Of a stretch of 64,000 nucleotides of DNA, positions 1-64,000 are shown piece after piece. Each line of letters starts with the position of its first letter. Within the stretch, counting starts at the first letter, position 1. This DNA comes from Eledone cirrhosa (taxonomy: Eukaryota), in the NCBI GenBank assembly GCA_964016885.1, contig OZ024752.1, positions 32,736,001 through 32,800,000 on the forward strand, read 5' to 3'. The translations under genes were made by a program, and so were the position numbers. The notes below the pieces were generated by a model, which was not told the origin of the DNA, did no database searches, and was given only the letters and a program-made list of their open reading frames with translations.

Positions 1-49
1 CTCGTAAAAGAGACCGCATGCAATCAATTCAAAACAGGTATATATATAT

Positions 50-425
50 ATAATATATATAAGATCAAAAGATGGTTAAAAGAGTTCCATGTATTTTATT
101 ATGCGCATTTCAAAAACAAATATCATTATGCGATGACATTTGCGTTTTCATACAGTTTTAAATCAACATATGTTGATTTAAAACTGCACTATTCACAAGT
201 GTTTTTTAACCTTCATATCATGTCTCCCTATTTTATCTGATGAAAACGCAAATGTCATCGCATGATTATATTTGTTTTTGAAATGCGCATAATAAAATAC
301 ATGGAACTCTTTTAACCATCTTTTGATCTTATATATTATTTATACTCCAATCCTACAAACTGTAGAGTGTTACTTATCCGATATCTGCATTGCTTTATTG
401 TACTCCAATAAAACTCACCTCCTAC
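50..425 (+). mobile_element. PLE-type pLTR/3'-end module (family A) with inverted 5' arm
   Basis: 50-150 is the reverse complement of about 240-340, with a palindromic centre at 153-186. Other copies at 18093-18258 and 42962-43125. Flanked by (TA)n and carries an HHR. Confidence 0.7.
229..299 (+). ncRNA. Type I hammerhead ribozyme (family A)
   Basis: TATTTTAT-CTGATGA-[stem II hairpin]-GAAA-TGCGCA-TA-ATAAAATA: perfect 8-bp stem I, palindromic helix III, AUA site. Confidence 0.8.
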
Positions 426-427
426 AT

Positions 428-466
<39 letters not shown>

Positions 467-549
467 CACACACACACACACTTTGTATTGTAGCCCTTAT
501 TTTCTTTATTATTTATGATTTTATATGTCTTTTTCTTTCTTTTTGTAAG

Positions 550-711
550 GATTTACATGCCATAAATGAAATGATCAAGAAAGTTCCTGGGAAACGGTGC
601 CTCGAAATTGAAGATGATGTTTGTCAATCTCCAGCCAAGCGCCACGAATTCGTGAGACGACTTCAGGCCGTTAACAAGGATAGACAGAAAGAACAGAATG
701 GTACAACATAG
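550..711 (+). CDS. Last coding exon of a retinoblastoma-like pocket protein (p107/p130 type)
   Basis: Polypyrimidine tract and acceptor (ttttctttctttttgtaag|GAT), then DLHAINEMIKKVPGKRCLEIEDDVCQSPAKRHEFVRRLQAVNKDRQKEQNGTT*. Matches the recalled p107/p130 C-terminal pattern L..IN.MI...KKR....D...SPAKR....RRLQ.V..DR. Too short for the ORF track. Confidence 0.85.
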   Translation, partial: DLHAINEMIKKVPGKRCLEIEDDVCQSPAKRHEFVRRLQAVNKDRQKEQNGTT

Positions 712-768
712 ACATACATGAGCATAGAACAGTTGTCCTGCCCTTATATGTTACCATCTCTCTCGTTC

Positions 769-805
<37 letters not shown>

Positions 806-874
806 ATTATGGCTAAATAGTGAGTCTTGTTACTCTGGAGTTTCACCTGTGCATACACAGGCTCTCAACTACAT

Positions 875-918
<44 letters not shown>

Positions 919-950
919 GGCTTCTATAGGACTAGAACTTTCATTCAGGA

Positions 951-1001
951 GGCTTCCTGATGATTTCTCCCGAATGAAACAGTTCTAGTTCTGTAGAAGC
1001 C
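951..1001 (+). ncRNA. Type I hammerhead ribozyme (family B)
   Basis: GGCTTC-CTGATGA-T TTC TCCC GAA T-GAAA-CAG ttctagtt CTG-TA-GAAGCC: 6-bp stem I, GUA site; covaries with the copy at 51283-51333. Confidence 0.85.
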
Positions 1002-1249
1002 ATCTCTTTCTCTCTCTCTCTCTCTCACTATATATTGTAAAGAGCATCTGCAACTCTCAAATGGGTTTCTTCAAAAATTGTTTTTATTTTTAATTAAGCA
1101 GTTGAATGTCTGAATCGAAATTTAGATATTTGAATTGCTATGAAGCAATGTAATATATGTTGAAACACGGTTTCTATATATATATATCTCTCTCTCTCTA
1201 TATATATATATAAAAAATATTATTCCAAGTAAAGAAACGTCAGTTGATC

Positions 1250-1255
1250 AATAAA
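1250..1255 (+). promoter_or_regulatory. Candidate polyadenylation signal of the pocket-protein gene
   Basis: First AATAAA downstream of the TAG at 709-711. Confidence 0.35.
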
Positions 1256-1718
1256 TCAACCGATTGTAGTGTAATCAGGTGTAAGCACTCCACCACATGG
1301 GTATCTTAAGGTATTACCTATAAGGTATCAGATGGAGTGTCAATCTTATAAAGAAGAGAGATGGTTTTACACACACACACACACACAAACTACTTGTTAT
1401 CAGTTTTTTTTTTTTTTTGTCTCTGATGGAGAAATAGGATTCAAAATATTTTTAATGAAATTAGTCTCTTATCTGAATATCTCTGTCTACATTACCATTC
1501 ATTTTATTCTTTACAATCTACAAATCCTTCTCCACTCCTCTCACTCCCAAAATGACACCCACTGAAAAATTACTTCTATCTAAATTGAAACAAACAATCC
1601 AACATGTGTGCGTGTGTGTGTGTGTGTGTTTGTGCGTGCGTGCGTGTATAATATATATATATTTAACAAAGAATAGCTGTCGAAACGGCCGGAGCTCAGC
1701 TGTCGGCGTCCTGATTCT

Positions 1719-2031
1719 GGAGGCGCATGGCTTAGTGGTTAGAGCATTGGCCTTGCAATCGAAAGGTTGTGAGTTCAATTCTCAGACAGGGTGATGTGTT
1801 GTTTCCTTGAGCAAGACACTTTATTTCACATTGATCCAGTTTACTCAGCTGTAGAAATGAGATGATAGGGACTGGAGTCCCTATCATTCCACTACAAAGT
1901 GGACGTGGAGGTGCCACGGCAAAAAAGCACCCAGCACTCACTGTAAATGAGGTTGGTGTTAGGAAGGTCATCAAGCCAGAATCAGTTCCCGTCCCACCCT
2001 TGCAAGCAAGGAAAAGCAGACGTATGATGAT
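1719..2031 (+). mobile_element. tRNA-derived SINE with RTE-like (GAT)n tail
   Basis: A box TGGCTTAGTGG, B box GAGTTCAATTC, CCTTGAGCAAGACACTT core, ends gacgtatgatgatg. Confidence 0.7.
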
Positions 2032-2033
2032 GG

Positions 2034-2065
<32 letters not shown>

Positions 2066-2240
2066 CATAATATAGAAGTTAATTCAGCAGCTGATGATCT
2101 GACTAAAGTGAAACAATTGTTCTCAGAAATGGTGAATTAACTGTTGTGGAACTTCTATCAAACTCGTCCCACCCATGGACTGAGTGCTCTACTACTACGG
2201 ATATAACCTAACAGTGTTCTACTATTATATATATATCTAT

Positions 2241-2528
2241 CTAAGGCGGGTAAAATTCCCGAGATCCATGGACGAGTTCTCTCCAGCGGTCTCTGTCCCT
2301 CATTATCGCTGCCATGTCCTGCGTCTCCAACAGACCAGTGTCTGTCCTTAGGGCATCAACATACGTTAACCTTGGTCTTCCTCTTCTAGTGTGTCCATGT
2401 AGGGGCTCCCAAAGGAGCACTGAGTGCAATGTCAACTCTGGATGTCGGTGAGCATGTCCAGCCAACCTCAGTCTCCTCTGTGTCACTTTTGAGCTGACTT
2501 TTGGGATGCTCCCATACAGCTCTGAGTT
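2241..2528 (-). mobile_element. 5'-truncated RTE-X-like LINE 3' end
   Basis: RRLRLAGHAHRH...[11 protein letters not shown]...DRDRWRELV; near-identical copies at 24781, 28943, 50919 and 61238. Confidence 0.85.
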
Positions 2529-2566
2529 TATATATATGTATATATATATATGAGATTATATATATA

Positions 2567-2997
2567 TAAGTAGAAGTGGTATTTAATTTGTTGGAAGTCC
2601 GACAAATATAAATGTTTATAACTGATTTAGAGCACTCAACAGATTACTGGAGTAAATATTCTATGATATTAAATAAATGGAAACTATATTTATAAAACCA
2701 TATTTATTTTATTTTATATATTTCAAGGGTAACCAAGACAACATTGGTACGCTTTCATCAGATAAAATACAAAGTTTGTTTTATAAATAGAGACATACCC
2801 ATGAAAATCATACCTTATCGGTTGGAAATTCACTGGATAGTGATAGGTTTGATTTTCATGGGTATGTCTCTATTTATAAAACAAACTTTGTATTTTATCT
2901 GACGAAAGCGTACCAATGTTGTCTTGGTTACCCTTGAAATATATAAAATAAAATAAATATGGTTTTATAAATATAGTTTCCATTCATTTAATATCAT
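2567..2997 (-). mobile_element. PLE-type fold-back module (family A') with two HHR-like motifs (2705-2769 -, 2891-2955 +)
   Basis: Arms of about 155 bp (2662-2820 vs 2845-2997). TATTTTAT-CTGA(T/C)GA-stem II-GAAA-TATATA-AA-ATAAAATA, i.e. cleavage U lost. Homologous to 44030-44176. Confidence 0.7.
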
Positions 2998-3056
2998 TGT
3001 ATATATATCATCATCATCATTTAACGTCCATCTTCCACGCTAGCATGGGTTAGACG

Positions 3057-3095
<39 letters not shown>

Positions 3096-3230
3096 TGTCT
3101 GTGCATATACATATATTTCTATAATCATGTCTGCTTCACACTTTTATCTCATGAAATATAAATCAGTTATAATTACTTCATATAAATTCATTTGTGAAGG
3201 ATGGCTATGGAAGGAATCCCCTCTTTGATT

Positions 3231-3267
<37 letters not shown>

Positions 3268-3374
3268 GTGTGTATGTTTCATCTAATACTCCATTATATG
3301 TTCCTGACAATAGGCTTAGGCCATGCTGGAGCACTGCCATGTTTATGTATGTTAAATAAATTTTATTTATAAAT

Positions 3375-4128
3375 ATATAATATATATATATATATGTATG
3401 TATGTATGTATATGTGTATGTATGTATATGTGTATGTATGTATATGTGTATGTATGTATATATATATGTGTATGTATGTATATATATATGTGTATGTAGG
3501 TATATATGTATATATATGTATGTATATATATATATGTATATATATGTATATATATGTATATATATGTATGTATATATATGTATATATGTATATATATGTA
3601 TATATATATATATGTATATTTATATGTATATTTATATGTATGTATATATATATGTATGTATATATATATGTATATATATATGTATGTATATATATATGTA
3701 TATATATATATGTATGTATATATGTATGTATATATATATATGTATGTATATATGTATGTATATATATATGTATATATATATGTATGTATATATATATGTA
3801 TATATATATGTATATATATATATATATGTATGTATATATGTGTATATATATATATATATATATTTATGTGTATAGTAAATATATATATATATATATATAT
3901 GTGTATAGTAAATATGTATGTATGTATGTGTATGTATGTATGTATATATATGTATGTATATATGTATATATATATGTATGTATATATATATGTATGTATA
4001 TATATATGTATGTATATATGTATGTATATATGTATGTATATATATATATATGTATGTATATATATATATATGTATGTATGTATATATGTATGTATGTATA
4101 TATGTATGTATGTATATATGTATGTATG

Positions 4129-4190
<62 letters not shown>

Positions 4191-4910
4191 TGTATGTATG
4201 TATGTATATATATATATGTATGTATGTATATATATATATATATGTATGTATATATATATATATATGTATGTATATATATATATATATATATGTATGTATA
4301 TATATATATATATATGTATGTATATATGTATGTATGTATATATATATGTGTATATATATGTATATATATATGTATATATATATGTATATATATACATATA
4401 TGTATGTATATATATATGTATATATATACATATATGTATGTATATATATATGTATATATATATGTATATATATATGTATGTATGTATGTATATATATATA
4501 TGTATATATATATGTATATATATATGTATGTATGTATGTATATATGTATGTATGTATGTATATATATATGTATGTATGTATGTATATATATATGTATGTA
4601 TGTATGTATGTATATATATATGTATGTATGTATGTATATATATATATATGTATGTATATATATGTATATATGTCTGTATGTATATATGTATGTATATATG
4701 TATGTATGTATATATGTATGTATATATGTATGTATATATATATGTATGTATATATGTATGTATGTATATATGTATGTATATATGTATGTATATATATATG
4801 TATGTATATATGTATGTATATATGTATGTATATATATATGTGTATATATATGTATATATATATGTGTATATATATGTATATATATATATGTATGTATATA
4901 TGTATGTATG

Positions 4911-4941
<31 letters not shown>

Positions 4942-4976
4942 GTATATATATATGTATATATATACATATATGTATG

Positions 4977-5007
<31 letters not shown>

Positions 5008-5172
5008 GTATATATATACATATATGTATGTATATATATATGTATATATATACATATATGTATGTATATATATATGTATATATATATGTATATATATATG
5101 TATATATATATATATATATACATATATATATGTATGTATATATATATGTATATATATATGTATATATATATG

Positions 5173-5204
<32 letters not shown>

Positions 5205-5584
5205 TGTATATGTATATATATATGTATATATATATATGTATATATATGTATATATATGTATATATATATGTATATATATATGTATATATATATGTATATA
5301 TATATGTATATATATATGTATATATATATGTATATATATATGTATATATATATGTATATATATATGTATATATATATGTATATATATATGTATATATATA
5401 TGTATATATATATGTATGTATGTATATATGTATATATATATGTATGTATGTATGTATATATATATGTATGTATGTATATATATATGTATGTATGTATATA
5501 TATATGTATGTATGTATATATATATATATATGTATGTATATATATATATGTATGTATGTATATATATATATGTATATATGTATG

Positions 5585-5627
<43 letters not shown>

Positions 5628-5628
5628 G

Positions 5629-5663
<35 letters not shown>

Positions 5664-6050
5664 GTGTATATGTATATATGTATGTATATATGTGTATATA
5701 TATATGTATATGTATATATGTATATATATATATGTATATATATATATGTATATATATATATGTATATATATATATGTATATGTATATATATGTATGTATA
5801 TGTATATATATGTATATATATATATGTATATATATATATGTATATGTATATATATGTATGTATATGTATATATATGTATGTATATATATGTATATATATG
5901 TATATATATGTATGTATATATATGTATATATATATGTATGTATATATATGTATATATATGTATGTATATATATGTATATATATGTATGTATATATGTATA
6001 TATATGTATGTATATATGTGTATATATATGTATGTATATATATATGTATG

Positions 6051-6085
<35 letters not shown>

Positions 6086-6108
6086 GTATATATATACATA
6101 TGTATGTA
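3375..6108. repeat. Giant (TA)n/(TATG)n compound microsatellite
   Basis: About 2.7 kb of TA with TG interruptions; source of the spurious 780-950 aa ORFs. Confidence 0.97.
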
Positions 6109-6114
6109 TTGTTA

Positions 6115-6390
6115 AGAGAGTGGGACTGGCTTTGTGCAGTGCCTTTGCTCACTATAAAAGCTTCACGGCACAGGCATTGCTTTATATCTGGAGATCTCTC
6201 TGCACTTGTCCTCACATTGTACCATGGGCCCAGCGCTATGTGTCAATAATTGTCACAAGTGTAGTGTTTGTACCAGAGTTTTCAAGTCGCTGGCTGGACT
6301 AAAAAGTCACACTCGTTCAGCGCATCGGTAGGGGTTCTCCTACATGGATATAAAGTAGTGGCCGTACTCGAAAAAGAGTTGGCAGCCACC
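6115..6390 (+). mobile_element. Bipartite non-autonomous RTE derivative (5'UTR piece + 3' end)
   Basis: 6115-6180 resembles the reverse complement of 42530-42600 (RTE 5'UTR). 6185-6390 encodes [22 protein letters not shown] plus a 3' tail similar to 38596-38640. Confidence 0.65.
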
Positions 6391-7956
6391 ATGTATGTAT
6401 ATGTATATATGTATGTATATATATATATATATATATGTGTGTGTATGTATATACATATATATATCTATATGTATGTATATGCATGTATATATATATATGT
6501 GTGTGTATGTATATACATATATATATATGTGTGTGTATGTATATACATATATATATGTATGTATATATATATATATATATAACATTTTTAGTGGCTAATC
6601 ATTTTGGGAAAATTTGATTCATAATTCACGGTATATTCTCTCATTTTCCAATTATTTTCTAGATATTGGTATTTAATTGGTATAAATCACTAAAATTTTG
6701 TTTATATTTCCCTCTACCCCTGCTCCCCCAAAATTGTTTTAGAATGTGTCATAAACTAAACAGTTTTCCTGTCACAGCTTTCTTTTTATTTATTTAATGG
6801 TGTTTCTTTTTAAAAATGGATGTTTTAACAAATACGTTTTTCTTTTATGAATACTTCTGACACTGCCCAGTGTTGTATATTAAATAGTTAATATTATGTT
6901 AAATTAAAATTGAAGCACCAGTTCGCATCTACACAAATACATGTAGAAACACACATATGTGGATGCACGCACATACATAATAATAATAATGAAATTATTG
7001 TGTACAGTGCTCAGGTGCACTACAACTCATCAAAGGTGCATGTATAGTACATAGAATAATGTTTGTACATGTCTAGCTTTATTCTAGCAGTAAAGGTTAC
7101 TAGTATAAACACATTTTCTATTGATTTCATATTACCACACACACACACACACACACACATACCACATCACATCCACATATATATGTCTAACTTTACCCCA
7201 TCCGTAAAAGTTATTATTTTAAACATATTTTATGTTTTCATATTAACACACACATCACACAGACACCATACAAACACCCATACGTCTAACTTCACCATAC
7301 CAGTACAAGTTACTAGTGTAAACATATTTTCTGTTTTCATATTGTTTAGTATATTTTAGTTTTAACTAAGTTTTAACTAAGTTTTAACTAAGCTTGTGCC
7401 TGCTCTAAATACCCCCTACTCCGATCCTTCTGTAAATCGAGCCTTGTTGGCATGTAATTTATATAATTCCAATATGAATTTATCATCATAAAGTGGTTGG
7501 TGATAGGAAAGGCATCCAGCCATAGAAAGCTTACCAAACAAAGGGTTGGGAGGACCCTTCAGTTGTGTCAAAGACATGACCTCCTCTCCTGTGCACCTGG
7601 TGGAGCGTTGACCATACATAAAGTAAGACACGGATCCCTGGCCTGCTTTGGAGATCAGTGGCTCCATTTTAGTACTGACTTGTTCTATGTAGACCCGTTT
7701 AACTCTTGCTGAATGATGATGATAGTTTTCTGAAAATCTGGTTCTTATTAAATCACCAAATGTAGTCAGTCATGTCACATCACTGTTACTATGTTACTAT
7801 ATGACTGTTGTAATATTGTGTAATTGTAGAATTAGTTATAGTAGTAGTGGTGGTAGTAGTTATTAGTATAATAGCTGAGTTCTTTCAGTCTCTTTCTTAG
7901 CTTGTTTTTTGGTCAAAGCAGAGTTGAATTTCCTATCATGGTTTCATAGGACTTGC

Positions 7957-8437
7957 GGAGGTGTGTGACCTAGTGGTAAGGGTGTTGGACTTATGATCAT
8001 AATGCTGTAGGTTCAATTCCTGGACTGGGTTGTGTTGTGTTCTTGAGTAAAATACTTCATTTCATGTTACTCCAGTATACTTAGCTGAAAATGAGTACCA
8101 GCAATATCTGGGGGTTTAACCCTGTGATGGACTAGCATCCTGTCCCGGGGAGGTCTTGTACTCTGTCACTTCATGCCACATATACTGGGCTAAGTACTAG
8201 CCGGATGAGCCTCTGGACTCAAAACAGACTGGCATCCTGTTCCAGGGGACGTCTTGTACTTTCAGTCACTTGACACCATGTAAACTGGGATGAATCTCCA
8301 GAATCTTGAGACAGACTTTAACACTGTGGTGGACTGGCATCCTGTCCAGGGGAAGGCCTTGTATTTTCAGTTGCTTCACGCCATGTAAACCGGGATAAGC
8401 ACTGGCCGGGTAGGCCTCCGAGTTTGAGACAGACTTT
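7957..8437 (+). mobile_element. tRNA-derived SINE (MetaSINE-like body) with triplicated 3' half
   Basis: A/B boxes; AACCCTGTGATGGACTAGCATCCTGTCC...GAGACAGACTTT block repeated three times. Confidence 0.7.
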
Positions 8438-10711
8438 AGTTTTGTTGCACTTAGTGCTTTTCTAATTATAGACGTTTCTTTTCAAAAATGTTACTTCACC
8501 TACACTGTGCATAATTTATTTTATTGAAATCTTCATAATCTATTTTGGGTCAAGTTGGTTAGTTACAATCACAGCACTTATCACTTAGATTTACAAAGGT
8601 CAACTGAAAACATCATGGGCTGACTAAGATATTCTCATGGAATGACCAAATGAGGTTTATTTTTCAACATAGTCCCTGAATAGAAACAATGCAGTTATTA
8701 ATAAGAAGAGTTGAAATTAATTAATACATGCACGATTTCATAGTTTTAGCATCAATCCTTCATAGACGGCCTATAAACTTTTCAGCCTGACCCTTGTAGA
8801 TATTACTCCACTCTCAATATTATTTTTCATAAGTTGGCTGGGTCAGTACTTTTTTATTTTATTTTCTTTCTCTTTTTCCTGACATAGTTTATATGTTAGC
8901 ATCAAATTCTTCCATGTTTAACCGTTTAGCGTTTGCATTACACTATATATACTATTGTATTTTCACGATAAACACTTTATCTCACATAATATCGAATCTA
9001 TGAGATTTTGATATTACTTATTTTGAGAACAATACCTTAACATCAGTATGAGTGGTCAGTTATGGCCGGTTTGAACAGAAAGAGCTGAGAATTTTGGCCA
9101 GATATGGCCAGTTTAAATGCTAAAGGGTTAAACTTCATTTCTAATACACTCCTAGCATTTTCGTCTTCCCTCATATAAAACATTTTATAATCATTTTATA
9201 ATCATTTTTGTGGTGTTTCTTCCAACTTTAACTAACTTCACCTTGATCTCACAAACTCACAAACTTCTATTATGAACACTCATTTCAAATGGATAACAGG
9301 TTTCAATACAAATTTGCAGTTTTTCTCTGCTTCGGTATTAACTGAAAACGAGATTACTATTTCAGCTGTCATATACCAAGCTATGAATGTTTTTAGGCAA
9401 GTATCATTGAAGAAACTCACACCCTCCTTCATCATGTTTCATAAAATATTTTTATTCCGGTGGATAGATGGCAAGTCCTTCCATTCTACAAGTGTAATGG
9501 CAAGTCCTTCCATTCTACAAGTGTAATAAAACCAACCTGTTATTTTTTCATATTCAAAATTACTCTGTGTGCATATATATATATGTGTGTGTGTATATAT
9601 GTCATTATGTGTGTGTGTGCAACTTAAATTGCTAGTTTCATTCGTTTGATCTCCAAGTCTGTAATATATATGTATATATATATTGTATGTATGTGTGTAT
9701 ATATATATATATGTGTGTATATTCATATATATATATATATATATAAAATTCCTACTTATTTTATTATTAGAATCTCAGACAATAATATCTTGTGTAATGA
9801 GATTAATTTCAACTCTAAGTAGGAGAGTGCCAAATAGTTTCAGGCTTTTGTTTTTATTTATTTTTATTTTACCCCTCCCTCTCCGCCCCCCCCCCCTTTA
9901 TTTTTCTAACAATTAACAAAACCAATTATTAATTTGGCTTGATAAGTTGTTTTGTATCATGTGTTCTCACTTTCCCCATATCACAATCCAGGAGAATATT
10001 TTCTTAAAATTTCATTATTATTAATTTTCTTGAGGAGGGAAATTATTCCCTCAAATGTATATATATATATATTTTACATTTAATTTCACGTCATAATTTT
10101 CACAAGTCGAAAGATGAGTCTGATTAAACACTCACAAAATTTTTAAATCTTGGGGAAATATTTTATTTTAAAACAACTGTTCTGTATGAGCAAGACGTGG
10201 CCTCCTGACCTAACTTGTCTAATTCATGTAAGAGTGGAAAATGGACGTTAAATGATGATGATACCATTATCCCTGTATGTTGTAAAAGGTGACTGAAATG
10301 GTTGATACCTGCAAGTGCATCCAGCAATATAAAACCAAGCCAAAATACAGATCTGTATGAGCAAGACATGGTCTCCAAATGTGAATTGTCTCATAACGTG
10401 ACAACCCATTTAACCCATGTAAGCGTGGGAAAATGGACGTTAAATAATGATAATGTTCAGTCTAGAGTATTGTAGGTTGCTGGAAGGTTAGATGAGTGAT
10501 AAGATGAAATATTTCAGTTAAATAAATCTCCAAGTTAGAGAAAAATATTCGTATTTTTTATTTATTTATTTATTTGTTATTACCGAGGAGTTGCGTCCCC
10601 TGTTCAAATTCACAACTGAAAAACAAACCACGACGAAATGTTTGATTGGTTGCAATAAAATAGATTCCACTACCTGGTTGTGATGATTAGACTAAAGTAG
10701 ACATCTTATTG

Positions 10712-11075
10712 TGGAAGTGTGTAGCTTAGTGGCAAGAGTGTTGGGCTTAAAATAACGTTGTGGGTCGTAATCCTGGACTGGTGTGTTGTGTTCTTGAGCA
10801 AAACTCTTCATTTCACATTGCCTCAGTATACTCAGCTGAAAATGAGTACCAGTAATAGCTGGCGTTCAGTTCAAGGGCAGGCGAAGTCTTGTACTCTCAG
10901 TTTCTTGATGCCATCAAAACTGGGATGAACTTGTGGGCTCTAGTCAGACTTTAACCCTGCAATCAACTGACGTCTTGTCTAGTGTGGAGTTTTGTACTCT
11001 CAGTTGCTTAACACCACAGAAACCAGGATAAGCATTGGCCTGATGAGTCTCTGGGCTTGAGACAGACTAGACTTT
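10712..11075 (+). mobile_element. Same SINE family, 3' half duplicated
   Basis: Collinear with 7957-8437 and 16133-16390. Confidence 0.65.
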
Positions 11076-12379
11076 TAAGCATCTTATCAATCCCCTATGT
11101 ATGTCATAGTCTTATGACAGACATCTCACCATTGATATTGTCTTAAAATGTTGTTGACAGATGTGTCTTGTGTGTGCCGTAGTCTTATGACAAACATCTC
11201 AACATTGTTTTCAATCTTGCACTGAAATATCAAAGATGGAAGATAGAACCAACGCAACTTGATCATCGAACTCAACTTGATCAACGGACTTGACTTGATC
11301 TCTCTGGCATCTGATCTTCATATTGACTTCATCTGTTGTCAAGTTTATCACCACTATGTGGCTTATTCTGCTCTGCTGTAAACTCTTGGAAGATGTGTCC
11401 TGTTTGAGAATAACTTGCTCTCTTCCTTTTACCAGCTTTGTGGGGTCTGAAAGGGTTCATGGGTGCTGCCTTTCTTCATCTGACTAAACTATTAAAACAA
11501 TCATTTGTAGGAAACAAATGGAAAATTGTGTCTCATAGGTTTTAGTTTATGTTGTTTTCTTTTGGACTTGGGTCTAATGTGTAGATCCTTTCATAAACAG
11601 TTACAACAGTCCTGCTGCTCTTTACATGACATGGTTTGATCCCAACACATCACTTAAGACAAATGTCTCATTTAACTATTGACTAGCCCCTGGTCAATTT
11701 CTCTTGAGCAACGGTGAACAGTCCTGCTGCTCTTTACATGGTTGGTTCTAAGGTTTCATCCCAACACATCACTTTAGATAAATATGTTTTACTTTAGTCT
11801 TAGGTAGTTATTTACTAGCCCCTGGTCAGTTTGTTTCTCTTGAGCAAACTTCCATTGATTAACTCCCTAATCAGTTATCAAATCTTTCTTTTATTATGGA
11901 CATGTCAATGTCAGATGTAGACCTAAAATGTGTGGTCCCCTATGCCCCCTATCTTAATGACATTGAGATATTTCTTAATAGAGATTTCACAACTTCACTG
12001 TTACTCCATGATAGACCATGCCTACATTTCCTCATGACTTTTGTATAGTATTACATGCAGTAGTTTATGGCATGGGATGTTGCAGTTTCTCTGCTCACTG
12101 TACATGTATACCTCAGCTTATTTAAAATACATAAATAATAGTGTACTGTATTGTATATTGTCTGAGGTCAACTTAGCCTTTCATCCATTCAAGGTTGATA
12201 AAAAAAAAGTACCAGTCAAGTACTGGGGTCAATTCTTCCTCTATATCTTTTTCTCACTTCCATTCTTTTACTCTGGAAGAAATCTGTTTTATTCAGACCA
12301 GGAGAGGAGGTGGGCTCTGTTTAAAACCTGCTCTAGGAATGCTGTAGTGTACCAAAACAGTGTCCCTATGATTCTCTCG

Positions 12380-12535
12380 AGAGTTATAGGACCATAAATA
12401 CTGTATACTGTAATGTACGTTAAAGTACAACAGTAGGGAATGTTTATGGGGAGGGGGTAATTCGACATTTGTTGTTCTTTTTGTCTTTAGTCTTGATTGA
12501 ATTCTGGAACAAATTAATGGCATACCTCTGTGTAT
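12380..12535 (-). mobile_element. DNA-transposon (pogo/Tigger-like) fragment
   Basis: Reverse-complement similarity to 19112-19285. Confidence 0.4.
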
Positions 12536-12551
12536 ATATATATATATATAT

Positions 12552-12772
12552 ATAGGAACGAGTAGGACCCCGACGGCTGAGCTCAAGCCGTTTCGATGGC
12601 TAATTCTGGACTCATGTACATCAACACTCATCATTAGTCCAGAATTATCCGTCGAAACGGCTTGAGCTCAGCCGTCGGGGGTCCTACTTGTTCCTATTAC
12701 CCACTCTACTACCCTAAGTATTGAGTACTTGGGTGCGTTATGGTCCATCTGGTTCCTTACCACATTTCCTTC

Positions 12773-12775
<3 letters not shown>
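12552..12775 (+). mobile_element. PLE-type pLTR module (family J) with half-hammerhead and fold-back
   Basis: GAAA-CGGC ttgagctca GCCG-TC-GGGG. Copies at 1672-1718, 19388-19595, 19617-19746, 51865-52022 and 61047-61184, all at (TA)n or similar repeats. Confidence 0.65.
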
Positions 12776-12807
<32 letters not shown>

Positions 12808-13218
12808 AAACACAAAGCAGGGTTTGTTTTAGGAATGGCTAGCAAATTTGAAAATTAGGTAATTAGGTAATTATATAGTTTCTAATTGAATGAAAGGAAG
12901 CATGGGTGGCATGTTGGTCTAATGGTTACACACTGGTCCTGTAAACCAAAGATGTGGGTTCATGTCTCATGTACTTCAACACTCATCATTTTTTTTCAAT
13001 CAGAGGGTTTTTTTTAAATCCCAACTAACAGACTAATTACATTTAGTCAAATACGGCATAAGCACATGTTACTACCTATATAGATATCTAGATAGTTGTT
13101 GTAGGGTTGCTGGTTGAGAACTCAATGCTCGCGCAGAGCAGAGTATAATATTGTAAAGAACAAGGAATCAGTATTGCATCAAATCACAATTATAATATAT
13201 ATACATATATATATAAAT

Positions 13219-13256
<38 letters not shown>

Positions 13257-13620
13257 TATAAATCATGTTAATGAACTTCATGGCAACTCTTCTCTGTGAA
13301 ATTCTTGTGATATTTCTAAATTTTAATTTTAAACAAAGAATCAATAATCATCTGGACAAATTTTTTTTATTTTTTGTGTGTGAAGATTTTTTTTATTCAT
13401 CACCACTTGAAAAAAACCAAAACGTTTTTATAAATGAATATAAAATGGAATATCCAGAGATTATCTGAAATTTGTCTGGGTATGTGTTGGGTGGGTTGGG
13501 GGTGGATTTTATCTTCACATTTTATTTTGGCCTTTCATGGTATTATTTCTACTATTTGATTTTCACAATCACTGTTACTTAAATTCTTGCAAAACTTCTC
13601 TTTGTATTTCTTCCTTACAA

Positions 13621-13660
<40 letters not shown>

Positions 13661-13961
13661 GCACATACATACATACATACATACATACATACATACAATT
13701 TGGTTAAATTCACATTTTCATCCTTCAAATATGTGGGTTTTGCTGGGGATATATATATATATATATGTATATATATGTATGTGTATATATCTATTTTTGT
13801 GGATATATATATATACATTTATGTATATAATTATGTTTATGTGTATATATATATATATTTATGTATGTATATACATTTATGTATATAATTATGTTTGTGT
13901 ATATATATATATATATATATATATTTATGTATGTATATACATTTATGTATATAATTATGTT

Positions 13962-14000
<39 letters not shown>

Positions 14001-14479
14001 GTATGTATATATATTTATGTATACATACATATATACACACAAACACACACATACAATGATTGAAACTAACTCATTCTGTTGGTAAATTGTTGCTGCTGAA
14101 AAGCTGATGTTTAAATGGGTTGAATAATTTTTACTGTATCAATTTACAATAAACAGTAAAATAGATGAAATTTGTCGATGTCATCCACCTCCATCTTCAT
14201 AATAATGCTTTGTCTAATGCATCATTTATGCCCAAGTATTTTTCCAGTTATCTGGGTTTCCAAAACTTCAATAATGTTGATAATATTTATACTTCTTTCA
14301 CTTTCTATAAAAAGCAAATTAAAGAGTTAAAAAGACTTCGTTTGTTCACTTGATTTTGTTTTTTTTTCATTAGAAGCAATACCAAAGGCAGGTATGTAGG
14401 TAAATGTTGGTGGTATAACCAAGTTTCCAACCTCCTATAAAGTGCTACCCCCCCCCCCTGGAGCTATGTCAAAAGAGCC

Positions 14480-14945
14480 CAGCCCATACTATGGGGGTCA
14501 TGTAGGTGTCATGACAAAAGTGAGTGCCCAGTCCACACTGTAAGGTGGTTATGTAGGTGTCACGATAAAAAGTACCCAGTCTACACTGTAAAGTGGTCAT
14601 GTAAGTGTCACGATAAAAAGTACCCAGTCTACACTGTAAGGTGGTCATGTAGGTGTCACGATAAAAAGCACCCAGCCCACACTGTAAAGTGGTCATGTAG
14701 GTGTCACGATAAAAAGCACCCAGCCCACACTGTAAAGTGGACATGTAGGTGTCATGACAAAAAGCACCTAGCACACACTGTAAGGGTGGTTAGCATTAGG
14801 AAGGGCATCCAGCCGTAGAAACCAAGCCAAAACCATTTCTGTGTGAGCGATACACGGTACCACCGACTTCATCACTCACAAAGGGACAGCCTGTCCTACC
14901 CATGCTAGCATGGATGATGGATGTTAAACAATGATGATGATGATA
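14480..14945 (+). repeat. 48-bp minisatellite expanded inside a SINE, followed by the SINE's RTE-like tail
   Basis: About 6 copies of cccagcccacactgtaaagtggtcatgtaggtgtcacgataaaaagca, then ggcatccagccgtagaaacc...catgctagcatgg...gatgatg. Confidence 0.75.
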
Positions 14946-15109
14946 ACAGAATTTATGGCGTTGGATATAATGTTGAATGATTTTAAAGTCAGTCAGGTGG
15001 TTTTTGGTTTCAACACTAGCATTGTTGTTCATTGGAGTGAAATTTGGTTATATTTTCTAGCAGACAAAGTACCTACAGGGACACCTCATCGTTCTTCTTG
15101 CTCAACGAG

Positions 15110-15550
15110 TCTGGGGTCATCCTAAGCCAGCGATCCCAAAGCATTGTCATGCATAAAGCCGACCAGATCCACTAGCGCCCTCCATTGCTGGTGGTCCCCT
15201 GCCAGCTCCTCTGCATCTTCCAATGTGATGCCGAGCCTCCGGAGATTTTCCCTGATGATATGCAGCCATCTAGTGCATGACCTCTTCCTGCTTGCAGCCA
15301 CTGCGTCGAACGAGAGTAAGGCCCGGGTAGGATGATCTGGTGGAAAGCGGAGAACATGTCCATACCAGCACTTGCAGCGGATAGATCTGAGGTGGGAAGC
15401 TGTGCGCTGATGCATGCATGCACATAGCACTTCGTTGGAAATGTGGTGGTCCCATCATCGTTGGTTGAAAGAATATGTAATACAATACATGTCCACTGCT
15501 GGCCCTGAAAACATGGATCAATAATACATACCGTGATGGTTCTCTCATAC
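15110..15550 (-). pseudogene. Decayed LINE (RTE-clade) RT C-terminus
   Basis: WYGHVLRFPPDHPTRALL...TRWLHIIRENLRRLGITLEDAEELAGDHQQWRALV, with frameshifts upstream. Confidence 0.7.
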
Positions 15551-16132
15551 ATTTTGTGGTGTGTTCATCTGCATAGCTTTTTGTTTCAGTGTTGGTGTTA
15601 GGGGTGGTTTAAGACCTGATGCTTCTACATTTGTAATAGGGGCCGACAAAGTGTTGTTTATTGTAACTCTCAACCTTTCTCTACCCTTGCTATGACTTTA
15701 ATCATCCTCAGCAAGACAAATCAAAGTAGACTGAGAATGAAGGTTACTGATGGATGGTTGAGGTTGAGAATGAAGGGGTTTGATGGATAGTTGAGGTTGA
15801 GAATGAAGGGGTTTGATGGATAGTAGTTGAAACTGAGAATTAAAGGTATAAATGTTGGCTTGATCATGCAATTAAGAAATTCACTTCGCAATGACATGGC
15901 TTCAGCTTATCCCAATACACTAGGACCTTGAGCATGTATCTTCTTTCTACCATAATTTTAGGTTGACCAAAGCCTTGTGATTGAAATGTGTTAGATGAAA
16001 ATTACAAAAAGTGCATTATATATATATATATATATATATCTTGAGTCATCCCTCTATCGAAGGTAGAGAATGCATTCTATACCTTCGATAGAGGGATGAC
16101 TCAAGATATATCTAGATTTTTTGATCCCTCAT

Positions 16133-16390
16133 GGAGGCACGTGGCCTAGTGGTAAGGGTGTTGGACTTACGATCATAATGTTGTGGTTTTGATTCCTGGG
16201 TTGCGTGTGGTGTTCTTGAACAAAACACTTCATTTCACATTGCTCCAGTATACTCACCTGAAAACGAGTACCAGCAATAGCTGGAGGTTTAACCCTGCGA
16301 TGGACTGGCGTCCTGTCCAGGGGGGGAGTCTTGTACTCTCAGTCGCTTCACGCCATGAAACCGGGATAAGCACCGGCCAAATGAGCCTTC
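16133..16390 (+). mobile_element. tRNA-derived SINE (MetaSINE-like)
   Basis: A box TGGCCTAGTGG; AACCCTGCGATGGACTGGCGTCCTGTCCAGGGGGG...CAGTCGCTTCACGCCATGAAACCGGGATAAGC. Confidence 0.75.
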
Positions 16391-16395
16391 TGTCT

Positions 16396-16930
16396 GGAGT
16401 CAATTAAATCGATTCCAGTGTATTACTGGTACTGTATTTTATCGACACCGTAAGGATGAAAGGCAAAGTTAACCTCGACAGGATTTGAATACAGAACGTA
16501 AAGGGACGTAACTATATGCTGCAAAGCATATTGTCTGACCGCCCTAGGTCATTTATTAATAATAATAATTTCTTTTAAAGACACAAGACCAGAAATTTAT
16601 GGGGAAGGAATGGTCGATTATTTCACCCTTGTCCCTAGCACATTACTGGTAGTTTGTATTATCAATTTTACAATGAGGATGAAAATTGACATCGGCAGGA
16701 TTTGAACGCAGAAGTTATAGAACCGGAACTAGCACTGCAAGGTATTTTGTTCAACGCATTAATGATTTCGTCGGACGCTATGCTCTCCAGCATAGTTACG
16801 TCCCTTTACGATCTGAGTTCAAATCCCGTCGACGTTGACTTTGCCTTTCATCCTTACGGGGTCGATAAAATAAAGTACCAGTAATGTACTGGGTAATTGT
16901 TGGCCTTGTGCCTAAAGTAGCAACAATTAA
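16396..16930. mobile_element. Cluster of tRNA-SINE copies with the GCCTTTCATCC..GGTCGATAAA (Nin/Deu-like) motif
   Basis: 16396-16545 (-), degenerate 16570-16760 (-), 16770-16930 (+). Confidence 0.65.
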
Positions 16931-17080
16931 TGATTTCTAACCGTGATACAAGACAATCTCTTCACCTACACAAAAAAATGATTGACATGTTGACAAGCTT
17001 CTACGATAATTCTATTCAAGAATAATTTATAGAATGTAAAAGTATGTTTCAAAGAAAATGCCGCAAGACAATTACTTTGA

Positions 17081-17566
17081 TCTGGTGTACATGAGAGATG
17101 GGGGAGGCCGAGAGAAATGGAGGCGATGACAGTGGGAGTTCGGCTCTTCCGTGTTTGGACCTGGTGTACATGAGAGATGGGGAGGCCGAGAGAAATGGAG
17201 GCGATGACAGTGGGAGTTCGGCTCTTCCATGTTCGGACCTGGTGTACATGAGAGATGGAGGCGATGACTGGTAGTTCGGCTCCTCTGTGTTCGGACCTGG
17301 TGTACATGAGAGATGGAGGCGATGACAGTGGGAGTTCGGCTCCTCTGTGTTCGGACCTGGTGTACATGAGAGATGGAGGCGATGACAGTGGGAGTTCGGC
17401 TCCTCTGTGTTCGGACCTGGTGTACATGAGAGATGGAGGCGATGACAGTAGGAGTTCGGCTCCTCTGTGTTCGGACCTGGTGTACATGAGAGATGGAGGG
17501 GGCGAGAGAAATGGAGGCGATGACAGTGGGAGTTCGGCTCCTCTGTGTTCGGACCTTGTGTACATG
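17081..17566. repeat. 60-bp GC-rich minisatellite with longer variant units
   Basis: ctggtgtacatgagagatggaggcgatgacagtgggagttcggctcctctgtgttcggac, about 7 copies. Confidence 0.95.
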
Positions 17567-18127
17567 TATGTTTATATCTATTCTTTATGTATAGAAAGGT
17601 GTTCAACAGCGACGCCATACCTCTTAACATAAGTGGCTGAACGCAATTTGAATTTACTTTTTTTTATCTTACTTAATATAACCATTATGATACTTATTTT
17701 CTTACAAGGCGGCGAATTGACGGCGCCATTAGAACCTCAAATAGAATGCTCTTCGCCATTTGTTCCGACTCTCAGCTCTCAGTGTTCATATGCGAAGTCA
17801 ACTTTACAGTTTATCCATAAAAACAAGGCTTGCAATAGAATCGTCTGGAATGAAGATCTCGCGTCACCCAATAACGAGCAAAACGAAATAAAGAATTATA
17901 TATACATATATATATATATACTATATATATATATGAATATGTATGTATGTATATTCGGCAATATACTGTATATTTAATTTAAAATATTTGAAGACCATTA
18001 GCTATGAGTTTTAAAGTAGTGACTATGTCACTTACTTATTCTCGGCAAAAACAACAGAGAATGGCTCAAAGTCTGTCTGTATATATATATATATATAAGA
18101 TCAAAAGATGGTTAAAAGAGTTCCATG

Positions 18128-18198
18128 TATTTTATTATGCGCATTTCAAAAACAAATATCATCATGCAATAATATTTGTGTTTTCATCAGATAAAACA
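18128..18198 (-). ncRNA. Type I hammerhead (family A)
   Basis: TGTTTTAT-CTGATGA-AAAC ACAAATATTATT GCAT GATGATATTTGT TTTT-GAAA-TGCGCA-TA-ATAAAATA. Stem II differs from 229-299 but still pairs. Confidence 0.8.
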
Positions 18199-18254
18199 GG
18201 AAGGCATGATATGAAGGTTAAAAAACACTTGTACTACAATAAAACTCACCTCCT

Positions 18255-18319
<65 letters not shown>

Positions 18320-19004
18320 TTTGAATTATACACACACACATATATATATTAGAAAAAAAACGAGGAAGTTTCGTTTACATATAAAAGGTATTTATTGTAT
18401 ATCGACCATAATTCACTGAACCACCTACATTATATATATATATATAAATATATCTTTACCCTCTCTAGCAGTCACTCTCTCTGTTAGCCTCTTCCTCACC
18501 CTTCACTCTGTTACTACCTCTCCTCCTCCTCCTTCTTCCCGTTTGACCTGTGCGTAATTCTTTTCTTTCGCACCCTTGGTCTGGCAGGTCGCTTTTTTTC
18601 TCTCTCTCTCGTCTACGATTTCACAGAACTTACGTTCACCGAATTCACAGACTAGATCCCTTCTTCCTCTCGTTAGACCTGTACGGAATTCCTTCCTTGC
18701 TCACATTCCAACCAGGTTTGATGGTCTTTATTCTCTCTCGTTCACGATTTCACCGAATTTAAATTCATAGAAATTTGGGACTTGACTCCTTCTTCCTCAT
18801 TTTTCGTTGCTTCACCATTTTTGTTTGTTTACACTCGTGTCCCCTTTATTTACGTGTCCCAACGACTTTTTTTTAGCCGTTGCTCGCACCAATCAGAGGT
18901 ATATGGTCTTTAAAGCGATGAAATACCAATGATGGTTGGAAGATCACTGATGAAGGACTAACTTTATTCATATATAAATATATATATACACACGCACATA
19001 CATA

Positions 19005-19111
19005 CAGGGTGTCCCCCAAAAATGTATACACGCTTTGATTACTTGTACAGGCAATATTTATTAGAATGCCGTTGAAGTGTGTATACATTTGGGGGGGGGG
19101 GGGGAACTCTG
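19005..19111. mobile_element. Tc1/mariner-type MITE
   Basis: TIR CAGGGTGTCCCCCAAAAATGTATACAC, TA flanks; sibling at 24259-24339. Confidence 0.65.
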
Positions 19112-19920
19112 TACATGGAGATATACCTCACCCTACGTCGTTAATTGGTTCCAGAAGTCAAGACTGAAGTCGAGAAATCGATAACTGTCAAATTAACCCC
19201 CGCTCCCTATAAACCCCTAACAGACCTACCCAGTTCTGTACTTTAACGTACAATATACACTACAGTATAAGTACAGTAATATTTATATTTATGTATGTAT
19301 TTTAAATAAGACATCGAATATACCATTTAAATATGAACATCAAAAGACAGGTAAATAAGACAACGCCACTATATATATATATATATATAGGAAAATGTTT
19401 AACCCTGACGGCAAAGCTCAAGCCGTTTCGACGGGTATTTCTGGAATGGAAATAACCGTCCAGAAATAGCATTCGAAACGGCTTGAGCTCTGCCGTCGAG
19501 GTTAAACATTTTCCTATTACCCACTCTACTACTATAAGTATTGAGTACTATGGTGCGTTATGGTCCATCTGGTTCCTTACCACACTTCCTTCGTTATATA
19601 TATATATATATATATATAACGAAGGAAATGTGGTAAGGAACCAGGTGGACCATAACGCACCAAAGTACTCAATACTTGAGGTAGTAGAGTGGGTAATAGG
19701 AACCAGTAAGACCCCGACAGCTGAGCTCAAGCCGTTTCGACGGCTATAGTAAGAAGCAAAGAAATTTTCAGTGATACGGAAAGTTCAGGTAAACTCCGGG
19801 TGTATATCCAGTTTCAGGGTGAAAATCCAACAAATTTGCGTTAACCTAATATATTCTTTCCATATAATGTCTGGAGTGTGTTGATATTTCTGTTTACCTT
19901 CTACACATACACACACACAT

Positions 19921-19949
<29 letters not shown>

Positions 19950-19953
<4 letters not shown>

Positions 19954-20491
19954 GATAAGCAGAACAAGCAAAATTCAAACAATTTCTTAAAATAAATTAA
20001 AAAATATAATTTAAATATTTACCTACTCCAGTTGCTTTTACCGATCGGTTTCACTTCACAAAAGATTAGAAATCCATGGGGACTTCTAATGGAAAAGTTT
20101 AGTTCATCAGAAAGCATTTTCCTTTCCTAGGACTAAAAGTCCCAGGAACGGCAAAATATATTGCCATCTGCCAGCTAGCACAGGGTCGAATGGGGCCGAA
20201 AATTTGACCTGTACATGAACCAGCCCGTAGCAAAAGCGGAAGTAAACATAGACAAGTCCCCATGGATTTCCAATCTTTTGTGAAGTGAAACCGATCGGTA
20301 AAAACAACTGGAGTAGGTAAATATTTAAATTATATTTTTTTATTTATTTTAAGAAATTGTTTGAATTTTGCTTGTTCTGCTTATCTCAATATTATAGTTC
20401 TGGTATGTCAAATTAATACCATTGAACAACCCTGTATCATAGACAACCTATATATTTCCAGGGGTACTTAGTACCTGTGGGCATATTAACT

Positions 20492-20495
<4 letters not shown>
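19950..20495. mobile_element. PLE-type fold-back module (family C)
   Basis: 19952-20086 inverted at 20253-20387; flanked by (TA)n. Confidence 0.7.
20033..20116 (-). ncRNA. Type I hammerhead (family C)
   Basis: TGCTTT-CTGATGA-ACT..ATTAGAAGTCC CCAT GGATTTCTAAT..AGT-GAAA-CCGATCGG-TA-AAAGCA: palindromic helix III, GUA site. Confidence 0.85.
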
Positions 20496-22056
<1,561 letters not shown>

Positions 22057-22059
<3 letters not shown>

Positions 22060-22350
22060 GGGCCTCATTTGCCTTAAAAATGTGAGGGGGACAAACCAAC
22101 ATTCGTTGATTCTTAAAGGAGCATGTTAATATTGCTTATGGTGCCTTTCTGGGACCCCATCACAGAGTAAAATTTTATGCTAATTAAATTTTATATATTC
22201 AAATGAAGTTCAGATATTAAAAAAAAAAGCCTAAAAAGAATTTATTATATCAAATAAACAAAAAATAAAACATAGACGTTTGAAAAAGTGTGTGTGTGTG
22301 TGTGGGGGGGGGGGCTTGTCCCCTGGCACCCCCTTGAAACAAGGCCCTTG
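22057..22350. mobile_element. hAT-like MITE
   Basis: Imperfect TIR CAGGGGCCTCATTT / AAACAAGGCCCTTG. Confidence 0.45.
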
Positions 22351-22354
22351 TATA

Positions 22355-22974
22355 CAATGGCGGACTGGGTCTAAAAATATCGGGTACCAAGAGATGAAGG
22401 GGACCTACCTAGGGGACCTACCTACATGCTATCATTTAATTTTGATTTTGAAAGTAGGTTTATAATTATTCATTTTCACTCTACTTTTGTAGCGGTCTCG
22501 GTGGCCTAGCTGGAGGAATCATAGGCGGTGGTGATCTTGGTCTGAAGTTCGATCCTGGTCGGGAGTAGGGTTCCCGCTAAACCTTTTCAGTCTTTTTTTT
22601 TCTATGGGATGTAAAATAAAAACTGAAAGACATTATATGTACATCTTGACCAGGATTGAACCCAAGACCAGGAACTCCACCGTCTCTAGTACCTACCGCT
22701 AGGCCACTGAGACAGATACGAAGATCTATTGAAAATTCAAACTTATAAACCTACTTTCAAAATTTTCAAAACAAAATGATGTGATGTCGTCGATCAAATG
22801 CTTTGCTTAATTGTTTTATTTATTTAAAAAAAAATGTTATTCTTTCTCTTAGACTTCAGGTATTTTTTGAAAGCTAAGCATTGGCCCCTAAAATACTACA
22901 GTGGGCCCTGCAATGGTACCGTGGGCTCCCTGGGGACCCACTTGCCATTGGTCAACCTGGCCAGTCCGCCACTG
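22355..22974. mobile_element. hAT-type MITE with 8-bp TSD
   Basis: TIR CAATGGCGGACTGG / CCAGTCCGCCACTG; TSD CTTGTATA at 22347-22354 and 22975-22982. Confidence 0.85.
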
Positions 22975-23699
22975 CTTGTATATATATATATATATATAGT
23001 AACCAGGATACGGCAATAAATCTCTTATGTAACACCTCCATTTTGTTCTTATTATATACACTCTGCTCTGCACCGAAGGTTGACCTTGGTACTCTCACCA
23101 GTTTTCTTCGTACTTACTGAACCTTCTGCGCATATATATATATGTAACCATAATATATATTTTATGGTTATATATATATTGCGTTTCGCTTTGTTTTTTT
23201 GCCACTGCCGAAATTCGATCGCGCTGAAATTATATATATATATAATTTCAGCGAGATCGAATTTCGGCAGTGGTCAAAAGCAAAGCGAAACGCAATTTTC
23301 GAGATATGCGGCAAGCGCTCAATGGACTAAAAGAAGACCAGAGCAATAAACATAGGTTATAGAGGCCAAACAAACTGAAAACGGCGAAGATGTAGCTGCC
23401 ACATAGTAGGTACTATTTGATTTATATATTATTTTGTTTTTAAATGATTTTATACATTATTTTATGTTGTATATTTTAACAATTATTTAAATATATTTAA
23501 TATAATTTTTATGGTTTATTATTTTTGTCAGACCGACGTAAAGTTGAGTCAGTCAACGTAACATGGGGTTTATTCTTGCTGCGGAATATTAAGAAAAGAC
23601 CGCCGTAACTTTGAAAATGACGAAACTGGAAACGACGTAAACCGAAATCTCTCTCTCTATATATATATATACATACACATATATATATACATACACACA

Positions 23700-24068
23700 C
23701 AGTGTACCACCGGTATTCGCGACCATGGTTATTCGCTGAATTTTCCTTAGAACTTAACTAATAATTGTTCGTGGAAACCACCAAATATTCGCGAAATCGT
23801 AAATATCTTCCGCGATTTTTCTTCAGCCTTTTTTCGAAACCTATACATATATATTTTTTAACGTTAAATTATTAATAACAATATACCGTATTTGCCGGTC
23901 TATTGGACATCCCTTCGCATAAGAAGTTCCCTCTTTTTAAAAAAATATTTTACATTATATTTTGGCATTTATAGGCATTTTTATAAACCACGTCCAATAT
24001 TCGCGGTTTTTAACTCTTCGCAGATGCTGTAAGAACGAAACCCCCGCGAATACGGGGGGACAACAGTA
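23700..24068. mobile_element. pogo/Tigger-like MITE
   Basis: Ends CAGTGTACCACCGGTATTCGCG / CGCGAATACGGGGGGACAACAG-TA. Confidence 0.55.
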
Positions 24069-24491
24069 TGTATAACCTAAGAAAATGATATAATAAAGCT
24101 GTAATAATCGGTAGTTATGCCGAAAACAATTGTAAAGAATCAAACGAGATAAGATCTATATTTTATCAATCTCTTTGGTTGGATATGTTCTGTGTTTACG
24201 TTTATCTTTCAGGTCTTTTTTTACTTTAAGAATATCTCTCATATCAGAAACCAATATATAGGTGTCCCAGAAAAATATATACACGCTTCAAAAAAGCATT
24301 CTAATAAAAGTTTCTATACATTTTTGGGGTGACACCTTGTATTTACAGGTGTACTTGTACACGAAAAGAGAAATAGTCATGCAATTGAAAAAAAATGTTT
24401 CTTTGATCTTTCCCCTTATTTGAATGTTTCCACTTGTTTCGTTTCCATGACTTTCAGAAACTATTGCAGTTATGAAGAAAATGTTATTTTC

Positions 24492-24530
<39 letters not shown>

Positions 24531-24780
24531 GATAAATCTACCAAAATATACGGTAGAGTGTCTAATACGTATGAAGAACTCAATGTAATCCAAATATCAT
24601 GAAAACAGAAGATGTATTCAAAAATTTTTCGATGAAAATCACAGGAAAACAGAGTCAAGATAAATTAATAAAAACAACGAATAAAAACGAAGAACAAGTT
24701 CCTTATATGAAACATTTTTTTAATATAAGGAACTTGTTCTTTGTTTTTATTCGTTGTTTTTATTAATTTATATCTATCTA

Positions 24781-25074
24781 TCTAAGGCGGGTAAAATTCC
24801 CCGAGATCCATGGACGAGTTCTCTCCAGCGGTCCCTGTCCCTCATTATCGCTGCCATGTCCTGCGTCTCCAACAGACCAGTGTCTGTCCTTAGGGCATCA
24901 ACATACGTTAACCTTGGTCTTCCTCTGAATGCTGAGGATGGCTCTGAACATTAATCAGTATACACTGAGGATGGAAAACTCAGAGCTGTATGGGAGCATC
25001 CCAAAAGTCAGCTCAAAAGTGACACAGAGGAGACTGAGGTTAGCTGGACATGCTCACCGACATCCAGAGTTGGC
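24781..25074 (-). mobile_element. RTE-X-like LINE copy with 5' inversion
   Basis: 3' end on - (24781-24925) joined to the upstream part on + (24926-25074). Confidence 0.8.
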
Positions 25075-25128
<54 letters not shown>

Positions 25129-25319
25129 GGTTATGCACGAGTGCATTAAGGTTTTCCAGGACACAGTGTTATGTACCGTGTAGGGGAAGGTCAGCTTACA
25201 ACAGAGTGGTGCTCAACGAAATGCAGAAAATAGGTGTATATTCCAGTTCAGCTATATTCCGGGGCGTGTATAAAGAATTAAAAAGAACAGAAAGATGCAG
25301 TAAAAGAGATTTATTCGGT

Positions 25320-25434
25320 TCTAACGTACGTTTCAATAGACATCAATTTGCCTAGATCTCGCTGCATCTATAATATTATATAGTTAGTAGAGCATTCGAC
25401 ATCCAATGCACAATCGATCCCATATCATCAGAGA
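25320..25434 (-). ncRNA. Type I hammerhead with very long stem II (family D) in the PLE 3'UTR
   Basis: CGGT(aaacataa)TCT-CTGATGA-[~90-nt hairpin]-GAAA-CGTACG-TT-AGA ACCG. Confidence 0.75.
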
Positions 25435-25584
25435 TTATGTTTACCGCACCAGAATGTTCAGGTTTTTATAGGAATTCATGTGAAGTTGAAGTAGAGAAGA
25501 AGGAGGATGTGACAAAGACGAGAGAGATAGGGGGTTTTTCATAGTTGTTGAGGTAAAACAGAGGGGAGGATAAAATATGATAAT

Positions 25585-25687
25585 TGTTTCTACTTTAGGC
25601 ACAAGGCCACCAATTACCCAGTGCATTACTGGTACTTTATTTTATCGACCCCGTAAGGATGAAAGGCAAAGTCAACCTCAGCGGGAT
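25585..25687 (-). mobile_element. 5'-truncated SINE inserted in the PLE 3'UTR
   Basis: 9-bp TSD TATGATAAT at 25576-25584 and 25688-25696. Confidence 0.8.
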
Positions 25688-25928
25688 TATGATAATGAAG
25701 TCTACATATGGACTAGTCCAACTGTGTGTGTGCTAGAGAGATGGTAGACGTTGATAGGTTTATGATCTATGATAGATGGAGGCAGGGGAGATTAGGCCGA
25801 GTGACTTGTAAAGTATGTAGGAGGAGATGTTGAATAGGGGAGATGTGGTTAATAGAAGGCATAGCAATAATCCATGGGGACAGATAGAGGAGGTAGAAGG
25901 AAGATAGAGGAAAGCAGAAGTCGCAGGA

Positions 25929-27976
25929 TCAAATCAAGCCAGGTTTGTATTTCGAGAACGTAGCCTTGAGTCTGTGATTGCAATATAGAGTCCTTTCCGT
26001 TCTGTTGTTGAGAAGAGTATAATTGGATTTTAGTATGTAAAATAGCTCCATATTGCATAATCGGCAGTAAGGCTGGCCTGCACGATATGCGGAAGCACTA
26101 GAGAGTTTTGTCCATTTCAAAGTGTATTGCAGGTTACTTTCGCGCAACTGCCAAATTGTATTGGCTAAGGTAGTTACGGAACGGTATTTGATGTTCTTCA
26201 TCGAACTACGGTGTTGGTACCAACGAGATTTAAAAGTGGTAGAGGTACAGCCGATATAGTGCCATCTTCGGTTATCCGATTCAACAGTGCATTGATACAC
26301 CATATTGGATTCCATGCATTTGTTATTCAGAAGGCAACGATCAGGTAGGTTGCAGTTGCATTTATCAGCTCTTGTAGTATTATTATCTTGTACAGGTTGC
26401 GTAAGGTTTATATGTGTGTCTGCTGCAGGAGGGTTTACATTCAGTGGTTGAGAGTTTGAGGAAGTGTTAATGTAGTTTGGGGTGCTTCGTGTGGATGTGC
26501 TGACTAATCGTTTGGAGTTAATAATTAGATCGAGATTGGGTGCTGTAGAATATGAAAGCTTAATGGACCTTAGATTTAGTATCTTAGCGTATCGATGTGT
26601 AGGAGGAAAATGTGTTTTGATTAAATTGAAGAAAAGTGAGGAAATTTTAGGAGATGTTGAGGCATTGTATATTGGGTTGTACCAAAGGTAGTTACGATTC
26701 CGCTTTCTAGCTAGGTTGGGTTGTGTTCTTCTATTTCGACTATGCCTATGCGGAAGGTGTATGTTGTGTATCGTACCTATATTATTATTTATGCAAGTGC
26801 GTTGTGAGCCCTTATTTCTATATTGGTGTGCTGGATCTATGTACTCTATTTTGTCTTGGTATCCAGCCGCCTTAAGCGCGTTGTTATAGTAGTAAGCGTG
26901 CTCACTAAAGACCTGGGGGGTAGATGACAGGCGTGATATTCTAAGGGAGATGGCCCGAGGGATAGACCGTATAACCGAGGGTGGATGATTAGATTTATGG
27001 TCAACATACATAATATTTTCATTAGATTTATGGAATGGGCGGATTTCCCCCGTCTCTAGATTAAATGTTACATCCAAGAAATTTGTTTCAGTCAGGTTGT
27101 ACTCAAAAGTAATGCTAAAACCTAGACTGTTTAAAAATTCGCTAACTTGCTTACGTAATCTTTCTATTTTCTGGTTGTTTAGGTGTTTAGCTAAAAGGAG
27201 CGCATCGTCGCGGTAAATACCCCTTTGTAGATTGCGGAATTTTTTCTCTAGTGCTTGAGCGATGAAGATGCCCACTACGTCTGTAACTTCGGCAGAATCG
27301 TTTGAGCCCATCGTGATATCAAAGAAAGATGGTCTATCTTTGCGCACCCAGTAGCTATCATCGAACTTAATTATGGTCTTTCTGGCCTCAAGGATGATGC
27401 CTATTTCCGCGTCGGTTAGGTCAGAATTCTTTCCGGCAAACAGCAGGGTCTTATGTAGGGTATCGGGTGATATGGAGGAGTAGTAGTCGTTTATGTCGAA
27501 TTGGATAAATTTTGATTCATCTCTATCCTTGATATTACTAAACCAACATATCGCCTCCTCAGTATTTGCCCAGAGTTTTATGCCAGTTATCCGTTTTAAC
27601 TGGGGGATTACTCTATCTAATATATATTTACTTACTCTACCTATATCCGATTTCGATCGGCATATTAGTCTAATCTGGGGGTTTGCATGGAAATTGACTT
27701 TGTGGTCCTTTAAATTAAAGGATGAGGTCGCTGGAATTATTGGTTCTGTCCTGTCATCTATACCTAGGTTCTTAACTATTTTGTGTGCCTCATTGTTAAT
27801 ATGTACAAGAGTAGATTTACCTGTTTTTTTGTACTTCTTGTGTAGTTCAGTACGGATGAGGTTATTATAGGTGTTTACATCTAGGGTGTACACGTTGGAT
27901 GTTTTATCGGCCTTAATGATAATCCCACTGGTATTATTAAGTTTGTGGACCAGGGCTTTGATGTTCTTTTGTAGTG

Positions 27977-27978
<2 letters not shown>
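25929..27978 (-). CDS. PLE reverse transcriptase / GIY-YIG endonuclease (open, 5'-truncated)
   Basis: IKADK, RLI, FIQFDINDYYSSI, ITMGS, YRDD, FLDV, YVDHKSNHPPSV; C-terminal CNC...C..NMVYQC...HYIGCT..FKSRW..H...CRLC..E..LLN. The first ~42 aa in the track come from the flank and (TA)n. Confidence 0.92.
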
Positions 27979-28026
<48 letters not shown>

Positions 28027-28258
28027 GTAATCTGAGTTTTTCGAATATTAATAATAACATTCGATTCGTTTGCAATTATGCAAACATGCCTCAATTTTAT
28101 AGCCATGTCAGTAGAATGAACCCTTCATTCCTGCTCTTGTGTTGGCATTGCAAACGAATCGAATGTTATTATTAATATTCGAAAAATTCAGATTACATTT
28201 ATTTTATTTAGCCATGTAGAGCGAAATTTTCTTTTATATATATATATATATATATAAT

Positions 28259-28291
<33 letters not shown>

Positions 28292-28639
28292 TCTTTTGCC
28301 TAAGTTTCATATTAAAAAAAAAAAAAGTGTCTCTAACGAAATTTGTTAAAAATTAGCTGTCTTAGTTATTAATTATGATACTACGCTATTTTTTTCATTA
28401 AGAGGTGATTATGTAGATTATAATCCCCGTTAGTATTATATAAAAACATAGAAGTGTAGCAAAAAAAAAAAAAAGGAATCTAGCAACTTTTCAGCATTTA
28501 TAATTGAAACGAAATATATTAAAATGATGGCCCAGTTTCTTGCTTTGCATTTAATTAAGATTAGAGAGTTTAGTGATTAAATATATGTTAAAGTTCAACT
28601 TTTAAATTAAGTAGACTGCACTAAAGTGTTGTTGAGGCA

Positions 28640-28830
28640 TGTTGGATTGGCAGTATCGGTAGAGGGTCAGACGCCATGCTTTGCAAGCAAAGAGTTATGG
28701 CCCTTTATGGTCTATGATCAAATCCCGTCGAGGTTAACTTTGCCTTTCATCCTTACGGGGTCGATAAAATAAAGTACCTAGTAATGCACTGGGATAATTG
28801 CAGGCCTTGTGCCTAAAGTAGAAACAATTA
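28640..28830 (+). mobile_element. tRNA-derived SINE (Nin/Deu-like motif)
   Basis: Collinear with 51574-51757. Confidence 0.75.
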
Positions 28831-28900
28831 TTGGTGATATTATTTTAATGCGGTAATTTTATTTGAGCTGGTGTAGCTCTTATATGGTGTTAAAGGTCGC

Positions 28901-28942
<42 letters not shown>

Positions 28943-28946
<4 letters not shown>

Positions 28947-29421
28947 GGTGTGGAAGTCGGACCTTCGTAAAGACCTGAACATCCGCCTCTTCATTGCTGT
29001 AGTGGAGTCTGTGCTGCTGTACGGGTCTGAGACTTGGACACTGACCAAGAAACTCACTCAGATGGTGGATGGGTGCTACACGAGAATGCTGAGGATGGCT
29101 CTGAACATTAATCAGTATACACTGAGGATGAAAAACTCAGAGCTGTACGGGAGCCTCCCAAAAGTCTGCTCAAAAGTGACACAGAGGAGACTGAAGTTAG
29201 CTGGACATGCTCATAGGCATCCAGAGTTGACTTTGCACTCAGTGCTCCTGTGGGAGCTCCTACATGGAAACACTGGAAGAGGAAGACCAAGGTTAACGTA
29301 TGTTGATGCCCTAAGGTCAGACACTGGTCTGTTGGAGACGCAGGACATTGCAACGGTAATGAGGGACAGAGACCGCTGGAGAGAACTCGTCCACGGATCT
29401 CGGGAATTTTACCCGCCCTAG
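28943..29421 (+). mobile_element. RTE-X-like LINE 3' end (longest copy)
   Basis: LFIAVVESVLLYGSETWTLT...DGCYTRMLRMALNI...RRLKLAGH; starts at (TA)n and ends at its stop codon. Confidence 0.88.
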
Positions 29422-29569
29422 AAAAAAAAAATATATATAGTGATTATTTGAATGGTTGTGTTAGTGAGTTTATTATGTGCGTGATCACTTGTAGCTTGCT
29501 GTGTCGTGCGGTCACTGTTGTGTGCTACAGTGTGACCAGGGGTCAAGGTGTGGACAGATTTCGCTACAT

Positions 29570-29865
29570 ATATCTTAAGTATGCTCATTTTGGTATCCGG
29601 TAAGGGTAATTAGACTCACACCAAGGTAGAGATGACCCTCTTCTGAATATCGAACATCACTTGGTATCGATGCCTCCCAGATGGGCATCAATACGAGAAG
29701 CGATAGTTAAACTTGAGCGGGTGGTTGGTCCAGACCTTCTCGAGCCTTGACTTTAAAATGTTGACTGAGGGTGCGTCAACTGTTTCTTATTTGAGGTTGC
29801 TCCAGTGGTTGATCGCATGTGCAGAAAAGAAGTGGTTCATGGAACTTCGCTGGGGTTGCACTGAA
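29570..29865 (-). pseudogene. CR1-like LINE 3' fragment
   Basis: Minus-strand translation HFFSAHAINHWSNLK*ETVDAPSVNILKSRLEKVW resembles the CR1 ORF2 C-terminus. Confidence 0.6.
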
Positions 29866-30897
29866 ATATGTTAAAAGAAATGGGTGCTCAAGATATTTTA
29901 GCACCTTATTTACGTAGAACTCTAGGAAAGTTTAAGAAAATCATCAATATATTGACCGTGGATATAAGTCGTCCCTCCCCATATTTTATCATCGATTTTG
30001 GAGGGAGGGGATGGGAGGTTACATATTCTTCGGCTTATATTCGAGTATATACAGTAGTTAGGCTTTGGATAAGTTCGTGTTGGGTTGACATGTGTCAGGT
30101 TTGTTAGTCATTACAACTAACACTTATATGTTAGATATAAAACTTTCGCCTACCATATAGAAATATGATCATGGCATGTAATAAAACAAAATTAGGGTCT
30201 TTTATTTACTTCATTACTCTGGCTGTAGACTGGCAATAGTGTCTTGGCATTTAATATCATAGGAAGACAGTTAAACTGTGGTATATTCAATGAAATTGAA
30301 TCTTTTCAACACCAACTCTTTCTATGTGTTCGTGTGGCAAAATGCCACAAAATGGCGTGACTTGATAGCTATCCTTACTGTAAAACGGTACAACTCTGAA
30401 GTTGCTCGAATTTAATCAATCTATCTTGTGGAAATACGTCGTTTATGGATTCATTAATTTTCATTCATTTGTTCCGTCCCACCCCAGCCAACTCCTCCTT
30501 TATTATTATCATTATTATTATTATTATTTAAAAGAAACTTGAATTTCTTCCTCGGTGATTCACAATGATTCTCTTCTCAACACGTCAACTTTATCACTTT
30601 ACTCACCAACTGAGTGACAGACGACATGTATCAATTGCTATTCCTATTGACAGGTGAGAGGCTGGCAATGACTTTGACGATAAAATAGTCACTTCTGTGT
30701 TTGGAGGTCGCGAGTTCTTATCTCAACGCAGAATCTTTGCTGCCCCCATCTCACTCCCTTTCTCTCTTACACACACACACACATATTTATATTTATAACA
30801 GGCTGAAAGAATTGGGGTGCATAACCCAACGAAACTTAATACCTGTATATGTCACTGTTGTAATTAATTATATTTACTACAGTATATATATATATAT

Positions 30898-31318
30898 AGT
30901 TATACTTGGGGAGGGTCATATTTGTGTAATATTGCCAGAATTAATAACAGAACACACTCACTGTTTGGTTGGTTTTCGCTTCTCGCTGTCTTTTATATCG
31001 GTAATCTAACTTACTCGGTCCTCAATGTTGCCATTGACTGACCGACGGTCAAAAATAATACAGATACAATATAGACACAAACACATATATATAGTTTATC
31101 ATAAATCTTTCGTTGCACATCTGCAACATCGTCAGTGGTGTTATATTTTCCTCCTGTTGTGTTGTATGTCTACGCCATTTTTATTCAGTCTGTCTATAGT
31201 GTGTTCTGTTATTAATTCTGGCAATATTACACAAATATGACCCTCCCCAAGTATAACAATATTTGTTTCGACACACGATTTCATATAAAAAACCTCGCAA
31301 AACTAATTCATCGCCGCT
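30898..31318. mobile_element. PLE 3'UTR module (family E) with inverted ends; HHR at 31100-31137 (-)
   Basis: Reverse complement of 60475-60797; 30900-30955 inverted at 31201-31256; CA-CTGACGA-T GTTGCA GATG TGCAAC-GAAA-GATT-TA-TG. Confidence 0.75.
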
Positions 31319-31595
31319 ATATATATATATATATATATAACACGAAGTGGAGAAGGTATCCTTTCATTCTGTTACTAAATATTTCAACAAGCAGGTTGTG
31401 ATAAAGATATTTATTAAAAAATATTATATTTCTTGAGGAATTGTAACGTAAGTGCCTTCTCTATTCTGTCCGCTGGGGAAGCGGGGTGGCCAGTCCGCCG
31501 GGGCCACGAGGCGACCAGCGCGTGGGCCCTCATTTGCTCCTAATAGTGAGAGATGTGGAGAGACGGAGGCAGTGAGAGTTTGGTTCCAATGGGTT

Positions 31596-32667
31596 CAGGG
31601 CCGTAGCCAAGGTGATGCCAGGGAATGCCTGGCATCCCCTATCAAAAGCAAATTTAGTTTTGGCATCCCCATCAAACAAGATTTTATTTTTAAAAAATTA
31701 ACACAACAGGTAAAGGCAAAATAAAACATTATTTGTTTCTACTTTAGGCACAAGGCCAGCAATTACCCAGTTCATTACTGGTACTTTATTTTATCGACCC
31801 TGTAAGGATGAAAGGCAAAGTCAACCTCGGCAGGATTTGAACTCAGATCGTAAAGGGACGTAACTATACTGGAAAGCATGGCGTCCGACCCTCTACCGAT
31901 ACTGCCAATCCACAGAATAAGCCTATATAAGGCAATATCACAATATTATACGGTTTGACTTGTATTTTGGACAAAGCGTATATACAATATTCATATACGA
32001 ATATGAGGAGAGAGAATATACATACACATCTTATAATATCTTTCTATTTGTTTAAATATTTGCATGAGGTATCACATGTTTACGGGACATATTTTATATA
32101 ATTACCTATTATTAAATACCTGCATTCTTTTTCTAAAATTGTATTGTAAAAGTGAAACTAAAATTTCGTGAAAGTTTAAAGGTATGTTTTTACATTATAT
32201 ATTCTAATACATTTTATGACTGCTCTGCGTCTGCATAAAAAAACCCATTAGATATTCAAGATATATATAAATTATTACATACAAAATATCAATCAACAGC
32301 CTCTGCAATAATAATGCTATACAGAATTGTATTAACATGTGGCAATAGTTCATCAAGAGTTGAATGTTTTCTGCTATGGTTCACATAGACTCACCACAAA
32401 GAAGAAGTCACTTTACAGAGAATGCAATTTGACATTCATCTTTTTCGAAAAAGAGAATGTGAAAAAATTAAATTTGAAGACTTTACAAAGAGTGGTTAAA
32501 GAAACCAGGAAAACTATTTTTTTTGACATTTCATTGTATAATGTGACTTTGTTTGGAATAATATATATATTTTACTAAACAATATTTCTTTATTTTATTT
32601 TGACATCCCCATGTTTTAACATATATTCGAATGGCATTACCTGGCAGAAAACCTGGCTACGGGTTTG
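31596..32667. mobile_element. hAT-like MITE containing a SINE (31728-31913, -)
   Basis: Ends CAGGGCCGTAGCCA / TGGCTACGGGTTTG with subterminal GGCATCCCC motifs. Confidence 0.5.
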
Positions 32668-33372
32668 ATATATGTATATGTTTCACGGACACACGCCCAC
32701 GCATAAACACCAACAACTACAACAACACTAACACCAACAACAACACTAACAACTACATAAGACACTTGTTCCTTTAACAACCTTACACGCCAATAAAGTA
32801 GGATGTTAAATTTCTGACTCCGGGAGTTAACAAGTTGATATATCTTATTAGTCTTTGCTACCTTGAAATAATACAACACCATTGATTAAAACTGCGTATT
32901 TTTCAAATTGTCTACAATATTACATTGACACTAATTAAGCGCCAACAATTTCTCATTATAATTAAGATCTAATTGCAGATACTAAATATTGTTGTCATTA
33001 AAAATAATTCTTTCTGTTCAACAATAATGCTGAAATGATATTTTTTCTCAAATTATTGAAACTTTTATTGTATTGAAACAACAACAACGATAAACAACAA
33101 ATAAAAGGAAGTAAAATTAACTTTCTTCTTCAATTACAATTAATAATTTGACAAAAGTCGGTGTAAATATATTATAAATTGTGAGGTAGTAAGTAGATTG
33201 GTAGAATCAGTAAAATGTCGGCTGAAATGTTTCGTAGCAATTAATGGAGTACTTTACCTTTACGTTAGGAGTTCAAATCTTGTTGAGGTCGTTTTAAATT
33301 TTTCTTTTGTATTTGCATTTCATCCTTCCGGGGTCGATAAAATAATTGTCATTTTAATTTTTACTTGAGCAG

Positions 33373-33413
<41 letters not shown>

Positions 33414-33614
33414 GTGTGGGATGCTTAAAGCGTCCGTATGCGGTAGGCCGCTTATTGTCTAATAAATTCTAATTCGTCGTACCACTGATTCTCCGTTTCT
33501 TATGTGTGTGTGTGTGGATGGATTCAGTTAGAGACTGGTTAGACCATTATTCAACACAGTACTCGGGGTAGTAGAGTATGGTTATATTATAAAGAGTCGG
33601 TGCCGGCTGACTCT

Positions 33615-33666
<52 letters not shown>

Positions 33667-34854
33667 CAATTTAGCTTCAGGCATAGTTGTATACAGATAT
33701 GTATTGGAATTTCGTATTTCAGAAGAAATACGGCATGTTTAAAATAAACATGTAGAGTGCCGTAGTTTTGCCAAAACGCCACCGACTAACACCATCTGGC
33801 GGTGTTCAGCAGAAGCAAGGGGCCAATCGTGCAACTGTTGGACTTTGAAAACAGGCGAGAATATATGGTTTTCTGCTGGATACCGCCAGACGGCGTTAAA
33901 CATTTAGTTGATAATAAATAAAACTGTTTTTACATGGTAAAAGGATATAGTATTTCATCATTTCAAACACTATTGACTCCTAAACTAATCTAAATAACTT
34001 ACAATCTAACTAACCAAATTGACTTAATGAAAATCATATTCTTCTATCTAAACTCTAATAAATATTCAAAAGCAATATTAAAATTTAAATACAACTCAAA
34101 TTACCATGTATTAATACCACCTAACCTGAAATAATTTTAGCCTTGAAAATTCTATATCACTCAGTATTTCCCCATATTGGAATTTCGATTCACCTCTTAT
34201 ATGACTTACAATCCAAACAACCTATATAATTAGCACAAACTTCTTCCTCTAACCAAACTTTATTACCAATCCTAAATCAACATTGGATATGAAAAATATC
34301 TTTTTCTTACTATATAATGTATTTATGTATACACACATAACCTCGATTAAGAAACAAGGCTTGCCTTCAAAACTGGGTTTTTATTAAATATTATTTATTA
34401 AACAATACTTTCTCAAGTTAGCAAAACAGTAACTTAATTAATCTAATAGACTCGTACAATAACCAAGTAATTTCCTTCGGTTCACAAATTTAATTCGTTC
34501 TTGAAGGGCATTTGTTACCCGAAATGTTCGTAAACCAAAACTATTTTTCTCATAAATGTTGAGAGAGAGACTGTGTGTGAAAGACATAGATATCACCATA
34601 GTAACTAACTACACAACAAGTGATGCTTTCCCGCCGATACTCCAAGCTTGTTGTCAACCGTTGTTGCCGGCTTGCGTGTTCGTTACTCGAGACACCGTTC
34701 ATGAACCGCAAACGTTTTATGTTCTGACAAATTATTCGCGAACCGAACCGATTTATTCGTGATGAGAGGAGTTCGTGAACTAAACCTATGTTCCACTGTA
34801 GTTGTTTCATTATCCTGAAAATCATACTTGGTTAACAAGAAACCATACAACATT

Positions 34855-35777
34855 TGGCAGTATCGGTAGAGGGTTGGACGCCATGCTTTCTAGCATGGTT
34901 ACGTCCCTTTACGGTTTGAGTTCAAATTCTGCCGAGGTTAACTTCGACTTTCATCCTTACGGGGTCGATAAAATAAATTACCAGTCACGCACTGGGGTCG
35001 ATTTAATCAACTTTCACCTCCCCCCCCTCAAAAAAAATTGCTGGCTTTGTGCCTATATAAGAAAGCATTATTATTATTGCTACGGGGTCGATAAAATAAA
35101 GTACCAGTAATACTGGTACTTAATTGCTGGCCTTGTGCCAAAAAGTGGAAACAATTATTATTGCTGCTGTTATTAGCGTCTCCTGTATCCGATGTCCTTG
35201 TGGCAAATAAAATATATCTTTATATATTATTAATTCATGCTTTCTAGCATAGTTACGTCCCTTTACGGTCTGAGTTCAAATCCCGCCGAGGTTAACTTTG
35301 CCTTTCATCCTTACGGGGTCGATAAAATAAAGTACCAGTAATGCACTGGGTAATTGCTGGCCTTGTGCCAAAAGTAGAAACAATTATTAATTCAGCATGA
35401 ATGTATAAAGCTTTAGTATCGGTAGTGGGTCGGACGCCATGCTTTGATGCATAGAGTTACGGCCCTTGCCATTCTGAGTTCAAATCCCGCCGAGGTTAAC
35501 TTTGCCTATCATCCTTACGGGGTCGATTAAATAAAGTACCAGTAATGCACTGGGTAATTGCTGGCCTTGTGCCTAAAGTAGAAACAATTATGGCTTTACA
35601 ACACACATCGGTAGAGGGTCGGACGCCATGCTTTCCAGCATAGTTACGTCCCTTTACGGTCTGAGTTCAAATCCCGCCGAGGTTGACTTTGCCTTTCACC
35701 CTTACGGGGTCGATAAAATAAAGTACCAGTAATGCACTGGGTAATTGCTGGCCTTGTGCCTAAAGTAGAAACAATTA
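34855..35777 (+). mobile_element. Head-to-tail cluster of five SINE copies
   Basis: GAGTTCAAATCCCGCCGAGGTT...TACGGGGTCGATAAAATAAAGTACCAG...GTAGAAACAATTA units at about 34855, 35081 (3' part only), 35236, 35414 and 35607. Confidence 0.85.
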
Positions 35778-36203
35778 TTTTACGAACCAAATACAGCCTC
35801 CGCCACTATCCCCTAAATCCATTCTGTTAAAACTATTGCTATTGCAACACATCATTTATTCGAACAGATTAACATTGCAAGACTATGAAACATCCAAAAA
35901 TTAAATAAGTTCCTTCGCTGACCATAACAGTCAGTGAACAACCTCTTCTACCATAGATTTCTTCATTTTTCTTATTGAAAAGTGGTTATTACAAACGTTT
36001 TGTTTCCGTTAGTATAATTACTGGAAGGATCTGACCTGAAGGAAAGAGAAAAGTATAGAACTAACTGGATAATGGAACTGTTGGATAATGGAACTGTTGG
36101 TAACATACAGTTATGTTGTTCTTCTGAGTTGTTTGATAAAGTATTTATTGCCACAAGGAGGAATCGTATTATATCGTCGAAATTACATAGTGTTCATCAC
36201 TGG

Positions 36204-36466
36204 TGAGAGAGGGAGAGGGAGAGAGAGAGAGTGATAGAGCGTGTGAGTGAGTGGGAGAGAGAGGTAGTGAGAGAGAGAGAGACAGACAGAGTGAGTGAGT
36301 TAGTGAGAGTGAGTGAGAGAGAGAGAGAGAGTGACAGAGCGTGTGAGTGAGTGGGAGAGAGAGATGGAGTGAGAGAGAGACAGACAGCGTGAGTGAGTTA
36401 GTGAGAGTGAGTGAGAGAGAGAGAGAGAGTGACAGAGCGTGTGAGTGAGTGGGAGAGAGAGGTAGT

Positions 36467-36508
<42 letters not shown>

Positions 36509-37104
36509 GTGAGTGAGAGTGAGTGAGAGAGAGAGAGCGAGAGAGGGTGTGAGTGAGTAAGAGAGAGAGAGAGATGGAGTGAGAGAGAGACAGACAGCGG
36601 GAGTGAGTTAGTGAGAGTGAGTATGAGAGAGTCAGAGTGTAACAGAGGGCGTGAGTGAGTAAGAGAGAGAGAGAGATGGAGTGAGAGAGTGAGAGAGAGA
36701 TGGAGACAGAGAGATGGAGATGGAGAGAGAGAGATGGCGAGAGAGAGATGGAGAGAGAGAGATGGCGAGAGAGAGATGGAGAGAGAGAGATGGAGAGAAA
36801 GAGATGGAGTGAGAGAGTGAGAGAGAGATGGAGAGAGAGAGATGGAGTGAGAGAATGAGAGAGAGATGGGGAGATGGAGTGAGAGAGTGAGAGAGAGATG
36901 GAGAGAGAGAGATGGAGAGAAAGAGATGGAGTGAGAGAGTGAGAGAGAGATGGAGAGAGAGAGATGGAGAGAAAGAGATGGAGTGAGAGAGTGAGAGAGA
37001 GATGGAGAGAGAGAGATGGAGTGAGAGAATGAGAGAGAGATGGAGAGAGAGAGATGGAGAGAAAGAGATGGAGTGAGAGAGTGAGAGAGAGATGGAGAGA
37101 GAGA

Positions 37105-37161
<57 letters not shown>

Positions 37162-37242
37162 AGAGAGATGGAGTGAGAGAGTGAGAGAGAGATGGAGAGA
37201 GAGAGATGGAGAGAGAGAGAGATGGAGAGAGAGAGAGAGAGA
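36204..37242. repeat. (GA)n-based compound microsatellite
   Basis: GAGA/GATG/GAGT units; the SL-rich ORFs are artefacts. Confidence 0.95.
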
Positions 37243-37396
37243 TCAGAATACACCCTCTTGATATTACCAAGTGACAGTCACAATACTTAAAATATAGAAT
37301 TACCTGTCTCTCTACCAGAAGAGATACCAAGAGGCCTCAGGCGTTCCTGTAATGGCATTTTATGACACCTTTTCTCATTTATATACGCGACACTAA

Positions 37397-37476
37397 CATA
37401 CACACACTTTCATACATACACACACACATTCAGATATATATATATATATACACATACACACATACACACACATATA

Positions 37477-37526
<50 letters not shown>

Positions 37527-37649
37527 CACGCACACATTCAGACACATATATATAAATATATATATATACACACATACACACACTTTCATACATACACACA
37601 CACATTCAGACATATATATATATATATACACATACACACACATACATTC

Positions 37650-37689
<40 letters not shown>

Positions 37690-38397
37690 ACACATACACA
37701 CTCACACATTCAGACATATATATATATATACACATACACACACACACATTCAGACACATATATATATATACACACATACACACACTTTCATACATACACA
37801 CACACATTCAGACGTATATATATATACACATACACACACATTCAGACATATATATATATATATACACATACACACACAGACATTCAGACATATATATATA
37901 TATACACATACACACACACATTCAGACATATATACACACATAGACACACTTTCATACATACACACACACATTCAGACATATATATATATATATATACACA
38001 TACACACACATACATTCAGATATATATATATATATATATACACACATACACACTCACACATTCAGACATATATATATATATATACACATACACACACACA
38101 CATTCAGACACATATATATATATATACACACATACACACACTTTCATACATACACACACACATTCAGACATATATATATATACACACATACACACACATA
38201 CATTCAGACATAGATATATATATATATACACACACACACATTCAGACATATATATATATATATATACACACACATACAGACACTTTCATACATACACACA
38301 CACATTCAGACATATATATATATATATATATATACATACACACACATTCAGACAGATATATATATATACACACATACACACACACACACATTCAGAC

Positions 38398-38433
<36 letters not shown>

Positions 38434-38595
38434 ACACACATACATTCAGACATATATATATACACACATACATTCAGACATATATATATACACACATACA
38501 CACATTCATATATATATATACACACACATACAGTCAGACATATATATATATACACATACACACACATACATTCAGACATATATATATATATATAT
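37397..38595. repeat. CATTCAGA-(TA)n-(CA)n minisatellite; same unit at 44178-44535
   Basis: Repeated cattcagacatatatatatacacatacacacaca. Confidence 0.9.
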
Positions 38596-38643
38596 ATGAT
38601 GGCTGCCCCCTCGTTATCGAGTATGGCCATTGCACGAGGAGAA

Positions 38644-38674
<31 letters not shown>

Positions 38675-41600
38675 GAAAAAAAAGAAATATATATATATAT
38701 ATATATATACATATACATACATATATATACACACACACACACATACATACTCACACACACATATACACACACACATACATTAATAACAATAATAATAATA
38801 ATAATAACAACAATAATAATAACGACAACAACAATAATAATATACATATACATATACACACACACGCACACACAAGCATATCTACACACACACACACACA
38901 CACGATAGCAACTAACAGCGCTGCGATCGAATGTGGCTTTTTAGCCCAGCCAATGATCTAAAATGTCTTGCACAGAGTCGGCAATCAAAACATTTACTGG
39001 GAATAGTCGGCTGTGGTTGGAGTTCGTGTACTTTTGCATGTCGCTTGAGCCCTCCTGCTGATTTACATTCTCTACCACTTGTTTGGCAAGCATGATGAGT
39101 AGCATCTCCAACAGCAGCCTGGTAGTCAACCACTGGTCTTACTTTATGACTACGAAGATGACTTTCGAGTCCAACTTTGCTTAGGCAGAGACTCGCACAG
39201 ACGCTGCATGTCAGCACCATAGGAGAACCCTCGCCGTCTGGAAGTGCAACAGTCCTCACATCCCGCTTTACTTTCTCGTTTGCGATTCGAGATGCCTCAA
39301 AGGCAACTTTTCCCTCATATACAGTCTTTCTCCATTTATTACGATCAGCAGCAATATTCTCCCATGTATCAGCAGAGATGTTAGCGTCTTTCAGAGAGGC
39401 TTTCAAGGAATCCTTATACCTCTTTTTTGGTTTATGTGGCGGTCGTTTTCCTTTAACCAACTCTCCATAAAAGAGTTGTTTTGGTATTCTAGAATCCTTC
39501 ATCCTGGCAAGATGACCACTCCAACGGAGTCGTTGCTTAAGCACAAGAGCTTCTATACTGTCACACATAGAGCTTTCCAAAATCTCGACATCACTGATGT
39601 GGTCCCTCCAGTGAACGCCATGGATCCGTCTGAGACACATCTGATGGAAACGCTCCAATTGCTTAAGGTGGTGTCGATATGTGACCCAGGTCTCGCAGGC
39701 ATAAAGAAGACAAGAGAGCACACATGCCCTGTACACCTTTACCTTTGTCCTGCATATGTCTCGCCGACCCTAGAGTCGCCTTTCTAGCTTTCCGAAAGCA
39801 TCACTTGCTTTCCTAATCCTAAGTGAGATTTCACTGTCAAGGTTGCTGTATCGATTGACAGTGCTTCCCAGGTAGACAAACTGATCAACCACTCCAAGTC
39901 GTTTGCCATACACAAAGATGTTTGTTTCAGTGTACTGCTTACCAGGGGCAGGTTGGTACATGTCGACGGTTTTCTTGAGACTGACAGTCAGACCTCGGGC
40001 AGTGCAAGCGTCAGAAAATGCATTCAAAATGTGCTGCATATCACTCTCTGTGTGCGCTACAAGATCGCAATCATCTGCATACAAGAGGTCTCTTATGATT
40101 GATGTAAATACGTTTGTCTTCGCAGCAAAGCGCCTGATGTTAAATATGCTGCCTGAGGTTCGATATCGGATGTAAACACCATGCTCGCAATTCCTGAATG
40201 CAATACAGAAAACCATTGCAAAGTATATGGCAAACAGGGTCGGTGCTGGAATATCCCCCTGTTTCACTCCATGTTTTACTGAGATAGGCTCCGACATGTT
40301 ACCCCCGACATTAACCCAAGCCTTCATGTCGTCATGGAAAGACCTAACTAAAGCAAGGAACTTATCAGGGCAACCAAGTTTCTGGAGAACCTTCCATAAT
40401 GCATCTCTGTTAACAGTATCGAAAGCTTTTGTCAGATCGACAAAAACCTGATACAGATCCAAGCCTTGTTCCATGCACTTCTCCTGGAGCTGTCTAGCTG
40501 AGAAGATCATATCAGTAGTGCCGCGTCCAGCACGAAAACCAGATTGACTTTCAGGAAGAACACAATCTGCAATGTGTGTCAGCAGACGGTCCAGAAGCAC
40601 CCTACATAAAACTTTCCCTACGACAGAAAGCAATGATATACCTCTGTAGTTCCCACAATCGTTCCTGTTACCCTTTCCCTTGTACAAGACCACCATTACT
40701 GCATCTCTCCAGTCCTCAGGTACGGATTCATTAGCCCATATCCTGCCAAACAAAGAGTGAAGATGTTGCAGGAGTCTCTCACCACCATATTGTAGGAGCT
40801 CAGCATGTATGCCATCCTTACCTGGAGATCTTCCACTGTTCAGCTTCGAAATAGCCACTGCAACCTCCACAAGCGTCGGAGGTTCTGCGAGAGCTACTTT
40901 CACAGGGCTTTCTGGAATGAGATTGAGGAAATCTTCACTGACGACAGACGGCTGATTCAAAAGATCATCAAAGTGCTCTCGCCACCTTCGTAGAATTCCC
41001 TGTGAGTCACGAAGAAGTTCTTTGCCATCCTTGCTGCGAAGCGGTGTCACCAGAGAAGAAGACGGTCCATAAACCTCACGCAAGAGACTGTACAACACCT
41101 TTGTGTTATTGGAATCAGACGCAGTTTGTATCTCACCAGCCTTCTCACTCCACCACTGATCCTTCATCTGAGAAAGACTCCGCCTAACACGTGATTTTAC
41201 ATCCCTGAGTTCCTCATGCAACGTATTCCTCTCCTGTGGTTTTGCCGTCAAGTAGCGTGACAGAGCACGCCTCTTATCAGCCAACAAGTCTTCTATATGT
41301 ACATCATTCTCATTAAACCAGTCCTGATGTTTCCTCTGCGCCAATCCCAGAACACGCCTGCCTACATCATAAACCGACATTTTAAGGGTCGGCCAATCCT
41401 CACCAAGATCTGCAGCCTGCATCTCTTCTTCCAATGTCCTCTTCACATTTTTATCCTTAAGACGAGCAGCATTCAATCTTTTGGGCAGGGCAACACCAGG
41501 AGCCCGGATTTTACGTTTAGTGATTAGTTTCACTTTTGCGCGTACCAGGCGGTGGTCCGTCCAGCACTCAGCTCCACGAAGAACACGAACACACTGCACA

Positions 41601-42800
41601 TCCTGTCTGTCACGCATCCTGACTAGGACGTAGTCCAAAAGATGCCATTCCTTAGATGCAGGATGCATCCATGTGGTGTTGAATTTGTTCTTTTGTTGGA
41701 ACATGGTGTTGGTAACACACAGATCCAGCTCCTCACACATCTGCAGCATACCATTGTTGTTACACTTTCCCACCCCATGCCTTCCGATTACATTCCATGT
41801 GTTAAAATCCCTACCCACTCTAGCATTAAAGTCACCAAGCACGATGACTTTGTCTGCCTGAGCGATATTTCTTAAAACACCTTTCAAGGCATGGTAAAAG
41901 GACACTATTTCTTCATCGACAGAATTCATAGTTGGAGCATACACACTCACCAGGGTAGCATATCCTCCTTTGTCCAGCGGAACTCTCATGGACATAAGAC
42001 GCTCACTAATCCCTACTGGGAATTCTTCTAATTTATTCACAAGTACAGTCTTAACAGCAAATCCTACCCCAGCCTCTCTTCTGGTTCCTTCATCTCTTCC
42101 TTTCCAGAAGAATGTATATTCTCCACAAAATTCTGTAAGATGACCATCTCCAGCTAACATCATCTCAGATAAAGCCACGATGTCAAGATCGTAACGTCGA
42201 AGCTCCTTTGCAACAAGAGCGGTCCTTCGTTGAGGACGCTCCAAGGAATCCCTGTCAAGCAGCGTCCGTACGTTCCAGCAGCCAAGACTAAATGCCTTGT
42301 TTGGCTCTATTACAATGGCACGATGACGAGCGGGCCCAGGCTGTGATAACCTGGGGCCCCTGCCCTTATTGCCAATGATCTTTTTTGTTCCAGAACCTAA
42401 ATTGCCAATTATCTCTTTTATATTGTTCTGGAACATCATTGAATTGGAAAAAAAAAAAGTAATAATAATAGTAATAATAATAATAATAATAATAGTAATA
42501 GTACACTATTAATAATTATTAATGCACTCGTGCAATGCCTGTGCGTGACGAATATTTTTAAAGTGAGGAAAGACTGTGCACTGAGCCAATCCCACTCTCT
42601 GAGCGACAGCAGCTATAACCCGAAAAGAAGAAAAGATCAACATCATCGGTAACTACTGAGCCGCAGGTTTTATGTCGGAGTTAACCCAGTTTCCTGAGAT
42701 GCCTTCTCCTAGAAGAATGCCCTGACAAGGGCTAGGGGTTCTTCACTCCCAGTGGTTTAACTGCGCTTCGGGCATCCAACCCGATTATTTCTATGTCCTC
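38596..42800 (-). mobile_element. Near full-length RTE/BovB-type LINE
   Basis: 5'UTR with a TGGGAG...CTAGGAGAAGG...AAACC block (42525-42790), APE + RT ORF, 3' tail GGCCATACTCG..GGCAGCCATC at 38596-38640. Both UTRs are interrupted by microsatellites. Confidence 0.9.
38912..42310 (-). pseudogene. RTE APE endonuclease + RT + C2H2 zinc fingers, one frameshift near 39770
   Basis: WNVRTL, VALSE, SVYAPT, LGDFNARVG, LDYVL, TDHRLV; YRGISLL, ESQSGFR, FVDLTKAFD, GVKQG, LYADD, YLGS. The second frame continues YRACVLSCLLYACETW...LRWSGH. Confidence 0.93.
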
Positions 42801-42996
42801 GCGCGCGCGCGCAAAAAAAATCACTTATTGACACTTATACGTACGACATACACACACGCGCATACATATGCGCGCACACAGCAACACTCATACATACAAA
42901 CAAACACACACACGCTACTCTACTCACTTACACACACACACACACACACACATATATATTTATATAAGAACAAAAGATGGTTAAAAGAGTTCCATG

Positions 42997-43067
42997 TATT
43001 TTATTATGCGCATTTCAAAAACAAATATCATCATGCAATAATATTTGTGTTTTCATCAGATAAAACA
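42997..43067 (-). ncRNA. Type I hammerhead (family A)
   Basis: Same sequence as 18128-18198. Confidence 0.8.
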
Positions 43068-44068
43068 GGAAGACATGATATGAAGGTTAAAAAACACTTG
43101 TGGATAGTGCAGTTTTAAATCAACATATATATATATATATATATATTACCGTCATTACTGATACAAGATTACAAGATTATGTCAACTGTTGACTTTCAAG
43201 AGTTTGTATAGTTGAAGCCGATCGTACTACAGTCCAGTATTATTATAATTGCTTAGAGTTATGGCTCTCCACGCTCTGAGCTTAAATCCCGCCGAGGTCA
43301 ACCTTGCCTTTCATCCCCACGGAGTCAACAAAAGAGAGTACCAGTGATGCGCTGGGCCAGTCGCTGGATCCGTGCCAAAAGCAGAAAAATTATTATTAAA
43401 GTTGTTTTCTTAAAGCCCGGTCGCTGGTGATGATGATGGCGGCGGCGGTAGTGGTGGTGGCGGCAGCGGTAGTGGCGGTGGTGGCAGTTGATGTTGTTGT
43501 TGTGTTGTGTGCGTGTGTGTGTGTGTTTTGTTATTTTGAGTTTTTTTATTTATTTTTTTATTTTTTAAAAATCTTTTGATGCCGCTGTTGTTGTTGTTGT
43601 TGTAAATGTTCATTTCAGTTCATTCTGAAGCTGTTGTTGCTGTAAACATTAGTGCCGGTGTTGTTGTTGTAGATGTTGGGGTTGAAATCTGGTCGTTTGA
43701 CTAGGTGATATATATACACACATATACATACATATATATATATACACATTCAACAGAGAGTAGAGAGTTTGACAACAGGTCGATGACTTTAGTCTAGATA
43801 GGGTAATGACATGTGATGGTGGGGAGAGAGTGTAGACGTTATTGTGGTGGTGGGGGACAGTGAGATGTATCTAGTTCATTTGTCCGTTTTCTTCTCTTTA
43901 CAAAATTTGAATTTTAACCATGTTATATTGAGATGTAAGTAAATGTAAAATGTAAAATATAAATAAGGATTGCTCTGCTATATATATATATACCAAATCA
44001 ACTTTTTAAATGGAAGTTGCATTATTTTAAGGTATGTCAAATTTATTTATAAAACGGCTTATATATTG

Positions 44069-44136
44069 TATTTTGTCTGAGGAAGGCATACCATATTTTT
44101 TTAATATGATATCCCTGAAATATATATAATGAAATA
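44069..44136 (+). ncRNA. Type I hammerhead (family A')
   Basis: TATTTTGT-CTGAGGA-AGG..CATATT ttttt AATATG..CCT-GAAA-TATATA-TA-ATGAAATA. Confidence 0.75.
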
Positions 44137-44804
44137 AATATGGTTTTATAAATATAGTTTCCATTTGTTTAATATCGTATATATATATATATATACATAC
44201 ACACACATACATTCAGACATACATATATATATATATACATACATACACACACATACATTCAGACATATATATATATATATACATACATACACACACATAC
44301 ATTCAGACATATATATATATATATACATACATACACACACATACATTCAGACATATATATATATATATACATACATACACACACATACATTCAGACATAT
44401 ATATATATACATACATACACACACACATTCAGACATATATATATACACACACATACACACACATTCAGACATATATACACACACACATACACACACATAC
44501 ATTCAGACATATATATACACACACATACACATACACAGAGTCACACATTTTCTGCGAAGTCTTGTTATATTCGGGATACTATTACTAATATACACACGCA
44601 CTCACTCACTCACACACTCATACACACATATACACATATACACATGCACACACTTACACACACGTACATGTAAACAGACACACACACACACACACATTTT
44701 CTGAGACGTTTTGTTATAAACGGGACACTAATATACTAATAAGCCCCCGGCTGCACACCACACACACATACACACATACACACACACACACACACATATA
44801 CACA

Positions 44805-45330
44805 CTCTCTCTCCCACACACACACACTCTCTCTCTTCATCCCTATCTCTGGGCCTCCTATCTCTCACGGCCCCCCTCCCCCTCCCACTCTCACTCTCGA
44901 CTCTCTCTCTCACACGCTCGACCCCCCACCTTCACTCCCTCACACTCTCGAGACCCCTCATACTCCCCCCCCCTCTCTCTCTCTTTCTCTTGAACCCTCT
45001 CGCTCTCCCTCTCTCCACCCTCTCCCCTCCCTCTCCATTCTCCCCTCGCTCCCCCCTCTCCACTCCCTTCTCCCCCCCTCTCGCTCGCCCTCTCCCCCAT
45101 CTCTCCACCCCATCTCCCTCTCTCCACTCCCCTCGCGCTCCCCCCTCTCCACTCTCCCTCGCTCTCCCCCTCTCGCTCTCTCCTCCTCTCGCCCCACCCC
45201 CTCTCCCCCATATCCACTCCCCTCTCGCTCTCCCTCTCTCCACCCCCTCGCTCTCTCTCTCTCGATTCCCCCTCGCTCTCTATCGACCCCCCCGCTCTCT
45301 CTCTTTCCTTACTCTATCTCATCTCTATTT
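44805..45330. repeat. CT-rich low-complexity tract
   Basis: Polypyrimidine; the G/E/R-rich ORFs are artefacts. Confidence 0.9.
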
Positions 45331-45609
45331 ATCTCACACACATTTGGTACCATTTAGTAGAATCCCTAATCCAATAAAACTTTACAATGTCACCAGGTTT
45401 TACCCTCTCTTCTTTCTGTCACTGTCTCCCATCTTTGGGATATATCTCATCTATTTTCTGTGACTAATTCATACATAAAAGTAGTTGAATGTAAGTACAC
45501 ACACACACATACATACATACATACACATACACACACACACACACACATACACATACACACACATACACACATTTATACATACAGGCGCACACAGACGTAC
45601 ACACACGCA

Positions 45610-46978
45610 TACACGTATAGACAAACAGACTTGCATACATACACATGTATACATACACATGTATATACAAACAGACTTGCATACATACACATGTATACAT
45701 ACACATGTATACATACACATGTATACACACACATGTATACATACACATGTATAGACAAACAGACTTGCATACATACACATATATAGACATACACACGTAT
45801 AGACAAACAGACTTACATACATACACATGTATACATACACACGTATAGACAAACAGACTTACATACACATGTATACACACACATGTATAGACATACGCAC
45901 GTATAGACAAACAGACTTGCATACATACACATGTATAGACATACACACGTATAGACAAACAGACTTGCATACATACACATGTATACATACACATGTATAG
46001 ACAAACAGACTTACATACACACACATGTATACATACACATGTATAGACAAACATATTTACATACACACACATATATACATACACATGTATAGACAAACAG
46101 ACTTGCATACACACACATGTATAGACATACACACGTATAGACAAACAGACTTTCATACATACACATGTATACATACACACGTATAGACAAACAGACTTAC
46201 ATACATACACATGTATACATACACATGTATAGACAAACAGACTTGCATACATACACATGTATACATACACACGTATAGACAAACAGACTTACATACATAC
46301 ACATGTATACATACACACGTATAGACAAACAGACTTACATACATACACATGTATACATACACACGTATAGACATCAGACTTGCATACATACACATGTATA
46401 CATACACATGTATAGACAAACAGACTTGCATACACACACATGTATACATACATACGTATAGACAAACAGACTTGCATACATACACATGTATACATACACA
46501 CGTATAGACAAACAGACTTGCATACACACACATGTATAGACATACACACGTATAGACAAACAGACTTGCATACACACACATGTATACATACACACGTATA
46601 GACAAACAGACTTGCATACATACACATGTATAGACATACACACGTATAGACAAACAGACTTACATACACACACATGTATACATACACACGTATAGACAAA
46701 CAGACTTACATACATACACATGTATACATACACACGTATAGACAAACAGACTTGCATACATACACATGTATACATACACACGTATAGACAAACAGACTTG
46801 CATACACACACATGTATACATACACACGTATAGACAAACAGACTTACATACACACACATGTATACATACACATGTATAGACAAACAGACTTACATACACA
46901 CACATGTATACATACACACGTATAGACAAACAGACTTACATACACACACATATATACATACACACGCATAGACAAACA
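45610..46978. repeat. 46-bp minisatellite
   Basis: atagacaaacagacttgcatacatacacatgtatacatacacacgt, roughly 28 copies. Confidence 0.93.
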
Positions 46979-46981
46979 CAT

Positions 46982-47500
46982 TTAAAAATGCTTGGTTATC
47001 TGTTCTGGTTCACTGTGCTTTGAGTTCAAATCCCACTGAGGTCAACTTCGCCTTTCATCCATTCGAGGTCGATAAGAAAAAAGTACCAGTTAAGTACTGG
47101 GGTCGAATTCTTCTTCTATATTTCTTTCCCATTTCCATTCTCTCACTCACTCTATCCTTTCCAGGAAGAAATCTGTTGTAATGAGACCTGGAGAAGAGAT
47201 GGGCTCTGCTAGGTTTTAAAAAGTGCCATAGAAACACCGTATCTCAATACAGCGTCTCTACGACTTCTTCGGGCGTTGCATTCTCTGTTAAAGGCGGCGT
47301 TGGAAGGGGGTTAAAATGTCTGGTTATCTGTTTTGATTCTCTGTTCTCTTCATTCAAATACCTCTGACTCAACTTTGTCTTTCATGCTTTCAAAGTCGAT
47401 AAATAAAGTATCAGTCAAGTACTAAGGTTAGTTTCTTCCTCTATATCTCTTTATCACTTTCTTTCACTATCTTTCTTTCTTTGGAAGAAACCGGCCATAT
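46982..47500 (+). mobile_element. Two tandem SINE-derived composite repeats (relative at 12160-12390)
   Basis: ttaaaaatg..tggttatctgtt...ttcaaat...ctttcat..gtcgata..aagtact...ttcttc.tctatat...ggaagaaa occurs twice. Confidence 0.6.
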
Positions 47501-50037
47501 TCTGATCTGGAAAGGGATTATCTCTGCCAGGTTTACAATGTCCCAAGACCCACTGTTCTGATCTGGAAAGGGATTATCTCTGCCAGGTTTACAATGTCCC
47601 AAGACCCACTGTTCTGATCTGGAAAGGGATTATCTCTGCCAGGTTTACAATGTCCCAAGACCCACTGTTCTGATCTGGAAAGGGATTATCCCTGCCAGGT
47701 TTACAATGTCCCAAGACCCACTGTTCTGATCTGGAAAGGGATTATCTCTGCCAGGTTTGCAATGTCCCAAGACCCACTGTTCTGATCTGGAAAGGGATTA
47801 TCTCTGCCAGGTTTACAATGTCCCAAGACCCACTGTTCTGATCTGGAAAGGGATTATCCCTGCCAGGTTTACAATGTCCCAAGACCCACTGTTCTGATCT
47901 GGAAAGGAATTATCTCTGCCAGGTTTACAATGTCCCAAGACCCACTGTTCTGATCTGGAAAGAGATTATCTCTGCCAGGTTTACAATGTCCCAGGACCCA
48001 CTGTTCTGATCTGGAAAGGGATTATCTCTGCCAGGTTTACAATGTCCCAAGACCCACTGTTCTGATCTGGAAAGGGATTATCTCTGCCAGGTTTACAATG
48101 TCCCAAGACCCACTGTTCTGATCTGGAAAGGGATTATCTCTGCCAGGTTTACAATGTCCCAAGACCCACTGTTCTGATCTGGAAAGGGATTATCTCTGCC
48201 AGGTTTACAATGTCCCAAGACCCACTGTTCTGATCTGGAAAGGGATTATCTCTGCCAGGTTTACAATGTCCCAAGACCCACTGTTTTGATCTGGAAAGGG
48301 ATTATCTCTGCCAGGTTTACAATGTCCCAAGACCCACTGTTCTGATCTGGAAAGGAATTATCTCTGCCAGGTTTACAATGTCCCAAGACCCACTGTTCTG
48401 ATCTGGAAAGAGATTATCTCTGCCAGGTTTACAATGTCCCAAGACCGACTGTTCTGATCTGGAAAGGGATTATCTCTGCCAGGTTTACAATGTCCCAGGA
48501 CCCACTGTTCTGATCTGGAAAGGGATTATCTCTGCCAGGTTTACAATGTCCCAAGACCCACTGTTTTGATCTGGAAAGGGATTATCTCTGCCAGGTTTAC
48601 AATGTCCCAAGACCCACTGTTCTGATTTGGAAAGGAATTATCTCTGCCAGGTTTACAATGTCCCAAGACCCACTGTTCTGATCTGGAAAGAGATTATCTC
48701 TGCCAGGTTTACAATGTCCCAAGACCCACTGTTCTGATCTGGAAAGGGATTATCTCTGCCAGGTTTACAATGTCCCAGGACCCACTGTTCTGATCTGGAA
48801 AGGGATTATCTCTGCCAGGTTTACAATGTCCCAAGACCCACTGTTCTGATCTGGAAAGGAATTATCTCTGCCAGGTTTACAATGTCCCAAGACCCACTGT
48901 TCTGATCTGGAAAGAGATTATCTCTGCCAGGTTTACAATGTCCCAAGACCCACTGTTCTGATCTGGAAAGGGATTATCTCTGCCAGGTTTACAATGTCCC
49001 AGGACCCACTGTTCTGATCTGGAAAGGGATTATCTCTGCCAGGTTTACAATGTCCCAAGACCCACTGTTCTGATCTGGAAAGGAATTATCTCTGCCAGGT
49101 TTACAATGTCCCAAGACCCACTGTTCTGATCTGGAAAGAGATTATCTCTGCCAGGTTTACAATGTCCCAGGACCCACTGTTCTGATCTGGAAAGGGATTA
49201 TCTCTGCCAGGTTTACAATGTCCCAAGACCCACTGTTCTGATCTGGAAAGGAATTATCTCTGCCAGGTTTACAATGTCCCAAGACCCACTGTTCTGATCT
49301 GGAAAGAGATTATCTCTGCCAGGTTTACAATGTCCCAAGACCCACTATTCTGATCTGGAAAGGGATTATCTCTGCCAGGTTTACAATGTCCCAGGACCCA
49401 CTGTTCTGATCTGGAAAGGGATTATCTCTGCCAGGTTTACAATGTCCCAAGACCCACTGTTTTGATCTGGAAAGGGATTATCTCTGCCAGGTTTACAATG
49501 TCCCAAGACCCACTGTTCTGATCTGGAAAGGAATTATCTCTGCCAGGTTTACAATGTCCCAAGACCCACTGTTCTGATCTGGAAAGAGATTATCTCTGCC
49601 AGGTTTACAATGTCCCAAGACCCACTGTTCTGATCTGGAAAGGGATTATCTCTGCCAGGTTTACAATGTCCCAGGACCCACTGTTCTGATCTGGAAAGGG
49701 ATTATCTCTGCCAGGTTTACAATGTCCCAAGACCCACTGTTCTGATCTGGAAAGGGATTATCTCTGCCAGGTTTACAATGTCCCAAGACCCACTGTTCTG
49801 ATCTGGAAAGGGATTATCTCTGCCAGGTTTACAATGTCCCAAGACCCACTGTTCTGATCTGGAAAGAGATTATCTCTGCCAGGTTTACAATGTCCCAAGA
49901 CCCACTGTTCTGATCTGGAAAGAGATTATCTCTGCCAGGTTTACAATGTCCCAAGACCCACTGTTCTGATCTGGAAAGGGATTATCTCTGCCAGGTTCTG
50001 ACCTGGAAAGGGATTGTCTCCGTTAGGTTTACAATGT
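47501..50037. repeat. 56-bp satellite, about 45 copies, with higher-order structure
   Basis: ctgttctgatctggaaagggattatctctgccaggtttacaatgtcccaagaccca; no spacers. Confidence 0.97.
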
Positions 50038-50040
50038 CTA

Positions 50041-50292
50041 AAGAGCGTAGTCAGATTCCCAGGACATTGTTGTAGAGGTAAAGACGAAATTGTTAGCGAA
50101 AAACTTTTGTGGAAAGCTACGCAAGGAAGAGCTAGCAGAGGACGACAAGCTAAGACCTAAATCAAGCAGATTTGTGACGACATAAACTGCGATCCCTCTG
50201 ACTTGCCAAATATGATGAACAACATCATTGGATGGCAACAGAGAATCACAGGAATCAGTGCAAGCAGTGGGATCTGTTGAATGATTGATTGA
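50041..50292 (+). pseudogene. Diverged RTE-X-like LINE 3' fragment
   Basis: RFPGHCCRGKDEIVSEKLLWKATQGRASRGRQAKT*IKQICDD...GWQQRI, ending in (TGAT)-like repeats. Confidence 0.6.
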
Positions 50293-50808
50293 ATATATCC
50301 AAGGCACACATCTTACGACTCTACCGAGAGTTAAGGGACCTTTACCTTATAAACCGTAAAGTTGACTCCAATAGTTGACTGGTACTAGTTTTTATCGACC
50401 TCGGAAGAACGAAAAGTAAATTGAAATCTGACCGAATTTGAAATAAGACCGTGAAGAGATGTAATTAAATAGCACAGTACGTTTTGCTTGGCGCTCTACT
50501 GATTATAAAAAAACCAACAAAAGAATTTGAGTGTGTGTGTGTGTGTATGTATGTATATATGTATGTATATGTAGGTGTGGCAATAGTGGCTTAAATTGGT
50601 GTGTTGACTTAATTTATCTATTAGAAAAACATCATCAAGTTATTAAGATGATGGTTGTATCAGGTGATGGGGGGTAATGGTGTGAGGGTGGGGGTTGTTA
50701 AAAACTGTGATGTTAATAACAGGAGAGAGAGAGAAAGGTGAGAAGGGGAGAGAGGAGCCGAGAGAGGGAGAGAGAGAGAGAGAAGCAGGATTTGAGTGTG
50801 TGAGTATA

Positions 50809-50844
<36 letters not shown>

Positions 50845-50847
50845 TTG

Positions 50848-50918
<71 letters not shown>

Positions 50919-50919
<1 letters not shown>

Positions 50920-51180
50920 TAAGGCGGGTAAAATTCCCGAGATCCATGGACGAGTTCTCTCCAGCGGTCTCTGTCCCTCATTATCGCTGCCATGTCCTGC
51001 GTCTCCAACAGACCAGTGTCTGTCCTTAGGGCATCAACATATGTTAACCTTCGTCTTCCTCTTCCAGTGTGTCCATGTAGGGTCTCCCACAGGAGCACTG
51101 AGTGCAATGTCAACTCTGGATGTCGGTGAGCATGTCCAGCTAACCTCAATCTCCTCTGTGTCACTTTTGAGCTGACTTTT
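50919..51180 (-). mobile_element. RTE-X-like LINE 3' end in (TA)n
   Basis: Near-identical to 2241-2528. Confidence 0.85.
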
Positions 51181-51282
51181 ATATATATATATATATATAC
51201 GTTATTCCGGGTTGAATCGGAGGTAACCACAGTAAGTAAGGTACTCAATACATAGCAGAGTATAAAAGTTTTAATATAGATG

Positions 51283-51333
51283 AGATTCTACAGGACTAGA
51301 ACTGTTTCATTCTTTAGAAATCATCAGGAATCT
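51283..51333 (-). ncRNA. Type I hammerhead (family B) in a PLE-type 3' module (51199-51842)
   Basis: AGATTC-CTGATGA-T TTC TAAA GAA T-GAAA-CAG ttctagtc CTG-TA-GAATCT. Confidence 0.87.
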
Positions 51334-51573
51334 GGGTATCAAAAAATAAAAATGGTATTTATAGGTCTCTACAAGTGGTAGGAGAGGGTGGGGAGTGGGA
51401 TGGGTGTAGGTCATTGGTTGATAGAAAAGGGAATTCATTAAAAGCTAATTCTACAAAGCTATAGTTTATTTTTATTTTTATTTATTTATGTTTTTAGAGT
51501 AACAAAGGCAGACAGAATTCTATAAACAGGTTCCGGATGGCATACCATTCCTTGTCATTAAGTTTCTCTTAAG

Positions 51574-51757
51574 GTCGGTGGATTGGCAGTATCGGTAGAG
51601 GGTCGGACGCCATGCTTTCCAGCATAGTTACGTCCCTTTACGATCTGAGTTCAAATCCCGCCGAGGTTGACTTTGCCTTTCATCCTTACGGGGTCGATAA
51701 AATAAAGTACCAGTAATGCACTGGGTAATTGCTGGCCTTGTGCCTAAAGTAGAAACA
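51574..51757 (+). mobile_element. Full-length young tRNA-derived SINE
   Basis: A box TGGCAGTATCGG, B box GAGTTCAAATCC; 17-bp TSD ATTAAGTTTCTCTTAAG at 51557-51573 and 51758-51774. Confidence 0.9.
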
Positions 51758-52019
51758 ATTAAGTTTCTCTTAAGCTAACAGATGTCTATAAGATCAGTGG
51801 GGGGTCAGTCATGGTAGAAAGAATTAAAGAAAAGGGAGATTCTATATATATGTGTGTGTGTATAACAAAGAGGGTGTGGTAAGATAACAGGTGGACCATA
51901 ACGCACCAGAGTCCTCAATACTTAGGGTAGTAGAGTGGTTAATAGGAAAAGAGACAGGACCCCGACGGATCTAGCTGTTGAAATGGCCGGAGCTCAGTCG
52001 TCGGGGTCCTGACTCTTTT

Positions 52020-52076
<57 letters not shown>

Positions 52077-52794
52077 GAACGATCGACTTTCGTAAAATCG
52101 GACCGAGGGAACAATGTTTCCGTTGGTCTTTCCAATTGCTAATACTATCTATCGGTCGCAACTTCAGGTAGAAGGAGCAACGTGAAATAAAGTGTCTTGC
52201 TCAAGGACATAACGCATCGCCTGGTCCAGGAATCGAACTCACAATCGTAAGGTTGTGAGTTCGATGTGTGTGTGTGTGTGTCTGTTGGGTGAGAGAAGGA
52301 TCTATATATATATATACACACATATATATGAGTGTGTGTATAACAAAATGTGTTACAGTAAAGGAAACTTATCAATGAAATAAGTATAAAAATATGTTGA
52401 AATATATAAATACATAAATCTAAATCTAAATAGAGACATTATGTTGTGTTTTATTACTTGGTAAATGCACATTAGTGGAGGGTTAACTTTGCCTTTCATC
52501 CTTACGGGGGTTGATAAAATAAAGTACCAGTAATACACTGGGTAATTTGCTGGCCTTGTGCCTAAAGTAGAAACAGTTATTAATCAAAGTGTAAAAGAAA
52601 GAAAAGTAGCAACGCGATGATGATGATGATAGATAAATAAATAAATGAGTAAATAAAATAGGTCAGAAAATATAAATAATATAAATTAGTAAGAGACCTT
52701 CCAGCTTTTATAAGATTTTGCTGATTACCTACATTTAAGAAAACTCTTAAGAAACTCATAAGTCTGTCACATTTAGAATAATCAAGAGAAAATA

Positions 52795-53170
52795 AATGTC
52801 GACAACAACAACATCAACAATAAACAACAACAAGAGCCGCAAAAATAACAACAATAACAATAACAAAGACAACCATCGCAAAAATAACAATAAATGACAA
52901 TAAAAACAATGACGAAGACAACAACAACCGAAAAAATAACAATAAATGACAATAAAAACAACGACGAAGACAACAACAACCGAAAAAATAACAATAAATG
53001 ACAACAAAAACAATGACGAAGACAACAACCCCCGCAAAAATAACAATAAATGACAACAAAAACAATGACGAAGACAACAACAACAACAACAAGAACCCCT
53101 AAAATAATGACAATAAATATCAGCAACATCAAAAACAACAACAGCAACAACTATAGTAAAAGAACAAAAA
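52795..53170. repeat. AAC-rich minisatellite, unit about 52 bp
   Basis: aaaaaataacaataaatgacaataaaaacaatgacgaagacaacaacaaccg, about 4 copies. Confidence 0.85.
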
Positions 53171-53538
53171 CATAATGCTATTATCAATGATTATATTTAA
53201 ATAGTTTTTCTGAATAAATTTTATTTTCAATTTTAACGAGTCTGCCAGTCATTTTAAAAATTAACAAGTCTTGAATAATTCATGACTTTGGGCTACCTAC
53301 AAGGTAACACCACCATCCCCACACCCAACCCTAAAAGACAATAACAGAAAAAAAGAAAAAAAGAAACCCCTTAAAATAAAGTATGAAATGAAGACTGATA
53401 ACTTTGTTTAAAGTTTGCTGGCGGCGTCATCATGGATCGCAATAGCAGGATATGACGTAATTTTCAATGTGTGTTACTCTGTACAAGTAAATGCCAGTGT
53501 TTATGGCTGTGTTTGCTTCTGTACGGAACTTGTTGCTG

Positions 53539-53614
<76 letters not shown>

Positions 53615-53623
<9 letters not shown>

Positions 53624-53925
53624 TAAAATAACAGATTAAAGTTTAAGCAAAGAATCGCTGCTTTCACCCTTAACGGGATCTTCTGAAACTAACAAAGTCA
53701 ATCTGTAAACGCACCCGTCTTCCTCCGGTTGCAACGTTTTTTGAAATATCCACTTCTGCGTTTACAGATTGACTTTGTTAGTTTCAGAAGATCCCGTTAA
53801 GGGTGAAAGCAGCGATTCTTTGCTTAAACTTTAATCTGTTATTTTAATAAATATTTGCTCTACGGTTCTTATATATTTGATATATATTTTCCTTATCGAG
53901 CCCTCTTTGGATTTTAGTCTTCAAT
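53615..53925 (+). mobile_element. PLE fold-back module (family H) with variant HHRs at 53640-53690 (-) and 53780-53830 (+)
   Basis: AGTTT-CAGAAGA-T CCC GTTAA GGG T-GAAA-GCAG cgattct TTGC-TT-AAACT. Confidence 0.7.
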
Positions 53926-54047
53926 TTTTTTATTATTACTATATATATATATATATATAGTTATGTAATAAACAACATAAGGCAATTATTCCATTTACCA
54001 GTGGTTTCTTAAAAGCAAAAAATTTCCTGGTCTTTTCCGACGGAATT

Positions 54048-55010
<963 letters not shown>

Positions 55011-56089
55011 AGGATTAGAATACTGGAGCGTGTTGGAGTTAAACACCCTCTTCGTATTATAGAAATGACAGTAAAAGGTATAGCTCAATGCAGTTAAACA
55101 GAGCCAAAAAATTAAGAGAGTAAAACAAAGAATCCTTTAATACATCAAAAGTTTTTATTAGCCGACAATGTTTCGTCCTATTAAGGACTCATCAGGGAAA
55201 TCAAAACAACAAGAAGTAATATCGGCAGATACAAGCCGGAAGCTCCGAAGAATATGGAGTGTACATACACTAAAGTCTTGCAAAAATATATGATAATAAA
55301 AATAAAAATAAAAATAATAAAAAATATATAATAAGAATAACTAAGGATGTATATAACATTAAGAACCATATTACAAATATAGTCCAAAGCAACTAACCTA
55401 AATCTAAACAAAGGTGGTTATATAGAGCAGGAATTATATATAACACAATGTAATATAACATAATACATTATAATAATATACCTTTACCAACATTAAAATT
55501 ACAATTAAAAATCAAAAGGTACAATATATACATGTATATATGTGCGCACACACACACACACACACACACATATAAGGCCTAATAAGGCTTAATTTGTGTA
55601 GTTGAACATAGATGTGCGTATTGTTATATATATGTGTGTGTGTGTGTGTGTGCGCGCACATATATACATGTATATATTGTACCTTTTGATTTTTAATTGT
55701 AATTTTAATGTTGGTAAAGGTATATTATTATAATGTATTATGTTATATTACATTGTGTTATATATAATTCCTGCTCTATATAACCACATTTGTTTAGCTC
55801 TAGGTTAGTTGCTTTGGACTATATTTGTAATATGGTTCTTAATGTTATATACATCCTTAGTTATTCTTATTATATATTTTTATTATTTTTATTTTTATTT
55901 TTATTATCATATATTTTTGCAAGACTTTAGTGTATGTACACTCCATATTCTTCGGAGCTTCCGGCTTGTATCTGCCGATATTACTTCTTGTTGTTTTGAT
56001 TTCCCTGATGAGTCCTTAATGGGACGAAACATTGTCGGCTAATAAAAACTTTTGATGTATTAAAGGATTCTTTGTTTTACTCTCTTAAT
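55011..56089. mobile_element. Large PLE-type fold-back (family F) with HHRs at 55157-55202 (-) and 55998-56044 (+)
   Basis: Arms of about 460 bp; CC-CTGATGA-GTCCT TAAT (A/G)GGAC-GAAA-CATTG-TC-GG. Confidence 0.8.
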
Positions 56090-57477
<1,388 letters not shown>

Positions 57478-58674
57478 ATCACGATAAATTAACGGAGGCA
57501 TAGGCCGTCGTTATTCCCTGTAAATAATGTGCTCAAAGGGGAAGAGATCCTGAGCCCTTTAAAATATAATATGTTGAGAAGGTAACACACCAGAGAGAGA
57601 TATATAGTGCGTTATCAATAATACAGGGAAAAAAACCCACCAGTGTATGGAATCTATAACCTATGAAAGGCAGACTATAGACACGATAATTAAAAATATA
57701 AATTAAAGCGTAAATAAATACCTTTATAACTATATAACACACGTACAAATCCAAAGATATGTTTCACCAAAAAATTTGTTGAAAGAAATGGTCTAGTCTC
57801 GGTTCATCAGCGTGTGTAAGGCCATACATTTCAGACAACACTAAGAGAATTTTACAATTGACTGTCCAGCTACACGTGGGAGAGAGAAGTCACAGCGTGT
57901 TTAAGGGCAGTGAACCAGTGGCCTCTGAGAGACGAACTGCTAGAAAGGGCAGCCCAAAGCCACTCAGAGAAGTGTGCTCAACCAAACAGAGATAGGAAAG
58001 ACTGTTGTTAGGAGCGAAATATCACGATAAATTAACGGAGGCATAGGCCGTTGTTATTCCCTGTAAATAATGTGCTCAAAGGGGAAGAGATCCTGAGCCC
58101 TTTAAAATATAATATGTTGAGAAGGTAACACACCAGAGAGAGATATATAGTGCGTTATCAATAATACAGGGAAAAAACCCACCAGTGTATGGAATCTATA
58201 ACCTATGAAAGGCAGACTATAGACACGATAATTAAAAATATAAATTAAAGCGTAAATAAATACCTTTATAACTATATAACACACGTACAAATCCAAAGAT
58301 ATGTTTCACCAAAAAATTTGTTGAAAGAAATGGTCTAGTCTCGGTTCATCAGCGTATGTAAGGCCATACATTTCAGACAACACTAAGAGAATTTTACAAT
58401 TGACTGTTCAGCTACACGTGGGAGAGAGAAGTCACAACGTGTTTAAGGGCAGTGAACCAGTGGCCTCTGAGAGACGAACTGCTAGATCTTTGGATTTGTA
58501 CGTGTGTTATATAGTTATAAAGGTATTTATTTACGCTTTAATTTATATTTTTAATTATCGTGTCTATAGTCTGCCTTTCATAGGTTATAGATTCCATACA
58601 CTGGTGGTTTTTTTCCCTGTATTATTGATAACGCACTATATATCTCTCTCTGGTGTGTTACCTTCTCAACATAT

Positions 58675-58678
<4 letters not shown>
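57478..58678 (-). mobile_element. Tandem ~542-bp non-coding HHR units plus inverted arm (family G; pLTR tandem or retrozyme-like)
   Basis: Unit 1 57478-58020, unit 2 58021-58486, inverted 58486-58678. HHRs at 57737-57817 and 58279-58359: ACACACG-CTGATGA-ACC..GGT-GAAA-CATATC tttg GATTTG-TA-CGTGTGT. Confidence 0.85.
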
Positions 58679-58712
<34 letters not shown>

Positions 58713-58718
58713 TGTATA

Positions 58719-58767
<49 letters not shown>

Positions 58768-58769
<2 letters not shown>

Positions 58770-59420
58770 GAAATATAAGAATCAAAGAACTGTTCAAAAC
58801 ATTTTTGTGCTTACAAAATATTTCTCCACACACAGACTATAACAATCATATAAAGAATTTGCCACCAGATCAACCAACCCAACACTCTTGTTTACCTACC
58901 TAAGTTCTTCTACTACACGTAACTCTCTGCCACACTATATAAACAAGACGCACGTGCTTGCCACACATATAACATTTGCACTATATAACCGCTTATTTTC
59001 ATGTTGTATTTTAGCCTGTATTTTTGATTTTTGATTGTACCTTTTAATATGAATGTAATCTCTAAGTGTGTACTGCCACTCTAAATCCTGTAATGAATGT
59101 TGACCCACAATATTTGCATATGTATCTGTATGTATCTTGGGTGAAAAGGAGGTCATATAACTGTCCATTCATTAATAAATTGCTCCGAAGAATCCAAACC
59201 TCGGTTTGGAGGAAACAGTTGTAAGCACAAAAATGTTTTGAACAGTTCTTTGATTCTTATATTTCATATAACTGCTCTGTAAATCATCTGATGTTTTTAC
59301 ATTGAGCTACTTAACTTACTGGTAATAAGGTAGTAATATATTACTGCCTACCACTATTTAGGGTTTGTATAAAAAAATATATATAACTGCAAAAGGTTTT
59401 TGTATTTACATAACCATAAA
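58768..59420 (+). mobile_element. PLE-type module (family I) with inverted 5' arm and variant HHR at 59181-59227
   Basis: 58765-58816 inverted at 59219-59270; TGCT-CCGAAGA-A TCCAAAC CTCG GTTTGGA G-GAAA-CAGTTG-TA-AGCA. Confidence 0.7.
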
Positions 59421-59495
59421 TAGTATAATTAATACTATATATGTATATATATGTATATATATATATGTATATATATGTATATATATACATGTATA

Positions 59496-59548
<53 letters not shown>

Positions 59549-59745
59549 GTATATATATATGTATATATATATGTATATATATATGTATATATATATATAT
59601 GTATATATATATGTATATATATATGTATATATATATGTATATATATATGTATATATATATGTATATATATATGTATATATATATGTATATATATATATAT
59701 GTATATATATATGTATATATATATGTATATATATGTATATATATG

Positions 59746-59774
<29 letters not shown>

Positions 59775-59776
<2 letters not shown>

Positions 59777-60275
59777 GAGAAAGACCCACTTAAAAATAAA
59801 GGTGGTAGAAAAGCCAGGAACCACTATAAAATCCATGATCAGCAAAACCTACCCTTTTAAGAAAACCCACTGTACCAATAGGAAATGTATCATATGTAAG
59901 GTGAACCCCCGGATAAACTGTAAAACTAGAAACGTAGTCTATAGCATAAGATGTACAGAGGGTACTTGCAGAAACATGACAACAACATACATAGGTGAGA
60001 CAGCTCGTAGCATAGGTGAAAGGATAGACCAACACTGGGGGGAACTAAAAGGACGAAAAAATGGGTCAGTACTATACGAACATGCTAGACAACAACATGA
60101 CGGTAACATAGACAACATAGAAATTAGAATAATATCTAAACATAGGAATGACCCAGCAGATAGGCAAATCAGAGAGGCCAGTGAAATAGAAATTAGAAGA
60201 CCAAAGCTAAACAGAAAGAATGAGTGGAACAACAACAACACCCAAACAAACAACACTGACCTAAGAGAAGTATAA
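59775..60275 (+). CDS. PLE GIY-YIG endonuclease C-terminus (5'-truncated)
   Basis: C..RKCIIC...[12 protein letters not shown]...C...[16 protein letters not shown]...LYEH...H...RQIREASEI...LNRKNEW; 3'UTR runs to about 60797. Confidence 0.88.
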
Positions 60276-60533
60276 ATAAGTAAATAAAATTAAATTAAAT
60301 AAGATAAATAAATACATACACAAGCACATAAACACACACTAGTCACCCAGCAGACACAACACTATACACACTAGTCACACATCACACATAACACTATACA
60401 CACACGCAAACGCATGCGCAAAGAAGACAAAATAAAATAAGATAAACAAACAAGCAAATAAATAAATAAATATATAGACAGACTGAACAAAAAAAATGGC
60501 GTAGACATACAACACAACAGGAGGAACAATGAA

Positions 60534-60590
60534 TATAACACCACTGACGATGTTGCAGATGTGCAACGAAAGATTTATGTAAATTATGTA
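60534..60590 (+). ncRNA. Minimal hammerhead (family E) in the 3'UTR of the GIY-YIG fragment
   Basis: ATAA cac CA-CTGACGA-T GTTGCA GATG TGCAAC-GAAA-GATT-TA-TG taaa TTAT; helix III is plausible only as a dimer. Confidence 0.65.
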
Positions 60591-60895
60591 AACTATATAT
60601 ATGTGTTTGTGTCTATATTGTATCTGTATTATTTTTGACCGCCGGTCAGTCAATGGCAACATTGAGGACCGAGTAAGTTAGATCGCAGATATATATATAT
60701 AAAAGACAGCGAGAAGCGAAAACCAACCAAACAGTGAGTGTGTTCTGTTATTAATTCTGGCAATATTACGCAAATATGACCCTCCCCAAATATAACAATA
60801 TATATATATGTATATATATATATATGTGTATATATATGTATATATATATATGTATATATATATATATGTGTGTGTATATATATGTATATATATAA

Positions 60896-60973
<78 letters not shown>

Positions 60974-61198
60974 ATATATATGTATATATATATATATATG
61001 TGTGTATATATATGTATATATATATATATATATATACATATATATATAACGAAGGAAATGTGGTAAGGAACCAGATGTACCATAACGCACCAAAGTACTC
61101 AATACTTATGGTAGTAGAGTGGGTAATAGGAACGAGTAGGACCCCGACGGCTGAGCTCAAGCCGTTTCGACGGCTAATTCTGGATATGTATATATATA

Positions 61199-61231
<33 letters not shown>

Positions 61232-61237
61232 ATATAT

Positions 61238-61606
61238 CTAGGGCGGATAAAATTCCCGAGATCCATGGACGAGTTCTCTCCAGCGGTCTCTGTCCCTCAT
61301 TATCGCTGCCATGTCCTGCATCTCCAACAGACCAGTGTCTGTCCTTAGGGCATCAACATACGTTAACCTTGGTCTTCCTCTTGCTGTATATATATACATA
61401 TATATACATTTATATCTGGAGATCTCTCTGCACTTGTCGTCACATGGTACCATGGGCCCAGCACTGTGTGTCAATAATTGTCACAGGTGTAGTGTTTGTA
61501 CCAGAGTTTTCAAGTCGCTGGCTGGACTAAAAAGTCAGCGCATCGGTAGGGGTTCTCCTACATGGATATAAAGTAGTGGCCGTACTCGAAAACAAGTTGG
61601 CAGCCA

Positions 61607-61609
<3 letters not shown>
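61238..61609. mobile_element. RTE-X-like 3' end (61238-61382, -) and RTE 3' end (61410-61609, +)
   Basis: Match 2241-2385 and 6183-6390 respectively; separated by short TA tracts. Confidence 0.8.
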
Positions 61610-61682
<73 letters not shown>

Positions 61683-61870
61683 AAATAGCGTGCTGCGTGG
61701 TTGCGAGTGTGAAACATATGAATGAAAATAGAGCGAGAAACGGGACTGTCCGTCATCAGTGATCTGCTGACTATCATTGGTATTTCTTCGCATTAAAGAC
61801 CAGATACCTCAAAATCAGTGCGAGCAATAACTAAAATAAGTTATTGGGACAAAGCGAATTCGATGGAGAA

Positions 61871-61959
<89 letters not shown>

Positions 61960-63049
61960 ATAATAATACATTTGAAGACTAAAATCCAAAGAGGGCTCGA
62001 TAAAGATAAATATATATCAAATATATAAGAACCCTAGAGCAAATATTTATTAAAATAACAGATTAAAGTTTAAGCAAAGAATCGCTGCTTTCACCCTTTC
62101 ACCCTTAACGGGATCTTCCGAAACTATAAAAATCAACCTGTGAACGCAGAAGTAAATATTTTGAAAAACGTTGTAACTGAAGGAAGACAGGAAGACGATA
62201 CTTTGGTTCCTGGAAACGTTCCCTGGCAAAGAACGGAAAAAAACGAAGATAATACGTTATTATTTGGAGCGGTGAAAACAATTACACGCAAAGATAAAAC
62301 CACGTTAATGGTATAAATGAAGTCGTAGACTAAAATTCTATTTAGGAAACCGAATGATTCTCGGCTTCAGAGTTAAGAATAATGTAAATAAATTACAGAG
62401 GTAATTGAAATCAACAAAAATTAAATATATACATGCACGCATCCATATACGTACATACACGTGCATACGTCAAAACACCCGCCATGGGTATGCAAATACA
62501 AGCTCGTACACAAAAACACGCACGCACATACAGAACGCACGCAACGCCTGTACCCGCACACATACGAACGTATACACCAAATACACATAAAAATATATAT
62601 AAAAATATATATAAAAATATATATATATGTGTGTGTGTGTGTGTGCGTGTATACATATAATTATATAAACGTATATAAATATACACACATAAATACGTAT
62701 ATAACACACGCACACACATACCTACATGTAAATACACATATGTTCGCTAAACGTACGTCAACCAAAACACAAAGTACACATATACACACACGCTACATAT
62801 GTACGAACCCGCATACTCACACAGACGCAAAACTCACGTATACACATAACCATTTATACATGTACCAGTATATATAATATAATATATACACCTATAACAA
62901 ATACAAGCAAATATACGCACGAGAAAGTATCCGTACCTTCACAAAGCATACAGGTAATATATACTTACCTATACAAATAAGTAATGGTATAAACATAACA
63001 TATTCTTAGCTACCACATCAAGACGTAAAATATCCGCGTATAGTTCGTA

Positions 63050-63415
63050 CTATCCGTTAGGGTATAATGTGGGGCTGTAATACAGGAAAGTTTTGTTCAA
63101 TTTATGTTTACAAGCCGAAATTGCCTCAGATTATTTGTTTAAGATGTGGTCTTTGGCGTAGAGTATTTCCAGGGCTTCAGCGGCGCAGAGGTCACATGGT
63201 CTTTTATTTCCGTTTTGCGTTCTAGCTGTAGCTAGGATTTCCCAGTGTAACTTATATTGGGTGTGGTTGTCTTTTAGATTCCAGATATAAGCTTAAAGTG
63301 ACGTCATATTCCTTCTTAAAGTGTTAAGAAAAGAATGGGAATGCATGTAAAGACGCTGCTTGAATCTATTGGCGGTTAACCCTATGTTGACCCTACATGA
63401 TGTGGGTGTATCAAC
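63050..63415 (-). pseudogene. PLE GIY-YIG C-terminus with two in-frame TAA stops; 3'UTR runs to about 61972 with a variant HHR at 62067-62125
   Basis: Hand translation RVNIGLTANRFKQRLYMHSHSF...TSL*AYIWNLKDNHTQYKLHWEIL...CDLCAAEALEIL...ILNK*SE...CKHK aligns with the C-terminus of the 25929 ORF. Confidence 0.85.
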
Positions 63416-63453
63416 CTTTTCTTTGCTTAAACTTTAATCTGTTATTTTAATAT

Positions 63454-63505
<52 letters not shown>

Positions 63506-63520
63506 TGTGTGCGCGTGTGT

Positions 63521-63742
63521 CCCTTAACGGGATCTTCTGAGTTTCAGAAGATCCCGTTAAGGGTGAAAGCAGCGATTCTTTGCTTAAACTTTAAACAATG
63601 AGAACGGGAAAAACAGGACGTGGGTGTATCAACCTTTTCTTTGCTTAAACTTTAATCTGTTCTTATAATAAATATTTGCTCTACGGGTTTATATATATTT
63701 TATATATAATCCGCATCGAGCCCTCTTCGGATTTTAGTCTTC
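63521..63742 (+). mobile_element. Rearranged family-H module with variant HHR at 63540-63590
   Basis: Short fold-back 63521-63563, CAGAAGA core, family 3' end gagccctcttcggattttagtcttc. Confidence 0.65.
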
Positions 63743-63747
63743 CCCCC

Positions 63748-63778
<31 letters not shown>

Positions 63779-64000
63779 ACACACACATATATGCTTTAAA
63801 TTCTTCCAATAAAGCGGAGGCTTGTTTCTAACTAAAAAATTGTACTTCAAATACAACACTGCCGTTTTAATAAAATACACGTTGGGTAGCGTAGTTCTGG
63901 ATACATTTAAAGTTAATATGGAATAATAATCTAGAATAACTTCAGGAAAATCTCATCATTTTCTTCTTGTGAAGTTGTGAATGATGACACTCATGAATAA

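Follow-up and report, generated by a model that had tools for sequence, protein, structure and literature searches.

A hammerhead motif joined to its own inverted copy behind an RBL1/RBL2-like gene of Eledone cirrhosa: a probable head-to-head insertion of a Penelope-like element end

Shortly after the stop codon of a retinoblastoma-like gene of Eledone cirrhosa lies a sequence with the core of a hammerhead ribozyme, immediately preceded by an inverted copy of part of itself. An earlier note on this DNA had read the arrangement as an on/off fold controlling a cell-cycle mRNA, in which the cell would toggle between hairpin and hammerhead and thereby cut the poly(A) tail off a p107/p130-like transcript; as a fallback, it had allowed for a neutral insertion that the gene tolerates since the ribozyme is blocked. 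Which of these readings fits is the question addressed here, in the analyzed 64,000-nt stretch of DNA (the window) and in the genome around it. The features concerned are listed in Table 1.

Table 1. Features of the window that bear on the hammerhead motif
Feature	Position	Strand	Basis or remark
Last coding exon, RBL1/RBL2 (p107/p130)-like pocket-protein gene	550..711	+	Stop 709-711; octopod protein matches
(AT)n run adjoining the insertion	879..914	.	Sequence; likely target site
Inverted, 5'-truncated second copy of the element end	917..951	-	Alignment to natural copy L032
Sense copy of the family A end (pLTR of a Hydra-clade Penelope-like element)	951..1007	+	Alignment to L032
Type I hammerhead motif	951..1001	+	Core, three stems; presumed cut 995/996
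(CT)n run at the 3' end of the sense copy	1004..1027	.	Similar runs after other copies
First AATAAA after the stop	1250..1255	+	Candidate poly(A) signal
Family B hammerhead with upstream pLTR and tail	51283..51333	-	Same window; sister core found at 51327

Host gene and site of the insertion

The assignment to a p107/p130-like gene, made earlier from the letters, is borne out by protein matches. The peptide of the last exon matches the C-termini of octopod retinoblastoma-like (RBL1/RBL2-like) proteins at 87-88% identity, the upstream exons map in order over ~43 kb of neighbouring genome sequence, and an RB_B domain match lies 6.4 kb upstream of the window. The placement of the motif also proved correct: the hammerhead begins 240 nt past the stop and ahead of the first AATAAA. 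A sequence scan from the stop to 1250 found neither AATAAA nor ATTAAA, and a GU-rich stretch follows 1250; we infer that the hammerhead would lie in the 3' untranslated region (3'UTR) of the RBL1/RBL2-like mRNA.

The element might also sit beyond the main poly(A) site and be absent from the mature mRNA, which would be compatible with the reading of the locus that we prefer below. Weaker variants of the poly(A) signal occur at 912, 973, 1152, 1209, 1228, and 1232, the first being a TATAAA just ahead of the arm, and the 3'UTRs of Octopus vulgaris have a median length of 350-380 nt (PMC9699675, in the parts used here), so that an mRNA ending before +206 would not be rare. Set against the lack of AATAAA and ATTAAA up to 1250 and the GU-rich stretch after it, this arrangement seems unlikely to us.

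The (AT)n run is likely the target site of the insertion, and the (CT)n run likely expanded inside the end of the element; (CT)n-like runs also follow other copies (e.g., L046, L053, and L079). Both ends of the insertion sit in microsatellite, and no target-site duplication is readable.

The hammerhead motif, its inverted arm, and their families

All elements of the hammerhead consensus, namely, the CUGANGA, GAAA, and NUH core and three stems, are present at 951-1001. Stem I pairs GGCUUC (951-956) with GAAGCC (996-1001). The core CUGAUGA (957-963) is followed by U964 and by a 3-bp stem II (UUC/GAA, 965-967 with 972-974; loop UCCC), and U975 and GAAA (976-979) lead into a 4-bp stem III (ACAG/CUGU, 979-982 with 991-994), whose 8-nt loop is centred on CUAG. 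Cleavage is presumed to follow A995. In the customary hammerhead position numbering, positions 10.1 and 11.1 carry U.U rather than G-C, as is the case in 121 of the 123 family motifs that passed the stem filter. We take U.U to be a clade trait rather than a sign of decay because it is also the commonest state in the published hammerheads of the Hydra clade of Penelope-like elements (PLEs): by our own count in File S2 of PMC8557442, the layout CUGANGA-U...U-GAA occurs in 14 of 25 Hydra families, and four families have the same ACAG/CUGU stem III. The description of the motif as an intact hammerhead calls for some caveats: Rfam returns no hammerhead match at 951-1001, at the gathering score or at E values up to 10; the G10.1-C11.1 pair is missing; and stem II is short.

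Taken alone, the hammerhead folds no better than shuffled sequences (z = -1.3). That the family has a real hammerhead fold is supported by the published U.U layout and by two compensatory, double-sided changes in stem I between family A, to which the motif belongs, and its sister family B (100% of cells paired, although in effect this is a single subfamily contrast). Loop II is the other difference between the two families. The palindromic CUAG centre of loop III (983-990) could allow two copies to pair as a dimer; dimer pairing has been proposed for other PLE hammerheads.

Both families are abundant. A genome search with 915-1005 yielded 2,066 candidates at first look; 40 of these were scored. 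The 32-nt core of family A occurs exactly 1,477 times in the genome and that of family B 10,296 times (reversed controls, 0 in each case), the two arms of one pair being counted separately. Together these amount to about one core match per 250 kb, and if 3'UTRs are assumed to make up 0.3-0.5% of the genome, some 40-60 core matches would be expected in 3'UTRs by chance. Of 54 sampled copies, 46 have a microsatellite in the 200 nt that follow them, and family copies are found inserted into (TA)n. The strands are unevenly represented in family B (6,426 forward versus 3,870 reverse matches), which may point to large tandem arrays somewhere, whereas family A is balanced (755 versus 722). A further hammerhead variant, at L178 and L195, has stem I AGCUUC/GAAGCU, a CUGAAGA core, and loop II AUCU, and keeps both U.U and the CUAG-centred loop III.

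Alignment to the natural copy L032 agrees with the original observation that 917-951 is an imperfect inverted copy of the part of the hammerhead from stem II to stem I'. The arm is the reverse complement of family sequence, running from loop II outward past stem I' with two substitutions and a 2-nt deletion over 37 nt, and it shares base 951 with the sense copy. The latter is identical to L032 at 55 of 57 positions, and its first base is also that of stem I; it has neither tail nor promoter. Homology to long copies ends 6 nt upstream of hammerhead base C3. The changes in both copies look as would be expected from ordinary decay.

Arms of this kind are not peculiar to the RBL-like gene. Three other loci, on contigs C3, C15, and C17 and unrelated in their flanks, have the same arm junction, and an adjacent inverted arm accompanies 23 of 54 insertions (13/28 in family A and 10/26 in family B), sampled as the first 30 core matches per family along contig C1 minus six second-arm or duplicate rows. 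Because of this frequency and this recurrence, we read the arm as the usual insertion product of the family and not as a purpose-built blocker.

Lock or switch

According to computed energies, which concern secondary structure only, 917-1003 folds into one hairpin of -51.1 kcal/mol (z = -10.7; none of 200 shuffles was as good). The ribozyme fold lies 2.0 kcal/mol above the ensemble when the hammerhead is taken alone (P = 0.04) and 38 kcal/mol above it when the arm is included (P ~1e-27); in the longer stretch 712-1300, the distances are 4.7 kcal/mol without and 33 kcal/mol with the arm. The arm is also transcribed first, and in a transcript prefix ending at 962 the CUGA core is already paired with it. 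On account of this order and of the ~38 kcal/mol penalty, we predict that the arm traps the ribozyme in an inactive hairpin, i.e., acts as a lock and not as a switch. The ribozyme fold is similarly displaced, by +33 to +70 kcal/mol (95-nt context), in each of the 15 family-A rows that have an arm next to them; the RBL-like gene is thus not exceptional in having a blocked copy.

These results leave very little room for the regulatory switch. Its attraction lies in an intact core in sense orientation between the stop and the first AATAAA, and in a ribozyme fold that comes within 2.0-4.7 kcal/mol of the ensemble once the arm is removed. The arm, however, is a routine product of insertion, it pairs with the CUGA core before the rest of the motif exists, and the resulting gap of 38 kcal/mol would have to be overcome. 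Moreover, PLE hammerheads of metazoans showed weak cleavage in vitro (PMC4209133) or, in Anolis, cut only with the element's protein present (PMC11167929), insofar as the parts of these papers used here describe them. Editing is a doubtful way out, as changing enough adenosines to open the stem would presumably also strike the GAAA core. We therefore give the proposal that this fold controls a cell-cycle mRNA next to no credence.

The precedent that had been cited for it, the 3'UTR hammerheads of Clec2 genes, carries over only in part. The Eledone motif resembles them in being a hammerhead in sense orientation in a probable 3'UTR. As summarized in the relevant part of a review (PMC2950038), however, the Clec2 ribozymes are discontinuous, recur in the homologues of several mammals, and reduced reporter output by 80%, whereas the Eledone motif is the end of a high-copy retroelement paired with its own antisense.

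Another alternative accepts the same origin and supposes that the hairpin acts on the host as double-stranded RNA (dsRNA), with ADAR editing or small RNAs altering the stability of the mRNA. In animals, RNA editing acts mainly on repeat-derived dsRNA, and the hairpin, with a stem of ~28 pairs, is very stable. Many similar hairpins exist genome-wide, however, and nothing marks this one as selected; the changes in the arm are C-to-T and G-to-A substitutions and a deletion; and the arm motifs have no match in the small supplementary files of an octopus microRNA paper (PMC9699675). We consider a role of this kind quite improbable. A microRNA precursor likewise finds no support: Rfam gave only sub-threshold miRNA scores, and the same small supplements contain no match.

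We regard it as very probable that 917-1007 is a short head-to-head insertion of the end of a high-copy repeat, one with a Hydra-clade PLE in its sister family, likely in (AT)n, in which the ribozyme is predicted to be locked and which is likely tolerated because of that predicted lock. Of the earlier interpretation, the neutral, blocked insertion is supported by the routine arm, the recurring junction, and the predicted lock, its neutrality being inferred, and the built-in regulatory switch is not. The origin of the motif is thus of a known kind and a regulatory role is unlikely, which removes a false candidate riboswitch. It further suggests that genic hammerhead-plus-antisense hairpins of cephalopods should be read first as Penelope-like insertion junctions.

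The parent element and a possible route to inverted ends

Copies with coding capacity were found in family B. At L155 and L182, a family B hammerhead is followed by an RT frame, and among the 30 best genome matches to the N-terminus of that frame, the hammerhead lies 177-178 nt upstream of the ATG at 25 loci. Many of these 30 loci hold open frames of ~758 codons; the product has 712 aa. Locus L246 contains, in order, an inverted hammerhead copy with tail, a hammerhead at 2107, an open frame at 2147-4423 (758 codons), a second hammerhead at 6904, and (TA)n. The two hammerheads are 4,797 nt apart, and the 2.5-kb 3' region between the ORF and the second of them is 62% TA/TG microsatellite. Since this region intervenes, a second hammerhead was found within ~1.5 kb downstream of the ORF end at only 1 of 29 loci (one short locus was skipped). 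Young Hydra-type elements with open 758-codon frames and a 3' region of ~2.5 kb, a length taken from L246, are also seen across L244 to L247 (contigs C9, C2, and C1), and short anchor words are common to the 3' regions of these copies. Through this microsatellite-rich region, the element may spread TA/TG repeats through the genome.

The pLTR-ORF-pLTR partial tandem with a hammerhead in the pLTR is accordingly documented for family B (L246 and the 25 of 30 loci), and for family A by the degraded locus L114 only, in which an A-type end is followed by the start of such an ORF. The search turned up no intact ORF in any family-A copy, and none of 20 tail-selected family-A loci continues into an ORF; this may be an older family or a largely non-autonomous one. 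The peptide HPLAEHFN of upstream copies was tried as a GIY-YIG remnant and dropped, as it has no counterpart in the intact ORF.

The 712-aa protein contains RWR at 37, DKT at 115, YRDD, CNCLNKEAC (CxCX5C) at 565, IVY..YIG at 584-603, CDLC (CxxC) at 665, and CMH (CxH) at 693. DKG and GxKF/Y are absent from it, and two cysteines stand between IVY and YIG, not in CxxC spacing; there is no CCHH motif. Pfam gives GIY-YIG at E = 0.012 and no RVT_1 match, and searches of solved structures with this protein, profile searches included, returned nothing significant. The Hydra clade of C-terminal EN+ PLEs (Craig et al. 2021, PMC8557442), which includes Hydra-1_Obim from Octopus bimaculoides and Penelope-13_HM, is described in the parts of that paper used here as having an RWK motif, DKT for DKG, no GxKF/Y, a CxCX5C linker, a C-terminal GIY-YIG without CCHH, CxxC and CxH motifs, (TA)n as preferred target, and a length generally below 3 kb. 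RWK is the commonest state in the published 56-row alignment where the Eledone protein has RWR. Judged by these motifs and by comparison with that alignment by eye, the parent element matches the description of the Hydra clade.

The likeness to that clade extends from the diagnostic ORF motifs to the (TA)n targets and the hammerhead in the pLTR. Penelope-13_HM moreover has an inverted 5'-truncated copy with hammerheads on both strands (PMC8557442, as far as covered here). The Eledone element differs in several respects: its unit reaches ~4.8 kb owing to the 2.5-kb 3' region, the ORF being of the usual size; stem II has 3 bp and loop III 8 nt; the tail is ~70 nt and not 30-40 nt; and Hydra-1_Obim, with another hammerhead, belongs to another family. 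Non-LTR retrozymes, which are likewise short, non-coding, PLE pLTR-related sequences with type I hammerheads, form head-to-tail tandem arrays according to the available part of a preprint (bioRxiv 10.64898/2026.07.22.740005), in contrast to the single head-to-head pair at 917-1007.

The 5' boundary of the insertions is sharp at the ribozyme. In 37 of 54 insertions, homology to long copies extends no more than 6 nt upstream of C3 (0-6 nt), and 15 of them reach exactly 6 nt, where stem I begins; one insertion stops at 7-12 nt, and 16 run further. This measure is ungapped, and five of the 54 insertions served as rulers. Of 84 matches in long copies that have the motif (overlapping loci not being fully collapsed), 60 show a TATA box whose first base is 30 nt ahead of stem I. 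In another 13, which form a subfamily with one extra stem base, the distance to the six-base window is 31 nt; the spacing stays at 30 nt in two families with diverged spacers. A distance of ~30 nt is usual between a TATA box and a transcription start. By eye, another hammerhead family in the window has no TATA at -30. Of 23 inverted pairs, 20 have a single tailed arm and three have none; no pair has two tailed arms.

A precedent for how such ends might form is PAc, a Poseidon-clade element of Anolis (Frangieh et al. 2024, PMC11167929), whose purified protein, in the experiments considered here, extends both strands and uses uncut RNA; reverse transcription starts at two internal sites bracketing the tail, both strands are nicked, and targets are AT-rich. 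The Eledone copies likewise have AT-rich targets, and none of 20 tail-selected copies begins at the cut site, in keeping with an uncut template; internal starts bracketing the tail and the nicking and extension of both strands would also be shared. PAc belongs to another clade, and its ORF begins inside the hammerhead, whereas the Eledone ATG lies 178 nt past the core.

Based on the 5'-end, TATA, tail, and cut-site data together with the Anolis results, the simplest model is that of two short cDNAs. The RNA of the element would begin with the first base of stem I, 30 nt downstream of the TATA box; reverse transcription would start at two internal sites, ~60 and ~135 nt downstream, with both nicked strands of the (TA)n target priming cDNA; and the two short cDNAs would run to the 5' end of the RNA and be joined head to head by microhomology. 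Such cDNAs are analogous to strong-stop DNA. The joining would disable the ribozyme in each such copy on landing, and the ribozyme would serve the parent element and not the host gene. We put forward only tentatively that the TATA box sets the RNA start at the hammerhead and that the short palindromes are paired, strong-stop-like cDNAs joined head to head. The 5' ends of the tail-selected copies are spread (9/20 at +2 to +17 and 4/20 at -1 to -6) and are thus less sharp than a pure start-site model predicts. Of 15 copies, 12 carry an extra G, the signature of cap copying, but in most of these the G could have come from the partner arm. Our literature search on the TATA box and the start site, which covered subscription journals thinly, gave one general paper and none that combined all of its terms.

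The arm could alternatively arise by fold-back self-priming of a single cDNA once stem I has been copied, in which case the pile-up of 5' ends would reflect folding of the cDNA rather than a transcription start; the folded cDNA would leave its template and prime on itself. At the stop point, stem I can indeed form for the first time within the cDNA itself, and many junctions are mini-hairpins with a loop of 3-4 nt (e.g., L121, L127, L132, and L139). Yet armless copies also begin at stem I (e.g., L131, L140, L160, and L163), the TATA spacing holds at 30 nt in two families despite their diverged spacers, and the arms in the window begin at different positions (-6 and +10). Fold-back appears to us possible, if rather doubtful. 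Should the joining of two short cDNAs prove true, one testable mechanism would account for the inverted ends of Penelope elements, their one-sided tails, and their tolerated genic insertions. This Hydra-clade family is young, high in copy number, and rich in open 758-codon frames; its 5' boundary coincides sharply with the ribozyme, and its tails are one-sided. These traits make it valuable as a natural system for studying how PLEs make inverted ends and what their hammerheads do.

The window holds further repeats. Head-to-head repeats flanked by (TA)n lie at 47-344, 2653-3007, 12552-12697, 19387-19747, 23178-23296, 24660-24771, and 53616-53854, and one such repeat lies inside the last intron of the RBL-like gene; these are likely insertions of the same kind from other families. 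An inverted pair at 55157-55201 (-) and ~56005 (+) belongs to a hammerhead family of the canonical G-C type, and its minus copy is the only Rfam hit in the window. Two copies of another repeat, at 31135 (-) and 60544 (+), combine a CUGACGA...GAAA core with a long stem II. Degraded ORFs at 25935-27974 (-) and 63053-63385 (-) are 38% and 49% identical to the Hydra-type protein, and a simple repeat with a GC skew of 0.94 occupies 4001-6000.
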